Positions 1 through 64,000 of a DNA stretch of 64,000 nt are shown here, one piece after another (position 1 is the first letter of the stretch; each line of letters opens with the position of its first letter). Location: contig CAWGYD010000001.1 of NCBI GenBank assembly GCA_963826785.1, forward strand, positions 32,001-96,000, written 5' to 3'. Source of the DNA: an uncultured delta proteobacterium. Its GTDB lineage: Bacteria; Desulfobacterota; Desulfobacteria; Desulfobacterales; Desulfosalsimonadaceae. The position numbers were made by a program, and so were the translations under genes. The notes beneath the pieces are model-generated. The model saw only the letters and a list, made by a program, of their open reading frames with translations. It ran no database searches and was not told the origin of the DNA.

Positions 1-388
1 CGGCGGTCCGGACAAACACATCCTCATCGAGAATGCTGCGTTCGGCCAGCTGCTCCGCCACGGACTGCATCTGCAGGTACTGCATGAGCTGGTCGGCAAT
101 TTCCAGCCGCGGGTCTTCCCCCTCTTCGGCCTCCGGGTCGGATCTGGGCGCCGGCAGCAGCATCCGGGATTTGATATGGGCCAGGGTGGCGGCCATCACC
201 AGAAATTCGCTGGCGATATCCACATTCAGTGATCGCATCCAGTCCAGGTAGGCTAGAAACTTTTCCGTGATAAATGAAATGGGAATATCATAGATATCCA
301 GCTCATTTTTTTTGATCAAATGGACCAGGAGGTCCATGGGACCCTCGAAGATATTTTCCAGCTTGATTTCATAGGCCTGCTGCGTCAT
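1..388 (-). CDS. scpA: Segregation and condensation protein A (kleisin), 5' part; runs off the window start
   Basis: Manual translation from ATG 388: MTQQAYEIKLENIFEGPMDLLVHLIKKNELDIYDIPI...EFLVMAATLAHIKSRMLLP, the typical ScpA N-terminus; follows trpS. Confidence 0.92.
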   Translation of the reverse strand, partial: MTQQAYEIKLENIFEGPMDLLVHLIKKNELDIYDIPISFITEKFLAYLDWMRSLNVDIASEFLVMAATLAHIKSRMLLPAPRSDPEAEEGEDPRLEIADQLMQYLQMQSVAEQLAERSILDEDVFVRTA

Positions 389-400
389 GGGTGCCCTGGA

Positions 401-1387
401 TCAGATTTTCAGCGCCTGCCGGACTTCCACCATTGTCTGCTCGGCAATGGCGGCGGCTTTTTCGTTCCCGGAGGAAAAGATGTCGTCGACGATGCCGGGA
501 TGCTCCGAATAATACCGGTTTTTTTCCCGGATCGGTGCCAGGGCGTCGATGAGAAATTTCGCCATTTCCTTCTTGCATTCCACGCACCCGATCTGGGCGG
601 TGCGGCAGGCCTGATCCACCCGGGACACGGTTTCTGCAGGCGAGTAGAGCTTGTGAAATTCGTAGACATTGCACACATCGGGGTTGCCCGGGTCAGAGCG
701 CCGCATCCGCTGGGGGTCGGTGATCATGGTGGCCACCTTTTTTTCGATCTCCCCGGGGGAATCGGTCAGGAAAATCGCGTTATCATAGCTTTTGCTCATC
801 TTTCGGCGATCCGTCCCCAGGATTTTGGCGGTTTCCGTCAAAATGGTGGCCGGTTCCGGGAATACATTCCCATAGAGGTAATTAAAGCGCCGGGCGATTT
901 CCCGGGTGATCTCGATGTGGGGGGCCTGGTCGATTCCCACCGGGACGCCTTCGGCCTTGTAGACGATGATGTCGGCCGCCTGCAGTACCGGGTAGCCCAG
1001 AAAACCGAAGGTGGACAGGTCCTTGTTTTTCAATTGTTCGATCTGGTCCTTGTAGGTGGGGTTGCGCTCCAGCCAGGGGACCGGGGTAATCATGGACAGC
1101 AGCAGGAACAGTTCCGCATGCGCCTTGATGTGGGATTGGACAAAAAGGGTGCATTTTTCGGGCGAAAGGCCGGCGCTGAGCCAGTCGATCATCATTTTCC
1201 GGGAAAACGCGGAGATGTTGCCCGGGTTTTCATAGTCGCTGGTCAGGGCATGCCAGTCCGCGATAAAGAAATAACAGTCATAATCGTCTGTCATGCTGAT
1301 CCAGTTTTTCAGCGCCCCGTGGTAATTGCCCAAATGAAGCGAACCCGTGGGCCGCATGCCGCTGACGATCCGTTTTTTTCCCGCCAT
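401..1387 (-). CDS. trpS: Tryptophanyl-tRNA synthetase
   Basis: SGMRPTGSLHLGNY (HIGH), GYPVLQAADI, VPVGIDQ and KMSKS motifs; AGGAG RBS before ATG 1387. Confidence 0.97.
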   Translation of the reverse strand: MAGKKRIVSGMRPTGSLHLGNYHGALKNWISMTDDYDCYFFIADWHALTSDYENPGNISAFSRKMMIDWLSAGLSPEKCTLFVQSHIKAHAELFLLLSMITPVPWLERNPTYKDQIEQLKNKDLSTFGFLGYPVLQAADIIVYKAEGVPVGIDQAPHIEITREIARRFNYLYGNVFPEPATILTETAKILGTDRRKMSKSYDNAIFLTDSPGEIEKKVATMITDPQRMRRSDPGNPDVCNVYEFHKLYSPAETVSRVDQACRTAQIGCVECKKEMAKFLIDALAPIREKNRYYSEHPGIVDDIFSSGNEKAAAIAEQTMVEVRQALKI

Positions 1388-1525
1388 TGAAAGCTCCTGA
1401 TTCATTAATGTATTTTAAATTTCTGGTTCAGTATCAAAGAAGTAAGAGTCAATTCAAGATTCAAAACGAAAGATTATGGCACGGAGGTAGGCGATAATCG
1501 AACTCCATCACTCCGCCCTCAAACC

Positions 1526-4221
1526 TCAAGCCTTCTTATGCATATGCCTGGCCGCCGCTTTTCTCAAGTATTCCATCTCCTCACGGGGATTTTTGGCCTC
1601 CCCGTTGACCTTGGCATCGAGCACCTCGGACAGGATCTTTCCATATACCGGTGAAGCGGGAATGCCCATCTCTTTTAAGTTCCTGCCGGAAACCGAAAGC
1701 CGAATCTTCCTGAGATCGGTGACGTAGTGGGAGATGGCCCGGATAATCTTCTGTTGGCCGGATATCGCCATCATGTAGAGGACCAGCTCGATTTTGAATT
1801 CTTTCAACTGATGGTAAAGCCCGCTTTTCTGCTCCGGCAGTTTCCGGTGGAGCCGATTCAGGCAGTCTTCCGCCGCGATCCGCTCCTGGATGCAAATCTT
1901 CCGATATTTCGGGGCCAGTTCAAACCGCAGGCAGATCTCCTCGGTTTTGTCCTGGATCGAATGATGCATCAGCACCAGGAAATAGACCAGCCATTTCATG
2001 CAGGTCTCTTCCGTAAATAACAGCTCATACCAGGAGAGCACTTTTCGGGTCGCATCGAAATGATCGATCAGTTTTGATGTCAGCGAGATGGAGGGATCGA
2101 TGACCTGCAGCAGATCGTATTCGTTTAACCGGATCAGCGCCGGGGTCGGATTTTCCTCCTTGAGAATCTGGCAGAGTTCCGAAAATACCCGGCGTCCGGA
2201 AAGCCGCTTGAAGAAATCCATTTTGACGGCGTTTTCAATCAGGCCCGAGGTGAGTTTGCCGATGGTAAACCCGAAGCGCTGTTCAAATTTGATGGCCCGA
2301 AACACCCGGGTGGGATCCTCCACGAAACTCAGGTTGTGCAGAATGCGGATGGCTTTTTCCTTGATATCCCGCTGACCGCCGAAAAAATCGATGAGTTGAC
2401 CAAATGAATTGGGATTGAGTGCAATGGCCAGGGTGTTGACGGTGAAATCCCGCCGGAACAGATCGAGCTTGATGGAACTCATTTCCACCGTGGGCAGGGC
2501 CGCGGGGAATTTGTAATATTCCATGCGGGCCGAGGCCACATCGATCTTGAAGTCGTCGGGGAATATGATCACCGCGGTGCCGAACTTGGCATAGGCATTG
2601 ATCCGGGCGCCGGAGCGGCGGGCAAATTCCCGGGCAAACGCGATGCCGTTTCCTTCGATGACGATGTCGATATCCTCATTTTCCCGGTATAGGAACATGT
2701 CCCTCACGAATCCGCCCACCACGTAGGCGGAAACCCCCATCTCCTCCGCCGCACTTCCGATTTCCTTCAAAATGGCGATGATCCGGTCCGGGAGCCGCTC
2801 GTTCATGAACCCCACCATGTTTTTGCGCCGGGGGCCGGTGCTTTCCTCCAGGGGATCCGGTGCCTGCAGCTGCCGGTTCTGGGATTCCTGAACCAGGGTG
2901 TTGAGCAGGTCGGTGCGGGTGATCACCCCGATGATGTGCCTGTTTTCCATCACCGGAAGCACCCGCTGCTTGTTTTCGATGATTTTTTCCTGGATTTCAC
3001 TGATGTTCGCCTCCGGCCCCACGGTGGCAAATTCCGAAGTCATGTATTCCCGGATGGGGATTTCGTCCAGGTCATGATAGAGGGCCTTTTCGATCACCGG
3101 CCGGGTGATGTACCCCAGGAGCCGGTCCTCGCCGTTTTCCTGGTCTGCCACCAGCAGGGCATTGACATTGTAGCGGGTCAGCAGCTGCCTTGCCGCGCCG
3201 CAGGAGACGCCCGGTTCGGCGGTAATGGGAGGGGAGGACATGATATCCCTGGCCCCTTGCCTGAATTTGACATGCTGGTGAAGGATCTCGATCAGCTGCT
3301 GTTCCGTCTGGGCCAGGGTTTTGTCCCTGATGGTGGCAGCCGCGGCATAACTGTGGCCGCCGCCGCCCATCTCCCGGATGATTTCTCCCACATCCACTTC
3401 GAGAATCCGGCTGCGGGCGGTGATATAAATTTTATTCTTCATCAGGGCAATGGCGAAAATGGCGTTGAAATTTTCGATTTTCACCATTTTTTGCACCAGA
3501 AAGGCGAAATCATGAATGTATTCATCGCAGGTGACGCTGGTAACAGCGATATCCACCCCGTTGATCAGGTATTGTTTCACCGAATCGATCATATCGGTCA
3601 GCAGCCGTATCTGCCGGGGATCCATTTCCTTGGAGATAAAATTGGCAACGGTGGCCAGGCTGGCCCCCCTGGACAAGAGGAATCCGGCGGCGACGAAGTC
3701 GTTTTCGGTGGTGGAGGAGAACATGAATGCCCCGGTGTCTTCGTAGATTCCCAGGCACATGATGGTGGCTTCTTCAGGCGAAATATCGATTCCTTGGTCC
3801 CGGATCATTTCCGTCAGCAGGGTGACATTTGCGCCCGTGGGGCGGTTGGCCTCGAAATCCGGTTTGATATCGGTTCCCAGCGGCGGATGATGATCATAGA
3901 TGTGGATTTCAATATCCCGGCGGCCCACCAGATCCCCCAGTTCGCCGATCCGGTTTTTTTGCTTGGTGTCGACAATGACCAGCCGCCCGATGCGGCTTTT
4001 GTCGATTTTCTTGATATCCACCATGTTGAACAGATAAGCCATTGAATTGATGAAAAAGTTCTTGGCGCTTTTTTCGTGAAACCCGGAAAGACGACGATGG
4101 AGTCCGGGTACAGTTTGTGGGCGGCAAGCAGCGAACCCACCGCATCGAAATCGGCGTTCACGTGTGTGGTGATGACCGTAAGGGGCCTGGCCGGATTCTG
4201 TCTTTTTGGGGGTGTGTTCAA
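1526..4221 (-). CDS. DHH/DHHA1-CBS-CBS-tRNA nucleotidyltransferase fusion (probable A-adding/CCA-type enzyme); one frameshift near 4079
   Basis: N-terminal TTHVNADFDAVGS (other frame), DHH, GGGGH, paired CBS domains, VVGGFVRD..DIDIVIE and DLFRRDFTVN; the frames join with one missing base (FPG-x-HEKSAKNFFINSMAY); TTG start inferred. Confidence 0.85.
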
Positions 4222-4567
4222 GTTCTGTCCTTCAATTGCCGTGCAATTTAAAATTTGTAACTCATTAACAAAAAAATGAAAAATGGGCAATTAAGATAAA
4301 CGGAAGTTTGGTTTTTCTTCATCCGGACCGCCCCCGATGCCGATTTGTGGATACGGCGGCCGTTCAGGCGCGGGTTTTTAGCCTGTGATATAAATAAAAT
4401 GCATGGGATTATTGTCTTGACGCGGTCTGATGAGGTGATAATATAACTCAGCGCCAACAGCGGCCGACCATCGAAAAAAATGCAGTCTCCCGTATTGCCA
4501 TATTGTGATTTCATCATGCCGAATCCAATCATACTGCTTGTGCTGAACAACAGCAAAGGAGGTTTTT

Positions 4568-5779
4568 ATGCCGGTGTACCAGTGGGAAGGAAAAGGCCGG
4601 AAAAATCAGGTCCGTAAAGGGGAAATGGAGGCTGCCACCGAAGATGCGGTGCGAGCCAATTTATTGCGCCAGGGGGTTACCCCGGACAAAATCAAGAAAA
4701 AGCCCAAGGACCTGTTTGAAAATGTGACCTTCCTTCAGCCGGGGATCAAAGAAAAGGACATCGTGGTCTTTGCCCGGCAGTTTTCCACCATGATCGATGC
4801 GGGACTTCCCATTATTCAGTGCCTGGATATTCTGCAATCCCAGCAGGAAAATCCCACCTTCAAGAAAATGCTCAGGGAAATCAAGGAATCTGTGGAAAGC
4901 GGCCAGACCCTTGCCGAAGCCATGAAGAAATACCCCAACCAGTTTGATTCCCTGTTCGTCAACATGATCGCAGCCGGCGAGGCCGGCGGTATTTTAGACG
5001 TGATTTTGCGTCGGCTGGCAGCCTATATGGAAAAGGCGATGAAATTAAAGGCCCAGGTCAAGGGGGCCATGACCTATCCCATTGTCACCCTGATCATCGC
5101 GGTCATCGTGGTCGCCGTTATCCTGGTTTTCGTCATCCCGGTGTTCGAGGAAATGTTTGCCGATTTCGGCAAGGCGCTTCCGGCGCCCACCCAGATCGTG
5201 GTTAACATGAGCCGGTTTGTCAAATCCAAAATTCTATATATTATCGGTGCATTGTTCATTATGAGCTTTGCCGTCCGCCGGTTCTACAAGACGGAAAAAG
5301 GGCGTGCGATCATCGATGACCTGGTGCTCAAGATCCCCATTATCGGAATACTGATCCGCAAAGTGGCGGTGGCCAAGTTCACCCGGACCATGGGGACCAT
5401 GCTCTCCAGCGGTGTGGCCATTCTCGAAGCTTTAGACATCGTGGCCCGGACCTCGGGGAACAAAACCATTGAAAAAGCCATTTACAAAGTCCGGACCGGC
5501 ATTGCCGAAGGGCAGACCATTGCAGACCCGCTGGCGGAAACCGGAGTGTTTCCGCCCATGGTCTGTCAGATGATTGCCGTCGGCGAATCCACCGGCGCCA
5601 TCGATGCCATGATGGAGAAAATCGCCGATTTTTATGAAGACGAGGTGGACCAGGCCGTGGATAACCTCACGGCGCTGATCGAGCCCTTCATGCTGGTATT
5701 TCTGGGAGTCACCATCGGTGGACTGGTCGTATCCATGTACCTCCCCGTGTTCAAGCTGGCCGGTGCGATTTCCGGATAA
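4568..5779 (+). CDS. pilC: Type IV pilus inner-membrane platform protein (T2SS F family)
   Basis: FARQFSTMIDAGLP, AGEAGGILD, KVKGAMTYP-like and EPFM..MYLP motifs; AAGGAGG RBS. Confidence 0.95.
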   Translation: MPVYQWEGKGRKNQVRKGEMEAATEDAVRANLLRQGVTPDKIKKKPKDLFENVTFLQPGIKEKDIVVFARQFSTMIDAGLPIIQCLDILQSQQENPTFKKMLREIKESVESGQTLAEAMKKYPNQFDSLFVNMIAAGEAGGILDVILRRLAAYMEKAMKLKAQVKGAMTYPIVTLIIAVIVVAVILVFVIPVFEEMFADFGKALPAPTQIVVNMSRFVKSKILYIIGALFIMSFAVRRFYKTEKGRAIIDDLVLKIPIIGILIRKVAVAKFTRTMGTMLSSGVAILEALDIVARTSGNKTIEKAIYKVRTGIAEGQTIADPLAETGVFPPMVCQMIAVGESTGAIDAMMEKIADFYEDEVDQAVDNLTALIEPFMLVFLGVTIGGLVVSMYLPVFKLAGAISG

Positions 5780-5784
5780 GCGGA

Positions 5785-7098
5785 TTGAAAATCGAGCGAA
5801 AAAACAAATTCGAACTGGACCTGTACAGCAAGCTGAAGTGGCTGACGTTTTTCCGGGCGCTGTTTGCCGCGGTGCTTCTGTGCTCAGCACTGGTGGTGGG
5901 GTTCCATCAGGATATCTCCATTCTGAGCGATCCCCTGATTCTTCTTTACGCTATTTCCTTTATCCTGCTGATCCTGTCGACCATCTACGGCGTTCGGCTG
6001 GCCCATACCCGCCACCTGGTCCGGATGGCCTATTTTCAACTCATCATCGACACGCTGCTGGTGAGCTGCATCATTTTTGTCACGGGCAGCTTTTCAAGCG
6101 TGTTTTCATTTCTATACCTGGTGGTGATCATTTATGCGAGCATGGTGATCTACCGCAGGGGCGGGATGATCATCGCGGTCCTGTGCGCCATTCAGTACGG
6201 TTTGATGATCGATCTGGAATACTTCGGCCTCATCCGGCCCCTGGGGTTTGCCTCCGATTACCTGATCCACAGCTATAAATGGGATTATGTCCTTTACAAG
6301 ATTGTGATCATCATGACAGCCTGTCTTGCCACGGCGTTTCTGAGCGGATTTCTGGCCGAACAGGAACGCCGGGCAAAACAGGAACTCTGGTCTATTGAAG
6401 AACAGATCAAGCGGGTGGAAAAGCTGGCGGCCATCGGCGAAATGGCCTCGGGCCTGGCGCATGAAATCAAGAATCCGCTGGCGTCTTTGTCCGGATCGAT
6501 CCAGATGCTCAGGGAAGATCTCCCCTATGAGCCCGATCGGGACCGGCTCATGGAAATCATCCTGCGGGAGACCAACCGGATCAGTTCGCTGCTGACCGAA
6601 TTTTTGATGTTTGCCAAGCCCAGGCCGGGTAAAAAGAAGCTCATCGACCTGCGTCAGGCCCTGGATGAAACCATCAAATATTTCGAGTCCGATAACCGTC
6701 GAAATCGCAAGATTAAGGTCGTAAAGGAATTGTCCGAGGACATCCGCGTGGAGATCGACCCGGACCATCTGCGCCAGATCGTCTGGAACCTGCTGCTCAA
6801 CGCGGAAGAGGCGATTGAAGACGAAGGGACCATCCGCATCCGGCTGTATGCCAATAAAAAGTACGCCTGCGTGGCCATCTCCGATGACGGCTGCGGCATG
6901 ACCGAAGAAACCATGGAGTCGATTTTCGATCCGTTTTTTACCCGCAAGGCCAAGGGAACCGGACTGGGGCTCTCCATTGTTCAGCGCATCATTACCTCAT
7001 ATAATGGATTGATTGAAGTCGAAAGCACCCAAGGCGCCGGCAGCACGTTTACCCTCCGATTTTTTCGCAGTCACCCGCCCCGTCAGACCGCTGCTTAA
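5785..7098 (+). CDS. pilS: Membrane sensor histidine kinase, PilS-like
   Basis: Multiple TM helices, H-box LAHEIKNPL, N-box NLLLNA, DDGCG, FFT and GTGLGL; directly after pilC. Confidence 0.8.
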   Translation: MKIERKNKFELDLYSKLKWLTFFRALFAAVLLCSALVVGFHQDISILSDPLILLYAISFILLILSTIYGVRLAHTRHLVRMAYFQLIIDTLLVSCIIFVTGSFSSVFSFLYLVVIIYASMVIYRRGGMIIAVLCAIQYGLMIDLEYFGLIRPLGFASDYLIHSYKWDYVLYKIVIIMTACLATAFLSGFLAEQERRAKQELWSIEEQIKRVEKLAAIGEMASGLAHEIKNPLASLSGSIQMLREDLPYEPDRDRLMEIILRETNRISSLLTEFLMFAKPRPGKKKLIDLRQALDETIKYFESDNRRNRKIKVVKELSEDIRVEIDPDHLRQIVWNLLLNAEEAIEDEGTIRIRLYANKKYACVAISDDGCGMTEETMESIFDPFFTRKAKGTGLGLSIVQRIITSYNGLIEVESTQGAGSTFTLRFFRSHPPRQTAA

Positions 7099-7171
7099 TT
7101 TAAGAACCAAATTCCACGATGCTTCAAGACGTAAAAGCGACGTCAGGCTTAAACCTGGGTGCAATGTAAAT

Positions 7172-7314
7172 AGTGGCTGAACGAAAACCGTCTATTTGCT
7201 CAATATCTGCGTCAGGCTCAAATTTTAATCCTCAAAATACCTCGAGTATTCCTGCGGTTAAAATTTTCGCCTTCCTTGATCTTGAACAAATATCCTGGTT
7301 TTCGTCCGGCCACT
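7172..7314. repeat. 143-bp imperfect palindromic intergenic element (MITE/REP-like)
   Basis: Terminal IR AGTGGCTGAACGAAAACC / GGTTTTCGTCCGGCCACT (16/18), inner IRs TATTTGCTCAA/TTGAACAAATA and AAATTTTAATC/GGTTAAAATTT. Confidence 0.75.
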
Positions 7315-7513
7315 GACGGGTTCACCAGGCGTATGCGCCTTGGCCTTTCGGCCTTTTCAACCGTTTTCATTTTCAATGTTGATCTTGACAGGTTCGGGCA
7401 AATGGGATAACAAGGGCAGGATTAATATATATTCTCGGGACGTTATTATTTAAAAACCGGAAGGCCGGGTTCCCGGTCTGCTTTTCTCATAAATATACAG
7501 GCAGCGTCTAAAA

Positions 7514-9010
7514 ATGGAACAACCAAAAGATATCATTGAAAAACGAAAAGAAAAAATTGCCCAGTTGAAGGCATCGGGAATCAATCTGTATCCCAATGAC
7601 TTTCACGTCGAGCACACGATCAGTGAAATCCTCGAAGACGTAAAACGGCATCCACAGGCCGTGACCGATGAATCGGCGGGGATTACCCTGGCCGGCCGGA
7701 TGATGGCCATCAATCGCTTCGGGAAGTCGACGTTCATCCGTTTCCGGGATCGGACCGGCCAGATGCAGGCCTACATCCGGGCCGATAAGGTGGGGGAATC
7801 CGATTACAATCTTTTTAGAAAATTCGATATCGGCGATTTCGTAGGGCTTTCCGGATACCTGTTTCAGACCAAAACCGGTGAATGGACGCTTTTGGCCGAG
7901 CAGGTCCGTCTGCTGTCCAAGGCCGTCCGGCCGCTGCCGGAAAAATTCCATGGGCTCAAGGATCCGGAGAAGCGTTACCGACAGCGCTATCTGGACCTGA
8001 TCATGAATCCGGAAGTTCGCGAGGTTTTCATCAAGCGCAGCCGGCTGATCCAGCAGATCCGGCATTTTCTGCTGGAAAGAGGATACCTCGAAGTGGAAAC
8101 GCCCATGATGCAGACGCTTCCCGGGGGGGCGGACGCCCGGCCGTTCAAAACCTATCATAATGCCCTGGATATGGAGCTGTTTTTGCGGATCGCGCCGGAA
8201 TTATACCTGAAGCGGCTGGTGACCGGCGGTTTCGAGCGGGTTTTTGAAATCAACCGGAACTTCAGGAATGAAGGCATCTCCACCCAGCACAACCCGGAAT
8301 TTACCATGCTGGAGTTTTATCAGGCCTATGCCACCTATGAGGACCTGATGGATCTGACCGAAGAAATGTTTGCGGCCGCAGCCGTTGCAGTGGCCGGGTC
8401 GACGGAACTCGACTACCAGGGACATCGAATTTCATTTGCCGGACCCTGGCAGCGCTTTTCGCTTTTGGAATCGCTGGAAAAGATCGGGGGGGTTCCGTTG
8501 GAAATATTTGCCGATCGGGCACAGGCCGCGGCATATGCGGAATCAAAGGGGATCCGGTGGGGTCAGAAAGATGCGGAACGGATCGGCACGGGCAAGATCA
8601 TGACCAAGCTCTTCGACGCCCTGGTGGAACCCAAACTGATCCACCCGACGTTCATCACCGGTTATCCGGTCGAAGTCTCGCCCCTTTCCCGGCGCAGCAA
8701 AACCGCGCCGGATCTGACGGATCGTTTCGAACTGTTCATTGCCGGAAAAGAAATTGCAAACGGCTTTTCCGAACTCAATGATCCTGAAGACCAGCGGGAG
8801 CGATTTGTCGCGCAGATGGCAAAGAAAGAAGAGGATGACGGCATGCCCCGCATGATCGATGAGGATTACGTCAATGCACTGGAATTCGGAATGCCGCCCA
8901 CTGCAGGGGAAGGTATCGGGATTGACCGGCTGGCCATGATCCTGACGGATTGCCCTTCCATCAGAGATGTGATTCTGTTTCCCCACATGAAATTGACCGA
9001 AAGACCTTAA
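7514..9010 (+). CDS. lysS: Lysyl-tRNA synthetase, class II
   Basis: RYRQRYLDL, EVETPMM, LRIAPELYLKRL, FRNEG, HNPEFTMLE and GMPPTAGEGIGIDRL. Confidence 0.98.
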   Translation: MEQPKDIIEKRKEKIAQLKASGINLYPNDFHVEHTISEILEDVKRHPQAVTDESAGITLAGRMMAINRFGKSTFIRFRDRTGQMQAYIRADKVGESDYNLFRKFDIGDFVGLSGYLFQTKTGEWTLLAEQVRLLSKAVRPLPEKFHGLKDPEKRYRQRYLDLIMNPEVREVFIKRSRLIQQIRHFLLERGYLEVETPMMQTLPGGADARPFKTYHNALDMELFLRIAPELYLKRLVTGGFERVFEINRNFRNEGISTQHNPEFTMLEFYQAYATYEDLMDLTEEMFAAAAVAVAGSTELDYQGHRISFAGPWQRFSLLESLEKIGGVPLEIFADRAQAAAYAESKGIRWGQKDAERIGTGKIMTKLFDALVEPKLIHPTFITGYPVEVSPLSRRSKTAPDLTDRFELFIAGKEIANGFSELNDPEDQRERFVAQMAKKEEDDGMPRMIDEDYVNALEFGMPPTAGEGIGIDRLAMILTDCPSIRDVILFPHMKLTERP

Positions 9011-9043
9011 ACCCGTTGAACTTCAAGTTGAGACACTCAACAG

Positions 9044-10279
9044 ATGGCTTTTGAATATTATGTCGGCGGACGGTATCTCCGTTCCAGGCAGAAGCACGCC
9101 TTTATTTCATTTATCACCTTCCTGTCCATGGCTGGAATCATGGTGGGGGTCATGGCCCTGATCATCGTGATCGCCGTCATGTCCGGCGCGGAATCGTATT
9201 TCAAAACACAGATTCTGGGTGTGGAATCCCACATCATCGTCCGGCGCCACGGCGGAGCCATCCAGGATTATCCGGAACTGGTCGACCAGATCAAAGCCCT
9301 GCCGGATGTTACCTCCGTGGCCCCCTTTGTCTATACCCAGGTGATGCTCAGATCCTCTTCCGGTATTTCCGGGGCGGTCCTGCGGGGGATCGATCCTGTT
9401 GCTGCGCCGAACCAGATCAAGGGATATTCTGAATCCATGCTGGAGCAGAAACTGCGTCCCCAGAGCGTATCCGGCGGAGAAGTGACCGTGCCGGGGATCG
9501 TTCTGGGCAAGGAACTGGCCGCCTCTCTGGGCGCCGGCCAGGGGAGCATGATTTATCTGATTTCCCCCAAGGGAATGATGAGCCCGGTGGGGCATATGCC
9601 CACCATGAAGCGGTTTGAGGTGACCGGCTTTTTCGAATCCGGTTTTTACGAATATGATGCGTCACTGGCCTACATCAATCTTAAGACCGCTCAGCAGCTG
9701 CTGAAAATAGACGATGCCGTTACCGGCCTGGGCATCCGGGTGGACGACATTTACAAGGCAGGCGACATTTCCCGGAATATCAGCGAAAAGATCGGCTATC
9801 CGTATTGGACCATCGACTGGATGCAGATGAACCAGAGCTTTTTTTCCGCGCTCAAACTGGAGAAAAAGGCCATGTTCATCATCCTGACATTGATCATCCT
9901 GGTGGCTGCATTCAATATCGCCAGTACGCTGATCATGATGGTCATGGGAAAAACCCGTGATATCGCCATATTGAAAACCATGGGGGCCACCGACCGGAGC
10001 ATCTGGAAAATATTTGCTTACAAGGGAATGGTGATCGGAATGATCGGGACGGTCCTGGGAACGGTGCTGGGGGTCATCGTCTGCATTGTCCTGAAACATT
10101 ACCGCTTCATCGAGCTTCCCGGAGACGTTTATTATTTCAAGACGCTTCCGGTTCAGCTGGAGGGGATGGATGTCCTGACCATCGTGGCGGCCGCCCTGGT
10201 GATCTGCTTCCTGTCCACCCTGTACCCGGCCTACAAGGCGGCCCGCTACAATCCGGTGGAGGCGCTTCGATATGGATAA
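9044..10279 (+). CDS. lolE: Lipoprotein-releasing ABC transporter permease LolC/E
   Basis: FISFITFLSMAGIMVGVMALIIVIAVMSG, VAAFNI..TL.M.V..K.RDIAILKTMGA, C-terminal PVEALRY. Confidence 0.92.
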   Translation: MAFEYYVGGRYLRSRQKHAFISFITFLSMAGIMVGVMALIIVIAVMSGAESYFKTQILGVESHIIVRRHGGAIQDYPELVDQIKALPDVTSVAPFVYTQVMLRSSSGISGAVLRGIDPVAAPNQIKGYSESMLEQKLRPQSVSGGEVTVPGIVLGKELAASLGAGQGSMIYLISPKGMMSPVGHMPTMKRFEVTGFFESGFYEYDASLAYINLKTAQQLLKIDDAVTGLGIRVDDIYKAGDISRNISEKIGYPYWTIDWMQMNQSFFSALKLEKKAMFIILTLIILVAAFNIASTLIMMVMGKTRDIAILKTMGATDRSIWKIFAYKGMVIGMIGTVLGTVLGVIVCIVLKHYRFIELPGDVYYFKTLPVQLEGMDVLTIVAAALVICFLSTLYPAYKAARYNPVEALRYG

Positions 10280-10982
10280 ATCAGCTGTTTTTCCGGGAGC
10301 GGATATGCCGCATCTGATTTCGCTTCGCGATATCGGCAAAGCCTATAAAAATAACGGCACGCAGATCGAAGTGCTCAATCATCTGTCCGTGGATATCCAG
10401 CGGGGGGAAACCATCGCCGTGGTAGGGGAATCCGGAATCGGGAAATCCACCTTTCTTCATATTCTGGGTACGTTGGATCCGCCGGACAGTGGGTCCTTTT
10501 ATTACCAGGGGGACGATATTTTTGCTTATGACCGCAACCGGCTGGCGGATTTCAGGAATAAGACCATCGGATTCGTCTTTCAGTTCCATTATCTGCTGGC
10601 GGAATTTTCCGCCCTGGAGAATGTGATGATGCCCGGCCTCATCCGCAGGATGAACCGGTCTCAGGTGGCACAGATGGCGGAATCGATGCTGGTCCGGGTC
10701 AATCTCAAGGATCGTCTCCGCCACCGGGTGTCCGACCTGTCCGGAGGCGAGCAGCAGCGGGTGGCGCTTGCCCGGGCCCTGGTTCTCAACCCGGAAATCC
10801 TGCTGGCCGACGAACCCACCGGGAACCTGGACAAGAAGAACAGCGCCCAGATCCATGAATTGATGATGGCGCTGAATCAGGAATATAAAATGACGATCGT
10901 GACCGTCACCCACAACATGAAGCTGGCGGATTACATGGACAAACGGATGACGCTCGTCGATGGGAAATTGGTAGAGATATAA
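10272..10982 (+). CDS. lolD: Lipoprotein-releasing ABC transporter ATPase
   Basis: GESGIGKST, GFVFQFHYLL, LSGGEQQRVA, LADEPTGNLD. Confidence 0.93.
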   Translation: MDKSAVFPGADMPHLISLRDIGKAYKNNGTQIEVLNHLSVDIQRGETIAVVGESGIGKSTFLHILGTLDPPDSGSFYYQGDDIFAYDRNRLADFRNKTIGFVFQFHYLLAEFSALENVMMPGLIRRMNRSQVAQMAESMLVRVNLKDRLRHRVSDLSGGEQQRVALARALVLNPEILLADEPTGNLDKKNSAQIHELMMALNQEYKMTIVTVTHNMKLADYMDKRMTLVDGKLVEI

Positions 10983-10985
10983 ATC

Positions 10986-13239
10986 ATGCAGAATCAAGAC
11001 AGGCAGAAACGGAGTATAACTCGCATCGGGTGCCTCGTATGGATCTTTATGCTCATGGCGGCGATCCCCGCCGGCGCGGCGACGGTTCAAAATGTCAAGA
11101 TCGAGGGGAATCAGCGCATCGAAGATGATGCGATCCTGAGGGTGATCCAGACCCGTCCCGGGATCGAATACGACCCGGCGATGCTGTCCGCCGATCTGGA
11201 ATCCATATACGAAATGGGATACTTCGATGACGTCCGGGTGGAAGTGGAAGAAGGCGAAAGCGGCAACACGGTGATTTTCGATGTCAAGGAAAAGCCGACC
11301 ATCCGGTCGATCGAAATTTCAGGCAACAGCGTCTATGATGACGAAAAAATAAAAGAAAACATCGATATCAGCGAAGGCTCCATCCTCAACATCTTCAAGA
11401 TCAAGCGCAATATCAAGATGATTGAGTCCCTGTACAAGGAAAAAAATTATCACAATGTCAAAGTGACTTACCAGATCGAACCGCTGGAGCACAACCAGGC
11501 GAACCTGAAATTTGACATCGAGGAAGGCAAAAAGATCCGGATCAAGAAAATCCGTTTTGACGGCAATAGTGCCTATAGCGCCAAGAAACTGAAGAAGATC
11601 ATGAAAACTTCAGAGAAAGGGTTCTGGTCCTGGCTGACCTCCTCGGGGGAACTCGATCCGGAGCAGCTGCAGCAGGATGTGAACCAGATTGCCGAATTTT
11701 ACCACGACAACGGATATGCCACGGCCCGCGTGGGAGAACCGAATATTTCCTTCGAAGAAGACGGGATCTATATCGATATTAAAATCAACGAAGGGCCGCG
11801 ATTCAAGATGGGGAAGGTCCGGCTGGAAGGTGATTTTATCGATGCCGGAATCCGAACTGCGATCGAAGCTTGGCATTGTCAAAGAAGAATATTACAACCG
11901 GTCGGTCATCCGTCAGGACGTGATCACCCTCACCGATGTTTATGCGGACAAGGGGTATGCGAATGCCGATGTCATGCCGGAAGTGACGGAGCACCCGGAA
12001 GAAAAGACCATCGATCTGACCTACCATATCAAAAAGAATCAACCGGTTTATTTCGAAAAAATTATCATCTCCGGCAATACCAAGACCCGGGATAAAGTGA
12101 TCCGGCGGGAACTGGACGTATTCGAGCAGGAGCTCTACAGCAGCAATCGGCTCAAACGGAGCATCCGGAATCTGTATCGCCTGGATTACTTTGAAGATGT
12201 CAAGGTAAAGACCCTGCCCGGCACCACCGAAAATGACATGGTCCTGCAACTCGAGGTGGAAGAGAAACCCACCGGCACCTTTTCCTTCGGGGCGGGCTAC
12301 AGCGGCGTGGACAAGCTGTATGTCATGGCGTCCGTAGCGGAGCGAAATTTTCTGGGACGCGGCCAGTTCATGGAACTGAAGGTGCAGACCGGCAGCGCCT
12401 CCCGGCAGTACTCGTTTGATTTTACCGAACCGTGGCTTTTCGACATCCCTTTGTCGGCCGGAGTCAACGCCTATAAATGGGAACGGGAATACGATGACTA
12501 CGACCGGGACAGCACCGGCGGCGGGATCTCCTTCGGCTACCCGCTGTTTGATTATACCCGCGGCTATATCAAATACGGCTATGATGCCAGCAACATCAGC
12601 AATCTGTCCGAGGACATATCCCCCTATGTTTACGCAGGCGACAATGTGCAAAGCTCCGTTTCCCTGAGCATGGTGTACGACTCCCGGAACCGGGTATTCA
12701 ATCCCACCGAAGGGTCCCGCCACCAGGTCACCCTGCAGTACGCGGGACTTGGCGGTAATATCGGTTTTTCCAAGATTATCGCCGAAGCCGGCCGGTATTT
12801 CCCTCTGTTCTGGGGGACCGTGGGATATCTGCACGGGGAGGCCGGATATGTCAGGGAAAACTCGGGGATGGATCTGCCGGACTGGGAGCGGTTTTACCTG
12901 GGCGGCATCAATTCCCTGCGGGGGTTTGACTGGCGGGAGGTATCGCCGGTAACGGACACCGGGGTCGAAATCGGCGGAACGGAATACGTGCAGTTCAATA
13001 TTGAATACCTGTTTCCCATCATAAAGGATGCCGGGTTGATGGGACTGGTTTTTTATGATACAGGCAACGCCTGGGCCAGTGAAGGCCATTCCTACAGCGG
13101 GCTGCGGGAGAGCGCCGGATTCGGCATCCGCTGGTATTCCCCCATGGGGCCGCTGCGGCTTGAAAGAGGCTATATTCTCGACCAGAAACCGGGAGAGGGC
13201 AACGGCAGATGGGAATTTTCCATCGGCGGTTCTTTTTAA
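10986..13239 (+). CDS. bamA: Outer membrane protein assembly factor BamA; one frameshift near 11841
   Basis: POTRA repeats (10986-12095 ORF) continue in the 11689-13239 ORF (GNTKTRDKVIRRE, LRGF, WYSPMGPLR, terminal F); the frames join by removing one G in ATC-G-ATG. Confidence 0.93.
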
Positions 13240-13284
13240 GCAACAGAAAAGAAAGAGCAGTTAACAGGCAATAAGGAGTGACGC

Positions 13285-13809
13285 ATGAAATCGAATAAAA
13301 TCTTCTGGATGATCATGATCATGGCGGCGGTTGTCGCGATGCCGGCATACGGAGCGGATATCGCCAAAATCGGGGTAGTCGATTTTCAGAAAATTCTGAC
13401 GGAATCGGAAGCGGGAAAGGCAGTCCAGGAGAAGATTCAGAAAAGAGGCCGTGAAATGGAGACCAGTCTCAAGGATATCGGTTCCCAGATCGAAGCGCTC
13501 AATGATCAGCTGAGCCGGGAAGCCATGGTCATGAGCAAGGAAAAGCGCGACGAAAAGCAGCGGGAACTGGAAATCAAAAAATATGACTTCCAGTCGATGC
13601 AGAAAAAATTTCAAGCTGAATTCAGGGACATGGAAGGGCAGATGATCGACAAGCTGCAGAAGGAAATCCTGGCCCTGGCCGAACAAATCGGAAAAAAAGA
13701 AGGATACCTGCTGATCATCGAAAAAAGTGCGGTGGTCTATTACCCGTCTACCATCGACTTGACCGACCAGCTGATCGAGCAATACAATGCCAGCCATCCC
13801 AAGCCATAA
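13285..13809 (+). CDS. skp: Periplasmic chaperone Skp/OmpH
   Basis: Signal peptide, KIGVVDFQKIL, coiled coil, IDLTD; lies between bamA and lpxD. Confidence 0.92.
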   Translation: MKSNKIFWMIMIMAAVVAMPAYGADIAKIGVVDFQKILTESEAGKAVQEKIQKRGREMETSLKDIGSQIEALNDQLSREAMVMSKEKRDEKQRELEIKKYDFQSMQKKFQAEFRDMEGQMIDKLQKEILALAEQIGKKEGYLLIIEKSAVVYYPSTIDLTDQLIEQYNASHPKP

Positions 13810-13828
13810 TGATTTGCAGGCATAACTG

Positions 13829-14860
13829 ATGGAGATAAAACTTGGGGATCTGGCGCAAGCCATCGGAGCCGATTTTTCAGGGGATGCGGACAAGACCGTC
13901 ACGGGGGTGGCTCCGTTTGATCAGGCGGGCGCCAACGATATCACCTTTGCGGAGTCTGCATCCATGCTCAAGCGGCTTTCGGAATCAAATGCCGGCGCCG
14001 TGATCGTCTCGAAAAAATATGACGGGCCGGCGCCGATGGATCTGCTGCTTGCCGACCACCCGCGCCTGGCATTCGCCCGGGCCATGGCCTTGTTCCACCC
14101 GCCGCGTCCGCCAAAAGAAGCGCGCCATCCCTCCGCGGTGATCGGCGATGATGTTCAATTGGGCAAAGACGTGCAAATCGGCGCAAATGTGGTGATCGGC
14201 AGCCGGGTGCAACTGGAGGATCGTGTGGTGATTTGCCCGAACGTGGTCATCGGAGACGGCGTCTTTATCGGCGCCGATACGCTGATTCACCCCCAGGTCA
14301 CCGTGTATGACGGCACCCGGATCGGCCGGCGGGTGATCATCAATGCCGGTTCGGTGATCGGCAGCGAGGGATTCGGGTTTGTGCACGATGGCAAAATGCA
14401 TGTCCGGATTCCCCAGGTCGGGATCGTTGAAATCGAGGATGACGTCGAGATCGGCGCCCTGAACACGGTCGACCGGGCCACCTTCGGCAGAACCTGGATC
14501 CGGTCCGGGGTCAAGACAGACAATCATGTCCAGATTGCCCACAACGTGGAAGTGGGGGAGAATACCATCATCGTGGCCCAGGTGGGGATTGCCGGCAGCG
14601 CCCGCATCGGCAGAAACGTGATTCTGGCCGGTCAGGCCGGGATTGCCGGTCATATCAGCATCGGTGACGGGGTCACCGTGGGGCCCCAGGCCGGCGTTGC
14701 CCGACCGGTGCCAGACGGACAGATCGTGTCGGGAACACCCGAGATTCCCCATCGTTTATGGCTGCGGGTACAGCAGTTGATCCCCAAGCTTCCGGAATTG
14801 AAAAAGAAGATCGATGACATGGGAAAGCGGCTCGAAAACCTGGAAAAAAACAGCCGGTGA
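13829..14860 (+). CDS. lpxD: UDP-3-O-acylglucosamine N-acyltransferase
   Basis: Hexapeptide repeats, IGSEGFGF, DNHVQIAHNV. Confidence 0.96.
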   Translation: MEIKLGDLAQAIGADFSGDADKTVTGVAPFDQAGANDITFAESASMLKRLSESNAGAVIVSKKYDGPAPMDLLLADHPRLAFARAMALFHPPRPPKEARHPSAVIGDDVQLGKDVQIGANVVIGSRVQLEDRVVICPNVVIGDGVFIGADTLIHPQVTVYDGTRIGRRVIINAGSVIGSEGFGFVHDGKMHVRIPQVGIVEIEDDVEIGALNTVDRATFGRTWIRSGVKTDNHVQIAHNVEVGENTIIVAQVGIAGSARIGRNVILAGQAGIAGHISIGDGVTVGPQAGVARPVPDGQIVSGTPEIPHRLWLRVQQLIPKLPELKKKIDDMGKRLENLEKNSR

Positions 14861-14891
14861 ACCAACATGATGAATGAGGACCCAATCCGTC

Positions 14892-15353
14892 ATGAACGCG
14901 TTTGAGATCAGCGATATTCTTCAAGTGCTGCCGCACCGGTATCCGATGCTGCTGGTGGACCGGGTGATCGAACTGGTACCGGATTGCCGGATCGTCGCCA
15001 TTAAAAATGTGACCATCAATGAACCTTTTTTCCCGGGGCATTTTCCGGATAACCCCATCATGCCCGGGGTTTTGATCATCGAAGGGATGGTCCAGGCCGG
15101 GGCCATCCTGCTCAAAAAGAGCCTGCCGGCCGAGTTTGAAAACCGGATCTGTTTTGCGGGAATCGATGAAGCCCGCTTCCGGAAGCCGGTACTTCCCGGT
15201 GATCAGCTGGTATTTGAAGTCAGTATCCTGAAGAAACGTTCCAAAATCATCAAAATGGGGGCCAAAGCCTTCGTGAACAAGGTGAAAGTCGCCAATGCGG
15301 AAATCATGGCCATCATCGGAGGGGAAAATGATCCATCCAACAGCAATTGTTGA
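14892..15353 (+). CDS. fabZ: 3-hydroxyacyl-ACP dehydratase
   Basis: LPHRYPMLLVDR, KNVTINEPFFPGHFP..PIMPGVLIIE. Confidence 0.96.
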   Translation: MNAFEISDILQVLPHRYPMLLVDRVIELVPDCRIVAIKNVTINEPFFPGHFPDNPIMPGVLIIEGMVQAGAILLKKSLPAEFENRICFAGIDEARFRKPVLPGDQLVFEVSILKKRSKIIKMGAKAFVNKVKVANAEIMAIIGGENDPSNSNC

Positions 15354-16098
15354 CAAGAATGCGGAGTTAGGCGCCAATGTCCAGGTGGGGCCGTTTTCGA
15401 TCATCCGGGAAAACGTCACCATCGGGGACGGAACCTTTGTCGGACCGCACGTCACCATTGATCCTTTCACCCAAATCGGCCCCAACTGCCAGATATACCA
15501 GTACGCATCCTTAGGCACCGTCCCCCAGGCCATCCGATTCAAAGGGGAGGAGACCTATCTGAAGATCGGCGCCAATACCATCATCCGGGAGTTTGCCACC
15601 TTGAATCGGGGCACCGAATTCGGGGGCGGCATCACCGAGGTGGGCGAATCCAATTTCCTAATGGCCTATACCCACGTGGCCCATGACTGCCGGATCGGCC
15701 GGGGGGTCGTCCTGGCCAACAATGCCACCCTTGCCGGACACATCGTCATCGGCGATCACGTGATCATGGGCGGGCTGGTGGCCATACACCAGTTTGTCCG
15801 CATCGGCGATTTTGCCTATATCGGCGGAAAATCAGCCGTGGTCAAAGACATTCCCCCCTATGTGATTGCGGCCGGGGACCGGGCCACCCTGCATGGATTA
15901 AACAAGGTGGGGCTGCAGCGAAACGGGTTTTCGGAAGATGCGGTGTCCCATCTGAAAAAAGCCTACCGGATCATATTCCGGATCGGGATGACCGTCAACC
16001 AGGCGGTGGAGCGGGTGCTTGCCGAGGTGGAGAATACACCGGAAGTCCTCAACCTGGTGAACTTCATCAAGACGACCCAGCGGGGAATCACCCGGTAG
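15328..16098 (+). CDS. lpxA: Acyl-ACP:UDP-GlcNAc acyltransferase
   Basis: MIHPTAIV, hexapeptide repeats, HVAHDC, LAGH, HQFVRIG, GLNKVGL. Confidence 0.96.
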   Translation: MIHPTAIVDKNAELGANVQVGPFSIIRENVTIGDGTFVGPHVTIDPFTQIGPNCQIYQYASLGTVPQAIRFKGEETYLKIGANTIIREFATLNRGTEFGGGITEVGESNFLMAYTHVAHDCRIGRGVVLANNATLAGHIVIGDHVIMGGLVAIHQFVRIGDFAYIGGKSAVVKDIPPYVIAAGDRATLHGLNKVGLQRNGFSEDAVSHLKKAYRIIFRIGMTVNQAVERVLAEVENTPEVLNLVNFIKTTQRGITR

Positions 16099-16110
16099 GG
16101 TGATCACCGG

Positions 16111-16938
16111 ATGAAGATGAATCACCGTATCGGACTGATCGCCGGAAGCGGCCCCTTTCCCCTGGTGTTTGCCCAGAAGGCGAAAAACAAGGGGTTTGAT
16201 GTCTATGCCATCGGATACCACAATGAAACCGATCCGGCGCTTGCACATCACGTGGCGCATTTTGAATCCATCCATATCGGCCAGGTCAAACGGCTGCTGA
16301 ACTATTTCAAATCCAACGGGGTCAGTGAAGCGGTGATGATCGGCGCCATCAAAAAGCCCGGCTCCATCTCCGAGATCAAACCCGATTTAAAGGCCATCGC
16401 CCTGATCGCCGGCATGCGGCACAACACCCATGACGATCGCATTTTGCGGGCGTTTGCCAAGGCCCTGGAAGACGAGGGAGTGAAAATCCGGCCGTCGACT
16501 TTCCTGATTCCGGAGCTGCTGGCGCCTGAAGGGTGCTGGACCCGGAGGCGGCCGACGAAAACAGAGCAGTCCGATATCAACCTGGGGTGGAAAATGGCCA
16601 AGGCCATCGGCCGTCTGGATATCGGGCAGTGCGTGGCGGTGCAAAACGGCACCGTCATGGCCGTGGAAGCGGTGGACGGGACCGACGCTACCATCAAGCG
16701 GGCCGGCCGTCTGGCCAGAGGAAATGCGGTGGTGGTCAAAGTCTGCAAACCGATCCAGGATTTTCGTTTCGATGTGCCCGCGGTGGGGACGCAAACCCTC
16801 CGGAGCATGAAAGAAGCCGGGGTGTCGGTTCTGGCCATCGAGGCGAACCGGTCCCTGGTGTTTGACCGGGAGGCCATGGTGGACCTGGCGGACCAGTGGA
16901 AGATGACGATTGTGTCCATGGCCGGCCCGGAACAGTAA
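16111..16938 (+). CDS. lpxI: UDP-2,3-diacylglucosamine diphosphatase
   Basis: IGLIAGSG, LDIGQ, AVEAVDGTD, QDFRFDVPAVG; follows lpxA. Confidence 0.93.
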   Translation: MKMNHRIGLIAGSGPFPLVFAQKAKNKGFDVYAIGYHNETDPALAHHVAHFESIHIGQVKRLLNYFKSNGVSEAVMIGAIKKPGSISEIKPDLKAIALIAGMRHNTHDDRILRAFAKALEDEGVKIRPSTFLIPELLAPEGCWTRRRPTKTEQSDINLGWKMAKAIGRLDIGQCVAVQNGTVMAVEAVDGTDATIKRAGRLARGNAVVVKVCKPIQDFRFDVPAVGTQTLRSMKEAGVSVLAIEANRSLVFDREAMVDLADQWKMTIVSMAGPEQ

Positions 16939-17073
16939 ATGCAAGCCGGGTTGGCTTAAGATCAGTGCGCGTTGATGCGCATGTGCACGCGGGTCTGAGG
17001 CAATATTTCCGAATGGCCGGAGACAGGCGCCTGTTGCGGGTGTGGAAATTGAAAAGATGAAAGGATCGATATA

Positions 17074-18030
17074 ATGGCGAAAGTCCGGGCCGGAGTGGTG
17101 GGAGTGGGATATCTGGGTAAATTCCATGCCCAGAAATATGCCGCCATGGAAAATGTGGAACTGGCCGGGGTTGCCGATGTCAATTTCGAGCAGGCGAAAG
17201 CCGTCGCCCAAGATGCCGGGTGTACGGCATATGGCGATTTCAAAGATCTTTTCGGAAAAGTGGATGCCGTCAGTGTCGCGGTCACCACGCCGGCGCATTT
17301 TAAAATCGCCAAGGGGTTTTTGGAAAACGATGTCGACGTGCTGATCGAAAAGCCGATTACCACCACCCTGGAAGAGGCGGATGAACTGATCCATATTGCC
17401 AAAAATCGGGGCCGCATTATCCAGGTGGGGCATCTGGAACGGTTTAACCCGGCGGTCATGGCCATCAAGCCTGTCGTGGACCACCCCATCTTCATCGAAT
17501 CCAACCGGTTGAGCTTCTACAAGGACCGCGGCACGGATGTCAGCGTGGTGCTGGACCTGATGATCCATGATATCGACATCATATTGAGCTTCGTGCATTC
17601 AAAGATCCGCTATTCGCATGCCATGGGGGTTTCGGTGGTATCAAACAAGCTGGACATCGCCAACGCGCACCTGGAATTTGAAAATGGCGCGGTGGCCAAT
17701 GTCACCGCCAGCCGGATTTCCAGCAAGAGCGAGCGCAAGATCCGTCTGTTCCAGAAAAACGGATATATCTCGGTCGATTTCGCCAATCGATCCATCATCC
17801 ATGTCCGGCCCGGAGCCGATGACCCCAATTGTCCCATTCCGGGCATGCACATGGAGGAAAAATCTTTTGCCGAGGGAGACGCCCTGGCCGCTGAAATCAA
17901 ATCGTTTATAGAGGCGGTGATCCATCGGCGGACACCGGAAGTGACCGGCGAAATGGGCCGCGATGCACTCGAGGTGGCGCTGAGTATCACGTCCCAGATC
18001 AAAGAAACCAGCCGATATTTCAATTTATGA
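17074..18030 (+). CDS. Gfo/Idh/MocA oxidoreductase, GnnA-like (UDP-GlcNAc 3-dehydrogenase candidate)
   Basis: GVVGVGYLGKFH, EKP, VGHLERFNPA, DVSVVLDLMIHDID; lies between lpxI and lpxB. Confidence 0.8.
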   Translation: MAKVRAGVVGVGYLGKFHAQKYAAMENVELAGVADVNFEQAKAVAQDAGCTAYGDFKDLFGKVDAVSVAVTTPAHFKIAKGFLENDVDVLIEKPITTTLEEADELIHIAKNRGRIIQVGHLERFNPAVMAIKPVVDHPIFIESNRLSFYKDRGTDVSVVLDLMIHDIDIILSFVHSKIRYSHAMGVSVVSNKLDIANAHLEFENGAVANVTASRISSKSERKIRLFQKNGYISVDFANRSIIHVRPGADDPNCPIPGMHMEEKSFAEGDALAAEIKSFIEAVIHRRTPEVTGEMGRDALEVALSITSQIKETSRYFNL

Positions 18031-18034
18031 TGCC

Positions 18035-19228
18035 ATGAGCCCGCCATCTGAAACCCGAAACATCGTGATCATCGCCGGCGAAACGTCCGGGGATGCGCAT
18101 GGGGCCCACCTGGTCCGGGCCATGAAGAAAAGGGATGAATCCCTTTTTTTTGTCGGCATCGGAGGTGAACGGCTAAAGGCCGAAGGCGTGGACATCATCA
18201 TGGACGCGGCGGAGCTTTCCGTGGTGGGGATCACCGAGGTGTTTTCCAAGATTTCGAAGGTGCTTCAGGGGATCGGCGAAGTCAAAAGGATCATGCGCGA
18301 ACGCCGGCCGGAGTTGATCATCCTGATCGATTTTCCGGATTTTAATCTGCTCATGGCCCGGTATGCCAAAAAACGCAACATCCCGGTGCTCTATTATATC
18401 AGCCCGCAGATCTGGGCCTGGCGCTCGGGGAGGATCAAGCAGATCAAAAAATACGTGGACCGGATGGCGGTCATCCTTCCTTTTGAAGCGGCTTATTACC
18501 GCAACCAGGGCGTTTCGGTGAATTTTGTGGGGCACCCCCTGCTCGATTACTACGAAGACTCTGGCGAAAACGCGCAAAAACAGCCGGGGTCGCCGCCGGT
18601 GATCGGGATTCTGCCGGGGTCCCGCCGCAGTGAAATCGAGAAAAATCTGCCGGTCATGCTGGCAGCCGTCAGCCTCCTGCAGCGCCGGTTTCCCGAAATG
18701 CAATTCTTGATTTCGCTGGCGCCTTCCATCGACCGGCAATGGGTTCAATCCTTCATCACCCCCTACACCGGGACCTGCCGGATTGAACTGGTTGCACAAG
18801 GAGTCGCGAAGATATTTGAAAAAGCCGATCTCATCGTCGCCGCGTCCGGAACGGTCACACTGGAAATCGCCATGCACGGGATTCCCATGGTCATCGTGTA
18901 CCGCATTTCACCGGTGAGTTTCATGCTGGGCCGGGCGCTGATCAATGTCAGCCATATCGGTCTGGTCAACCTCATCGCCGGTGAGCCGGTGGCGCCGGAA
19001 CTCATCCAGGAGCAGGCCAACCCGAAACGGATCGCCGCCGCTGTGAGCCAAATGATTGAAAATCCGGAAGAGACCGAGCGCATCCGGGAGAAACTCCGCT
19101 CGGTGCGTGCGCGCCTGGGGCAGCCCGGTGCCTCGGAAAAAACCGCGGATATCGCCATGTCGATGCTTGAACCGAGAGCTTCCATTGATCGCGACCCGGT
19201 CCAATTGCACCCCCAAAGCGAATTTTAG
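18035..19228 (+). CDS. lpxB: Lipid-A-disaccharide synthase
   Basis: AGETSGD, IDFPDFN, SPQIWAWR, VGHPL, LPGSRRSE, SGTVTLE. Confidence 0.97.
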   Translation: MSPPSETRNIVIIAGETSGDAHGAHLVRAMKKRDESLFFVGIGGERLKAEGVDIIMDAAELSVVGITEVFSKISKVLQGIGEVKRIMRERRPELIILIDFPDFNLLMARYAKKRNIPVLYYISPQIWAWRSGRIKQIKKYVDRMAVILPFEAAYYRNQGVSVNFVGHPLLDYYEDSGENAQKQPGSPPVIGILPGSRRSEIEKNLPVMLAAVSLLQRRFPEMQFLISLAPSIDRQWVQSFITPYTGTCRIELVAQGVAKIFEKADLIVAASGTVTLEIAMHGIPMVIVYRISPVSFMLGRALINVSHIGLVNLIAGEPVAPELIQEQANPKRIAAAVSQMIENPEETERIREKLRSVRARLGQPGASEKTADIAMSMLEPRASIDRDPVQLHPQSEF

Positions 19229-19234
19229 CTAAAA

Positions 19235-21019
19235 ATGGCCAAAACACCGATTCTGAAAAAGAGACACCAGCAGCTGTTGGAATACATCAAGGGAAGCTGG
19301 TTCAAACTGGGACTCTCCATGGTGTGCATGCTGTCGGTTGCCGCCACCACTTCGGCCACGGCCTACCTGGTGAAGCCCGTTTTAGACGATATTTTCATGA
19401 AACAGAATGTCTTCATGCTCAAGCTGCTTCCCCTGCTGGTCATGATCATTTTCGTTGTCCGCGGGGTGGCCATGTACGGGGAAGAGTACCTCATGAACTA
19501 TGTGGGGGAAAATATCATCCGGCAGCTCAGAGACAGTCTGTATGTGCGGATTACCGATCTTTCCCTTTCATTTTTCCATGCCGAACGGACCGGCGGCCTG
19601 ATGTCGAGGATCACCTATGATGTCAATATCATCAAAAACATGGTGTCCACGGCGGTCACCGGCGCGCTCAGGGACTGCTTCACCGTTGTCGGGCTGATGG
19701 TGGTCATTTTGTACACCGACTGGAAGCTTGCGTTCCTGGCATTTGTCATCCTGCCGGTCGCATTTTTTCCGGTGGTCAAGTTCGGCCGACGGGTCAGGCG
19801 CTTTTCCACCCGCAGCCAGGAGAGCATGGCCGATATGAATGCCTTTCTGCACGAGACGTTTACCGGAAATAAAATCGTCAAGGCATTCGGCATGGAAAAC
19901 CATGAAAAAAAGACATTTTTCGCCAAGAATCGAAACGTGTTCCGGTTTGAAATCAAGTCCATACGGGCAAAGGCGCTGACCTCCCCGGTGATGGAAGTGC
20001 TGGGCGGCATCGGGGTCGCGCTGGTGATATGGTACGGCGGGTATCGGGTGGTCAACGGCAGTTCCACACCGGGGACATTTTTTTCATTCATGACGGCCGT
20101 CATGCTCCTGTACCCGCCGGTGAAAAAAATTTCCAAGCTCCACATCACCGTCCAGCAGGGGATGGCTGCCGCCGACCGCGTGTTTGACATCCTGGAAACC
20201 GACCCGGAGATCAAGGACCCCGAAGAACCTGCGGTGATGCCGTCCGGAACACACCGGATCCGTTATGAAAATGTGTCTTTTTCATATGACGGAGAGGAGA
20301 TGGCCCTGAAAAATATCGATCTGGCGGTGGATCCCGGGGAGATCCTGGCCATCGTGGGGATGAGCGGGGGCGGCAAGACCTCCCTGGTCAATCTGCTGCT
20401 GCGGTTCTATGATGTAAGCAAAGGCGCTATCAAGATCGACGGGATTGACATCCGGCAGCTGACGGTTTCGGATCTTCGATCCCAGATCGCCATCGTTACC
20501 CAGGAACCCATTTTGTTCAACGACACCATCCGCTGGAATATCGCATACGGCAAACCGGACGCCACCCAGGAACAGATCGAGGACGCGGCCCAGGCCGCCT
20601 ATATTTACAACTTCATCAAAAGCCTCCCCAAAGGATTTGATACGGTGATCGGGGAGCTGGGAAGCCGGCTTTCCGGAGGGGAAAAGCAGCGGATGTGCAT
20701 TGCCCGGGCGCTTTTGAAAAACGCCCCGATCCTGATTCTGGATGAAGCCACTGCGGCCCTGGACGCCGAATCCGAACGCCTGGTCCAGATGGCATTGGAA
20801 AACCTGATGAAGGGCCGGACCTCGTTTGTGATCGCCCACCGGTTTTCCACCATTGCCTACGCCCACCGGATCATCGTCATGTCAGCGGGGCGGATCGTGG
20901 AGGAGGGGACGCACGAGGCCCTGATGCGCCGGAAGGGGGATTACTACACGCTGTACCAGATGCAGTTTGCCGATAAAAACGGCCCGGCCTGCACGGACCG
21001 GTGCGCTGAAAACGCGTAG
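19235..21019 (+). CDS. msbA: Lipid A flippase ABC transporter
   Basis: TM domain plus NBD (GMSGGGKT, LSGGEKQR, ILDEAT); located in the lipid A cluster. Confidence 0.9.
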   Translation: MAKTPILKKRHQQLLEYIKGSWFKLGLSMVCMLSVAATTSATAYLVKPVLDDIFMKQNVFMLKLLPLLVMIIFVVRGVAMYGEEYLMNYVGENIIRQLRDSLYVRITDLSLSFFHAERTGGLMSRITYDVNIIKNMVSTAVTGALRDCFTVVGLMVVILYTDWKLAFLAFVILPVAFFPVVKFGRRVRRFSTRSQESMADMNAFLHETFTGNKIVKAFGMENHEKKTFFAKNRNVFRFEIKSIRAKALTSPVMEVLGGIGVALVIWYGGYRVVNGSSTPGTFFSFMTAVMLLYPPVKKISKLHITVQQGMAAADRVFDILETDPEIKDPEEPAVMPSGTHRIRYENVSFSYDGEEMALKNIDLAVDPGEILAIVGMSGGGKTSLVNLLLRFYDVSKGAIKIDGIDIRQLTVSDLRSQIAIVTQEPILFNDTIRWNIAYGKPDATQEQIEDAAQAAYIYNFIKSLPKGFDTVIGELGSRLSGGEKQRMCIARALLKNAPILILDEATAALDAESERLVQMALENLMKGRTSFVIAHRFSTIAYAHRIIVMSAGRIVEEGTHEALMRRKGDYYTLYQMQFADKNGPACTDRCAENA

Positions 21020-21026
21020 AACGGCC

Positions 21027-22208
21027 ATGAAATCCCTTGACCGATACCTGTTTCTTGAACTGATCCCGCCGTTTGTCTTAAACCTGGTGTTCTTCATGTT
21101 TGTATTTTTGATGCGCCAGATCCTCGATATCACCAACATGATTGTCAATTACCAGGTGGGAATACTGGCATTTGCATTCATGTTGCTGTTTTCAATGCCT
21201 TTTTTCCTGATTTACATTATCCCCATGTCGGTGATGATGGCGGTGCTGCTGACATTTCTGCGCATGTCCGGCGATAATGAGATCGTGGCGCTCAAGGCCG
21301 GCGGGATCAGCCTCTACCGGATGCTCCCGCCGGTGGTCCTGTTTTCCCTGGTCTGCACCCTGATTACCCTGTTCATGGCCGTTTACGGCATGCCCTGGGG
21401 GCAGCAGGCCTATAAGCGGCTGGCCCTGGAGGTGGCCCAGTCCAATTTCAACCTGGGCATCAAGGCGCGCCAGTTCAATGACAGTTTTGAAGGGGTCATG
21501 TTCTATGTCAATGAGGTCGATACTAAAACCCGGGCTTTAAAGGACATCTTCATCGAGGACCAGCGGGAAGCCGGTGCCAGCAGCACAGTGGTGGCACCCC
21601 GGGGAAACCTGCTTTCCGGGGCCGAACCCTACTCATTTGTATTGCGGCTTTATAACGGAACCATCAACCGGGTCAACCTCAAGGACAAGACGGCGCATAC
21701 CATTTCATTCGACACCTATGATCTGAGGCTGGATTTGAGCCAGGCGGTATCGGCGGTTCGCAGGGGGAAAAGAAGCGCAAAGGAGATGAGCCTTTCCGAA
21801 TTGAGGGAGCAGCTGAAATCCACGCCCCGGAAAGATCAGCGGTATTATTCCCTGCTGCTGGAATTTCACAAGAAATGGTCCATTCCGTTTGCCTGTATTG
21901 CCCTGGGCATACTGGCCGCACCGCTGGGGGTCCAGTCGAATACGTCCCGGAGGACTGCCGGTTTGGGCATCGGATTGACCGCCTTTTTGATTTATTATCT
22001 GATGCTGTCCGCCGGTCTGGTATTTGGGGAAACCGGCAATTACCCCCCCTTGATCGGGATGTGGGTTCCCAACATCATCATGGGCGGGGCGGGGATCTAT
22101 CTTCTGGTAAAGACCGCCAATGACCGGCCCATCGGGTTGTTGGAAATACTTAAAAAATGGCGGCGCCGGCTCGAAAATCTCATCAGAAGATGGGTTGCAT
22201 TCAAATGA
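21027..22208 (+). CDS. lptF: LPS export ABC permease LptF
   Basis: LDRYL..EL, RMSGDNEIVALKAGGIS, EFHKKWSIPFAC. Confidence 0.92.
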   Translation: MKSLDRYLFLELIPPFVLNLVFFMFVFLMRQILDITNMIVNYQVGILAFAFMLLFSMPFFLIYIIPMSVMMAVLLTFLRMSGDNEIVALKAGGISLYRMLPPVVLFSLVCTLITLFMAVYGMPWGQQAYKRLALEVAQSNFNLGIKARQFNDSFEGVMFYVNEVDTKTRALKDIFIEDQREAGASSTVVAPRGNLLSGAEPYSFVLRLYNGTINRVNLKDKTAHTISFDTYDLRLDLSQAVSAVRRGKRSAKEMSLSELREQLKSTPRKDQRYYSLLLEFHKKWSIPFACIALGILAAPLGVQSNTSRRTAGLGIGLTAFLIYYLMLSAGLVFGETGNYPPLIGMWVPNIIMGGAGIYLLVKTANDRPIGLLEILKKWRRRLENLIRRWVAFK

Positions 22209-23281
22209 CGGTTTTGAGCGCCTATATCACCCGGGTCTTCTTCAAGTATTTCGCCATCGTGCTCTTGCTGGTCAGTGTGATCTACCTGTCCATCGATTTT
22301 TTCGGCCGCATCGACAAGTTTATCCGCGTCGAGTTGACGCCGCTGCAGGTGCTCCTGTTCTTTATCTTCAAAATTCCGATGATCATCTCCCAGATCACCC
22401 CTGTGGCGGTGCTGCTGGGTGTTCTGATCGTCTTTGGGCTGATGTCGAAGAACAACGAGATCATTGCCTTGAAGAGCAGCGGGATCAGCGTGTATACGCT
22501 TTTGAAACCCATTGCGGTGATCGGTCTGGTGTTGAGCGTGATGCTGTTTCTTTTTTCGGAAGTGATCGTCCCCATCAGCACGGTAAAGTCCAACCAGATC
22601 TATGAGAATAACAAACCGAATCGGCGCATGATGACCTCCCGGGAGAAAAATATCTGGATCAGGGGGGATCAATCCATCACCTACATCAAATATTACGATC
22701 CCGGTGAAAACATGATCTACGGCATCAGCGTGATCTATCTGGACCGTTCGTTTGGCCTGCGCAAACGGATCAACGCCGAAAAAGGACATTATGAGAACAA
22801 CCGGTGGCTCCTGTCGGACTGCATGATACAAACATTTAATCCAAAAAAGGGTACCCAGGACGTCGTCTTCAGCGATTTGCAGCCGGTTGAACTGGACCTG
22901 AGCCCGACAGACCTGGTGAGGGTCTCCAGGGAGTCCGAGGAAATGAGTTTTGCCGCCCTGTGGAATTATATCCGGCATGTCCAGACCCAGGGATATGATG
23001 CGACCCAGTACCGGGTGGATTTATTTGCCAAAACCGCTTTTCCCTTCATCTGCCTGATCATGTCCCTGATGGGTTCCGGAATCGCCCTGCGTGGCAAAAC
23101 CCGTGAAGGGATGGCGGTCAGCTTCGCCTATTCTATTTTCACGGCCTTTATCTACTGGTCCCTGTACAGCCTTTCCCTGTCACTGGGGTATGGCGAGATG
23201 CTGCCGCCGATTCTCGCCGCCTGGATGGCCAACCTGGTTTTTTTGTGCATCACCGGCATCCTCGTGGTCCGGCTGGATTAA
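22205..23281 (+). CDS. lptG: LPS export ABC permease LptG
   Basis: KNNEIIALKSSGIS, LPPILAAWMAN; overlaps the lptF stop. Confidence 0.92.
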   Translation: MTVLSAYITRVFFKYFAIVLLLVSVIYLSIDFFGRIDKFIRVELTPLQVLLFFIFKIPMIISQITPVAVLLGVLIVFGLMSKNNEIIALKSSGISVYTLLKPIAVIGLVLSVMLFLFSEVIVPISTVKSNQIYENNKPNRRMMTSREKNIWIRGDQSITYIKYYDPGENMIYGISVIYLDRSFGLRKRINAEKGHYENNRWLLSDCMIQTFNPKKGTQDVVFSDLQPVELDLSPTDLVRVSRESEEMSFAALWNYIRHVQTQGYDATQYRVDLFAKTAFPFICLIMSLMGSGIALRGKTREGMAVSFAYSIFTAFIYWSLYSLSLSLGYGEMLPPILAAWMANLVFLCITGILVVRLD

Positions 23282-23290
23282 GGAGGGGCA

Positions 23291-24406
23291 ATGAATCTTC
23301 TGGGATCGAAAATCGAAGCGGTCATGCAGTCGGAAACAGGGGGGAAACGCGGATGGTTATCCGGTTTTTTGTTTTTTTTGTCCGCCATTTTCGGCACGGT
23401 TGCCCGCATCCGCGACCAATGTTATGATCGTGGGATCATCCGGACTAAAAAACTGCCCTGCCGGGTCATTTCAGTCGGCAACCTGAGTGCCGGGGGGACC
23501 GGCAAGACGCCCATGACAGTTTACATGGCGGAGTGGCTTTGTCAATCAGGGCTGCGGCCGGTGATCATCAGCCGGGGATACCGGGGCGGCGCGGAGCATT
23601 CGGGGGGCGTGGTCAGCGATGGGCAAAATGTGATTATGGATGCGGATCAGGCCGGGGATGAACCCTACATGATGGCCTGCCGGCTGCCTTCAGTTCCCCT
23701 GCTGGTGGGAAAGGACCGCTATGAAATGGGGACGCGCGCCATCGCGCAGTTCCATCCGGACGTGATTTTGCTGGATGATGGATTTCAGCACCGGCGCCTG
23801 TTCAGGGATATGGATCTGGTGCTGATCGATGATCGGCGGTATCTGGGAAACGGGCATCTGATCCCCCGGGGAATGCTGCGGGAGCCCGAATCCGCGCTTC
23901 AGCGGGCAGATGCGGTTATTTTAACCCGGTGCGATCCCGATGCCCGATCGATCTCGTATGATCGGCTGAAGGCAGCCGTTCCCGGAAAACCGGTATTTAA
24001 AACCGTTCATGTCCCCTATGCGCATTTGCTGGTGCGGCACGGCCGCCCGGAATGGGGCTGGGATCTTGCCAATCTGAAGCAGCGAAACGCATTTGTGTTT
24101 TCAGGCATCGCGCAGAATGATGAATTTGCAAGGATGGTCGCAGAACTTGCCGGAGCGGTCGCCGGGGCGGCGGAATTTGCCGATCACCATCCGTACACGC
24201 CCGGCGATCTGGATCGGATCCGGCAAGGGGCAACCGAAAGCCGGGCTGACATCATCGTCACTACGGAAAAGGATTATGTCCGCCTGCCCAAAAAACCGCA
24301 GCTGGGTATGGACCTTGGGGTCATCGGCATTCGGATTGAGTTTATGGAACAGGCATTCGAATTTACTGAATTAATCGAGCAAAACCTGCCTGGCGATAGG
24401 GGTTAA
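23291..24406 (+). CDS. lpxK: Tetraacyldisaccharide 4'-kinase
   Basis: VISVGNLSAGGTGKTP, SRGY, GDEP, LDDGFQH, G.LRE, TTEKD. Confidence 0.96.
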   Translation: MNLLGSKIEAVMQSETGGKRGWLSGFLFFLSAIFGTVARIRDQCYDRGIIRTKKLPCRVISVGNLSAGGTGKTPMTVYMAEWLCQSGLRPVIISRGYRGGAEHSGGVVSDGQNVIMDADQAGDEPYMMACRLPSVPLLVGKDRYEMGTRAIAQFHPDVILLDDGFQHRRLFRDMDLVLIDDRRYLGNGHLIPRGMLREPESALQRADAVILTRCDPDARSISYDRLKAAVPGKPVFKTVHVPYAHLLVRHGRPEWGWDLANLKQRNAFVFSGIAQNDEFARMVAELAGAVAGAAEFADHHPYTPGDLDRIRQGATESRADIIVTTEKDYVRLPKKPQLGMDLGVIGIRIEFMEQAFEFTELIEQNLPGDRG

Positions 24407-24413
24407 TCTTAAA

Positions 24414-25094
24414 ATGGGCGAAAAAAAGATGCGCATGGGAAAGCCGTTTTTCCGGAAGGACCTTGAAGCCGGGCCGGTCGATATTTTATCCAGGGGAAGG
24501 TGGGCCAATGCGGACCTGTCCCAATACCGGCGCGGCGAAAACGTCTGGGTGGTCAAGGACTTTTTACCCTGCCCCCCCCTGATCCGGAAAACCTGGGGGC
24601 GGTTCATGGTCAAACGGGAATACAATGCCTTGAAAAAACTGAGCGGCCTGCAGGGGGTTCCCGGCAATCCGTTTCTTCTGGATGAATACGCCGTCTGCTA
24701 CCCGTATATCCCCGGCACGACCCTGCGCAAAGCCGCTCCCGAGCGGATCAATGAATCTTTCTTCTTTCGCCTGGAGGAACTGGTCAAAAAAATGCACGAG
24801 CGCAAGGTGGTGCATCTCGACATTCGCCACCAGAGCAATATCCTGGTGACGGAGGAGGGGGACCCGGTCCTGCTGGACTTTCAGTCGGTGCTGAACCTGG
24901 AGCGGATTCCGCGCTTCATGCATCGCTTTTTAAAAAACATCGATCTGTCCGGCGTCTACAAGAACTGGATCAACGTCAAACCCGAACTGTTCGACGATGC
25001 CCGCAGGGAGCAGCTGGAGGCCTTGAACCGCAAACGATCCCTGTGGTTTTTCAAGGGGTATCCGCTGGGGACCCGAAAAAAACGGCGGCTGTAA
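24414..25094 (+). CDS. Protein-kinase-like fold enzyme (Kdo/WaaP/RIO-like kinase)
   Basis: VVKDF (ATP-binding Lys), REY, HLDIR..SNILV catalytic loop, LLDF; directly after lpxK. Confidence 0.7.
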   Translation: MGEKKMRMGKPFFRKDLEAGPVDILSRGRWANADLSQYRRGENVWVVKDFLPCPPLIRKTWGRFMVKREYNALKKLSGLQGVPGNPFLLDEYAVCYPYIPGTTLRKAAPERINESFFFRLEELVKKMHERKVVHLDIRHQSNILVTEEGDPVLLDFQSVLNLERIPRFMHRFLKNIDLSGVYKNWINVKPELFDDARREQLEALNRKRSLWFFKGYPLGTRKKRRL

Positions 25095-25124
25095 TCTATC
25101 TGAAATTTTTTCGACTCAGGATTG

Positions 25125-25712
25125 TCAACTCAGCGGGTAGACGAAGGTAAACACAAACAGGATCACATACCCGATGGCTGTGGCGATCATGTTTGTAAGA
25201 GCGTTGTTCTGCTCGAAGCTCTGCCGGTTGAAGGACCATAGCCGGGCGGCATCAAATCTTTTCAATGTGGGCAGATACGGCGGGACGTCCCGGCAGTAGG
25301 CCGCATAATCCCGGCCGAACAGTCCGGCAAGCAGTTTCTCCTCCCGGCGCACCCGGTTGATCATGTAAAAATAGTAAATGATCGTCAACGCAAGCATCAG
25401 CCAGACATTTCCGGTCATCATGACAATTCCGAACACCAGGAAGAAGCGTCCGAGGTACATGGGGTTGCGCACGAACATGTAGGGTCCGGTCACGGTCAGT
25501 TTTTTCTGGGTCTTGATGGTGGAAAAGCACCACACCTGCAGCATCTCTCCTGCAATCGAGACGATCAGGCCGGGGAAAAACCAGGCGGGATCGGTCAGGA
25601 AGGCAATCAGGGCAAAAAAGACGATCCCCAGAGGCAGCCTGAGTTTCAAGAATGTCTTGCGGGCTTTCCTGTTATTAAACAGGTCGTTGATGCGGGCCAT
25701 CAGTTCCGGCAT
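25125..25712 (-). CDS. Isoprenylcysteine carboxyl methyltransferase (ICMT/PEMT)-family membrane methyltransferase
   Basis: TM helices, LTVTGPYMFVRNPMYLG, REE..L..LFG.DY..YCRDVP. Confidence 0.85.
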   Translation of the reverse strand: MPELMARINDLFNNRKARKTFLKLRLPLGIVFFALIAFLTDPAWFFPGLIVSIAGEMLQVWCFSTIKTQKKLTVTGPYMFVRNPMYLGRFFLVFGIVMMTGNVWLMLALTIIYYFYMINRVRREEKLLAGLFGRDYAAYCRDVPPYLPTLKRFDAARLWSFNRQSFEQNNALTNMIATAIGYVILFVFTFVYPLS

Positions 25713-25852
25713 GGTCTTTTCCTTGCTCTATCTGTTTTATTCCGGTGGTCGCCGGTCGTGATCATGCAATATGCAATAGTCGCACGATTTCGGACAACCG
25801 GATCAATTGATGATCGAAGGTTGTATCCCTTTAGATATTTTCGGCAAAATTG

Positions 25853-26602
25853 TCAACCGGATAAACCCGCGTTGAGTGCCCGTTCCACCTTTTCGACATC
25901 TTCAGGCCGGTCCACACCGATGCTTACGTAATCGGTGACAACCACCCGGATGGGGATGCCGTTTTCCAGCAGTCTCAGCTGTTCGAGTTTTTCGATGGAT
26001 TCAAGCCGGGAAGGCGCAAAACCGACAAACTGCCTCAATGCATCCAGCCGGAAGGCATAGAGGCCGATATGCCCCAGAAACGGTCCGGCCGCCCCTTCCC
26101 GCGCAAATGGGATCGGGGCCCGGGAAAAGTAGAGGGCATCCCCGTTTTCCGCCGCTACGACTTTCACCTGGTCGGGATTTCCGGCAGCCGATCTATCGAT
26201 TGGTCTGGCCAGGGTGGTCACGCGGATGCGGCTGTCGGTGAACGGTGCGATCAACTGAGTGATCATCTCCGGGTTCAGGGCCGGTTCATCCCCCTGGATA
26301 TTGACGACCACCGCGTCACCGGTAATGTCCAGTTGACCGGCGGCCTCCAGCACCCGGTCCGTTCCGCTGGCGTGATCCCCGCGGGTCATCACCGCAGGCA
26401 CGTCCAGTTCTTTGGCCGCCGCCGCGATCCGCAGATCATCCGTGGCCAGGACCACCCGTTTCAGGAGGGGGCAGCGACTGGCCCGGGTAAATACGTGCCA
26501 GAACATGGGTTTACCTAAAATTTTGGCCAGCGGCTTTCCTGGAAACCGGGTGGATTCGAACCGGGCCGGAATGATTCCGTAGCAATCGGGTAAGGATGGC
26601 AT
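25853..26602 (-). CDS. kdsB: CMP-Kdo synthetase
   Basis: [48 protein letters not shown]. Confidence 0.96.
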
Positions 26603-26659
26603 TATCGCTTCTTTCCGTTAGGCATTTTCTAAAGGATCACCGACGCCAATTATCAATTT

Positions 26660-27958
26660 TCAGTTATCAATTGTCTGCTCTGCTTCCCCCATCATCTGCA
26701 GGATTTCCCTGCAGGCAAGTGCGGTTCCGCCCTGACGGGTCCTGATATACCGCAGGGCCCTGGCCGAAACCGCCCCGCGATCTTCCGGTGAATTGAGGCG
26801 ATCGGCCAGGGCTTTGGCCGCAGAGTGCCAGTTGTCCGCCTTTTCCACCAGGTTCTGCCGGAAAATGTCTTCCCCCACCCATTGAAAATTTTCATAAGAC
26901 GGTCCGATGACCGGGATCACGCCCTGGGTGAGGGGTTCGATAAAATTCTGGCCGCCCAGGGGGGCCAGGCTGCCGCCGACAAAAACGGCTTTGGCGCAGC
27001 TGTATGCGGAGTCGAGTTCCCCGAAGGTATCCCATAATATAACCGTGCCGGGGGCCACCGCCCCATGCGCCCGGGACCTAAGGGTCCACTGCCCCAGATG
27101 ATCCAGGATATTCCGCCAAGGCATGATCCGGTGCATGTGCCGGGGAAACAGGCCGATCACGGCATCCGGGCAACGGCTCCGGATCATGGGGAGCATCTTT
27201 AAAACCTGCTGCTCCTCTTCCTCCCGGATGGACCCGAACACACAGAAGTTTTCGGTATCCGGGACCAGCCGGCGGACAGTCGACAGGTCTGAAGATGACG
27301 GCGCCGCGACCCGGTCGAATTTGATGTTGGGCATGACCGAAACCCCGGCGCTGCCGAAAACGGATGAGAACCGGCCGGCATCCGCCGGGGAGATCGCCAT
27401 CACCCGCTCCGGCCGTATGGCATGAAGAGCAGAGGGCCACCGCCGGTACCCGGAAAGGCTTTTGCCGGTCATGCGGCCGTTGACGATCCATATCGGGCAG
27501 CGGGCCTTTTTCAGGGCAAAAAAGAAGCCGGGCCAGATCTCTGTTTCCAGGATAACTGCCAGCCGAGGACTTGCCTGGGCCACCGCCCGGTCCATCAGGC
27601 CCGGCCGATCGAAGGGGAAATAGGCGGGGCAGACATTGAGCCGGTTTTTTTGGATCCGGCCGTCTTTTTTGATCCGTTTGCTGATCTCCATTCCCTGGAT
27701 GGTGTTGGTGGTGATCAGTACCGTAAGCGGACGGGCAGGGGAAAGACGGGAGAGAAGGGTTTGGGCAAGATATGCTTCCCCGCCGGAAGCGGCCTGGATC
27801 CAAAGGTCTGCCGGGGGCAGGGGGCTTTTCAGGCGCCGCTGGTCATAACCGTCCTTTAGCCGCCGGTTCAGGCGAAGCAGGGGAATGATCCCGGACCAGC
27901 AGAGATCATAGAGGAAAAGTGCCGCCCGGAATCGGCGATGTGATGCATCTGGTGCCAT
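26660..27958 (-). CDS. waaA: Kdo transferase
   Basis: WIQAASGGE, PFD, ETEIWP, NGRM, NIKFD, FVGGSL..GGQNFIEP. Confidence 0.9.
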   Translation of the reverse strand: MAPDASHRRFRAALFLYDLCWSGIIPLLRLNRRLKDGYDQRRLKSPLPPADLWIQAASGGEAYLAQTLLSRLSPARPLTVLITTNTIQGMEISKRIKKDGRIQKNRLNVCPAYFPFDRPGLMDRAVAQASPRLAVILETEIWPGFFFALKKARCPIWIVNGRMTGKSLSGYRRWPSALHAIRPERVMAISPADAGRFSSVFGSAGVSVMPNIKFDRVAAPSSSDLSTVRRLVPDTENFCVFGSIREEEEQQVLKMLPMIRSRCPDAVIGLFPRHMHRIMPWRNILDHLGQWTLRSRAHGAVAPGTVILWDTFGELDSAYSCAKAVFVGGSLAPLGGQNFIEPLTQGVIPVIGPSYENFQWVGEDIFRQNLVEKADNWHSAAKALADRLNSPEDRGAVSARALRYIRTRQGGTALACREILQMMGEAEQTIDN

Positions 27959-28003
27959 GAATTACGACAGACCCTGTCTTTGAGCAAAGTGAATCAAATT
28001 AAA

Positions 28004-28045
28004 AACCGCTCCCATATCCCGTGCTGCCGGGATATGGGAGCGGTT
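28004..28045 (-). terminator. Intrinsic terminator downstream of metF
   Basis: 17-bp perfect stem AACCGCTCCCATATCCC/GGGATATGGGAGCGGTT with a T-run on the minus strand. Confidence 0.8.
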
Positions 28046-28080
28046 ATCAAATCACCTGCCAACAATCAAAATATATTTTT

Positions 28081-29013
28081 TCAGTCCACTTCCGGACGCG
28101 GGTAAAGGCCGGCTTCCTTTACGATTTCCGGCACCCGTTCCTCCCACTCGATGGCCATGATGTGAAAGCCGGCAACCCCTTTGACTTCCTTTAGCCGCTG
28201 GATGGTCTCGATGCAGATCTTGATCCCTTCCTCGGCCTGCTTGTCCTTGGGGGCCGCGGCCATGCGGCTGACCACGTCATCGGGCACGTCCATCCCCGGC
28301 ACGCGGTTTTTCATGTACTTGGCCATACCGGCGGATTTCATGGGGGTGACCCCGGCCATGATAAAGGTTTTTTCGGTCAGTCCGCGCTCCCGGGCCAGGC
28401 GGACCCACTCCTCGAACTTGTCTATGTTGTAGATGCACTGGGTCTGGATGAACTCGGCGCCCGCCTCGATCTTTTTGGCCAGCCGGGGCACCCGGATTTC
28501 GAAGGGATCGGCAAAAGGGTTGGCGGCCGCGCCCACGAACATCTTCGGGGGCCGCTTGATCTCATCTCCCCCCAGAAACTTCCCTTCGTCGCGCATGATC
28601 CGGACAGTCCTGATCAACTGCATGGAATCGAGATCATACACGTTCTGGCCCTTGGGATTGTCGCCGAAGGACTGGTGATCACCGGAGAGGCACAGCAGGT
28701 TGTTGATGTCAAAGGAGGCAGCGCCCAGGATATCGCTCTGCAGGGCGATGCGGTTTCGATCCCGGGTGACCATCTGCAGGACCGGTTCCAGGCCCATGAG
28801 TTTCAAATGGATGCAGGCGGCCAGGCTGCTGGTCCGGACCACCGATGTCTGGTTATCGGTGACATTTACCGCATCCACGTACCCTTTGAGCATCTCGCCC
28901 TTTTTCCGGATGATTTCGGGGTCGCTGCCCCGGGGAGGGCCGCATTCGGAGGTGACCCCCAAATGGCCGGCCGCCATGATTTTCTGGAGTTTGCTCGTTG
29001 TATTTCCGCTCAT
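28081..29013 (-). CDS. metF: Methylenetetrahydrofolate reductase (MetV-associated type)
   Basis: TSECGPPRG, VNVTDNQ, RDRNRIALQSD, SGDH, KKIEAGAEFIQTQ. Confidence 0.95.
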   Translation of the reverse strand: MSGNTTSKLQKIMAAGHLGVTSECGPPRGSDPEIIRKKGEMLKGYVDAVNVTDNQTSVVRTSSLAACIHLKLMGLEPVLQMVTRDRNRIALQSDILGAASFDINNLLCLSGDHQSFGDNPKGQNVYDLDSMQLIRTVRIMRDEGKFLGGDEIKRPPKMFVGAAANPFADPFEIRVPRLAKKIEAGAEFIQTQCIYNIDKFEEWVRLARERGLTEKTFIMAGVTPMKSAGMAKYMKNRVPGMDVPDDVVSRMAAAPKDKQAEEGIKICIETIQRLKEVKGVAGFHIMAIEWEERVPEIVKEAGLYPRPEVD

Positions 29014-29678
29014 ATCATTACATCCTCCCTTACCACTTTTCGGGGGCCGCCCGCCCGGTCCGTAGACCAGTCTTTCATATCGAAGAGCCGTTCATACAAA
29101 TCCATCCGGTCAATGGCTTTTAAGCGGTCGATGATCAGCTGCCAGGCGCAATCGAGCTCTTTGTTGATTTCACATTTCCCCTTGCTGGAGCCGCCGCAGG
29201 GACCGTTCAGGATCCGCTTGGCGCACCGGGACACCGGGCAGATGCCGCCGGTGTAAGCCAGGATGCAGTTTCCGCAGGCCTGGCACCGTTCGGTCCACAG
29301 CCCCCGTTTTTCCGTTACGCCGAGAAAACAGGTATTCACCCCGGGAAAGACGGGGGTGGAATGATATTTCTCGGCGGTAAACTGCACCCCCACGCCGCAG
29401 GCAATGGAGATGATCGCATCGTAGCCGTCCGCGACGTTTCGGATTTCCTCCAGGTATTCCTGATCGCACTGGCGCTCCAGGGTGACCTCGTCCACCTCGG
29501 CTTCTTTTCCCTGGTTGGCAAAATACATGCGCAGGGTGGATGCCAGCACGCCCACTTCCTTTTTGCCGCCCGCTTCACAGACGGTGACACATTCATTGCA
29601 ACCGAGAACGAGGATTTTCTTGAAATCCTTCACCTGTTCAATAATTTCCTCGACCGGTTTCCTATCGGCAACAATCAT
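29010..29678 (-). CDS. metV: Methylene-THF reductase Fe-S/Zn subunit MetV
   Basis: Cys-rich ERCQACGNC..GGICPVSRCAKRILNGPCGG..GKCE..CAW; overlaps the metF start. Confidence 0.92.
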   Translation of the reverse strand: MIVADRKPVEEIIEQVKDFKKILVLGCNECVTVCEAGGKKEVGVLASTLRMYFANQGKEAEVDEVTLERQCDQEYLEEIRNVADGYDAIISIACGVGVQFTAEKYHSTPVFPGVNTCFLGVTEKRGLWTERCQACGNCILAYTGGICPVSRCAKRILNGPCGGSSKGKCEINKELDCAWQLIIDRLKAIDRMDLYERLFDMKDWSTDRAGGPRKVVREDVMI

Positions 29679-29760
29679 CGGTCTCTCCTTCAAATGTTAT
29701 GATATTCTCCGAACCGGGTTTATCTGCCCCCGTTCCGGAGTTCAATGGCTTTGGCGTAAC

Positions 29761-29830
29761 TGGAATAATGGAATGGTGGAATGATGGGTTTGCAGATAAC
29801 CTCTGTTGTACCCAATATTCCATTATTCCA
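29761..29830. repeat. Inverted repeat built of TGGAATRR octamers
   Basis: TGGAATAA TGGAATGG TGGAATGA TGGG ... CCCAATATTCCATTATTCCA. Confidence 0.75.
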
Positions 29831-29846
29831 ATCTTCCCCATCGGCG

Positions 29847-30278
29847 TCATGCCGCTTTATGTTTTTTCGCTTTCATGGGATTGGGCCCCAGGGCCTTGAT
29901 CCGCTCATCCATCTCCTGTGCGTATTTTACAAACAGCGGTCCGTCGGAAGAGGAGAGATTGTACATCTGCACCCGCTCGCCGCCCACGCCCACGGTGTTT
30001 AGAATTTTCTGGGCCTGCTCCACGCGCTTGCGGGCACGGAAGTTGCCGAACTTGTAGTGGCAGTCGCCTTCCCGGCAGCCCACGATATAGACGCCGTCGG
30101 CGCCTTTTTCAATGGCCTTGAGCAGATGGATCACATCCACCTTCCCGGTGCAGGGCACCCGGATGATTTTGACGCTGGTGGGATAATTCAGTCTCATGGA
30201 ACCTGCCAGGTCCGCGGCCGAATACCCTCAGAAATTGCAGCAGAAGGCCAGAATCGTCGGTTTGAATGGGTCGTTCAT
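29847..30278 (-). CDS. mvhD: MvhD [2Fe-2S] subunit, selenoprotein (UGA codon 17 at 30228-30230)
   Basis: [58 protein letters not shown] overlaps the hdrL stop; UGA sits at a conserved Cys position. Confidence 0.92.
30198..30213 (-). promoter_or_regulatory. Candidate SECIS hairpin of mvhD
   Basis: GGACCU-GGC-AGGUUCC, 14 nt 3' of the UGA, with a G-starting loop and a possible bulged U. Confidence 0.65.
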
Positions 30279-33200
30279 ATCACTCCCTCCAGCAAGGATT
30301 CGATCTTGCTCAGTAGTTGCTCGTCTTCATACCAGTTCAGTTCAATGGCCTTGGCCGGGCATTCCGCGGCACAGGCCCCGCAGCCCTGGCACAGGGCATC
30401 GTCGATGAAGCTCACCCCCTCCTCGTTGATCTTCGGCACCCCGTAGGGGCAGGACCGCACGCAGATAAGGCAGGATGCGCACCGTTCCGGATCCACCTGG
30501 GCGGTCACCGCAGACAGCGTCAAAAAGGGCTGGGACAGCATGGTGGTGGCCCGGGAGGCCGCCGCCATGGCCTGGGCGATGGACTCGGTCAGAAGCTTGG
30601 GCGCATGGGCGGTGCCGCACAGGAAGACCCCTTCGGTTCCCATTTCCACCGGCCGGAGTTTGACATGGGCTTCGATGAAGTAATTGTCTTCATTGCGATT
30701 GAGCTTCATGATGTTGGCCAGCTCCTCGGTGTCCTCCGGCCGCATGCCCGCGCTCAGTGCCAGCAAATCCGCATCGACCGCCACCTTCCGGCCCAGGATA
30801 TGGTCGGTGAAGGTGACCTCCACCTTGTTGTCTGAGGCTTTCGCCACGGGTGGATCCTCCGGGTCGAAGCGGAAGAACATGACCCCCAGTTTCCGGGCCT
30901 CGGTGTAATAGTCTTCCAGCAGCCCGTAGGTCCGGATATCCCGGTACAGGATATACACCTGGGCGTCGGGATTCATCTTCTTGATGTGGATGGCATTCTT
31001 GACGGCGCTCTGGCAGCAGATCCGGGAACAGTTGGGGTTTTCCTCGCTTCTCGACCCCACGCACTGGATCATGACCACCTGCTCGATCCCGGTCATCGCG
31101 TTTTCGTCTTCCAGCCGTTCGGACAGCTCCAGCTGGGTGAGAACGCCCGGGTGCTGCCCGTAAAGATACTCCACAGGCTTGTATTCGGTTGCGCCGGTAG
31201 CCATCACCGCTACGCCGTGGTCGATCTTTTTGCTGACCATGTTCTGGCCCACCAGCACTTCGGTCTTGAAATTGCCTTTAAATCCGGAAAAGTCCACGAT
31301 GGTGGCATCGGTGAGCACCTCGATCCCGGTGTGGTCCGTCACCTTCCGGATGAGTTCGGCCAGGTAGGACTTGACATCCATCCCCTCGATGGTGTGGGTC
31401 AATCGGTTGGCCAGGCCGCCCAGTCGGGGCTCCTTTTCCACCAGCACCACTTCGTAACCCTGGTCTGCAATCCCCAAAGCGGCGGTCATGCCGGCCACAC
31501 CGCCGCCTACCACCAGGGCCCGGCTGGTCACCGGTATCTGGCGTTCGTGCAGCGGGTGCAGGGATGCGGCCCGGGCCACGGACATGCGCACCAGTTCCTT
31601 GGCTTTTTCCGTGGCCTCTATGGGGGAATCGGCATGCACCCAGGAATTCTGGTTCCGGATGTTGGCCATTTCGAACAGGTACTTGTTCAGCCCGCAGGCC
31701 TCCAGGGTATCCATGAAGATGGGTTCATGGGTCTTCGGCGTGCAGGAGGAGACCACCACCCGGTTGATGTTGTGCTCCTTGATCACCTCTTTCATGCCCT
31801 CCTGGGCATCCTGGCTGCAGGTGAACAGGTTTTCGCCCGCATACACCACGTGGGGCAGGGTTTCCGCATATGCTTTGACCGAAGGGACATCCACCACGCC
31901 GGCAATGTTGATGCCGCAGTCGCACACGAACACGCCGATGCGGGGCTCCTCGCCCTCCACCTCGATTTCCGCCGGCCGGGTGACCTCCCTGATCAGCGTG
32001 TTGCGGGAGGGGGCCAGGGTGCTGCCGGCCGCGCAGGCCGCGGCGCTGGCCTCGGTGATGGATGTCGGGATGTCCTTGGGCCCCTGGAAAATGCCGCAGG
32101 CGAATACGCCCGGGCGCGATGTATTCACCGGAGTGAAGGGATGGGTCTTGGCAAAGCGGTAATGGTTCAGATCGACATGGAGCCGGTTGGCCATTTCAAC
32201 GGTTTCGGGCGGGACCTGCAGGCCAACGGACAGCACCACCATGTCGAAATCCTCCATCTGCAGCTCGCCGGCTTCATCCACGTACCGCAGCCGCAGGTTG
32301 TCGTTTTCGATCACGTCAATGGTGTGAATCCGCGCTTTTTCAAACCGGACGCCGGACTGTTCTTTGGCCCGCAGGTAATATTTTTCATAATCCTTGCCGA
32401 AGGTCCGGATGTCCATGTTGAAGATCACCGTGTCCAGACCGTGATCCACGTGCGCCTTGGCGATCATGGCCTCCTTGATGGCATACATGCAGCACACTGA
32501 CGAACAGTAGCCGTTTCCGCACCGGTTGGTGTCCCGGGAGCCCACACACTGGAGCCAGGCGATCCGCTTGGGCTCGGTATGGTCCGAGGGCCGCACCAGG
32601 TGGCCCATGGTGGGGCCGGAAGCGGACAATATCCGCTCGAACTGGGCGCTGGTCAGCACATTGGCGGCCGACAGGTACTTGTAGGTGTCCTCCAGCACGG
32701 CGGGGTCGTAGGTTTCATTTCCGGGGCAGAGAATTACCGATCCGACGGGCAGGTCACGCTCCATCACCGTCTGTTCATGATCGACGGCGCCGGCCAGGCA
32801 GGCTTTCACACACTGGTAACATTCGGAGCAGATGCCGCATTTCAGACAGCGATCGGCCTCGGACTTGGCCTCTTCCTCGTTGTACCCATAGGAGACCTCC
32901 AGGAAATTGCATTCCCGGGCCTCGGGGTTCAGGCACCGGACCGGCACCCGGTCCTTGTGGGGTTCGCCCAGGGCATCCGGCTTTTCAAAGACCCAGTCCT
33001 TGTCCCGGCCTTCCCTGAGGTCCAGCCCATTGATGTAGCGGTGGATGCTTTCGGCCGCGGCTTTTCCAGAAGACACGGCATCCACCACCGACTTGGGCCC
33101 ATAGAAGGCGTCGCCGCCGGCAAACACCCATTCAAGCGAGGTCTGCAGGGTCTGCGGGTCCGCATCCAGCCCGCCCACCCGGGTCAAGGGGACGTTCTGG

Positions 33201-34738
33201 CCTTCAAAGTCGGAAGTGTGGGTCCCCTGTCCGATGGCGATGATCACGGTGTCCCCGAAAAAAGCCTGGCAGGCCGATTCATCGAATTGAGGGGAAAACC
33301 GCCCTTCTTCGTTGAACACGGCGGTGCAGGTCTTGAACTCGATGCCGGAAACCTTTTTGTTGTCGTTGATGAAAAAGGACTTGGGCCCGAACGAGTTGAC
33401 GATGTCGATGTCGCCTTCCAGCGCCTCTTCTATTTCATGTTCCCATGCCGGCATCTCCTCGCGCTTTTCCAGGCAGAGCATGGTCACATTTTCCGCCCCC
33501 TTGCGCTTGGCGGTCAGGGCCACGTCGATGGCCACGTTCCCGCCGCCGATCACCAGCACGTCTTTGCCGATGGAAACGTCTTTGCCCATTGCCGCGTCCC
33601 GGAGGAAATCCACCCCCTGGAGCACGCCCTCGGCATCTTCGTTCTCCACGCCGAGCTTCCGGCCGCTGTGCAGACCGATGGCCATGAAGACGGCGGCATA
33701 GCCGTCCGCCTTGAGGCTGTCGAAGGTGACATCCTGGCCGAAGGTGACCCCCGTCTGGATCTCTACCCCCATCTCCTCGATGGCCCTGATTTCATTTTTC
33801 AGGATGTCCCGGGGGAGCCGGTATTCAGGGATGCCCACGGCCATCATACCGCCGGCCACGGGCAGTTTTTCAAAAATGGTGACCCCGTATCCCCGCCTGG
33901 CCAGGCTATAGGCGGCCGCCAGGCCCGCAGGACCGGACCCGATCACGGCCACCTTTTCGGCGCGTTTTTCCTCGGGCACGGCGGGCATGAATGTTTCGCC
34001 CTGTTCGTTTTCCCAGTCCGCCAGGAAGCGGTGAAGTTCCCGGATAGCCAGCGGCTGATCGTAATCGCCCCGGGTGCAGACCCCTTCGCAGGGATGATGG
34101 CAGACCCGGCCGCAGACGCCGGGGAAGGGGTGCTCTTCCCGGAACAGTTCCACGGCCTCCTTGTATTTTCCCTGGTTGATCAGGGCGATATAGCCCTGGA
34201 TGCTGACGTGTGCGGGGCAGGTGGCCTTGCAGGGGGCGGTCCCGCGCTTGCTGATGGCATAGGCCCCCGGAATGGCCTGGGCGTATTTCTTGTAGGCGGC
34301 TTTCCGGCTGCCCATCCCCTTGTCCTGTTCGCTGGGAACCTCGATGGGGCACACCTTGGCGCACTCGCCGCAGGAGGTGCATTTGGAAAGGTCGATATAA
34401 CGGGGTTCCTGGCGGATATGGGCCTTGAAGTTGCCCGGTTCGCCGTCAAGCGTGAGCAGTTCGGTGTTGGTTAAAAGCTCGATATTCAGATGCCGGCCGA
34501 CCTCGACCAGTTTGGGCGAGATGACTCACATGGCGCAGTCGTTGGTGGGAAAGGTCTTGTCCAGCTGGGACATGATGCCGCCGATGGCGGATGTTTTTTC
34601 CACCAGGTATACATAATATCCGGAATTGGCCAGGTCGATGGCCGACTGCATCCCGGAGATGCCTGCGCCGACCACCATGACGGACCCCACCGGCTGGCTG
34701 CGTTCAGGGGTTTTCCCGGATTCTTTTGCCTGTTCCAT
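30275..34738 (-). CDS. hdrA: HdrL-type large heterodisulfide reductase A fusion (two HdrA units plus an inserted GltD-like NAD(P)H/FAD module), selenoprotein (UGA codon 71 at 34526-34528), 1487 aa
   Basis: [32 protein letters not shown] continues in frame into the 1359-aa [57 protein letters not shown]-terminal 2x[4Fe-4S]; AAGGAG RBS. Confidence 0.92.
34493..34510 (-). promoter_or_regulatory. Candidate SECIS hairpin of hdrL
   Basis: CUGGUCG-AGGU-CGGCCGG stem-loop 15 nt 3' of the UGA. Confidence 0.65.
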
Positions 34739-35075
34739 TCTTATCTCCTTGTGATGTTGCTGCCGTACATATCCATTCAGATCATGCAAGAGGTCACGCA
34801 TAAAGCGAACGCCGTTCATGATGCGGTGCGATCATTTCCTGGTCCGCAGAATAAAATACGCGTGTAAACGAATTCACCGCACGCCCGGATCGAAACATAT
34901 TTTTTATTTTAAAGTGCCAGATATGTCAATGATAATAATATAATATTCATCGGGTTTGTTTTGAGAAATGTCTCAAAAAACGAAAATAAGAAGAGATCAA
35001 TCGTCTTCAATCGATTTTCATAAATATATGCATGTTGTTTTTGAACCGGGACATAATAGAGGCCTGATCTATTTC

Positions 35076-35106
35076 TTGACAAGAATATATCACTTTGTGG
35101 CAGAAT
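35076..35106 (+). promoter_or_regulatory. Promoter-like motif TTGACAAG-N12-TGTGGCAGAAT (copy 1)
   Basis: Perfect -35 and extended -10-like TGnCAGAAT; same motif at 38025. Confidence 0.55.
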
Positions 35107-35297
35107 GGTCCGAGTTCTTCATGCATTTGGAAAGTGCTTATATCCTGAGTTGAATATGAAATATAACATCCGTTTCTACTTTGGCCAGATTCTATGGGCA
35201 TTTTAGTGTTTGACAGGGAATCGGGATTTTTTTTATAGTGCCAAAAAAGTCCCATTTTCTTTATCATGAGCACATACATCAAGCAGGAGAATGTCCC

Positions 35298-37763
35298 ATG
35301 AGCCAGAAAAGATTGAACAGATTCAAGCCATGTCTGATGGCCGGTGTCTTCACGGCCCTCTTTTTAATGTGCATTTCAGCGCCGCAGTCCGTCTATGGCT
35401 GAGGATCCAGCAATCTGACCGTGACTGTCAGTCCAGCAAACACCGGCCACGTCAAAGTCAATGGAACGGTTTATACGGGTTCATGCGGCTATAGCTCTGG
35501 TACCAAGCTAACCCTGGAGGGGGTTGCTTCCGAAAATTACAAGTTCGATCGGTGGGGCGGCGCCTTGAGCGGCAGCACCAATCCGACAACGCTTACTATG
35601 GATACCAGTAAAAGCGTTACTGCCTACTTCCGATTGAAGACCGAATCGGTCTCTCTGTCCGGTGCGAAAAACCTGATGGATACCCAAAAAGACCTGGTGG
35701 TTATCGATGTGAGGCCGGCCGCCGAATACAGCACCGCTCACATGTTGTGCGCCAGAAATTACATCTGGAATGCGGGGGCTAAAAATTTCACCACACCCCT
35801 GAATACGCTTAATTCCTTAAAATCTCAAAATATCCTGGTTTATGACCGCGATGGCACCAACAGCGACGATGCCGCCGACTATCTGGCCAACCAGGGTTTC
35901 AACTCGGTTTATTACATGACCAACGGTCTGGATGACTGGATGGCCGCGGGATACGAGACCTTTGCCACGGCCGCGGACAGCAGCATCTGCACCAGCCTTG
36001 CGCCCATGGCCTATGCCGGCACGGATGTGACGGTCAATGAAAATACCATGGTGACGTTGAGCGGTTCAGGGGCGGACCCGGACGGGGGTTCGGTACTTTT
36101 ATCTATTGGACCCAGGTGGAAGGGACCACCGTCGCCTTATCGAATCCCGCATCGGCAAAACCCACTTTTAGGGCCCCGGTACCATCCGGGGGAGATGACG
36201 AGTTGATTTTTCATCTCACGGTCAACCGATGACGAGGGCCAGAAAGATACGGACAGTGTCACCGTGAAGGTCTCCTGGATAAATGATCCGCCCACGGCGG
36301 TGGCAACGGCGGACAAAACCAATCCCCAGCCCGGGGACACGGTGACCCTTAACGGATTGGGATCTTCCGACCCGGAAAACGGGACCCTGACCTATAGTTG
36401 GGTGGCTACATCCGGTACTTTGATGATCAATCTATCAAACCCGAATTCAGCCAAACCTTCTTTTGTAGTGCCTCCGGGCACGTCTGCCGGCCGGTGGGTG
36501 GAATTTACGCTGACGGTAACCGACAACGGTGGCCCAAAGAGCGACATACAAAGTCAAAATCACGGTGGCCGGCAGTTCGAACCAGCCGCCGTCGGCCTGC
36601 GCGGGGGACAACAAGACGGTGGCCGAAGGAACCATGGTTCAGCTGGACGGCTCCTGCTCCACGGACCCGGATGACGGAATAAAGCAGTATACTTGGGCGC
36701 AGACCGGCGGGCCGTCGGTGTCGCTGTCTAACATTCATGCGGTTAAACCCACCTTTACCGCGCCGCAGGTAACCCAGAACACCGCCCTTAATTTCAAACT
36801 GACGGTTCAGGATAACGGCGGCCTGACCCACAGCAAACGGTTACGGTAACGGTCACGGACAGCGGCGGCACCTCCGGTACTCCCGCCCCCCCGAAAAATG
36901 TTTCCGCAACGGACAACACGCTTGCAGGCAGGGTTCGCATCGCCTGGGCAGCCTCATCAGGGGCTCAGTCATATGATGTCTACCGAGCAGACATGCCGGC
37001 CTGGACGGGGGCGGTGCTCAGCCGAATTGCTTCGTCGGTAACCGGGACCTCCTATGACGACATCACGGCAAAGTCCGGCAGCCTTTATTATTATTGGGTC
37101 AGGGCCCGAAATGCCAAGGGGATGAGTAAATTCAGCGCTTTTGACACCGGATTTTTTGGGGCCACCGGCAAATCGCCCGCCCGGCCGACTGAAGTCGAGG
37201 CCAGTGAAAACAGTAGTGCCAACAAGGTGACCATCACCTGGAAGGGGTCTGCCGAAGCCTTGGTATACGAGGTCTACAGAGCGGATATCCCGGTGTATCT
37301 GGGTGGAAAAATAAAAAAAATCGCCACCGTCAAGACGCTCACTTATGATGATGCCACCGCGGCCGCGGGCAATCGGTATTATTATTGGATTACCGCCCGC
37401 AATTCCTGGGGGATCAGTCATTACAGCCTTTTTGATACGGGATATTGTTGCGGGCCGGCCCAGTCGCCCCCCGATTCGCCTGCAGGCGTGACGGCCAGCA
37501 AGGGAACGGTAGCGGGCAAAGTCCATATTTCATGGAATGCCTCCGCCAAAACGACCGTTTATGAAATCTGGCGAGCCAACAAACCGGGCAGTCAGGGAGG
37601 CAGGCCGGTTCGCATCGGTAAGGTGGACAGCAATACCTTTTCATTCGATGATAATTTATTGTCCTGTAACGTAAATTATTTTTATTGGGTAACTGCCCGA
37701 AACCCATGGGGCGTGAGTCGTTATAGCAAGTATGCTACCGGGTACTGTGGTTCGCTGCCCTGA
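35298..37763 (+). CDS. Secreted multidomain protein 1: signal peptide, in-frame UGA (35400-35402, putative Sec), InlB B-repeat-like domain, rhodanese-like domain, 3 PKD-like repeats, 3 Fn3-like repeats; about 4 frameshifts
   Basis: AGGAGA RBS then ATG 35298; MSQKRLNRFKPCLMAGVFTALFLMCISAPQSVYG*GSSNLTVTVSPA in frame with ORF 35421; fragments 36264, 36529 and 36993 join via frameshifts near 36100, 36224, 36532 and 36836. Confidence 0.75.
35415..35431 (+). promoter_or_regulatory. Candidate SECIS hairpin of secreted protein 1
   Basis: CUGAC-CGUGACU-GUCAG; the loop starts 17 nt after the UGA. Confidence 0.55.
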
Positions 37764-37838
37764 TTAACCTTTGGTTAGGGCGCAGACAACCAGAAAATAA
37801 TTAATAATTGAATACAAACCGATCACTTTAGAGAGACA

Positions 37839-37876
37839 AATTCCCTGCGGGCACATGCACGCGGGGAATTTTTTTT
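37839..37876 (+). terminator. Intrinsic terminator after secreted protein 1
   Basis: AATTCCCTGCG...CGCGGGGAATT followed by a T-run. Confidence 0.75.
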
Positions 37877-38024
37877 GCCGCATCAAAGGAAATCGGCGAA
37901 ACTTTCTTTCTGGCTTAAAAATTGCATCTTTATACCGCCTATAGTGGATGCGCTAAATCCCATTCATCGCAATTGAGCTGTCGGCTTCATTCAAGCAATT
38001 TGCGGGGGAATCGGGTTTTTTTTA

Positions 38025-38055
38025 TTGACAAGTGCCTGCTACAGTGTGGCAGTAT
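38025..38055 (+). promoter_or_regulatory. Promoter-like motif TTGACAAG-N12-TGTGGCAGTAT (copy 2)
   Basis: Same architecture and spacing as 35076-35106. Confidence 0.55.
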
Positions 38056-38196
38056 CACAAACTGATATGGTTGCAAATTTTGACAAGACCGTATTCAAAA
38101 GAGGACACTTTTATCATTGGCGCGGTAATCTGTTTGTTCTAACGGGATGAGCAGTTATCGCATTTATTGGTAATCTTATGTACCAGGAGACAGTAA

Positions 38197-41100
38197 TTGA
38201 AGATGTTTGCAAATTCCGCTTCACCTTTCCGTTTCGCTTTCAAGGCATGCTGCCTGATCATGTTCACAGTGACGGCCCTGACCCTCTCTATTCCTGCACC
38301 CGCAGGCGCCGGCTGAGGCGGCCTGGCGCTGACCGTGGATGTCAGCCCCGCAAGGGCCGGTAAAATCAAGATCACTTACATAGACAGCAACCTGGTCACA
38401 AAGGTCTTAATCCCGACCAGTTATCCATCCGAAACCTACACTTGTATCAATTATGGCAGCACGGTCATACTGGAGGCGACGCCCTCGTCAGGGTACCGCT
38501 TCGATCACTGGGGCGGATCCGTTACCGGCAGCACAAATCCGGTGAAATTCGTGCTCAAGGAAGCCAGAGAGATCACGGCCTATTTTACCGGAAGCGCAAC
38601 CACTTCAATTACGGCGAACGCCGGGCCCGACCAGAACGTCAGCGAGAACCAGCAGGTGACCCTCAATGGAACAGGGTCGACCGGAACCATTTCTCGCTAC
38701 AGCTGGACCCAGACAAGTGGTCCGACGGTGGCGCTTTCAGGTTCTACATCCAGCCGCCCCACCTTTACCGCACCCTATGTGCAGGAGGGCGGAGCAACCC
38801 TCACCTTTCGCCTGACGGTGAGCAACAACCTGGGCCAGACAGATACCGACAGCGTCAACGTGCATGTGGCCTGGCAGGATCAGCTGACCGCATCCGCCGG
38901 ACCCGACCAGAGCGTCAGCGGGGGGCAGCAGGTGACCCTCAATGGAACCGGATCGACCGGAACCATTGCCCGCTACAGCTGGACCCAGACAAGCGGCCCG
39001 ACCGTTGTTCTTTCGGGTTCCACATCCAGCCGCCCCACCTTTACCGCACCTTATGTGCAGGCAGCCGGGGCAACGCTTACTTTTCTGCTGACGGTGAGCG
39101 ACAATCTGGGCCATACAGACTCGGACAGTGTCAATGTGCGTGTCGCTTCGCAGAATCTGAACCTGGCGGCAGCGGCCGGACCCGATCAGTCCGTCGAATC
39201 CGGTGCAACCGTTGTCCTGGATGGATCAAACTCCTCGCCCCAGAGCGACATCGTCTCATATCAATGGGTGATGATCGACAACAACTTAAACCTTTCCGGC
39301 ATCGATCTGACCAGCAAGTGGGGAGAGGGAATGGTGTCTTTTCTGGCACCCGAGCAGAGCGGTTGGATTGAATTTGAACTGACTGTCAGCGGTGTGGACG
39401 GCAGCAGCGACAGCGACACGGTTGTGGTCACGATCACTCAAACCAGCGGCGGCAGCGGGCTCGCAGCGAATGCCGGATCGGACCAGGCCGCCCTCATCGG
39501 GACCATGGTCATGCTCGATGGATCCGGTTCCCAGGGGGACAACCTGCAATATCAGTGGCGTTAGATCCCCGAAGCCACGGTCACCTTGTCCGGGGGAAAT
39601 GAATGGACGGGGATTTCCCTGCAGAAAACCCCGACTTTTACCGCCCCTGAAACCGGGCAGCCGCAGCAAACGCTGACCTTTGAGCTGAAGGTGAAAGATA
39701 CGGTCAGCGGACAGACGAGCATCGATACCGTGGATATCCTGATCAACAGCCAGGCTTACGTGGACAGCAATGCATCGCCGACCGCAGATGCGGGTCCGGA
39801 TCTTCAAGTCGCCCCCGGTGCGGTGGTAAAGCTTGATGCAAGCGGTTCCACAGATCCCGAAAACAGGATCATCTCCTATCTCTGGACGGTCCAATCCGGT
39901 TCGGCTGCTATCCGGCTGTCGGATGACAAGGCAATCGACCCGGTCTTTACGGCGCCGGCTGCATCCGGTTCGGCTGAATTCAAGTTGACCGTCATCGATG
40001 ATGCCGGAAAAAGCGATACGGACATGGTGACGGTCGACTGGGCCAATCAACCGCCCTCCGCGAACGCGGGAACGGATCAGACAGTTACCGAAGGAAGCAT
40101 GGTGACCATGGACGGTTCGGGTTCCTCGGATATCGATGACGGCATCGTCTCCTATGAATGGGTCCAGACAGGGGGCCTTTCCGTCGCGCTCACGGGTAAA
40201 GACACCGCCCAACCCACTTTCAGTGCGCCGATGATCACCACCGGGCAAACGGCGGCATTGTCCTTCCGCCTGACGGTTAAAGACCGCCTCGGACAGTCGG
40301 ATACGGACCAGGTGATTGTCACCGTCACCCGGGACGGTATGCCGCCAATCGCAGATGCGGGTCCGGACCGCACGGTCAACGAAGGCGATGTCATTGAGCT
40401 TGACGGGACGGAATCCATGGATCCGGACGGAAATATCGTCAGCTATCAATGGAAACAGGTTCACGGCCCGGTGGCCGGGATTTCAGACGAAACATCCGCA
40501 AAAGCCTCCTTTATCGCCAGGCGGTCAGGGTGGACCAGCTACCGCTGACCTTTGATTTGACGGTAGTGGACAACGAGGGACTGAGTTCTTCAGACCGGGT
40601 GATCATCACCATTGTCAATGTGGGGGAATTGCCCGTGGCGAATGCCGGGGAGGACCAGGCGGTTTACGAGCGTAAAACCGTCACCCTGGACGCATCCCGG
40701 TCAAAAGACAGGGACGGCCTCATCGAGCGGTATAAATGGAGCCAGATCACCGGTCCCACCGTCGTCTTTTCGGATTCCGAGGCCATGCAGCCCACCTTTG
40801 ACGCTCCCATCATCGGGGAAAATCCGGTGGATCTCGAATTCCAGCTCATGGTCGAGGACAACGACGGACTCAAAGGATTCGACCGGGTGAAGATCACCGT
40901 GAACCCGACCACCCAGGCCCCTGTGGCCGATGCAGGCCCGGATCAGACCGTGAAAGAAGGGGAAACAGTGGTCCTCGACGGGTCGGGATCTTCGGATCCG
41001 GATGACGGGATTATCAGTTATAAATGGACCCAGGCGGCCGGTTCGGTCACGGTTGAACTTTCCGACGAAACCGCCCCGCAGCCGACATTTGAGGCCCCGA

Positions 41101-41250
41101 AAATTAGCGGCGAAGACGTTGCGCTGAGCTTCAAGCTGGTGGCAGAGGATTTCAGCGGTCAGCAGGGGGTGGATACGTGTGGTCACCGTCACCGATAAAT
41201 CCGATGGCGGAGGCGGCGGCGGATGCTTCATCTCGACTTTGATGGAGTAA
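38197..41250 (+). CDS. Secreted multidomain protein 2: signal peptide, in-frame UGA (38314-38316, putative Sec), InlB B-repeat-like domain, 9 PKD-like repeats, C-terminal GGGGGGCFISTLME tail; internal TAG at 39562 and frameshifts near 40520 and 41178
   Basis: AGGAGA RBS then TTG 38197 or ATG 38203; MFANSASPFRFAFKACCLIMFTVTALTLSIPAPAGAG*GGLALTVDVSPA in frame with ORF 38335; repeats of AxAGxDQxVxxGxxVxLDGSxS..YxWxQ..P.FxAP. Confidence 0.78.
38328..38346 (+). promoter_or_regulatory. Candidate SECIS hairpin of secreted protein 2
   Basis: GCUGAC-CGUGGAU-GUCAGC; the loop starts 17 nt after the UGA. Confidence 0.6.
38620..39145 (+). repeat. Intragenic tandem duplication, 276-bp period (PKD-like repeats 1 and 2)
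   Basis: Near-identical DNA and protein: QQVTLNGTGSTGTI.RYSWTQTSGPTV.LSGSTSSRPTFTAPYVQ occurs twice. Confidence 0.85.
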
Positions 41251-41290
41251 ATGAAGTTTAGCCGCTTGGTCTTTTATTCATGATGATCTG

Positions 41291-41333
41291 AGCGTCCCTG
41301 CCGGGAAGAACTTCCGGCAGGGACGCTTTTTTT
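41291..41333. terminator. Intrinsic terminator between convergent secreted protein 2 and apbE
   Basis: AGCGTCCCTGCCGG...CCGGCAGGGACGCT followed by a T-run. Confidence 0.85.
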
Positions 41334-42447
41334 ATCGGCTATAAAATCTGGCGAATCCCGGGGTCATGGATTCCGCTATGGCGCCGTCGTCCTGTTCATA
41401 CAGGATGAGCGCCTCGATCCCCAGTTTCTGAGCGATGGCAAGGCCACCGGCGCGGCCGGCAACCGTGATGGCGGTGGCTGCGCCGTCCAGAAGGGCATTG
41501 GAAATCGCCGGGTCAATGGTCAGGGTGGTGACCCCCAGGATTTTTTCCGGGACCGGTTTGCCGGTTTCGGGGCTGAAGATGTGGTAGAATGCGTATCCCT
41601 GAATCATGATGGGCTGCTCATAATTGCCGCTGGTGGAAACCCTGAGCACGCCGGTGTGGCTGACGATGCCATAGACGGCATCGGGGTCCATGGGGTGCTG
41701 AATCCCGATGCGCCAGGGTTTGCCCTGGTTGTCCCCGAAAGCGGCCACTTCGCCGCCCAGCTGGATGATTCCGGCCGCGGCCCCGTTTTTTACCACCACT
41801 TGCCGCACCCGGTCCACCGCATATCCCTTGGCGATCCCGCCGAAATCAAACATGATGTTCGCATTGTCCAGATCGACATGGCCGTTCGACAGATGAACGT
41901 GCGAAAAACCCGTATCCTGCAGGGTGCTTCGGATTTGGCGCTCGGAAGGCACCTGCTGTTTTTTTTCGGCCTCCTGCCAGAGGCGCTTGATGGGCATCAT
42001 GGTGGGATCGAACAGCCCCCCGCTTTCCCGCCACAATCGATCCGACAGCGACAGCAGGGCGTACAGATCGCTTGAAATTTTGAAGCTGCCGGTTTCATGC
42101 GCGGCATTGAGTTTTGCCAGTTCAGAAGCGGGGTCAAACGGATTGACTATTTTGCCGATCCGGGAAAATTCCAGCCAGGCCTTCCCGGTCAACGCCTTGG
42201 CCTTCTGCGGTGAGGCGCCTGGGAGATAAAGGCGCACCCGGGCGGGAATTTGGTAGTAGATCGCCTGACGGCTTTCCCACCATCCGGGAGAGACTTCCTG
42301 CGGATTGATGTCCACATCGCTTTGCTTCGGCGCATTCGCCGTGCTTTTCGGCCCTGCGGGAGACCAACGGGTATGGACCCCCCAGGAGATGACGACGGCC
42401 GTCAATCCAATGAAAAAAAACAGCGGTATCCAGCTTGCCTTCTGCAA
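41332..42447 (-). CDS. apbE: FAD:protein FMN transferase
   Basis: SEL.KLN, GGLFDPT, DFGGIAKGYAVD, W.IGIQHP, STSGNYE, HIFSPETG; N-terminal membrane anchor. Confidence 0.92.
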   Translation of the reverse strand: MQKASWIPLFFFIGLTAVVISWGVHTRWSPAGPKSTANAPKQSDVDINPQEVSPGWWESRQAIYYQIPARVRLYLPGASPQKAKALTGKAWLEFSRIGKIVNPFDPASELAKLNAAHETGSFKISSDLYALLSLSDRLWRESGGLFDPTMMPIKRLWQEAEKKQQVPSERQIRSTLQDTGFSHVHLSNGHVDLDNANIMFDFGGIAKGYAVDRVRQVVVKNGAAAGIIQLGGEVAAFGDNQGKPWRIGIQHPMDPDAVYGIVSHTGVLRVSTSGNYEQPIMIQGYAFYHIFSPETGKPVPEKILGVTTLTIDPAISNALLDGAATAITVAGRAGGLAIAQKLGIEALILYEQDDGAIAESMTPGFARFYSR

Positions 42448-42477
42448 TGGTCCTCCAATCCAGGTGCCCGGATGTAC

Positions 42478-43827
42478 TTACACGCCGGTAATCCGGATTA
42501 ATATATCATAATACTTGAGCACGCGCTCGACGAACCGGACGGCTTCTGTTCCTCTGGCATAACCGTAGCGGGTGTTTTCGTGATATTGGGGATAGACCAG
42601 AAGCGGCAGAATCTGCTCCATGGAACGCCATTTGCGCGGATTCAGACCTTTTTCCCGGGCAATGGACTGGGCGTCGCGGATGTGGCCGTACCCCACGTTA
42701 TAGCTGCCCAGCGCAAATTTGATCCGCTCATTCTCATCGATCCGGGGAAAACGATCATAAAGGGATTTAAGGTATTTGACCCCGCCCCGGATGCTCTGGA
42801 AGGGATCGAGGCGGTTTTCGATCTGCATTTCCACGGCGGTGGGAAGGGTCAGCTGCATGAGGCCGCAGACACCGGTATAACTGACGGCCAGGGGATCGAA
42901 CTCGGATTCCTGGTAGATGACCGCTGCGATCAGGCGCCAGTCCAGATCGTACATATCGGCAGTCTCGATGATAGCGGGCTTATATTCGGGAAGCCGGGTA
43001 TCCAGGCGGATGTGAAATTTTTTGATGTTGACATAGTCGAACTGGTCACGACCGGCGTAATACCGGTTGTAAATATCATCATAGACCCCGTTTTTTTTTA
43101 TGGTTTTAAAGAACCGGTTGATTTTTCGACGAAGGGCGTCGTCTTCCTTGCGCACCGCCCAGGCGATTTCCTGTTCACCGCTGATGGTGCAGGCGATTTT
43201 GATGTCCGGATAATACCGGCGGTTTAAACGGACGATGTTGGAGTCTGCTGCGGTGATATCGATTTCATGGTCCTGGATGCGCCGCAAAAATTCCTCGGTG
43301 GGGACATTATCGTAGAGGACCAGTTTAAGGTCGATGCCTTCGTCGATTAACTTCAGGAGCCGTTCATGGTAAGAGGTGTGTTTGCGGATGTGGATGGTCT
43401 TGCCGTTTAGATCCGAAATCTTCGTAATATCGGAATTTCCTTTTCGAACGACAATGTGCTGGCGTACGGACATATACGGAATGGAAAAAGAGACCCGATC
43501 CATCCGGTTCGGGGTACGGGTGAGGCTCGATGCGATGAGGTCGCCTTCATGATTGACGAGTGCATCCATGATTTTCCCCCATCCCGGTGTGACCACCTCG
43601 AGATCGACCGCAAGGTCATCCGCAAACTCCCGGGCCAGGTCGTATTCGAACCCCATGGGGGCGCTCCGGTAGAGATAGTATCCGTGGGAGCTGTTGTCGG
43701 TAATGATGGTGAGCTTTTTATGCCGCTTGATCCGGCGCAGGCTGTCATCGGTGAAATGACAGAATACGGCCGCCAGTATGCACGCGGCCAGCATCGCAAG
43801 CTTGATTTTCAGATGTTTGTGTTTCAA
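42478..43827 (-). CDS. mltF: Membrane-bound lytic murein transglycosylase F
   Basis: SBP-like N-domain (GFEYDLA), SLT domain DWRLIAAVIYQES, GLMQL, SYNVGYGH..DA, YGYARGTE. Confidence 0.93.
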   Translation of the reverse strand: MKHKHLKIKLAMLAACILAAVFCHFTDDSLRRIKRHKKLTIITDNSSHGYYLYRSAPMGFEYDLAREFADDLAVDLEVVTPGWGKIMDALVNHEGDLIASSLTRTPNRMDRVSFSIPYMSVRQHIVVRKGNSDITKISDLNGKTIHIRKHTSYHERLLKLIDEGIDLKLVLYDNVPTEEFLRRIQDHEIDITAADSNIVRLNRRYYPDIKIACTISGEQEIAWAVRKEDDALRRKINRFFKTIKKNGVYDDIYNRYYAGRDQFDYVNIKKFHIRLDTRLPEYKPAIIETADMYDLDWRLIAAVIYQESEFDPLAVSYTGVCGLMQLTLPTAVEMQIENRLDPFQSIRGGVKYLKSLYDRFPRIDENERIKFALGSYNVGYGHIRDAQSIAREKGLNPRKWRSMEQILPLLVYPQYHENTRYGYARGTEAVRFVERVLKYYDILIRITGV

Positions 43828-44219
43828 ATAAAAAAAGCCGGATTTTTTTGATTCCGTTTACATTCAAATCATCATCGTGCCGGCAAGAAAAGGGTGGCTC
43901 GAAATGGGGCGGCCCATGTCGGGGCACGAATACCTTTGACTGCGAACTGGAATGAGAAACTAAGCGAAAATAGACGGATATGATGTCAGAAGTCAAGAGC
44001 GACGTTCAGGCACAAGTTGGTGTCGGTCATCCCCCGCCGGTATATCAGCCGGGGCCAAAAGTATCGGTCCGGGCAAAAGGCCGATCCACGGTTTTTTGGC
44101 CTTGACAATCATCAGGATTAATACTGTAACTCAACTTTTCATCTTTATATTAGCGGCCCCGTATTGCATAATGCCGGAAAAGAAGAGCGCCATTCCATTT
44201 TGATTTAAAGGATTTTAAT

Positions 44220-44741
44220 ATGATACCGATGATTTCCGTAATCGGTTATTCCGATTCCGGCAAGACCACGCTGATCGAAAAGCTGGTGCCCGCCCTCAAA
44301 AAGATGGGCTTTCGGGTGGGGGCCATCAAGCACTCCGTTCACCAGTCCCGGTTTGATGTGAAGGGAAAGGACAGCTGGCGTTTCTATGAGGCCGGTGCAG
44401 ATGCGGTGGTGGTTTCTTCAGCTGATAATATTGCGGTTTTTAAACGAAAAGAGGAAAACAGCGGCGAGAAATATTCTGAACTTCCTGAATTGATGACGTA
44501 TTTCAATGACATGGATATCGTCATCGCGGAAGGCTACAAGAAGGGAAATCATCCTAAAATCGAGGTATACCGCTCGGGCGACAATGCCCCCATCTGTGAA
44601 AAGGATGGCCGGGTATTCGTACTGGTATCCGATTTGCCCGTAAAGACCGACATCCCCGTGTATGGCGCCGATGAAGTCGAAAAACTGGCGGAACTGATCA
44701 AAGACAGATTTCTCAACAATCGCGGTTTGCTCGCTGAGTGA
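44220..44741 (+). CDS. mobB: Molybdopterin-guanine dinucleotide biosynthesis protein B
   Basis: GYSDSGKTTLIEKL, IKH, GKDSWRF..AGA, EGYK..PKIEV. Confidence 0.93.
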   Translation: MIPMISVIGYSDSGKTTLIEKLVPALKKMGFRVGAIKHSVHQSRFDVKGKDSWRFYEAGADAVVVSSADNIAVFKRKEENSGEKYSELPELMTYFNDMDIVIAEGYKKGNHPKIEVYRSGDNAPICEKDGRVFVLVSDLPVKTDIPVYGADEVEKLAELIKDRFLNNRGLLAE

Positions 44742-44760
44742 AAAAACGTTTACGACGGCC

Positions 44761-44813
44761 AAGCGATTTTGAAACCGGAAAGAGCAGTGCGTTTTCCGGT
44801 TTCAAAATCGCTT
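44761..44813. terminator. Perfect 21-bp inverted repeat between convergent mobB and metK
   Basis: AAGCGATTTTGAAACCGGAAA / TTTCCGGTTTCAAAATCGCTT. Confidence 0.65.
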
Positions 44814-44966
44814 ATCTGGCCAAAGAATCATTCAATGATATCGGTTGAGGCAATCAGAATCAAATAGCAGATATTCGACGCCGGCATCAATTTGCCAGGG
44901 GGTTCCCGCGTTTCCCGGCACGTATTTTACAGATTCCATTTTGCCGGCATCGGATCATAACCTGAT

Positions 44967-46136
44967 TTAAAGTCCGGCCAGTGCCCGGATTTCATCTGCC
45001 CTGTTGGTCTTCTCCCAGGTAAAATCGGGGTCTTTCCGGCCGAAGTGACCGTATGCCGACGTCTTGCGGTAGATGGGGCGCAAAAGGTCCAGGTATTCGA
45101 TAATGGCCGCGGGCCGCAGGTCGAAAATCTCCCGGACGATTTCCCTGGCCTTGTATTCGGGGATATTGCCGGTGCCCAGAAAATCCACCAGGATGGAGAC
45201 CGGTTCGGCCACGCCGATGGCATAGGCCACCTGGACCTCGCATTTTCTGCCCAGCCCGGCGGCCACCAGGTTCTTGGCGATGTGCCGGCCCATGTAGGAT
45301 GCGCTCCGGTCCACCTTGGAGGGGTCTTTTCCCGAAAAGCAGCCGCCGCCATGGCTTCCCTGTCCGCCGTAGGTATCCACGATGATCTTCCGTCCGGTCA
45401 GCCCGCAGTCGCCCATGGGGCCGCCGATGACAAACCGTCCGGTGGGGTTGATGAAGTAGCGGGTGTCGCCGTCCACCATATCTTTGGGAATGGTTTTTTT
45501 GATCACCTCTTCAATAACGGCTTCCTTGACCTCGTCATAGGTGGCATCGGCCTTGTGCTGGGTGGAGACCACCACCGTGTCCACCCGCTTCGGAATGCCG
45601 TCGATGTACTCGATGGTGACCTGTGACTTGCCGTCGGGCCTCAGGAAATCCACCGAACCGTTTTTGCGGACCGTGGCCAGGCGCTTGGTCAGCTTGTGGG
45701 CAAAGGAGATGGGCATGGGCATGAGCTCCGGGGTCTCATCCGAGGCAAAGCCGAACATCAGCCCCTGGTCGCCGGCCCCCTGCTCCTTGAAGAGCCCCTG
45801 GCCCGTATCCACGCCCTGGGCGATATCCGGGGACTGCTGGCCGATGCTGGTAAGCACCGAGCAGGTCTGCCAGTCGAATCCCATCCGGGAAGAATTATAG
45901 CCGATATCCCGGATGGTATTTCGCACCACCTGGGGGATGTCCACGTAGCATTCTGTGGTGATTTCGCCGGAAACGAAGGCCAGTCCGGTGGTCACCAGGG
46001 TTTCGCATGCGACCCGGGCATGTTTGTCCTGTTCGATAATGGCATCCAGAACCGAATCGGAAATGGCGTCGGCAACCTTGTCCGGATGCCCTTCGGTTAC
46101 GGATTCAGAGGTAAAAAGGACGCTGTTCTGTGTCAT
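44967..46136 (-). CDS. metK: S-adenosylmethionine synthetase
   Basis: [49 protein letters not shown]. Confidence 0.98.
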
Positions 46137-46286
46137 ACATCACTCCTTTACGATTGGTTGTTAACGGGACAATTCCTCAACCAGGCATCGCTCCCTCGAA
46201 GGGGCTACGTTCCGGCTGTTACCCCGTGCACATGCCCGTGAACGTACACGTGTACGAATTTTCAAGCATTAAAAAGCAAAATGTCT

Positions 46287-47141
46287 TCAGCCTTTTTCCG
46301 GCTCCAGCACCATATTGTCGATGAGCCGCACGCTGCCCACCTTGACCGCTAAAGCCATCAGCACCGGTCCGGCGACGGTATCCACATTTTCCAGGGTGGA
46401 AGGGTCACAAACGGCGATGTAGTCGACGGTCGTTTCAGGGTGGGCGCCGATGATCTGTTCTGCCGCATGAATCAGGCGCCCGGCGTCGGTTTCCCCCCGG
46501 CGCACCTCGTCCCGGCAATGGTTCAGGGATTGAATCAGCAGCAGGGCGGGCTCCCGCTGGTGAGGCGCCAGGCGGACATTTCTGGAACTCATGGCCAGTC
46601 CGTCGGGTTCCCGGAAAGTCGGCTGGCCGATGATCTCGATGTCGAAATCAAGGTCCTTGACCATCCGCCGGATCACCGCCAGCTGCTGGAAATCTTTTTC
46701 CCCGAACACCGCCGCATGCGGGTTCACAATATGAAAGAGCTTGGCCACGATGGTGGTCACGCCCCGGAAATGGCCGGGCCGGGACAGTCCGCACAGGTGC
46801 TCCGGCAGGTTTTCCTGCACCACGTACGTTTCGAACCCGGCCGGGTACAGCGATCGGGCATCGGGGGCAAACAGCACGTCCGCGCCTGCGTTTTCGGCCA
46901 GAGAACGATCCCGGTCCATATCCCGGGGATAGGCCGCCAGGTCTTCTCCCGGCCCGAACTGCGTGGGATTTACGAACAGACTGACCACCAGATTATCGCA
47001 GACCTGCCGGGCTTTATGCATCAGGGAAAGGTGCCCTTCGTGGAAGTAGCCCATGGTAGGCACCAGGGCGATGCGGTTGTCCGCCCCTCTCATCCGTCCG
47101 GACCAGTTTTTCATTTCTTTTATGGATTGAATGACCTCGAT
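46287..47141 (-). CDS. panC: Pantoate-beta-alanine ligase (apparent ATC start)
   Basis: LVPTMGYFHEGH, FVNPTQF, RPGHFRGV, FGEKDFQQ, GLAMSSRN, RLIDN; in-frame extension (ATC)EVIQSIKEM behind an AGGAGG RBS. Confidence 0.95.
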   Translation of the reverse strand: MEVIQSIKEMKNWSGRMRGADNRIALVPTMGYFHEGHLSLMHKARQVCDNLVVSLFVNPTQFGPGEDLAAYPRDMDRDRSLAENAGADVLFAPDARSLYPAGFETYVVQENLPEHLCGLSRPGHFRGVTTIVAKLFHIVNPHAAVFGEKDFQQLAVIRRMVKDLDFDIEIIGQPTFREPDGLAMSSRNVRLAPHQREPALLLIQSLNHCRDEVRRGETDAGRLIHAAEQIIGAHPETTVDYIAVCDPSTLENVDTVAGPVLMALAVKVGSVRLIDNMVLEPEKG

Positions 47142-47154
47142 GTGAGCGGTCCTC

Positions 47155-48483
47155 CTATTCGAAAAGTGCGTTCATCACCTGGCCGGTGATAACCTTGGGA
47201 TAATAAAACGTGGTTTTCCGGGGCATGGTCAGCCCGGCTTCGGCGATCTTCCGGACCTGGTCGTTTGTGGGCGGATTCAGGATAAACGCCACGTCATGCG
47301 TTCCCGAGGCGATGGCCGCCGCCGCATGCCGCACGTTGCTGGTAAACGCCATCTTTTCCGGATCATCGAGATCCTCCGGCGCCATGTTCATGATTTTCAT
47401 GAGCACCAGCCGGGTCAGCACCGTCACGTCGAGCTGAAGAAGCGGTGAGGGGATCTGGCCGGCAAATATTTTTTCCATGATACCGGGTTTAAGGGTCATC
47501 ATGGCGCATTTGGGCTGATGTTTCATCAGCAGGCCGATGCGGTGCACCCCGTTTTCAGCCGCCATTGCCGACTGGAGGCAGTTCAGGGCCGTTTTCGTTT
47601 GAGCGGGATCGACCGGCATTTCGGTGATATCAAAGTAATCCTGCGCAGCAATTCGAAACGCCTCTGACTGCTGTGCATCGATATCGGACAGCAGCCGGTG
47701 GGTCGGGAGAATGATCAGCCCCTGGTCCTGCACCGGGCACAGATACATCATGATGTAATTGGCCGGATGGTCGGCGGGCAGCTCCGGCGTCTGCTGTGCC
47801 AGCCAGTTCCGGTAATTGAGCGCGGTCTCGTAGCGGTGGTGGCCGTCGGCAATGTAGAGCCGCCGGTCGGCAAATCCATCGGCCACCGATTTTACCAGAT
47901 CCGGGTCGGTGATGCGCCACAGCCGATGGCGGTGGCCGGCATCATCGAAAAAATCCTGATCCGCCCCCTTTCCGGCGGCAAAATCCGTTAACGCGGCCAT
48001 GACCCGGTCCTTATCTGAAAAAATAGAAAATATGTGGCTGAAATTGGCCTGGCATGCCTTCATCAATTCCAGGCGTTCGGATTTCACCTTGGAAAATGTT
48101 TCTTCGTGGGGGAGCACCACCCCCTTGTCAAAGGGTTCCAGCCGGACCCGGGCGATCAGCCCGAAGCGGCTGACGGTTTTGCCTTCCAGTTCAAAATCGA
48201 TACGGGTGAGGTAATAGGCCGGGATCGGGTCCCGGATCAGAATCTTCTGGTCCAACCAGTCCCGGAAACATCCGGCCGCCCGGGTGTACGGATTGTCTGC
48301 ATCCGTATCGGCGGCGGTGGGCATGTTCTTGTCCAATCGGATGATATTATGGGGATGCCTCGTATAAAACGCCTCCTGCTCCTTTCCGGAGATGATGTCG
48401 TAGGGCGGAGTGGTCACTTCAGACAGATTTTCAATTTTCCCGGTGTCATAAAAAATTCCCTGAAACGGAAGAACAACAGCCAT
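47155..48483 (-). CDS. DUF1015 family protein
   Basis: PPYDII, VLPHEET, IADGHHRYETA, ILPTHR, MPRKTTFYYPK. Confidence 0.9.
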   Translation of the reverse strand: MAVVLPFQGIFYDTGKIENLSEVTTPPYDIISGKEQEAFYTRHPHNIIRLDKNMPTAADTDADNPYTRAAGCFRDWLDQKILIRDPIPAYYLTRIDFELEGKTVSRFGLIARVRLEPFDKGVVLPHEETFSKVKSERLELMKACQANFSHIFSIFSDKDRVMAALTDFAAGKGADQDFFDDAGHRHRLWRITDPDLVKSVADGFADRRLYIADGHHRYETALNYRNWLAQQTPELPADHPANYIMMYLCPVQDQGLIILPTHRLLSDIDAQQSEAFRIAAQDYFDITEMPVDPAQTKTALNCLQSAMAAENGVHRIGLLMKHQPKCAMMTLKPGIMEKIFAGQIPSPLLQLDVTVLTRLVLMKIMNMAPEDLDDPEKMAFTSNVRHAAAAIASGTHDVAFILNPPTNDQVRKIAEAGLTMPRKTTFYYPKVITGQVMNALFE

Positions 48484-49044
48484 AAATTCTATTTCCTTGT
48501 ATGCGGCGCGAATGATCGAACAGCCCCGGCGGCAGTGAAGCCCGGTCGAGTGGTTGAATTTGTTAAGCGAGAAATATTAATGAACTTTAATAAATTTGTC
48601 AACTTTATTCAAAAAAGTTGCCTAATCGCTATAATTTTTAGTGGGTTGTATGGACTTTGAGTGGGGGTTGACAAAACAATATTTTTATTATAATAATATC
48701 AAATCATTATATATTACTATAGAAACAAAATTTCAGGCATATAAAAAGTAATTCGTAAAAAAAAATTTGCCGAATTTAAGAACATCATTATTCTCTTAAA
48801 TAACCATTAAAAGGCCATTTAACATGAAATGGATTTTGCGGGGCCTATATTCAGATGATATATTAATGAAAATTAGATTGAAATAACGCACTGAAAAATA
48901 TCCCACTAGAAAATTTATAAAAATCATTTTAATCAAACACTTATATTGTATATAATTAATAGCATGATCTAATTCAATTTGTATTAATTTCTATGATTTA
49001 GATTTATGAGATCGTGCGCAAATGACGACAGGAGGAAAATTTTC
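48484..49044. promoter_or_regulatory. Very AT-rich divergent intergenic regulatory region
   Basis: Abrupt AT enrichment about 48560-49005; TTGACA at 48668 with TATAAT at 48689 (15-nt spacer, imperfect). Confidence 0.45.
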
Positions 49045-49881
49045 ATGCAGCAGAATACCTATTCAGAAACTGTCGAGGTTGCCCGGACCTATTACAACAG
49101 CTCGGATGCCCATAATTTCTATACCACCATATGGGGCGGGGAAGATCTTCACCTGGGCATCTATGAAAAGGCGGATGACGCCATTTTCGATGCCAGCCGC
49201 AGAACCATCGCCCACATGGCCTCCCGGTCCGCCTCGATGGGCAAAAAGATTCGCGTGATTGACCTGGGGGGCGGTTTTGCCGGATCGGCGCGGTACCTGG
49301 CCAAAAATTACGGGTGGGAAGTGGTGGTGCTGAACCTGAGCGAAACTGAAAATGAATGGGGTCGGCGGATGAACCGGGAGCAGGGGCTGGATCATCTCAT
49401 AGAGGTAGTGGACGGCAGCTTTGACGACATTCCCTTCCCGGATGGGTCTTTTGACATCGTCTGGTCCCAGGATGCCATCCTGCACAGCGAAAACCGCGGC
49501 CGGGTGATTGAGGAAGCCTACCGGGTGCTCAAGCCCGGCGGCGAGATGATCTTTTCCGATCCCATGCAGTCAGACGACTGCCCCGACGGGGTGCTGGACA
49601 AAATTTATCAGCGCATTCACCTCAAAAGCCTGGGATCTCCCGCCTTTTACATGGATCATGCCCGGAAGACCGGGTTTGGCCGTGTCGATTTTGAATCCCT
49701 GACGCCGCATCTCACCACCCATTATGACCGGATCCTGCAGGAAATGATTGCCCGCGCAGATGAACTGGAAAAGGTGGTCAGCCGCGAATACATCACCAAC
49801 ATGAAAGAGGGCCTCCGCCACTGGGTGGATGGCGGAAGCAAGGGATATCTGGCCTGGGGCGTATTCCATTTCACGAAATAG
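49045..49881 (+). CDS. SAM-dependent sarcosine/dimethylglycine N-methyltransferase-like protein
   Basis: YYNSSDAHNFYTTIWGGEDLHLGIY, DLGGGFAGSARYLA, WSQDAILHS, DPMQ, L.WG; AGGAGG RBS. Confidence 0.85.
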   Translation: MQQNTYSETVEVARTYYNSSDAHNFYTTIWGGEDLHLGIYEKADDAIFDASRRTIAHMASRSASMGKKIRVIDLGGGFAGSARYLAKNYGWEVVVLNLSETENEWGRRMNREQGLDHLIEVVDGSFDDIPFPDGSFDIVWSQDAILHSENRGRVIEEAYRVLKPGGEMIFSDPMQSDDCPDGVLDKIYQRIHLKSLGSPAFYMDHARKTGFGRVDFESLTPHLTTHYDRILQEMIARADELEKVVSREYITNMKEGLRHWVDGGSKGYLAWGVFHFTK

Positions 49882-49966
49882 CGCTGCGGCACAATCTTGT
49901 ACCTAATTTTCCGTTTTTGAACGGACGAATAATCTTACCAAAAACCAAAAGAGGAGGAATTTGAAC

Positions 49967-50605
49967 ATGGCAGTTGATTTGGGAAATATGGCGAATTTGC
50001 TGATCGCGGGTAAAGTGGACGATGTCAAGGCAATGACCGGGGAAGCGATTGATGCGGGCATGGCTCCGGAGGAAATCTTGCAAAAAGGCCTGATCGCCGG
50101 CATGGAAGTGGTGGGCCAGCGGTTCAAGGCCTGTGAGATGTTCATTCCCGAGGTGCTCCGCTCGGCAAAAGCGATGAGTTCGGGCATGGAGCAGCTGCGT
50201 CCCCTGCTGGTGGCCAGCGGCGCCAAGATGGCCGGGACCCTGGTGATCGGGACCGTCAAGGGCGACCTGCATGATATCGGTAAAAACCTGGTGGGAATGA
50301 TGTTCGAAGGCGCCGGGTTCAAGGTGGTCAACCTGGGCATCGACCTGGATTCACAGGTATTCGTGGATGCGGTCAAGGAGCACAAGCCCGAACTGCTGGG
50401 CATGTCCGCCCTGCTCACCACCACCATGCCCAAGATGGGCGAGGTGATCAACGCCCTGAAAGAAGCCGGTATCCGGGATGAAGTCAAGATCATGGTGGGC
50501 GGCGCACCGGTCACCGAGGAATTCGCCAGGGAAATCGGCGCCGATGTTTACGGCGCCAACGCCGCCAGCTCAGTGGACAAGGCCAAAGCGACGCTCGGGC
50601 TATAG
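49967..50605 (+). CDS. Corrinoid (B12-binding) methyl-carrier protein
   Basis: GLIAGME.VG.RF, GTVKGDLHDIGKNLV (DxHxxG), SALLTTT, MVGGAPV. Confidence 0.95.
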   Translation: MAVDLGNMANLLIAGKVDDVKAMTGEAIDAGMAPEEILQKGLIAGMEVVGQRFKACEMFIPEVLRSAKAMSSGMEQLRPLLVASGAKMAGTLVIGTVKGDLHDIGKNLVGMMFEGAGFKVVNLGIDLDSQVFVDAVKEHKPELLGMSALLTTTMPKMGEVINALKEAGIRDEVKIMVGGAPVTEEFAREIGADVYGANAASSVDKAKATLGL

Positions 50606-50623
50606 GCGCCTGATCACAGAGAA

Positions 50624-50705
50624 TCTCTCGCAAAGCGCGCAGGGGGCGGTCAGGAAATATTTTTTCAATTTCTTTCTTTGCGGTCCTTTGCGCCCTGGTG
50701 AGAGA
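50624..50705. repeat. Imperfect intergenic hairpin (REP-like)
   Basis: TCTCTCGCAAAGCGCGCAGGGG ... CCTTTGCGCCCTGGTGAGAGA. Confidence 0.5.
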
Positions 50706-50784
50706 ACTCGAATACCGGGTGAAAATAGAAACAGTCAGGTTTCCGGATGCTTTGCCGAAAACCTTCAATATACAGGAGATGCTC

Positions 50785-52270
50785 ATGCAATGGGAATGTA
50801 ATATGCCAAAAATGGAGATCATGAACCATACCGTCCAGGAGACGCCCAGTTACCGTGTCCTGACGGAGGATCAGATCGAACAGATATATTTCGCCGCACT
50901 TGAAGTGCTGGAGCGGGTCGGCTCCCGGGTGCACCAGGAAGAGGCACTGGAACTGTTCCGCAGCAGCGAGGCCGTTGTCGGCGACGACAAGCGGGTCCGG
51001 GTGCCGGTCTCCCTGGTGGAGCGGGCTTTAAAGACATATCCCCGGAAGATCACCCTCAAGGGGCGAAACGGCGTCCGGTCCATGGCCCTGCAGAAGGACC
51101 ATGTCTATTTCGGCACCGGCTCCGATTTGCCCTTTACCTATGACCGCAAGACCGGCGAACGCCGCCGAACCCTGTACAGCGACATTGTCAACGCGGCCCG
51201 GATCGTGGATGCGCTGCCCAATTACGATTTTTTCATGTCCCACGGCATCGTGGGCGATGCGCCCAATCCCCTGACCTATGACCGGCACCAGTTCATGGCC
51301 ATGCTGGAGGGGTGCACCAAACCGATGGTGCTCACCAGCGTGGACGGCGAAGGGCTTAAAGATCTGTGGAAAATGGCCTGCCTGGTGCAGGGGGGCGAGG
51401 CGGAATTTCGGTTAAATCCCATGTTCGTGGCCTACATCGAGCCGATCTCACCGCTGACAAATGACCGCACTGCGGTGGAAAAACTGTCTGTTTGCCGCGG
51501 AAAAGGGGATCCCGGCCATGTACACGCCGTGTCCGTCCTCCGGCGCCACCGCGCCGGCCACCATTGCGGGCATGCTGGTCCAGTCCCTGGCCGAAACCCT
51601 GCTGGCCGTGGCGCTGTGCTATCTCAAGAAACCGGGCATGCCGCTGGTCATGGGGGGCGTGACCACCGTCATGGACATGCGCACCACCACCTATTCCTAC
51701 GGCGCCCCGGAACTCTCCCTGGCCTCGGCCGCCAACACGGACATTTCCAAGTGGCTGGGACTGCCCATGTTCTCCACCGGCGGATGCACCGATGCCAAGG
51801 TGCTGGACGAGCAGGCCGCCATCGAGTGCACCATCAGCCTGCTCAATGCCTACATGTCCGGCGCCAACCTGGTCCATGACGTGGGATACATCGATTCGGG
51901 GGTAAACGCCTCTCTGGAGAGCCTGGTCATGAACGAGGAGATCATCCGCATGGTCCGACAGGTCGGAAAAGGGATCAAGACCGATGAGGCCCACATGGCC
52001 TTAAACATCATCGATGAAGTGGGCCCCGGCGGCGAATACGTCACCCACGACCATACCTATGAACACTGGAAGGAATGGTTCAAGCCGCAGCTCATCGACC
52101 GTTCGGATTGGGAAACCTGGAATGCGGAAGGGAAAAAAACCATGCTGGACCGGGTCAATGAGGAGACTGAAAAGCTGCTCAACACCTATCAGCCAAAGCC
52201 CCTGGATGAAAAACTGGCCCAGGAGGTTCGGGCGGTTGTTGAAGACGCGGACCGGCGGCATTCCCATTAA
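50785..52270 (+). CDS. Trimethylamine methyltransferase (MttB) superfamily protein 1, non-pyrrolysine; one frameshift near 51487
   Basis: EPISPL, GATAPATIAG, DMRT..YSYGAPE, TDAK..DEQ, GANLVHDVG, VGPGG; the two ORFs join by removing one T; start uncertain. Confidence 0.88.
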
Positions 52271-52325
52271 TTTCGTCTCCCCCAAAAGGTGCGGCGTAAA
52301 GATAGGTTAACAGGAGAATACAATT

Positions 52326-53792
52326 ATGACCATCAGGACCAATTATACAGTTAACAAGACCCCCCGGTTTTCGTTTCTTTCCGAAGACCAGAAGGACCGG
52401 TTGTTTCGCGGGGTCATTAAAACCTTGAACGATACCGGCGCCAACGTGAACCACGAAGGCGTCCGGGAACTGCTGGGGAAAAACCGGTGCAACGTGGACG
52501 GAAAACGGGTGCGGATTCCGCCGGAAGTGGTCAAAGATGCGCTCTCATCGCTTCCGCCCACCACCACCCTGTACAGCTGGGACGGCAGCGAGGAGATGGT
52601 TTACGTGGAAAAAGGGCGCAGCTATTTCGGCCCCGGCCCCACCCCGCCCAATTTCATCGATCCCTACACTCTGGAGCGCAGACCCTATGTCCGAAAGGAC
52701 GCAGAGATCGTGGCCCGGGTCTGCGATGCCCTGCCCAACATCGGCTACGTCCAGTCCCTGGGTTCGATAAACGACGTGACCAACGGCTTGGCCGACGTGT
52801 ACGAGTTTGCCGACATGATCCAGCACACCCGCAAGATCATCATGAACTGGGCCTTCAACGTGGAAAACATCAAGGACGAGCACAAGATCGGCATCATCAT
52901 GGCCGGCGGGGAAGAAGCCTTCCGGCAGCGCCCGAACTTCATCCATTACAGCGAGCCCATTTCGCCCCTGACCAGCGACTTCGACGCCATCGGCAAGTGC
53001 ATGTACTGCGCCGAGCACCGGATTCCACAGGTCTATACCCCCTGCTGCATCGGCGGGGCCACCGTGCCGGCCACCCATGCGGGCCAGCTGGTGGTGGCCA
53101 TGTCCGAGGCCATGGTGGGGGTGGTGGTCTCCCAGTTGATGAACCCGGGCACCTGCATCATCATCGGCGGGGTTCAGTCCATCCTGGACATGCGCCGGGC
53201 CATCTATTCCTACGGCGCACCGGAGCTGGGGATCATGAGCGCGGCATTTACCGAACTGCTCAGCCATGTGGGCCTGCCCATGTACTCCACCTCGGGATGC
53301 ACCGACACCAAGATGATGGAACTCCAGTCCGGCATCGAGGCCGCTTATTCCATCCAGATGGCCATGTACAGCGGCGCCAATTTCGTTCACGACAACGGAT
53401 ACACCGAATCCGGGATCACGGGAGATGTCTACCAGACCATCATGGACGACGAGATCATCGGCATGTGCAGGCTCATCGGCGGGGGCGTGGAAGTCAACGA
53501 AGAAACCCTGGCCGTGGAAGAAATCTGCAGCGTGGGGCCCGGCGGTCATTACCTGTACGAAGACCATACCATGAAGCACTTCCGGAATCACTGGGTACCC
53601 ACACTCATGGACAGAAACTCCTACGAGGACTGGGACGCCCAGGGCCGGACCACCATGAAGGAGCGGATCGTCAAGAAGGGGCAGGATATCATCGAAAACT
53701 ACCCCGGCCCGAGTGTCAAGGTGCCGGCGGAGGCCAAGGCCGATATCGACAAGGTCCTGGCGGCCGCCGAGGAACGGGTAAAATCTCTGTAA
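52326..53792 (+). CDS. MttB superfamily methyltransferase 2, non-pyrrolysine
   Basis: EPISPL, GGATVPAT.AG, DMRR..YSYGAPE, GANFVHDNG, VGPGGHYL..HT..HFR. Confidence 0.92.
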   Translation: MTIRTNYTVNKTPRFSFLSEDQKDRLFRGVIKTLNDTGANVNHEGVRELLGKNRCNVDGKRVRIPPEVVKDALSSLPPTTTLYSWDGSEEMVYVEKGRSYFGPGPTPPNFIDPYTLERRPYVRKDAEIVARVCDALPNIGYVQSLGSINDVTNGLADVYEFADMIQHTRKIIMNWAFNVENIKDEHKIGIIMAGGEEAFRQRPNFIHYSEPISPLTSDFDAIGKCMYCAEHRIPQVYTPCCIGGATVPATHAGQLVVAMSEAMVGVVVSQLMNPGTCIIIGGVQSILDMRRAIYSYGAPELGIMSAAFTELLSHVGLPMYSTSGCTDTKMMELQSGIEAAYSIQMAMYSGANFVHDNGYTESGITGDVYQTIMDDEIIGMCRLIGGGVEVNEETLAVEEICSVGPGGHYLYEDHTMKHFRNHWVPTLMDRNSYEDWDAQGRTTMKERIVKKGQDIIENYPGPSVKVPAEAKADIDKVLAAAEERVKSL

Positions 53793-53806
53793 ACGATGCA
53801 ACTTTC

Positions 53807-53849
53807 GTGAACGTGAACGTGCATGTGCTCGTGCACGTTCATGTGCATG
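53807..53849. repeat. GTGAAC/GTGCAC hexamer-based palindromic repeat
   Basis: GTGAACGTGAACGTGCATGTGCTCGTGCACGTTCATGTGCATG; similar tract at about 46225-46256. Confidence 0.6.
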
Positions 53850-53888
53850 AAAAAGCGCCTTTTGATCAATGATATGAGAAATGATGAA

Positions 53889-55943
53889 ATGACCAGTACC
53901 AACAAACCCTTCGATCCCGGCGCGCGTCAGCGCAGCCGGGGGCGAAAGGAAGGCGGGGCTGATTACGTGGTGGGGATCGATACGGGAGGCACCTACACTG
54001 ACGGGGTGCTGCTGGATTACCGATCCCGCAGCGTCCTTGCCTCCGGCAAGACCCTGACCACCCGGGACGACCTGTCCCGCGGGGTGATCGAGGTCTTGAA
54101 GATGCTCGCCATCAAGGATCCCGGCCGGATCCGGCTGGTGGGGATTTCCAGCACCCTGGCCACCAATTCCATCGCCGAGGGAAAGGCCCGGGAGGTCGGG
54201 CTGATCCTCATCGGATACGACCCGGACCTGATCGAAAAATTTTCGCTCAAGGACAAATTCACCACTGCCCACTATGCCATCTTCAAAGGGGGGCACACCC
54301 CCCAGGGTGCGGAAAAAGCGCCGCTTGACCTGGAAGGGATCAGAAATTGGGTGGATCTTTACAAGGACCGGGTGGATGCATTTGCCATTTCAAGTTATTT
54401 CAGTCCTTTGAATCCATCCCACGAGGAGGCGGCGTTTGCCGAAATCCGCGATATCGGCGATCACCCGGTAGTGATGGGACACCAGTTGTCCACCCAGCTC
54501 GACTCGATCAAGCGGGCGGCCACGGCCTCCCTCAATGCCTCCCTGGTGGCGGTGATGCAGGAATTTATCATTGCGGTGGGCGATGCGCTCAAATCCCAAA
54601 ATATCAACGCCCCCCTGATGATCGTCAAGGGGGACGGGTCCCTGATGCCCTATACCGAGGCATCCGAAAAACCGGTGGAAACCGTGCTGTCGGGTCCGGC
54701 CGCCAGTGCTATCGGCGGTCAGTTCTTTTCCCATCACGCCAATGCGCTGATGATCGACGTGGGGGGGACCACCACGGACATGGCCTTCATCGAAAACGGC
54801 CGGGTGGCGGTGACCGACACCGGGGCCCGGGTGGGTCAGATCGAGACCGCCGTCCGGGCGGCCCGGATCCGCACCGCCTGTGTGGGGTGCGACAGCCGGA
54901 TCGCCTTTGCCCAGGGCGGCGTCACTACGGTGGGACCCGACCGGGTGGTTCCCCTGTCGCGCCTGGCCCACCGGTTCCCCCAAGTGGCCGACAGCATCGA
55001 GGCGCTCTTTCGATATGAAAACCATATGTGGAGCGCAGCCGACATCCGTTACTGGTACATGCACCGGCCGGATGACGCCGATATCGTCCAGGGATTGGAA
55101 CCCCGGCAGCGCCAGCTGGTCAATCAGCTCAAGGAGGGACCGAAAAGCGTGTTTCAACTGGTCCGGGCAACCAAAGTCAATCATGAGGTGCAGCTATGTG
55201 CAGATCTGCTCCTGCGGCAGGGAATCATCGAGGAGGCCACCCTGACGCCCACGGATCTGCTGCATATCAACGGCCGGATGGACCTCTGGGATGTCCGCAC
55301 CGCCCGCCGGGCAGTCGAGGTCGCCTGCGCGGTCAACGGAAAGGACACAAAGACGTTTGTGGAAGAAACGTTGGACCTGATCATTGCCATGATGGTGAAG
55401 GAGGCCGTGATCTTCCTGGCCCGGCAGGAAAGCCCGCATGAACTGCCGGAAACCATAGCCGGCCCGTGGGGAAAATGGATGATCGATGAGGCGGTTGCCC
55501 GCCGCGATCCCTGCCTTTCCGTGCAGATCTCCTGCCGGTATCCGATTATCGGGATCGGTGCGCCCGCCGAATATTTTGTAAAACGGGTGGCGGAGCTGCT
55601 CAAAGCCCCCTTCGTGCTTCCCCGGCATGCCGGTGTGGCCAACGCGGCCGGGGCCGTTGCCGGCTCCGTGGTCACCGAGCAGGAGGCCATCGTCTATATC
55701 CAGGAATCCGATGACCAGCACTGCCACATCGTTCAGATCGGAGAGGACCGGAAAACCTTCAACGAATATGATGAGGCCATGGCTTATGCCCGGAAAGCAT
55801 CGGGCAGCCGGGCCCTGGAGAAGGCCGAATCCGCCGGCGCCGCCGCCCCCCAGGTCAGTATTACCGTAAAAACCGAAGGGGCCATCGAGCGCGTGCGCGC
55901 CCGGGCTGCGGGCAACCCGAGACTGAGCGAGCAGTGGGGCTGA
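53889..55943 (+). CDS. Hydantoinase/oxoprolinase A-family (ASKHA ATPase-fold) protein
   Basis: GIDTGGTYTD, STLATN, NPSHE, KGDGSL, LSGPAAS, IDVGGTTTD, LTPTD, VANAAGA. Confidence 0.88.
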   Translation: MTSTNKPFDPGARQRSRGRKEGGADYVVGIDTGGTYTDGVLLDYRSRSVLASGKTLTTRDDLSRGVIEVLKMLAIKDPGRIRLVGISSTLATNSIAEGKAREVGLILIGYDPDLIEKFSLKDKFTTAHYAIFKGGHTPQGAEKAPLDLEGIRNWVDLYKDRVDAFAISSYFSPLNPSHEEAAFAEIRDIGDHPVVMGHQLSTQLDSIKRAATASLNASLVAVMQEFIIAVGDALKSQNINAPLMIVKGDGSLMPYTEASEKPVETVLSGPAASAIGGQFFSHHANALMIDVGGTTTDMAFIENGRVAVTDTGARVGQIETAVRAARIRTACVGCDSRIAFAQGGVTTVGPDRVVPLSRLAHRFPQVADSIEALFRYENHMWSAADIRYWYMHRPDDADIVQGLEPRQRQLVNQLKEGPKSVFQLVRATKVNHEVQLCADLLLRQGIIEEATLTPTDLLHINGRMDLWDVRTARRAVEVACAVNGKDTKTFVEETLDLIIAMMVKEAVIFLARQESPHELPETIAGPWGKWMIDEAVARRDPCLSVQISCRYPIIGIGAPAEYFVKRVAELLKAPFVLPRHAGVANAAGAVAGSVVTEQEAIVYIQESDDQHCHIVQIGEDRKTFNEYDEAMAYARKASGSRALEKAESAGAAAPQVSITVKTEGAIERVRARAAGNPRLSEQWG

Positions 55944-56030
55944 CCCGGCCGGAATCATCAGGATGCATGCGGATCGAAAATGACAATGCGGATGAAACAG
56001 GTGCTTGTAATGACCTAATGGCGACGGGAA

Positions 56031-56240
56031 TGGAATGGTGGAATGATGGAATGATGGAGTGATGGCACATGTCCTAACCATCGTGATCTTGCTATGCCTA
56101 CCCTTGAGGTACGACCCTCCTAAATTCCCCCCTTGAGGGGGGCGAAGGGGGGTGTAAGGCCTTGCGGCAAACAAATACAGCCGGTTATACAAGTAGTGCT
56201 GTTTCTCCCATTATTCCATTATTCCAATATTCCATCATCC
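56031..56240. repeat. TGGAATRR-octamer inverted repeat enclosing a CCCCCCTTGAGGGGGG hairpin
   Basis: Left arm 56031-56065, right arm 56208-56240 (CCATTATT CCATTATT CCAATATT CCATCATCC), GC-rich hairpin at about 56127-56142. Confidence 0.75.
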
Positions 56241-56311
56241 AATTGTGTCTGCCTTCCCTTGGGCCAATTTCATCTCAAATTTGAAAAATACGTTTTAAGG
56301 TAATTGCTCAT

Positions 56312-56848
56312 ATGACAAGTGAATACGTCTTTTCGGCCGTTGGGAGAAACATCACCGGTACGGTGGCCAAGGTTTCCAAAGAGATATACGCGTGCGGGTG
56401 CAATTTCGAGGATTCCCGCATGACCCTGCTGGGCAGTCATTTCGCCCTGATGATCCTGGTGACCGCCAAAGGCGATGAAATGGGCCGGGAACTGGCGCGG
56501 CGCTGCGACCGGCTGCAGCAGGATACGGATCTGGCCATCACCCTGTTTCCGGTGGACAAAAACATCCCGGAAGGAAAAAGGACGCCCACCGAACCCAATT
56601 ATGAAATCCGGGTCAAGGGTGCTGACCGGATGGGGATCGTCTACCGGACCACCCAGCTGCTGGCTGAACTCAACATCAACATCGTGGAGATGAAAACCCG
56701 CCTGGTGCCGGGCAAGAAGGGGGAGCCCCTTTTTTCCATGCGCATGGGGGTGGCCGTGCCCCGGGAAGTGGACGGGGAAACCCTGCGCAATGAACTCAAA
56801 TACCTGGCCGAGGACAACCGGGAGATGATTTCACTTACCCGGATGTAA
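56312..56848 (+). CDS. Tandem ACT-domain protein, GcvR-like
   Basis: SAVG..TG.V..VS..I..CGCNFEDSRMTLLG.HFAL and GADRMGIV..LAE.NINI. Confidence 0.8.
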   Translation: MTSEYVFSAVGRNITGTVAKVSKEIYACGCNFEDSRMTLLGSHFALMILVTAKGDEMGRELARRCDRLQQDTDLAITLFPVDKNIPEGKRTPTEPNYEIRVKGADRMGIVYRTTQLLAELNINIVEMKTRLVPGKKGEPLFSMRMGVAVPREVDGETLRNELKYLAEDNREMISLTRM

Positions 56849-56857
56849 AGGTGGATT

Positions 56858-58636
56858 ATGCACGAACTTAAAATCGAAGGCTACGATAAGGTCATCTTGA
56901 CCCGCAGGGGCGAGAGCGTGCGCGACGCCCTGTACCGGGCGGGGGTGGAGATCGACTCCCCCTGCAGCGGCGACGGCATATGCGGCAAGTGCCTGATCCG
57001 GGTTTCGCCCCCGGGCGCGGTGGCCAGGACGCCCCACAGGGACATCACAGAAGAGCAGGCGGCCGATGGGGTCCGGCTGGCCTGCCAGGTGATCTGCCGT
57101 TCGGACATGGCCATTTCCCTGCTGTCCGACTTTGCCGTGGACGAGCACCGCATTCTGGAGGGGGACCGGGACCCCGATGCAACGCCGTGGGGGGGAGAAA
57201 AGAAACAGCATTACGATGACCACTATACCGGGGGAAAGCGATCCGCCGTGCGCCTGGAGCGTAAAAATCGCACCCGCATCTTCCATTATGAATCCGATGC
57301 GCCCGCTGTCCTGAAACCCTGGAAAAAAGGCGCCGCTCCCATGGGGTTGGCCGTGGATCTGGGCACCACCACCATGGTGGCCACGGTGGTGGATTTGGAT
57401 ACCGGGAAAGAGATGGCCACCACCTCGGGGTTAAATCCACAAATCCGGTTCGGCCATGACGTGGTCCGCCGGATTCAGCACGGATCGAGCCGGGAAGGGC
57501 TCCGGGAGCTGGTCGACTGCGTCGGCGAGGGGATCAATGATCTGGCGGCACAGGCCTGCGAGGATTCGGATGTGTCACCGGAAGAGATCCTGGATGTGGT
57601 CATCGGCGGAAACACCGCCATGCTGCAGATTGCCGCCGGCATCGATCCCGAGCCCCTGGGCCGGGTCCCCTTCACCGTGGATCTCAAAAGCGGCCGGCAC
57701 TATCTGGCAGGCGTTTTCGGCCTGCGGGTCCATCCGTTGGCCCGGGTGTATGTGCCGCCGGTGATTCACGCCTATGTGGGATCGGACATCAGCGCCGGGC
57801 TTCTGGTGTGCCGGGGCTTTTTCAGGGAGGACCGCACCACGCTGTTCATCGATATCGGGACCAACGGTGAAATCGGGCTTTCCGCCAATGGAAACTGGCT
57901 GATGACATCGGCTGCGGCCGGTCCGGCATTCGAGGGGATGGGCATCTCCTCGGGGATGCGCGCCCGCATCGGCGCCATCGAGGCCCTCACCAGCGACGGC
58001 CGGTCCATCAAGGTGCACGCCATCGGTGATGTCAAACCCACCGGGATCTGCGGCAGCGGCATTATCGATGCCGCCGCGGTGCTTTCAAAAACCGGGGTCA
58101 TCGATCCGTCCGGCAGGATGGTGATGCCGCCGGATGCGCACCTGCCGGGCATGCTGGCCTACCGGCTGGAGAGGGTCGATGACAAGCCGGCCTTCAAGCT
58201 GGCCGACGATGTCTATTTTACCCAGGAAGATGTGCGCCAGGTGCAGCTGGCGAAAAGCGCCATCCGGGCGGCCATCGATATCCTGCTTTCAGAGGCCGGC
58301 ATCACTGCAGACGATATCGACCGGATCATACTGGCGGGGGGATTCGGCTACAGCCTGCGGCCCAGAAACCTGGAGGCCATCGGCCTGCTGCCGCCCGGGA
58401 CTGCACCCCGCGTCTATTTCGCCGGCAACACCTGCCGCATCGGGTGCGTTCGCATGCTGCGCAGCGTGGACAACCGGCGCTTTATCGAGGAAAAGGTGAA
58501 AAAGATCCGGCATGTGGCCATTGAAACCCGCCCGGACTTCATGGAGCAGTATGTGGAGGCCATGGAATTCCCGGAGATCGTCCGGGGCCGGGAAAATACG
58601 GGAGCCGTTTCAAAAATCCATGCAAATTGCAAATAA
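56858..58636 (+). CDS. Corrinoid reductive activase (RACo/RamA-like, ASKHA, N-terminal [2Fe-2S])
   Basis: CSGDGICGKC..RLACQ, DLGTTT, NPQ..FGHDV, DIGTNGE, AGPAFEG, GICGSG, QLAKSAI, AGGFG. Confidence 0.93.
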   Translation: MHELKIEGYDKVILTRRGESVRDALYRAGVEIDSPCSGDGICGKCLIRVSPPGAVARTPHRDITEEQAADGVRLACQVICRSDMAISLLSDFAVDEHRILEGDRDPDATPWGGEKKQHYDDHYTGGKRSAVRLERKNRTRIFHYESDAPAVLKPWKKGAAPMGLAVDLGTTTMVATVVDLDTGKEMATTSGLNPQIRFGHDVVRRIQHGSSREGLRELVDCVGEGINDLAAQACEDSDVSPEEILDVVIGGNTAMLQIAAGIDPEPLGRVPFTVDLKSGRHYLAGVFGLRVHPLARVYVPPVIHAYVGSDISAGLLVCRGFFREDRTTLFIDIGTNGEIGLSANGNWLMTSAAAGPAFEGMGISSGMRARIGAIEALTSDGRSIKVHAIGDVKPTGICGSGIIDAAAVLSKTGVIDPSGRMVMPPDAHLPGMLAYRLERVDDKPAFKLADDVYFTQEDVRQVQLAKSAIRAAIDILLSEAGITADDIDRIILAGGFGYSLRPRNLEAIGLLPPGTAPRVYFAGNTCRIGCVRMLRSVDNRRFIEEKVKKIRHVAIETRPDFMEQYVEAMEFPEIVRGRENTGAVSKIHANCK

Positions 58637-58656
58637 GACAATTATTCAGAAGGCAG

Positions 58657-59352
58657 ATGAAAGTTCAAAAAAGACAGAAGCACGCCCGGGTGGTGATCGC
58701 CTGCCGGGTGATCCGGGCCGAACTGGAGGCGCTGCGGACATCCCGCACAACCGATGTGGAGGTGCATTACCTGGACCAGAACCTGCACCGGACGCCGGAT
58801 CGGATGCCTGCGATCATCCAGGCGGAGATCGATGCGGCAGCAGAATATGCTGCCGAGATCATTCTCGGCTACGGCCTGTGCTCAAACGGCGTGGTGGGCG
58901 TCCGGGCCGCAAACCAGCCCATCTATATCCCCCGGGTGCACGACTGCATCTCCCTGCTGCTGGGGTCGAGGGGCATCTACCAGAAGGCCTTTTCCGGCCG
59001 GCCGGGCACCTATTACCTGACCCCGGGATGGATGGCCGAGGAAAAAGATCCCCTGGGGATGATGGAAAACGAATATGCCCCCAAGATGGGCCGCGAGACG
59101 GCCGAATGGGGGATCCGGGAGGAGCTGAAGCATTACACCCACATCGTTTTTATCAACACCGGGGCAGGGGACATCGATTTTCTGCGGGACCGGGCGCGCA
59201 AAAATGCCGCGTTTCTTAAAAAAGAATTCGAAGAAGTGGCGGGATCGATGGATTATTTTCAAAAAATCCTGTTCGGGCCAAACGAGCCCCCGGATTTCGT
59301 CTGCATTCCGCCGGGTGAAAAGATTGCGGCCAGGCCGTTTTTAATGGATTAG
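58657..59352 (+). CDS. DUF1638 family protein
   Basis: IACRV, LHRTP, GYGLCSNG, PRVHDCISLLLGS, TYYLTPGW. Confidence 0.85.
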   Translation: MKVQKRQKHARVVIACRVIRAELEALRTSRTTDVEVHYLDQNLHRTPDRMPAIIQAEIDAAAEYAAEIILGYGLCSNGVVGVRAANQPIYIPRVHDCISLLLGSRGIYQKAFSGRPGTYYLTPGWMAEEKDPLGMMENEYAPKMGRETAEWGIREELKHYTHIVFINTGAGDIDFLRDRARKNAAFLKKEFEEVAGSMDYFQKILFGPNEPPDFVCIPPGEKIAARPFLMD

Positions 59353-59465
59353 AAGAAGTGGTTTCAAAGACCTATTTCAGGCGGCGATGGCTGACCTGCC
59401 TCGACCCTGATCTGAAATTTTGAATCGCTTCCACGCAAGTTAATTCAGCATTAAGGAGCGATTTT

Positions 59466-60263
59466 ATGCAAATTGTCGGAGAACTGATCAATTCATCCCG
59501 AAGCGCCATCAAGGCGGCCATCGAAAAAGGAGATGGGGCCGAGATCCAGCGCATCGCCAAGGCGCAGCATGAAGCCGGGGCCGGCTACATCGATGTCAAC
59601 GCGGGCACCTTCGTGGGAAAGGAAGCCGAATATATGAAATGGCTCATCACCCAGGTGCAGTCCGCAACTGAAACCCCCTGCTGCATCGACAGCCCGGATC
59701 CCAGGGTGATCGAGGCGGCCCTGACGGTGCACCGGGGAACCCCCATGATCAATTCCATTTCCCTGGAAAAGGATCGCTATGATGCCCTGCTGCCGGTGAT
59801 CGCCGGCACGGATTTCAAAGTGATCGCCTTGTGCATGAGCGATGAGGGGATGCCGGAAACCAAAGACGACCGCTTGGCCATTGCCGAAAAACTGATCAAT
59901 GCCCTGGTCAAAGAAAACGTGGCTGTGGAGAACATCTATGTGGACCCGCTGGTGCAGCCGATCTCCACCAAAGATTCCTATGGCATCGAATTTTTAGATG
60001 CCATATCGGCCATCATGACCGGCTTTCCGGGGGTCAACACGGTTTGCGGACTGTCAAATATTTCATATGGCCTGCCGGAAAGAAAGCTGATCAATCAGAC
60101 CTTCATGGCCATGGCCATCGCCAGAGGCTTAAACGGCGCCATCATGAATCCCCTGGACAAAAAGATGATGGCCAACATCATCACCGCTGAAATGCTCTCC
60201 GGCCGGGACGAGTACTGCGGGAATTTTCTGACGGCCTACCGGGAGGAGAAGTTCAAGTTCTGA
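59466..60263 (+). CDS. Methyltetrahydrofolate:corrinoid methyltransferase (AcsE/MtgA-like, pterin-binding TIM barrel)
   Basis: VGELINSSR, IDVNAG, IDS, INSIS, DPLV, GLSNISYGLP. Confidence 0.92.
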   Translation: MQIVGELINSSRSAIKAAIEKGDGAEIQRIAKAQHEAGAGYIDVNAGTFVGKEAEYMKWLITQVQSATETPCCIDSPDPRVIEAALTVHRGTPMINSISLEKDRYDALLPVIAGTDFKVIALCMSDEGMPETKDDRLAIAEKLINALVKENVAVENIYVDPLVQPISTKDSYGIEFLDAISAIMTGFPGVNTVCGLSNISYGLPERKLINQTFMAMAIARGLNGAIMNPLDKKMMANIITAEMLSGRDEYCGNFLTAYREEKFKF

Positions 60264-60335
60264 TGCATTCAGGGAAGTAACATGACCCGAGGCGACATGG
60301 CAGCGGATTTCTCCCGCTCACTGTTCATGATTTTG

Positions 60336-60428
60336 ATGCTTCTAAGATTCGCTCCGCTGCATCCTGGAAACTCGCCTGTCGGCTCAGACAGTCCAGGATG
60401 CGGCCGCTCCGCTTCATCTAAGAAGCAT
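60336..60428. repeat. Nested inverted-repeat intergenic element
   Basis: ATGCTTCTAAGAT/ATCTAAGAAGCAT outer arms and GCATCCTGGA/TCCAGGATGC inner arms. Confidence 0.65.
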
Positions 60429-60587
60429 TCGCAAAATAATGAAGCAATGTTCGCCGGGAGAAACCCACAGCCATGTCTTGGGCCATCCATTTCCTTTTGC
60501 AAAAATATCGCGCAGCAGCGTAGTGAAATTCAAGAAAGAGCTTGGCTGCACGTACACGATTTTTAATAAAAATCCATGGAGGAAAAC

Positions 60588-62171
60588 ATGAAAGTACTCG
60601 TCAGCGATAAACTCGGACAGGCCGGGATCGACATATTCGAGGCGGAAGAGGGAATTGACGTGGATGTCAAGACCGACCTGTCGCCCGACGAACTTAAAAG
60701 CGTCATCGGCGACTATGACGCCCTGGTGGTGCGCAGCGCCACCAAAGTGACCGAAGATTTGCTGGAATCGGCGGGAAAACTGCGGGTGATCGGCCGTGCC
60801 GGCATCGGGGTGGACAACATCGATCTGGCGGCGGCCACCCGGCGGGGCATCATCGTCATGAACACCCCCGGCGGCAACATTGTGACCACCGCCGAACACG
60901 CCATTGCCATGATGATGGCCCTGACCCGGAACATCCCCCAGGGGACCGAGTCATTAAAAGCCGGCCGCTGGGACAAGAAGAAGCTGCAGGGACGCGAAAT
61001 CATGCGCAAGACCCTGGGGGTGATCGGGTTCGGCAAAATCGGGTCCATCGTGGCCAACCGGGCCCGGGGCCTGAAAATGCAGGTGATCGTCTATGATCCG
61101 GTGGTCACCCCGGAGAAGATCGAAAAGCACGGATGCGAGTCCGTGTCGCTTACCGAACTCTACCGCCGGGCCGATTATATTTCCATCCATGTGCCCAAAA
61201 TGAAGAAGACGCTGGGCATGATCGACCACAAATCGTTTGCCGGGATGAAAGACGGCGTGATGCTGATCAACTGCGCACGGGGCGGGATTGTCGACGAGGA
61301 GGCGCTCCAGGAAGCCATGTCATCCGGGAAGGTGGCCGGCGCGGCCCTGGACGTGTTCGCCCTGGAACCGCCATCGCAAGATCATCCCCTGCTCAAACTT
61401 CCCAACCTGATCGCCACGCCGCACCTGGGGGCCTCCACCCTGGAAGCCCAGACCAATGTGGCCGTGGCCATCGCACAGCAGATCATCACCTTTTTGAAAA
61501 CCGATACCATTGAAAATGCCGTCAATGCCGCCTGCGTCTCCTGTGAGATAATGGAAAAGCTGGCGCCGTTCATCCATCTGGCCGATCGGATGGGTCGTAT
61601 CCAGGCGCAACTGGTCTCGGGCCACATCAAGGAAGTGGAAATTTCATACAACGGGGATTTTCTCCATGACGATCTGGCCCCCGTTACCACCGCTTTCCTG
61701 ATGGGGCTGCTGGAACCGATTACGTTGGATGACGTCAACATGGTCAATGCGCCCTGGCTGGCCAAGGAAAAAGGGATCAAGGTGTCCGAAGCCACCAGCG
61801 CCGACGCCAGTGAATACAACAATCTGATCACCATCAAGGTCGTCACCGATGAAGGAAACAATGCCGTGTCCGGCACCGTATTCGGCAGGAGCTATCCCCG
61901 GGTGGTGAAGATCAACGATTTCCGGCTGGAGATGGAACTGGAAGGGTACATGACCCTGATTCAGAACCAGGACAGGCCCGGCGAGATCGGAAACATCGGC
62001 ACCGTTTTAGGGGAGCACGACATCAATATTTCCCGGATGACCGTGGGGCAGGCCCGGGGCGGCGGACGCAACATCGTGGTGCTCAGGACCGATTCCGCCC
62101 TGGATGACGGCATCATCGCCCAACTTCAGGACCTGCCCATGAGCCGGTCGGTGACCTACCTGGAATTGTAA
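60588..62171 (+). CDS. serA: D-3-phosphoglycerate dehydrogenase (long form with ASB and ACT domains)
   Basis: VRSATKV, RAGIGVDNID, GFGKIG, NCARGG, TPHLGAST.EAQ, C-terminal NQDRPG..G. Confidence 0.96.
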   Translation: MKVLVSDKLGQAGIDIFEAEEGIDVDVKTDLSPDELKSVIGDYDALVVRSATKVTEDLLESAGKLRVIGRAGIGVDNIDLAAATRRGIIVMNTPGGNIVTTAEHAIAMMMALTRNIPQGTESLKAGRWDKKKLQGREIMRKTLGVIGFGKIGSIVANRARGLKMQVIVYDPVVTPEKIEKHGCESVSLTELYRRADYISIHVPKMKKTLGMIDHKSFAGMKDGVMLINCARGGIVDEEALQEAMSSGKVAGAALDVFALEPPSQDHPLLKLPNLIATPHLGASTLEAQTNVAVAIAQQIITFLKTDTIENAVNAACVSCEIMEKLAPFIHLADRMGRIQAQLVSGHIKEVEISYNGDFLHDDLAPVTTAFLMGLLEPITLDDVNMVNAPWLAKEKGIKVSEATSADASEYNNLITIKVVTDEGNNAVSGTVFGRSYPRVVKINDFRLEMELEGYMTLIQNQDRPGEIGNIGTVLGEHDINISRMTVGQARGGGRNIVVLRTDSALDDGIIAQLQDLPMSRSVTYLEL

Positions 62172-62286
62172 TCTGAAGAATTCCGGGGCAGCCGGGGCCG
62201 CTGCAATCTGTCAAGCGGATTCCTGTCTTCGATGAAATTCGCACAACGGCCCAGGATGTTTCTTGCCATGGGGTGTCCCCGAATCC

Positions 62287-63426
62287 CTACGGCTTGAAAA
62301 TAATCTTGATGACGCCCTTTTCCCGTTTATCAAACATCTGGTAGGCTTTGGGGGCGTCGTTAAGCTTCATGGTATAGCTGATCAGGCGGGTGGGATCGAT
62401 CCGGCCCGCCTCGATGAGATGGAGCAGCTGCTCGTTGTAATTTTTCACCGGGCACTGGCCCATCCTCAGCTGGATCTCCCGGGAAAACAGGTCGCCGAAG
62501 GGGAACTGGTCGAACACCCCGATGTACACCCCCGGGATGCCCACCGTGGAAAACTTGGGGGCGGTCTGGCTGACCCACTTCATGACCTGCACCGCGTTTA
62601 GATTCTTATAGGGCGGCTCTTCCATCTGGGGAGCCGTCTGCGGGGCGGGATGATGACCCACCGCTTCGTATCCCACCGCATCGATGCAGATGGCCCCGTG
62701 TCCCCTGGTGGCCTCCTTGATGTGCTCCACCGGGTTTGTTTCATCGAAATTGACGGCCTCAGCCCCCAGTTCCCGGGTCAGGTCCAGCCGGTCCGGCTGA
62801 CGGTCCACCGAGAACACCCGGGCCGCCCCCCGGATGAATGCGCTCATCACCGCAAAATAGCCCACCGGACCCGCGCCGAACACCGCCACGTCATCCCCGG
62901 GCTGCACGTTGGCGATGTCTGCGCCGAAATACCCCGTGGGCAGGATGTCGGACAGGAAGATGACCTGTTCATCGGTGAGATGGTCCGGCACCTTCAGCGG
63001 GTTGGTATTGGCGTAGGGAACCCGCACATACTCGGCCTGCCCGCCGTCATATCCCCCCATCATCTGGGAATACCCGTAGGCCGCGCCCACTTCGGCATTG
63101 GGATTGGACCGGTCGCACTGGGACCATTTCTGGTGCCGGCAGAACCAGCATTTCCCGCAGCTGATGTTAAACGGGATCACCACCCGGTCGCCTTTTTTCA
63201 CCTCGTGCACTTCCGGGCCGGCTTCCTCCACGATCCCCATGAATTCGTGCCCCAGGGTCTGGCCCTGTTCCATGGTGGGCACCGTGCCGTGATACAGATG
63301 CAGGTCCGAACCGCACAGTGCGGTGGTGGTCACCTTGAGGATGATATCCTCGGGGTCTTTGATCTTGGGTTCGGGCTTGTCCACCACCCGGACGTCATAT
63401 TTGTCATGATAAACCAATGCTTTCAT
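62287..63426 (-). CDS. Zinc-dependent alcohol/formaldehyde dehydrogenase family protein
   Basis: CGSDLH, GHEFMG, CGKCWFC..C, GGQAEYVRVP, LSDILPTG, GAGPVG. Confidence 0.9.
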   Translation of the reverse strand: MKALVYHDKYDVRVVDKPEPKIKDPEDIILKVTTTALCGSDLHLYHGTVPTMEQGQTLGHEFMGIVEEAGPEVHEVKKGDRVVIPFNISCGKCWFCRHQKWSQCDRSNPNAEVGAAYGYSQMMGGYDGGQAEYVRVPYANTNPLKVPDHLTDEQVIFLSDILPTGYFGADIANVQPGDDVAVFGAGPVGYFAVMSAFIRGAARVFSVDRQPDRLDLTRELGAEAVNFDETNPVEHIKEATRGHGAICIDAVGYEAVGHHPAPQTAPQMEEPPYKNLNAVQVMKWVSQTAPKFSTVGIPGVYIGVFDQFPFGDLFSREIQLRMGQCPVKNYNEQLLHLIEAGRIDPTRLISYTMKLNDAPKAYQMFDKREKGVIKIIFKP

Positions 63427-63767
63427 TTCATACTCCTTTTTTTACGGTCGATTGCGGATCAATTGACAGATTTCTTCTTTTGATTGGAAAAATCCGTTTT
63501 TACTTCAACAAAAGTAAAAACAATCGCGGGCTTTCATATGATGAAAATCGTGTATTTCAATCACCGGGCGACCGTATTTGCGCCATTGAATATGCGTAAT
63601 GTTAAACAAAATGCCTGCCCCTTCTGACGGGTCGAAATTTCTCCGGCGGCTTGAAATGGACGGCATCCTGCATAGTTTTTTATTCGGAAGCCGGAAAAAA
63701 AAAGGAATCTTAGTTTCCGGGACCCAAACAGATGATCGAGAAAATTCGATAAAAAGCGAGGTGGATC

Positions 63768-64000
63768 ATGGCAAAGAAACAAGAAGATCAGGAGCAGGAA
63801 AAAGCTGTGACCCTGGAGCGGGGGGATATTTTTTTCTTTTACCGGCCCAAGGTGGAAGAGGAAGACCCGGATAGCCTGTCCGATGTCCAGCGCATGTACA
63901 TGGTGCTGAAGCCCGAAAATAAAAAGAAGGTCCGGCTGGCGATCGTGGGGAAGAAGCGTCTTCCCGACCCGAATAAATCGGGCAAGGGCAGAAACTGGGG
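63768..64000 (+). CDS. Hypothetical protein, 5' part; runs off the window end
   Basis: GAGG RBS; open frame MAKKQEDQEQEKAVTLERGDIFFFYRPKVEEEDPDSLSDVQRMYMVLKP..VGKKRLPDP. Confidence 0.7.
   Translation, partial: MAKKQEDQEQEKAVTLERGDIFFFYRPKVEEEDPDSLSDVQRMYMVLKPENKKKVRLAIVGKKRLPDPNKSGKGRNW

Follow-up and report, generated by a model that had tools for sequence, protein, structure and literature searches.

Two genes in the window (the whole 64,000-nucleotide stretch of DNA analyzed here) carry an in-frame TGA at the end of a signal peptide, and in both of them this TGA is very probably read as selenocysteine (Sec, U). The full explanation that we favor, and consider fairly probable on the comparison of sequences, is that both genes would encode exported surface repeat proteins whose UGA is decoded as Sec via the ordinary SelB/SECIS route. 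Dozens of homologues share the TGA column, a hairpin just behind it and the peptide around it, a pattern that goes far beyond chance; the initial annotation of this DNA had already thought two independent errors at one aligned site unlikely.

The in-frame TGA and its hairpin

Gene 1 (35298..37763) and gene 2 (38203..41250) both lie on the forward strand, as do all of their features given below. Gene 1 comprises a signal peptide, U, a B-repeat, a rhodanese-like domain and about three PKD and three Fn3 domains; gene 2 comprises a signal peptide, U, a B-repeat, about ten K319L-type PKD repeats and a Gly6-CFISTLME tail, ending in TAA. By direct reading, the ribosome-binding site AGGAGA of gene 1 (35285..35290) stands 7 nt upstream of the ATG at 35298, and a signal peptide of 34 codons (35298..35399), with a basic n-region, a hydrophobic core and the ending SVYG, leads into the putative Sec codon (35400..35402), which lies in the context GGC-TGA-GGA 34 codons past the ATG and opens the peptide U-G-S-S-N-LTVTVSPA. 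The same motif AGGAGA in gene 2 (38185..38190) is 12 nt upstream of the ATG, and here a signal peptide of 37 codons (38203..38313), ending in PAPAGAG, is followed by the putative Sec codon at 38314..38316 (GGC-TGA-GGC) and the peptide U-G-G-L-A-LTVDVSPA. Immediately after its TGA, gene 1 encodes a divergent InlB B-repeat (35403..35640; Pfam Flg_new_2, PF18998, E 2.4e-8) that scored 34.3 bits against a gathering cut-off of 23.6 and has a single Cys, in GSCGY, and the B-repeat of gene 2 scored 36.1 bits with the same profile and has one Cys, in YTCIN. The ribosome-binding sites, TGA contexts, hairpins and single Cys residues that the initial annotation had described for both genes were all present on re-reading.

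The TGAs of the family, including those of genes 1 and 2, fall in one alignment column. In 61 related genomes of the family and order, 20 matches began no later than query residue 29, and every one of them holds a single TGA; two weak matches in one genome (G045), which start at query residues 30 and 33, are without it. Across 401 genomes of the order, the matches listed that start at profile position 16 or earlier comprised 32 with one TGA and six without. Two of the six are paralogues that adjoin Sec copies (loci L041 and L042) and have Cys in the Sec column, and the remaining four have no Cys at the Sec site or are true lipoproteins, so that Cys forms are rare. Among the homologues inspected, the site holds TGA, or Cys in two cases, with no Trp or Arg. 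A DNA pattern built on the hairpin, run against 185,579 species genomes, returned 65 loci, of which 45 are family members by profile. Overall, the family spans at least eight families of the order Desulfobacterales (by record titles) and five Dehalococcoidia MAGs, and a U-G-x-P motif follows the Sec site, with G at +1 in 45/54 members and P at +3 in 28/54.

In both genes a stem begins 12 nt past the TGA, and the loop accordingly starts 17 nt past it. The hairpin of gene 1 (35415..35431) reads CUGAC / loop CGUGACU / GUCAG, with arms CTGAC at 35415-35419 and GTCAG at 35427-35431 around the loop CGTGACT, and that of gene 2 (38328..38346; 6 bp) reads GCUGAC / loop CGUGGAU / GUCAGC, with arms GCTGAC at 38328-38333 and GTCAGC at 38341-38346 around the loop CGTGGAT. 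The results showed that a CTGAC-CGTGnnn-GTCAG hairpin was kept in 25 of the 25 Sec genes found by protein similarity, one of them having it as TTGAC...GTCAA with compensatory changes, and in 0/7 non-Sec homologues; the loci derived from the DNA pattern had been selected for the hairpin and were left out of these statistics. Since the stem is nearly invariant, support from covariation comes from that one sequence. The initial annotation had cautioned that the hairpin might be a by-product of the conserved codons that it overlaps, and this caveat is answered by the non-Sec homologues, which use other codons and have no hairpin; in one of them (L048), for instance, LTVNVS is encoded as CTT ACA GTG AAT GTG TCA and the hairpin is lost. 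Elsewhere in the family genes, LTV is encoded by CTG-ACC-GTG in just 5/75 cases. The argument is one of comparison and not of energy, because single-sequence folding gave no signal over shuffled sequences (gene 1, z = +1.0; gene 2, z = -0.8); the hairpin of gene 2 belongs to the minimum-free-energy fold of the 61 nt downstream. No Rfam family matches either hairpin, and a sub-threshold Rfam match to RsaE at 37838-37930 was taken as chance.

Together, these comparisons strongly support the Sec reading and tie the hairpin to the UGA, for which it would serve as the SECIS. Bacterial genes of the SelB/SECIS type (E. coli fdhF and the bSECISearch consensus) have a stem-loop within the coding sequence after the UGA, with G-U near the 5' side of the loop. 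The genes described here resemble them in the in-frame UGA, the coding stem-loop, a spacer of 11-12 nt and the G-U near the 5' side of the loop, but differ in having a very short helix of 5-6 bp, closed by a 7-nt loop, which is almost invariant across two phyla and falls within the codons of the conserved LTVxVS peptide. In the mechanism that we propose, this hairpin of 5-6 bp (CUGAC, loop CGUGNNN, GUCAG), placed 12 nt past the UGA within the L-T-V-x-V-S codons, would be the SECIS.

Frame breaks and the Sec machinery

The TGAs had been described as lying in frame with a long downstream ORF; the frame is as described, but the ORF is not uninterrupted, as both genes are broken further downstream. 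Gene 1 has four frame changes (0>2>0>1>0, near 36120, 36215, 36560 and 36830), and gene 2 has an in-frame TAG (39562-39564) and frame changes near 40520 and 41190. Pyrrolysine was considered for the TAG and rejected, as no tRNA-Pyl was called by aragorn. The six frameshifts in about 5.5 kb, together with the TAG, amount to about 20 times the genome background, which was 5 frame junctions in 91 kb over 71 other orthologous genes of the same genome, and they make expression of the whole proteins doubtful in this genome.

A possible explanation, which we regard as doubtful but which fares best among the alternatives, is that the family is real and the two copies in the window are dead or dying, the frameshifts and the TAG being true mutations that are possibly tied to decay of the Sec machinery. 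The density of the breaks speaks for it, as do the unbroken rpoB and rpoC of the same genome and the open frames of the hdrL, apbE and mltF-like genes on either side. The machinery bears on it as well: a frameshift divides selA into two frames; the 87.8%-complete assembly yielded neither selB nor selD, although 30/30 and 29/30, respectively, of the relatives that are at least 90% complete have them; and two frameshifts interrupt a Sec-type fdhA at C3:220975-222977. Against true mutation, ordinary genes are frame-broken too (4/70 besides selA), and three of these cluster at C5:36-45 kb, scattered and clustered breaks of a kind that look like local consensus error. Several of the breaks in genes 1 and 2 sit at short homopolymers, and the frames return to zero, with domain-like sequence resuming past each shift. 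The hdrL gene and an fdh-like frame of 1077 aa each keep one TGA and are otherwise intact, and the assembly is itself incomplete. An orthologue of gene 1 in another locus (L101; 809 aa) is intact, with identical domain order.

The claim that this genome recodes UGA is shown in part: the assembly contains a canonical tRNA-Sec, the broken selA, and hdrL and fdh genes with a TGA, but not selB and selD. Comparison of selD synteny with a second genome (G013) showed a different gene order. The tRNA-Sec and selA of the genome, along with selB and selD of the relatives, are a further likeness to known SelB/SECIS genes. The neighboring hdrL-like gene (30275..34738 on the reverse strand, its start near 34738 being approximate) has an in-frame TGA at 34526-34528 (NDCAMU-VISPK); it lies outside the family and is evidence of Sec codons in the genome. 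An hdrL gene adjoins family genes in 9/45 loci. No dedicated partner gene was seen among the neighbors; those that recur, such as hdrL and a metF-like gene, are of the kind expected from shared synteny.

Proposed cysteine pairing and export

We next turn to the residue with which Sec might pair. Exactly one Cys was found in 45 of 50 Sec-adjacent B-repeats, and a Cys stood in the core or beside U in 49 of them, whereas 34 of the other B-repeats (n = 62) had exactly two Cys and 9 had one. The Sec-headed repeat shares with the ordinary InlB B-repeat (PF18998) the domain itself, the LTVxV first strand and the F/Y-x-F-x-x-W core, but the ordinary repeat has no Cys or a local CxxxC pair where the Sec-headed one has a single Cys and an N-terminal Sec. 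This difference in Cys counts points to an Se-S bond and lends weight to the Se-S pair that had been raised as a possibility before. Judged by the Cys counts, we lean toward a reading in which Sec would most likely bond with the single Cys of the first domain as a selenenylsulfide, replacing the CxxxC disulfide knuckle of ordinary B-repeats. Such a pair might be a reduction-resistant staple in sulfidic water, or an exchange site for (poly)sulfide, thiols and thiophilic metals.

It appears unlikely, by comparison, that Sec is exported but stays unpaired at the stalk tip, as a free selenol or selenolate, where it would capture thiophilic metals, sulfur or polysulfide, or selenium, or bond another molecule, the lone Cys being incidental or resolving. 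In favor of a free selenol, the lone Cys has no fixed position (it falls at about residues 28-39 or about 68-74, or adjoins U), the 190 residues nearest to U are free of Cys in one member (L082), and U-G-x-P is conserved more than a staple needs. It also draws on the rhodanese-like domain that follows the Sec head in 27/54 members by a crude motif search. In gene 1 this domain (35664..35945; PF00581, E 4.8e-12) is recovered along with the B-repeat in an AF2 model (pLDDT 79.4), in which the B-repeat forms seven strands with block pLDDT of 88-96 and the rhodanese fold matches GlpE, YgaP and BH2092 at a Foldseek probability of 1.0, all Foldseek matches of the model being rhodanese domains. The active-site loop of rhodaneses has the motif C-x-x-G-x-R-S/T, with the catalytic Cys at the loop start. 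In the alignment, this Cys is absent from gene 1, which has Asp at the position where it is expected (YDRDGTNS) and a conserved Cys in HMLCARNY, and from 13 orthologues, whose loop reads YDQxGxxS. Asp replaces the catalytic Cys in the Desulfobacterales members, and the canonical C-x-x-G-x-R-S loop is kept only in L122 (Dehalococcoidia) and L108. Against a free selenol, the one-Cys rule is hard to explain without pairing; the rhodanese domain is missing from gene 2 (by Pfam) and from many other members; and the analysis turned up neither a metal-binding motif nor a partner gene, the recurrent neighbors being hdrL, metF-like and other housekeeping genes.

It is likewise a tentative and rather improbable proposition that strict anaerobes of two phyla, Desulfobacterales and Dehalococcoidia, display the selenol at the outermost tip of stalks anchored to the cell, as a dedicated extracellular chalcogen/metal device. 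On this proposition, Sec would swing between a resolving Cys and polysulfide, S0, thiols or thiophilic metals, and in many members it would act together with the rhodanese-like cradle next to it, which has lost its own catalytic Cys.

Returning to the paired Sec of our preferred explanation, its place in the protein depends on where the signal peptide is cut. Over 54 members, the segment before U had medians of 35 residues, 22 residues for the longest uncharged stretch and 3 K/R, and a rule-based check found the (-3,-1) rule satisfied in 52/54 for cleavage directly ahead of U or one residue upstream of that point. The endings ARA, VRA, AHA and ANA directly ahead of U are textbook signal peptidase I sites. 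The residues before U thus fit signal peptidase I and not a lipobox, and Sec is probably residue 1 or 2 of the mature chain, as had been proposed from the two genes of the window. A classical Sec-type signal peptide would be cut by signal peptidase I at an AxA-like site to leave U-G-x-P-x-LTVxVSPA, with Sec on a short tail before the InlB-type B-repeat, at the distal end of a PKD/Fn3 stalk whose opposite end would bear an anchor or sorting tail. By Pfam, the downstream domains are of extracellular types, and four complete Dehalococcoidia members (L071, L104, L119 and L128) end in a transmembrane helix.

The initial annotation had also raised G-U-G as a lipobox mimic, in which the selenol would be acylated by Lgt, and cleavage by LspA ahead of U would give a seleno-lipoprotein. 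With C in place of U, gene 1 (SVYG-C) does pass a PROSITE-like rule, as do 11/54 members, and the order does include B-repeat proteins that are true lipoproteins (L152 and L153, with ITGC-G8 and MIGC-SG6). However, a strict lipobox ([LVI][ASTVI][GAS] before the modified residue) occurs in 2/54 members, at least one of the last three residues ahead of U is D, E, K, R or H in 23/54, the signal peptidase I endings are typical, the true lipoproteins are built differently, with a Gly linker and without UGxP, and the Dehalococcoidia members are anchored by their C-terminal helix instead, so that this idea is disfavored and must be counted very improbable. Hardly tenable at all is the reading of the TGA as an ordinary stop between a short signal-peptide-like ORF and a separate downstream gene, as gene callers annotate it and as the assorted internal start codons past the TGA in seven database relatives imply, since those annotated starts vary (MTVSP, MKVNG, MNGTV, VNVSP, MEAVP, MLTVT), the first in-frame start past the TGA in both window genes is a GTG within the hairpin, extracellular PKD/Fn3 proteins require a signal peptide, frame, spacing and hairpin are kept across phyla, and the Cys homologues read straight through the site.

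Known selenoproteins and significance

Among described selenoproteins, SaoB of the SAO system (Haft, 10.1101/2022.07.06.499078) is a signal-peptide selenoprotein that is truncated in databases at the TGA and has Sec beside Cys. It resembles the present family in being exported, truncated at the TGA and having Sec near Cys, but its Sec sits at position 72, in a CU motif inside the pocket of an ABC-transporter binding protein, and the folds are unrelated. MccSep (Sci Adv 2026, PMC13510729) is a multihaem selenoprotein of sulfur-respiring bacteria with Sec in a catalytic setting. It is, like the family, a selenoprotein of anaerobic sulfur-cycle bacteria, but it is a multihaem cytochrome enzyme, and there is no haem protein among the proteins of the window. 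The family is absent from the available part of Haft 2022, from the main text of the 2026 AEM review and the 2022 Biomolecules review by term searches, and from section 7 and Table S2 of deep-Sep; term searches of the BSepDB main text gave no hit, and the 111-family list of that resource (Table S2) may include it. Full-text literature searching did not find it, and NCBIfam holds no Sec-head model, only rhodanese and PKD-repeat look-alikes. The family is widespread in sediment anaerobes and apparently uncatalogued.

Public protein sets list the family genes as signal-less fragments that start at arbitrary internal codons; both export and selenium are invisible in such headless entries, and the selenoproteomes of sediment sulfate reducers and of Dehalococcoidia are consequently undercounted. 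Most of the selenoproteins known from bacteria are redox enzymes that have Sec within the active site. Here, Sec would stand at position 1 or 2 of an exported surface repeat protein that does not look like an enzyme, where it seemingly replaces half a disulfide. The family offers a natural series of Sec, Cys and no-Cys forms together with a tiny, sharply defined SECIS, and its hairpin of 5 bp with a 7-nt loop is a test case for SECIS finders that expect longer stems. It also gives a handle on why an anaerobe would spend selenium outside the cell, for example on reduction-resistant cross-links in sulfidic water or on sulfur or metal chemistry at the surface; if the less probable extracellular chalcogen/metal device were real, selenium chemistry would take place outside the cell, beyond a structural staple.

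Two exported repeat proteins with a conserved in-frame TGA

Both genes were re-read directly in the DNA. Gene 1 (35298..37763, forward strand) starts at ATG 35298, with AGGAGA 7 bases upstream, and encodes a signal-peptide-like stretch of 34 residues that runs to a TGA at 35400-35402, in the context GGC-TGA-GGA, after which translation continues in frame as G-S-S-N-LTVTVSPA. Gene 2 (38203..41250, forward strand) starts at ATG 38203, with AGGAGA 12 bases upstream, and its TGA at 38314-38316 (GGC-TGA-GGC) is followed in frame by G-G-L-A-LTVDVSPA. The sequence CTGAC-N7-GTCAG begins 12 nt 3′ of the TGA in each. Ribosome-binding sites, starts, TGA contexts and hairpins were all as the initial annotation had described them. 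By Pfam, gene 1 consists of a signal peptide, the putative selenocysteine (Sec, U), a divergent InlB B-repeat (PF18998), a rhodanese domain (PF00581), K319L-type PKD repeats and three Fn3-like domains; gene 2 has a signal peptide, U, a B-repeat and about 10 PKD repeats, without rhodanese. The genome has no copy of this Sec head (signal peptide, U and B-repeat) besides these two, which share 36% identity over the head.

Residues 1-221 of gene 1 were searched against 61 genomes, comprising the window's own and 60 relatives. Exactly one TGA was present in 20/20 matches starting at or before query residue 29. Matches beginning past the site had no TGA, except three rhodanese-only matches with a TGA of their own, and one relative (G045) gave two weak matches without TGA that start at query residues 30 and 33. 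Across the loci read, the TGA forms one alignment column between the signal peptide and (G)-x-P-x-LTVxVSPA. In a second search, a profile built from 15 heads was run against 401 genomes of the order; among the matches listed with a start at or before profile position 16, 32 carried one TGA, spanning at least 8 families of the order, and 6 carried none. Two of these 6 are paralogues with Cys in the TGA column, each adjoining a Sec copy (AEAA-C-QCELHV and AAAT-C-YDRLTV), two have neither Cys nor Sec at the site, and two are true lipoproteins with a Gly linker. The lipoprotein versions at loci L152 (genome G071) and L153 (genome G319), which have a lipobox ITGC or MIGC, then a Gly run and then the B-repeat, represent a distinct mode of attachment for the B-repeat domain.

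A DNA pattern derived from the hairpin was also scanned over 185,579 species, one genome per species, and returned 65 loci, which a protein profile divided into 45 family members and 20 chance matches. Record titles among the pattern loci name Desulfobacteraceae, Desulfococcaceae, Desulfosudaceae, Desulfosalsimonadaceae, Desulfonema (Desulfonema limicola among them), Desulfococcus MAGs and one 'Syntrophaceae' MAG, as well as five Dehalococcoidia or Dehalococcoidales MAGs. The Sec head and a near-identical 17-nt SECIS core are common to two phyla, as seen in Dehalococcoidia MAGs (L071, L104, L119 and L128).

Hairpin counts were taken from the protein-similarity set and are thus independent of the hairpin itself. 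The results showed CTGAC-CGTGnnn-GTCAG in 25/25 Sec genes, with a variant TTGAC...GTCAA in L029, and a 6-bp stem by RNAalifold with two compensatory pairs, both from L029 alone. None of the 7 non-Sec homologues has the hairpin at the homologous site; the non-Sec locus L048 encodes the same peptide, LTVNVS, with the codons CTT ACA GTG AAT GTG TCA, and elsewhere in the family genes LTV is written CTG-ACC-GTG in 5/75 cases. Since the hairpin is present in Sec genes and absent from non-Sec homologues, and since the LTV codons are free elsewhere, the nucleotide constraint tracks the UGA and not the protein, which answers the earlier caveat that the hairpin overlaps conserved codons. Single-sequence folding energies of this small hairpin showed no excess over shuffles, and Rfam held no family matching it. 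The hairpin lies 12 nt from the TGA, and up to 21 in variants; this spacing, like the G-U that occupies positions 2-3 of the loop, is in line with E. coli fdhF and with the bSECISearch models. Judged from these sequence comparisons, the TGA is very probably a selenocysteine codon in the family of both genes.

Frame breaks and the selenocysteine machinery of the genome

The TGA of each gene proved to be in frame with downstream coding, as had been proposed, but in neither gene is the frame open to the gene end, a point that the initial annotation missed. Gene 1 contains four frame shifts (36120-36830), and gene 2 contains an in-frame TAG (39562-39564) and two frame shifts (near 40520 and 41190). 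As background, 71 orthologous genes (91 kb) were compared with two relatives, giving 5 frame junctions or about 0.05 per kb, one being selA and three being clustered at C5:36-45 kb; the 6 junctions in 5.5 kb of gene 1 and gene 2, together with the TAG, amount to about 20 times this genome background. The rpoB and rpoC genes are unbroken and the neighbouring hdrL, apbE and mltF-like genes are open, the breaks being confined to the two Sec-head genes. On contig C5, three neighbouring ordinary genes (G000:C5:36445-44519, G000 being the window's own genome) have one frame break each relative to relatives, which may mark a local patch of poor consensus.

Local consensus error, plausible where variable genes for surface proteins are assembled from a metagenome, may explain the breaks in gene 1 and gene 2; several of the breaks sit at short homopolymers. 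An intact orthologue exists in L101, with 809 aa and the domain order of gene 1. The alternative is real decay of the two copies, a possibility made serious by the split selA and the failure to find selB and selD in the assembly.

Whole-genome search of G000 identified a canonical, intact tRNA-Sec (C2:46605-46702) and a selA split into two frames (C3:45278-46644), and the 4.43-Mb assembly, with 11 contigs and 87.8% complete, yielded neither selB nor selD. Where a relative's assembly is at least 90% complete, both genes are the rule (selB in 30/30, selD in 29/30), and every full-length selD match in relatives has its own TGA. The state of selA, selB and selD in G000 may reflect incompleteness or the start of Sec-trait loss. 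The hdrL-like gene next door (~30275-34738, reverse strand) contains an in-frame TGA at 34526-34528 (NDCAMU-VISPK), because of which ORF lists begin it too late, at GTG 34354; hdrL adjoins family genes in 9/45 related loci. The genome also has an fdh-like frame of 1077 aa with a single TGA. A Sec-type formate dehydrogenase alpha gene (G000:C3:220975-222977) lies in three frames with 2 TGA in the first piece, and a TAG stands in frame within a molybdopterin oxidoreductase match (G000:C3:410418-412364); no tRNA-Pyl was predicted in G000 by aragorn. The 96-nt 'tRNA-Trp(cca)' that aragorn placed at G000:C1:229358-229453 is probably spurious, since its acceptor stem is mismatched and its long extra arm lacks structure.

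Probable position and possible pairing of the selenocysteine

Signal-peptide statistics were obtained from 54 non-redundant members, with the cut site placed by the (-3,-1) rule. Their pre-U segments begin with basic residues, contain an extended uncharged core and measure 35 residues at the median. A cut immediately N-terminal to U, or one position further upstream, satisfies the rule in 52/54, as in ARA|U, VRA|U, AHA|U and AEA|GU; 2/54 contain a strict lipobox. In 23/54, His or a charged residue lies no more than 3 positions from U. After U, G stands at +1 in 45/54 and P at +3 in 28/54. Because signal peptidase-type sites fit and the lipobox is rare, Sec is probably residue 1 or 2 of the mature protein.

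The initial annotation had raised a possible Se-S pair. Exactly one Cys is present in 45/50 Sec-adjacent B-repeat domains, and in 49/50 a Cys lies in the core or directly beside U. The other B-repeat domains of the same loci (n = 62) have exactly two Cys in 34 cases and one in 9, the two usually forming a CxxxC knuckle that lies between strands 2 and 3. In the first alignment, two members without the usual T-C Cys have a Cys near Sec (U-C in L021, U-A-A-C in L029), and the partner position varies overall, at ~28-39, at ~68-74 or adjacent to U. The lone odd Cys together with Sec makes a pair, the strongest argument for a selenenylsulfide, and on these counts an Se-S bond linking Sec to the single Cys of the head B-repeat is somewhat favoured. 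Long proteins at L047 (G081) and L053 (G111) consist of many tandem B-repeats, and in each repeat strand 2 and strand 3 have a C-P-x-x-C knuckle between them; it is likely the ancestral disulfide, halved in the Sec-headed domain.

Domains beyond the head and standing of the family

A crude motif search placed a rhodanese-like domain after the head in 27/54 members, and Foldseek confirmed the rhodanese fold. The catalytic loop is YD(Q/R)xGxxS in gene 1 (35664-35945, forward strand) and in 13 orthologues, Asp replacing the catalytic Cys, and the canonical C-x-x-G-x-R-S loop is kept only in L122 (Dehalococcoidia) and L108. The alignment of this region (A3) showed that the Cys of H-x-L-C-A-x-N-Y is invariant and that the I-C-T-S Cys past the domain is nearly so. 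Relatives also gave rhodanese matches that stand alone and contain one in-frame TGA (G056:C143:2691-2972, G037:C1:312966-313211 and G047:C8:38174-38467); these are probably members of already listed Sec-rhodanese families.

C-terminal ends were compared in 42 complete members, 18 of which end in a Gly/Ser-rich linker, C-F-[IVL]-x-S/T-x-x and stop. This tail closes gene 2 (GGGGGGCFISTLME, 41203-41250) and recurs at L015, L024, L074, L089, L091, L096, L102, L106, L115 and L127; it is found even in members of 150 aa, has no transmembrane stretch, and is, we presume, loosely like the start of MYXO-CTERM or a CaaX box. It matched none of the NCBIfam sorting-signal models. One small member of 150 aa is built from signal peptide, U, B-repeat and acidic linker, closing with GGG-CFIQSAF. 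The end ...LDGLPxx is common to 7/42, and 4/42, all Dehalococcoidia (L071, L104, L119 and L128), end in a transmembrane helix and a basic tail. The helix-anchored members fix the topology, making the Sec head the distal tip.

In public protein sets the family is represented solely by fragments, whose starts fall at assorted codons past the TGA. NCBIfam has no model for the Sec head, and the family was absent from the deep-Sep new families and its Table S2 and was not found in full-text literature searches. Term searches of the 2022 Biomolecules review and of the main text of a 2026 AEM review, the latter including the Pfam accessions of the domains, found no mention of it, nor did the passages covered of the Haft 2022 preprint. 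A term search of the BSepDB main text did not find it either, and the BSepDB family list (Table S2), which lies beyond that text, might include it. These exported surface proteins form a real and widespread family that is apparently uncatalogued.
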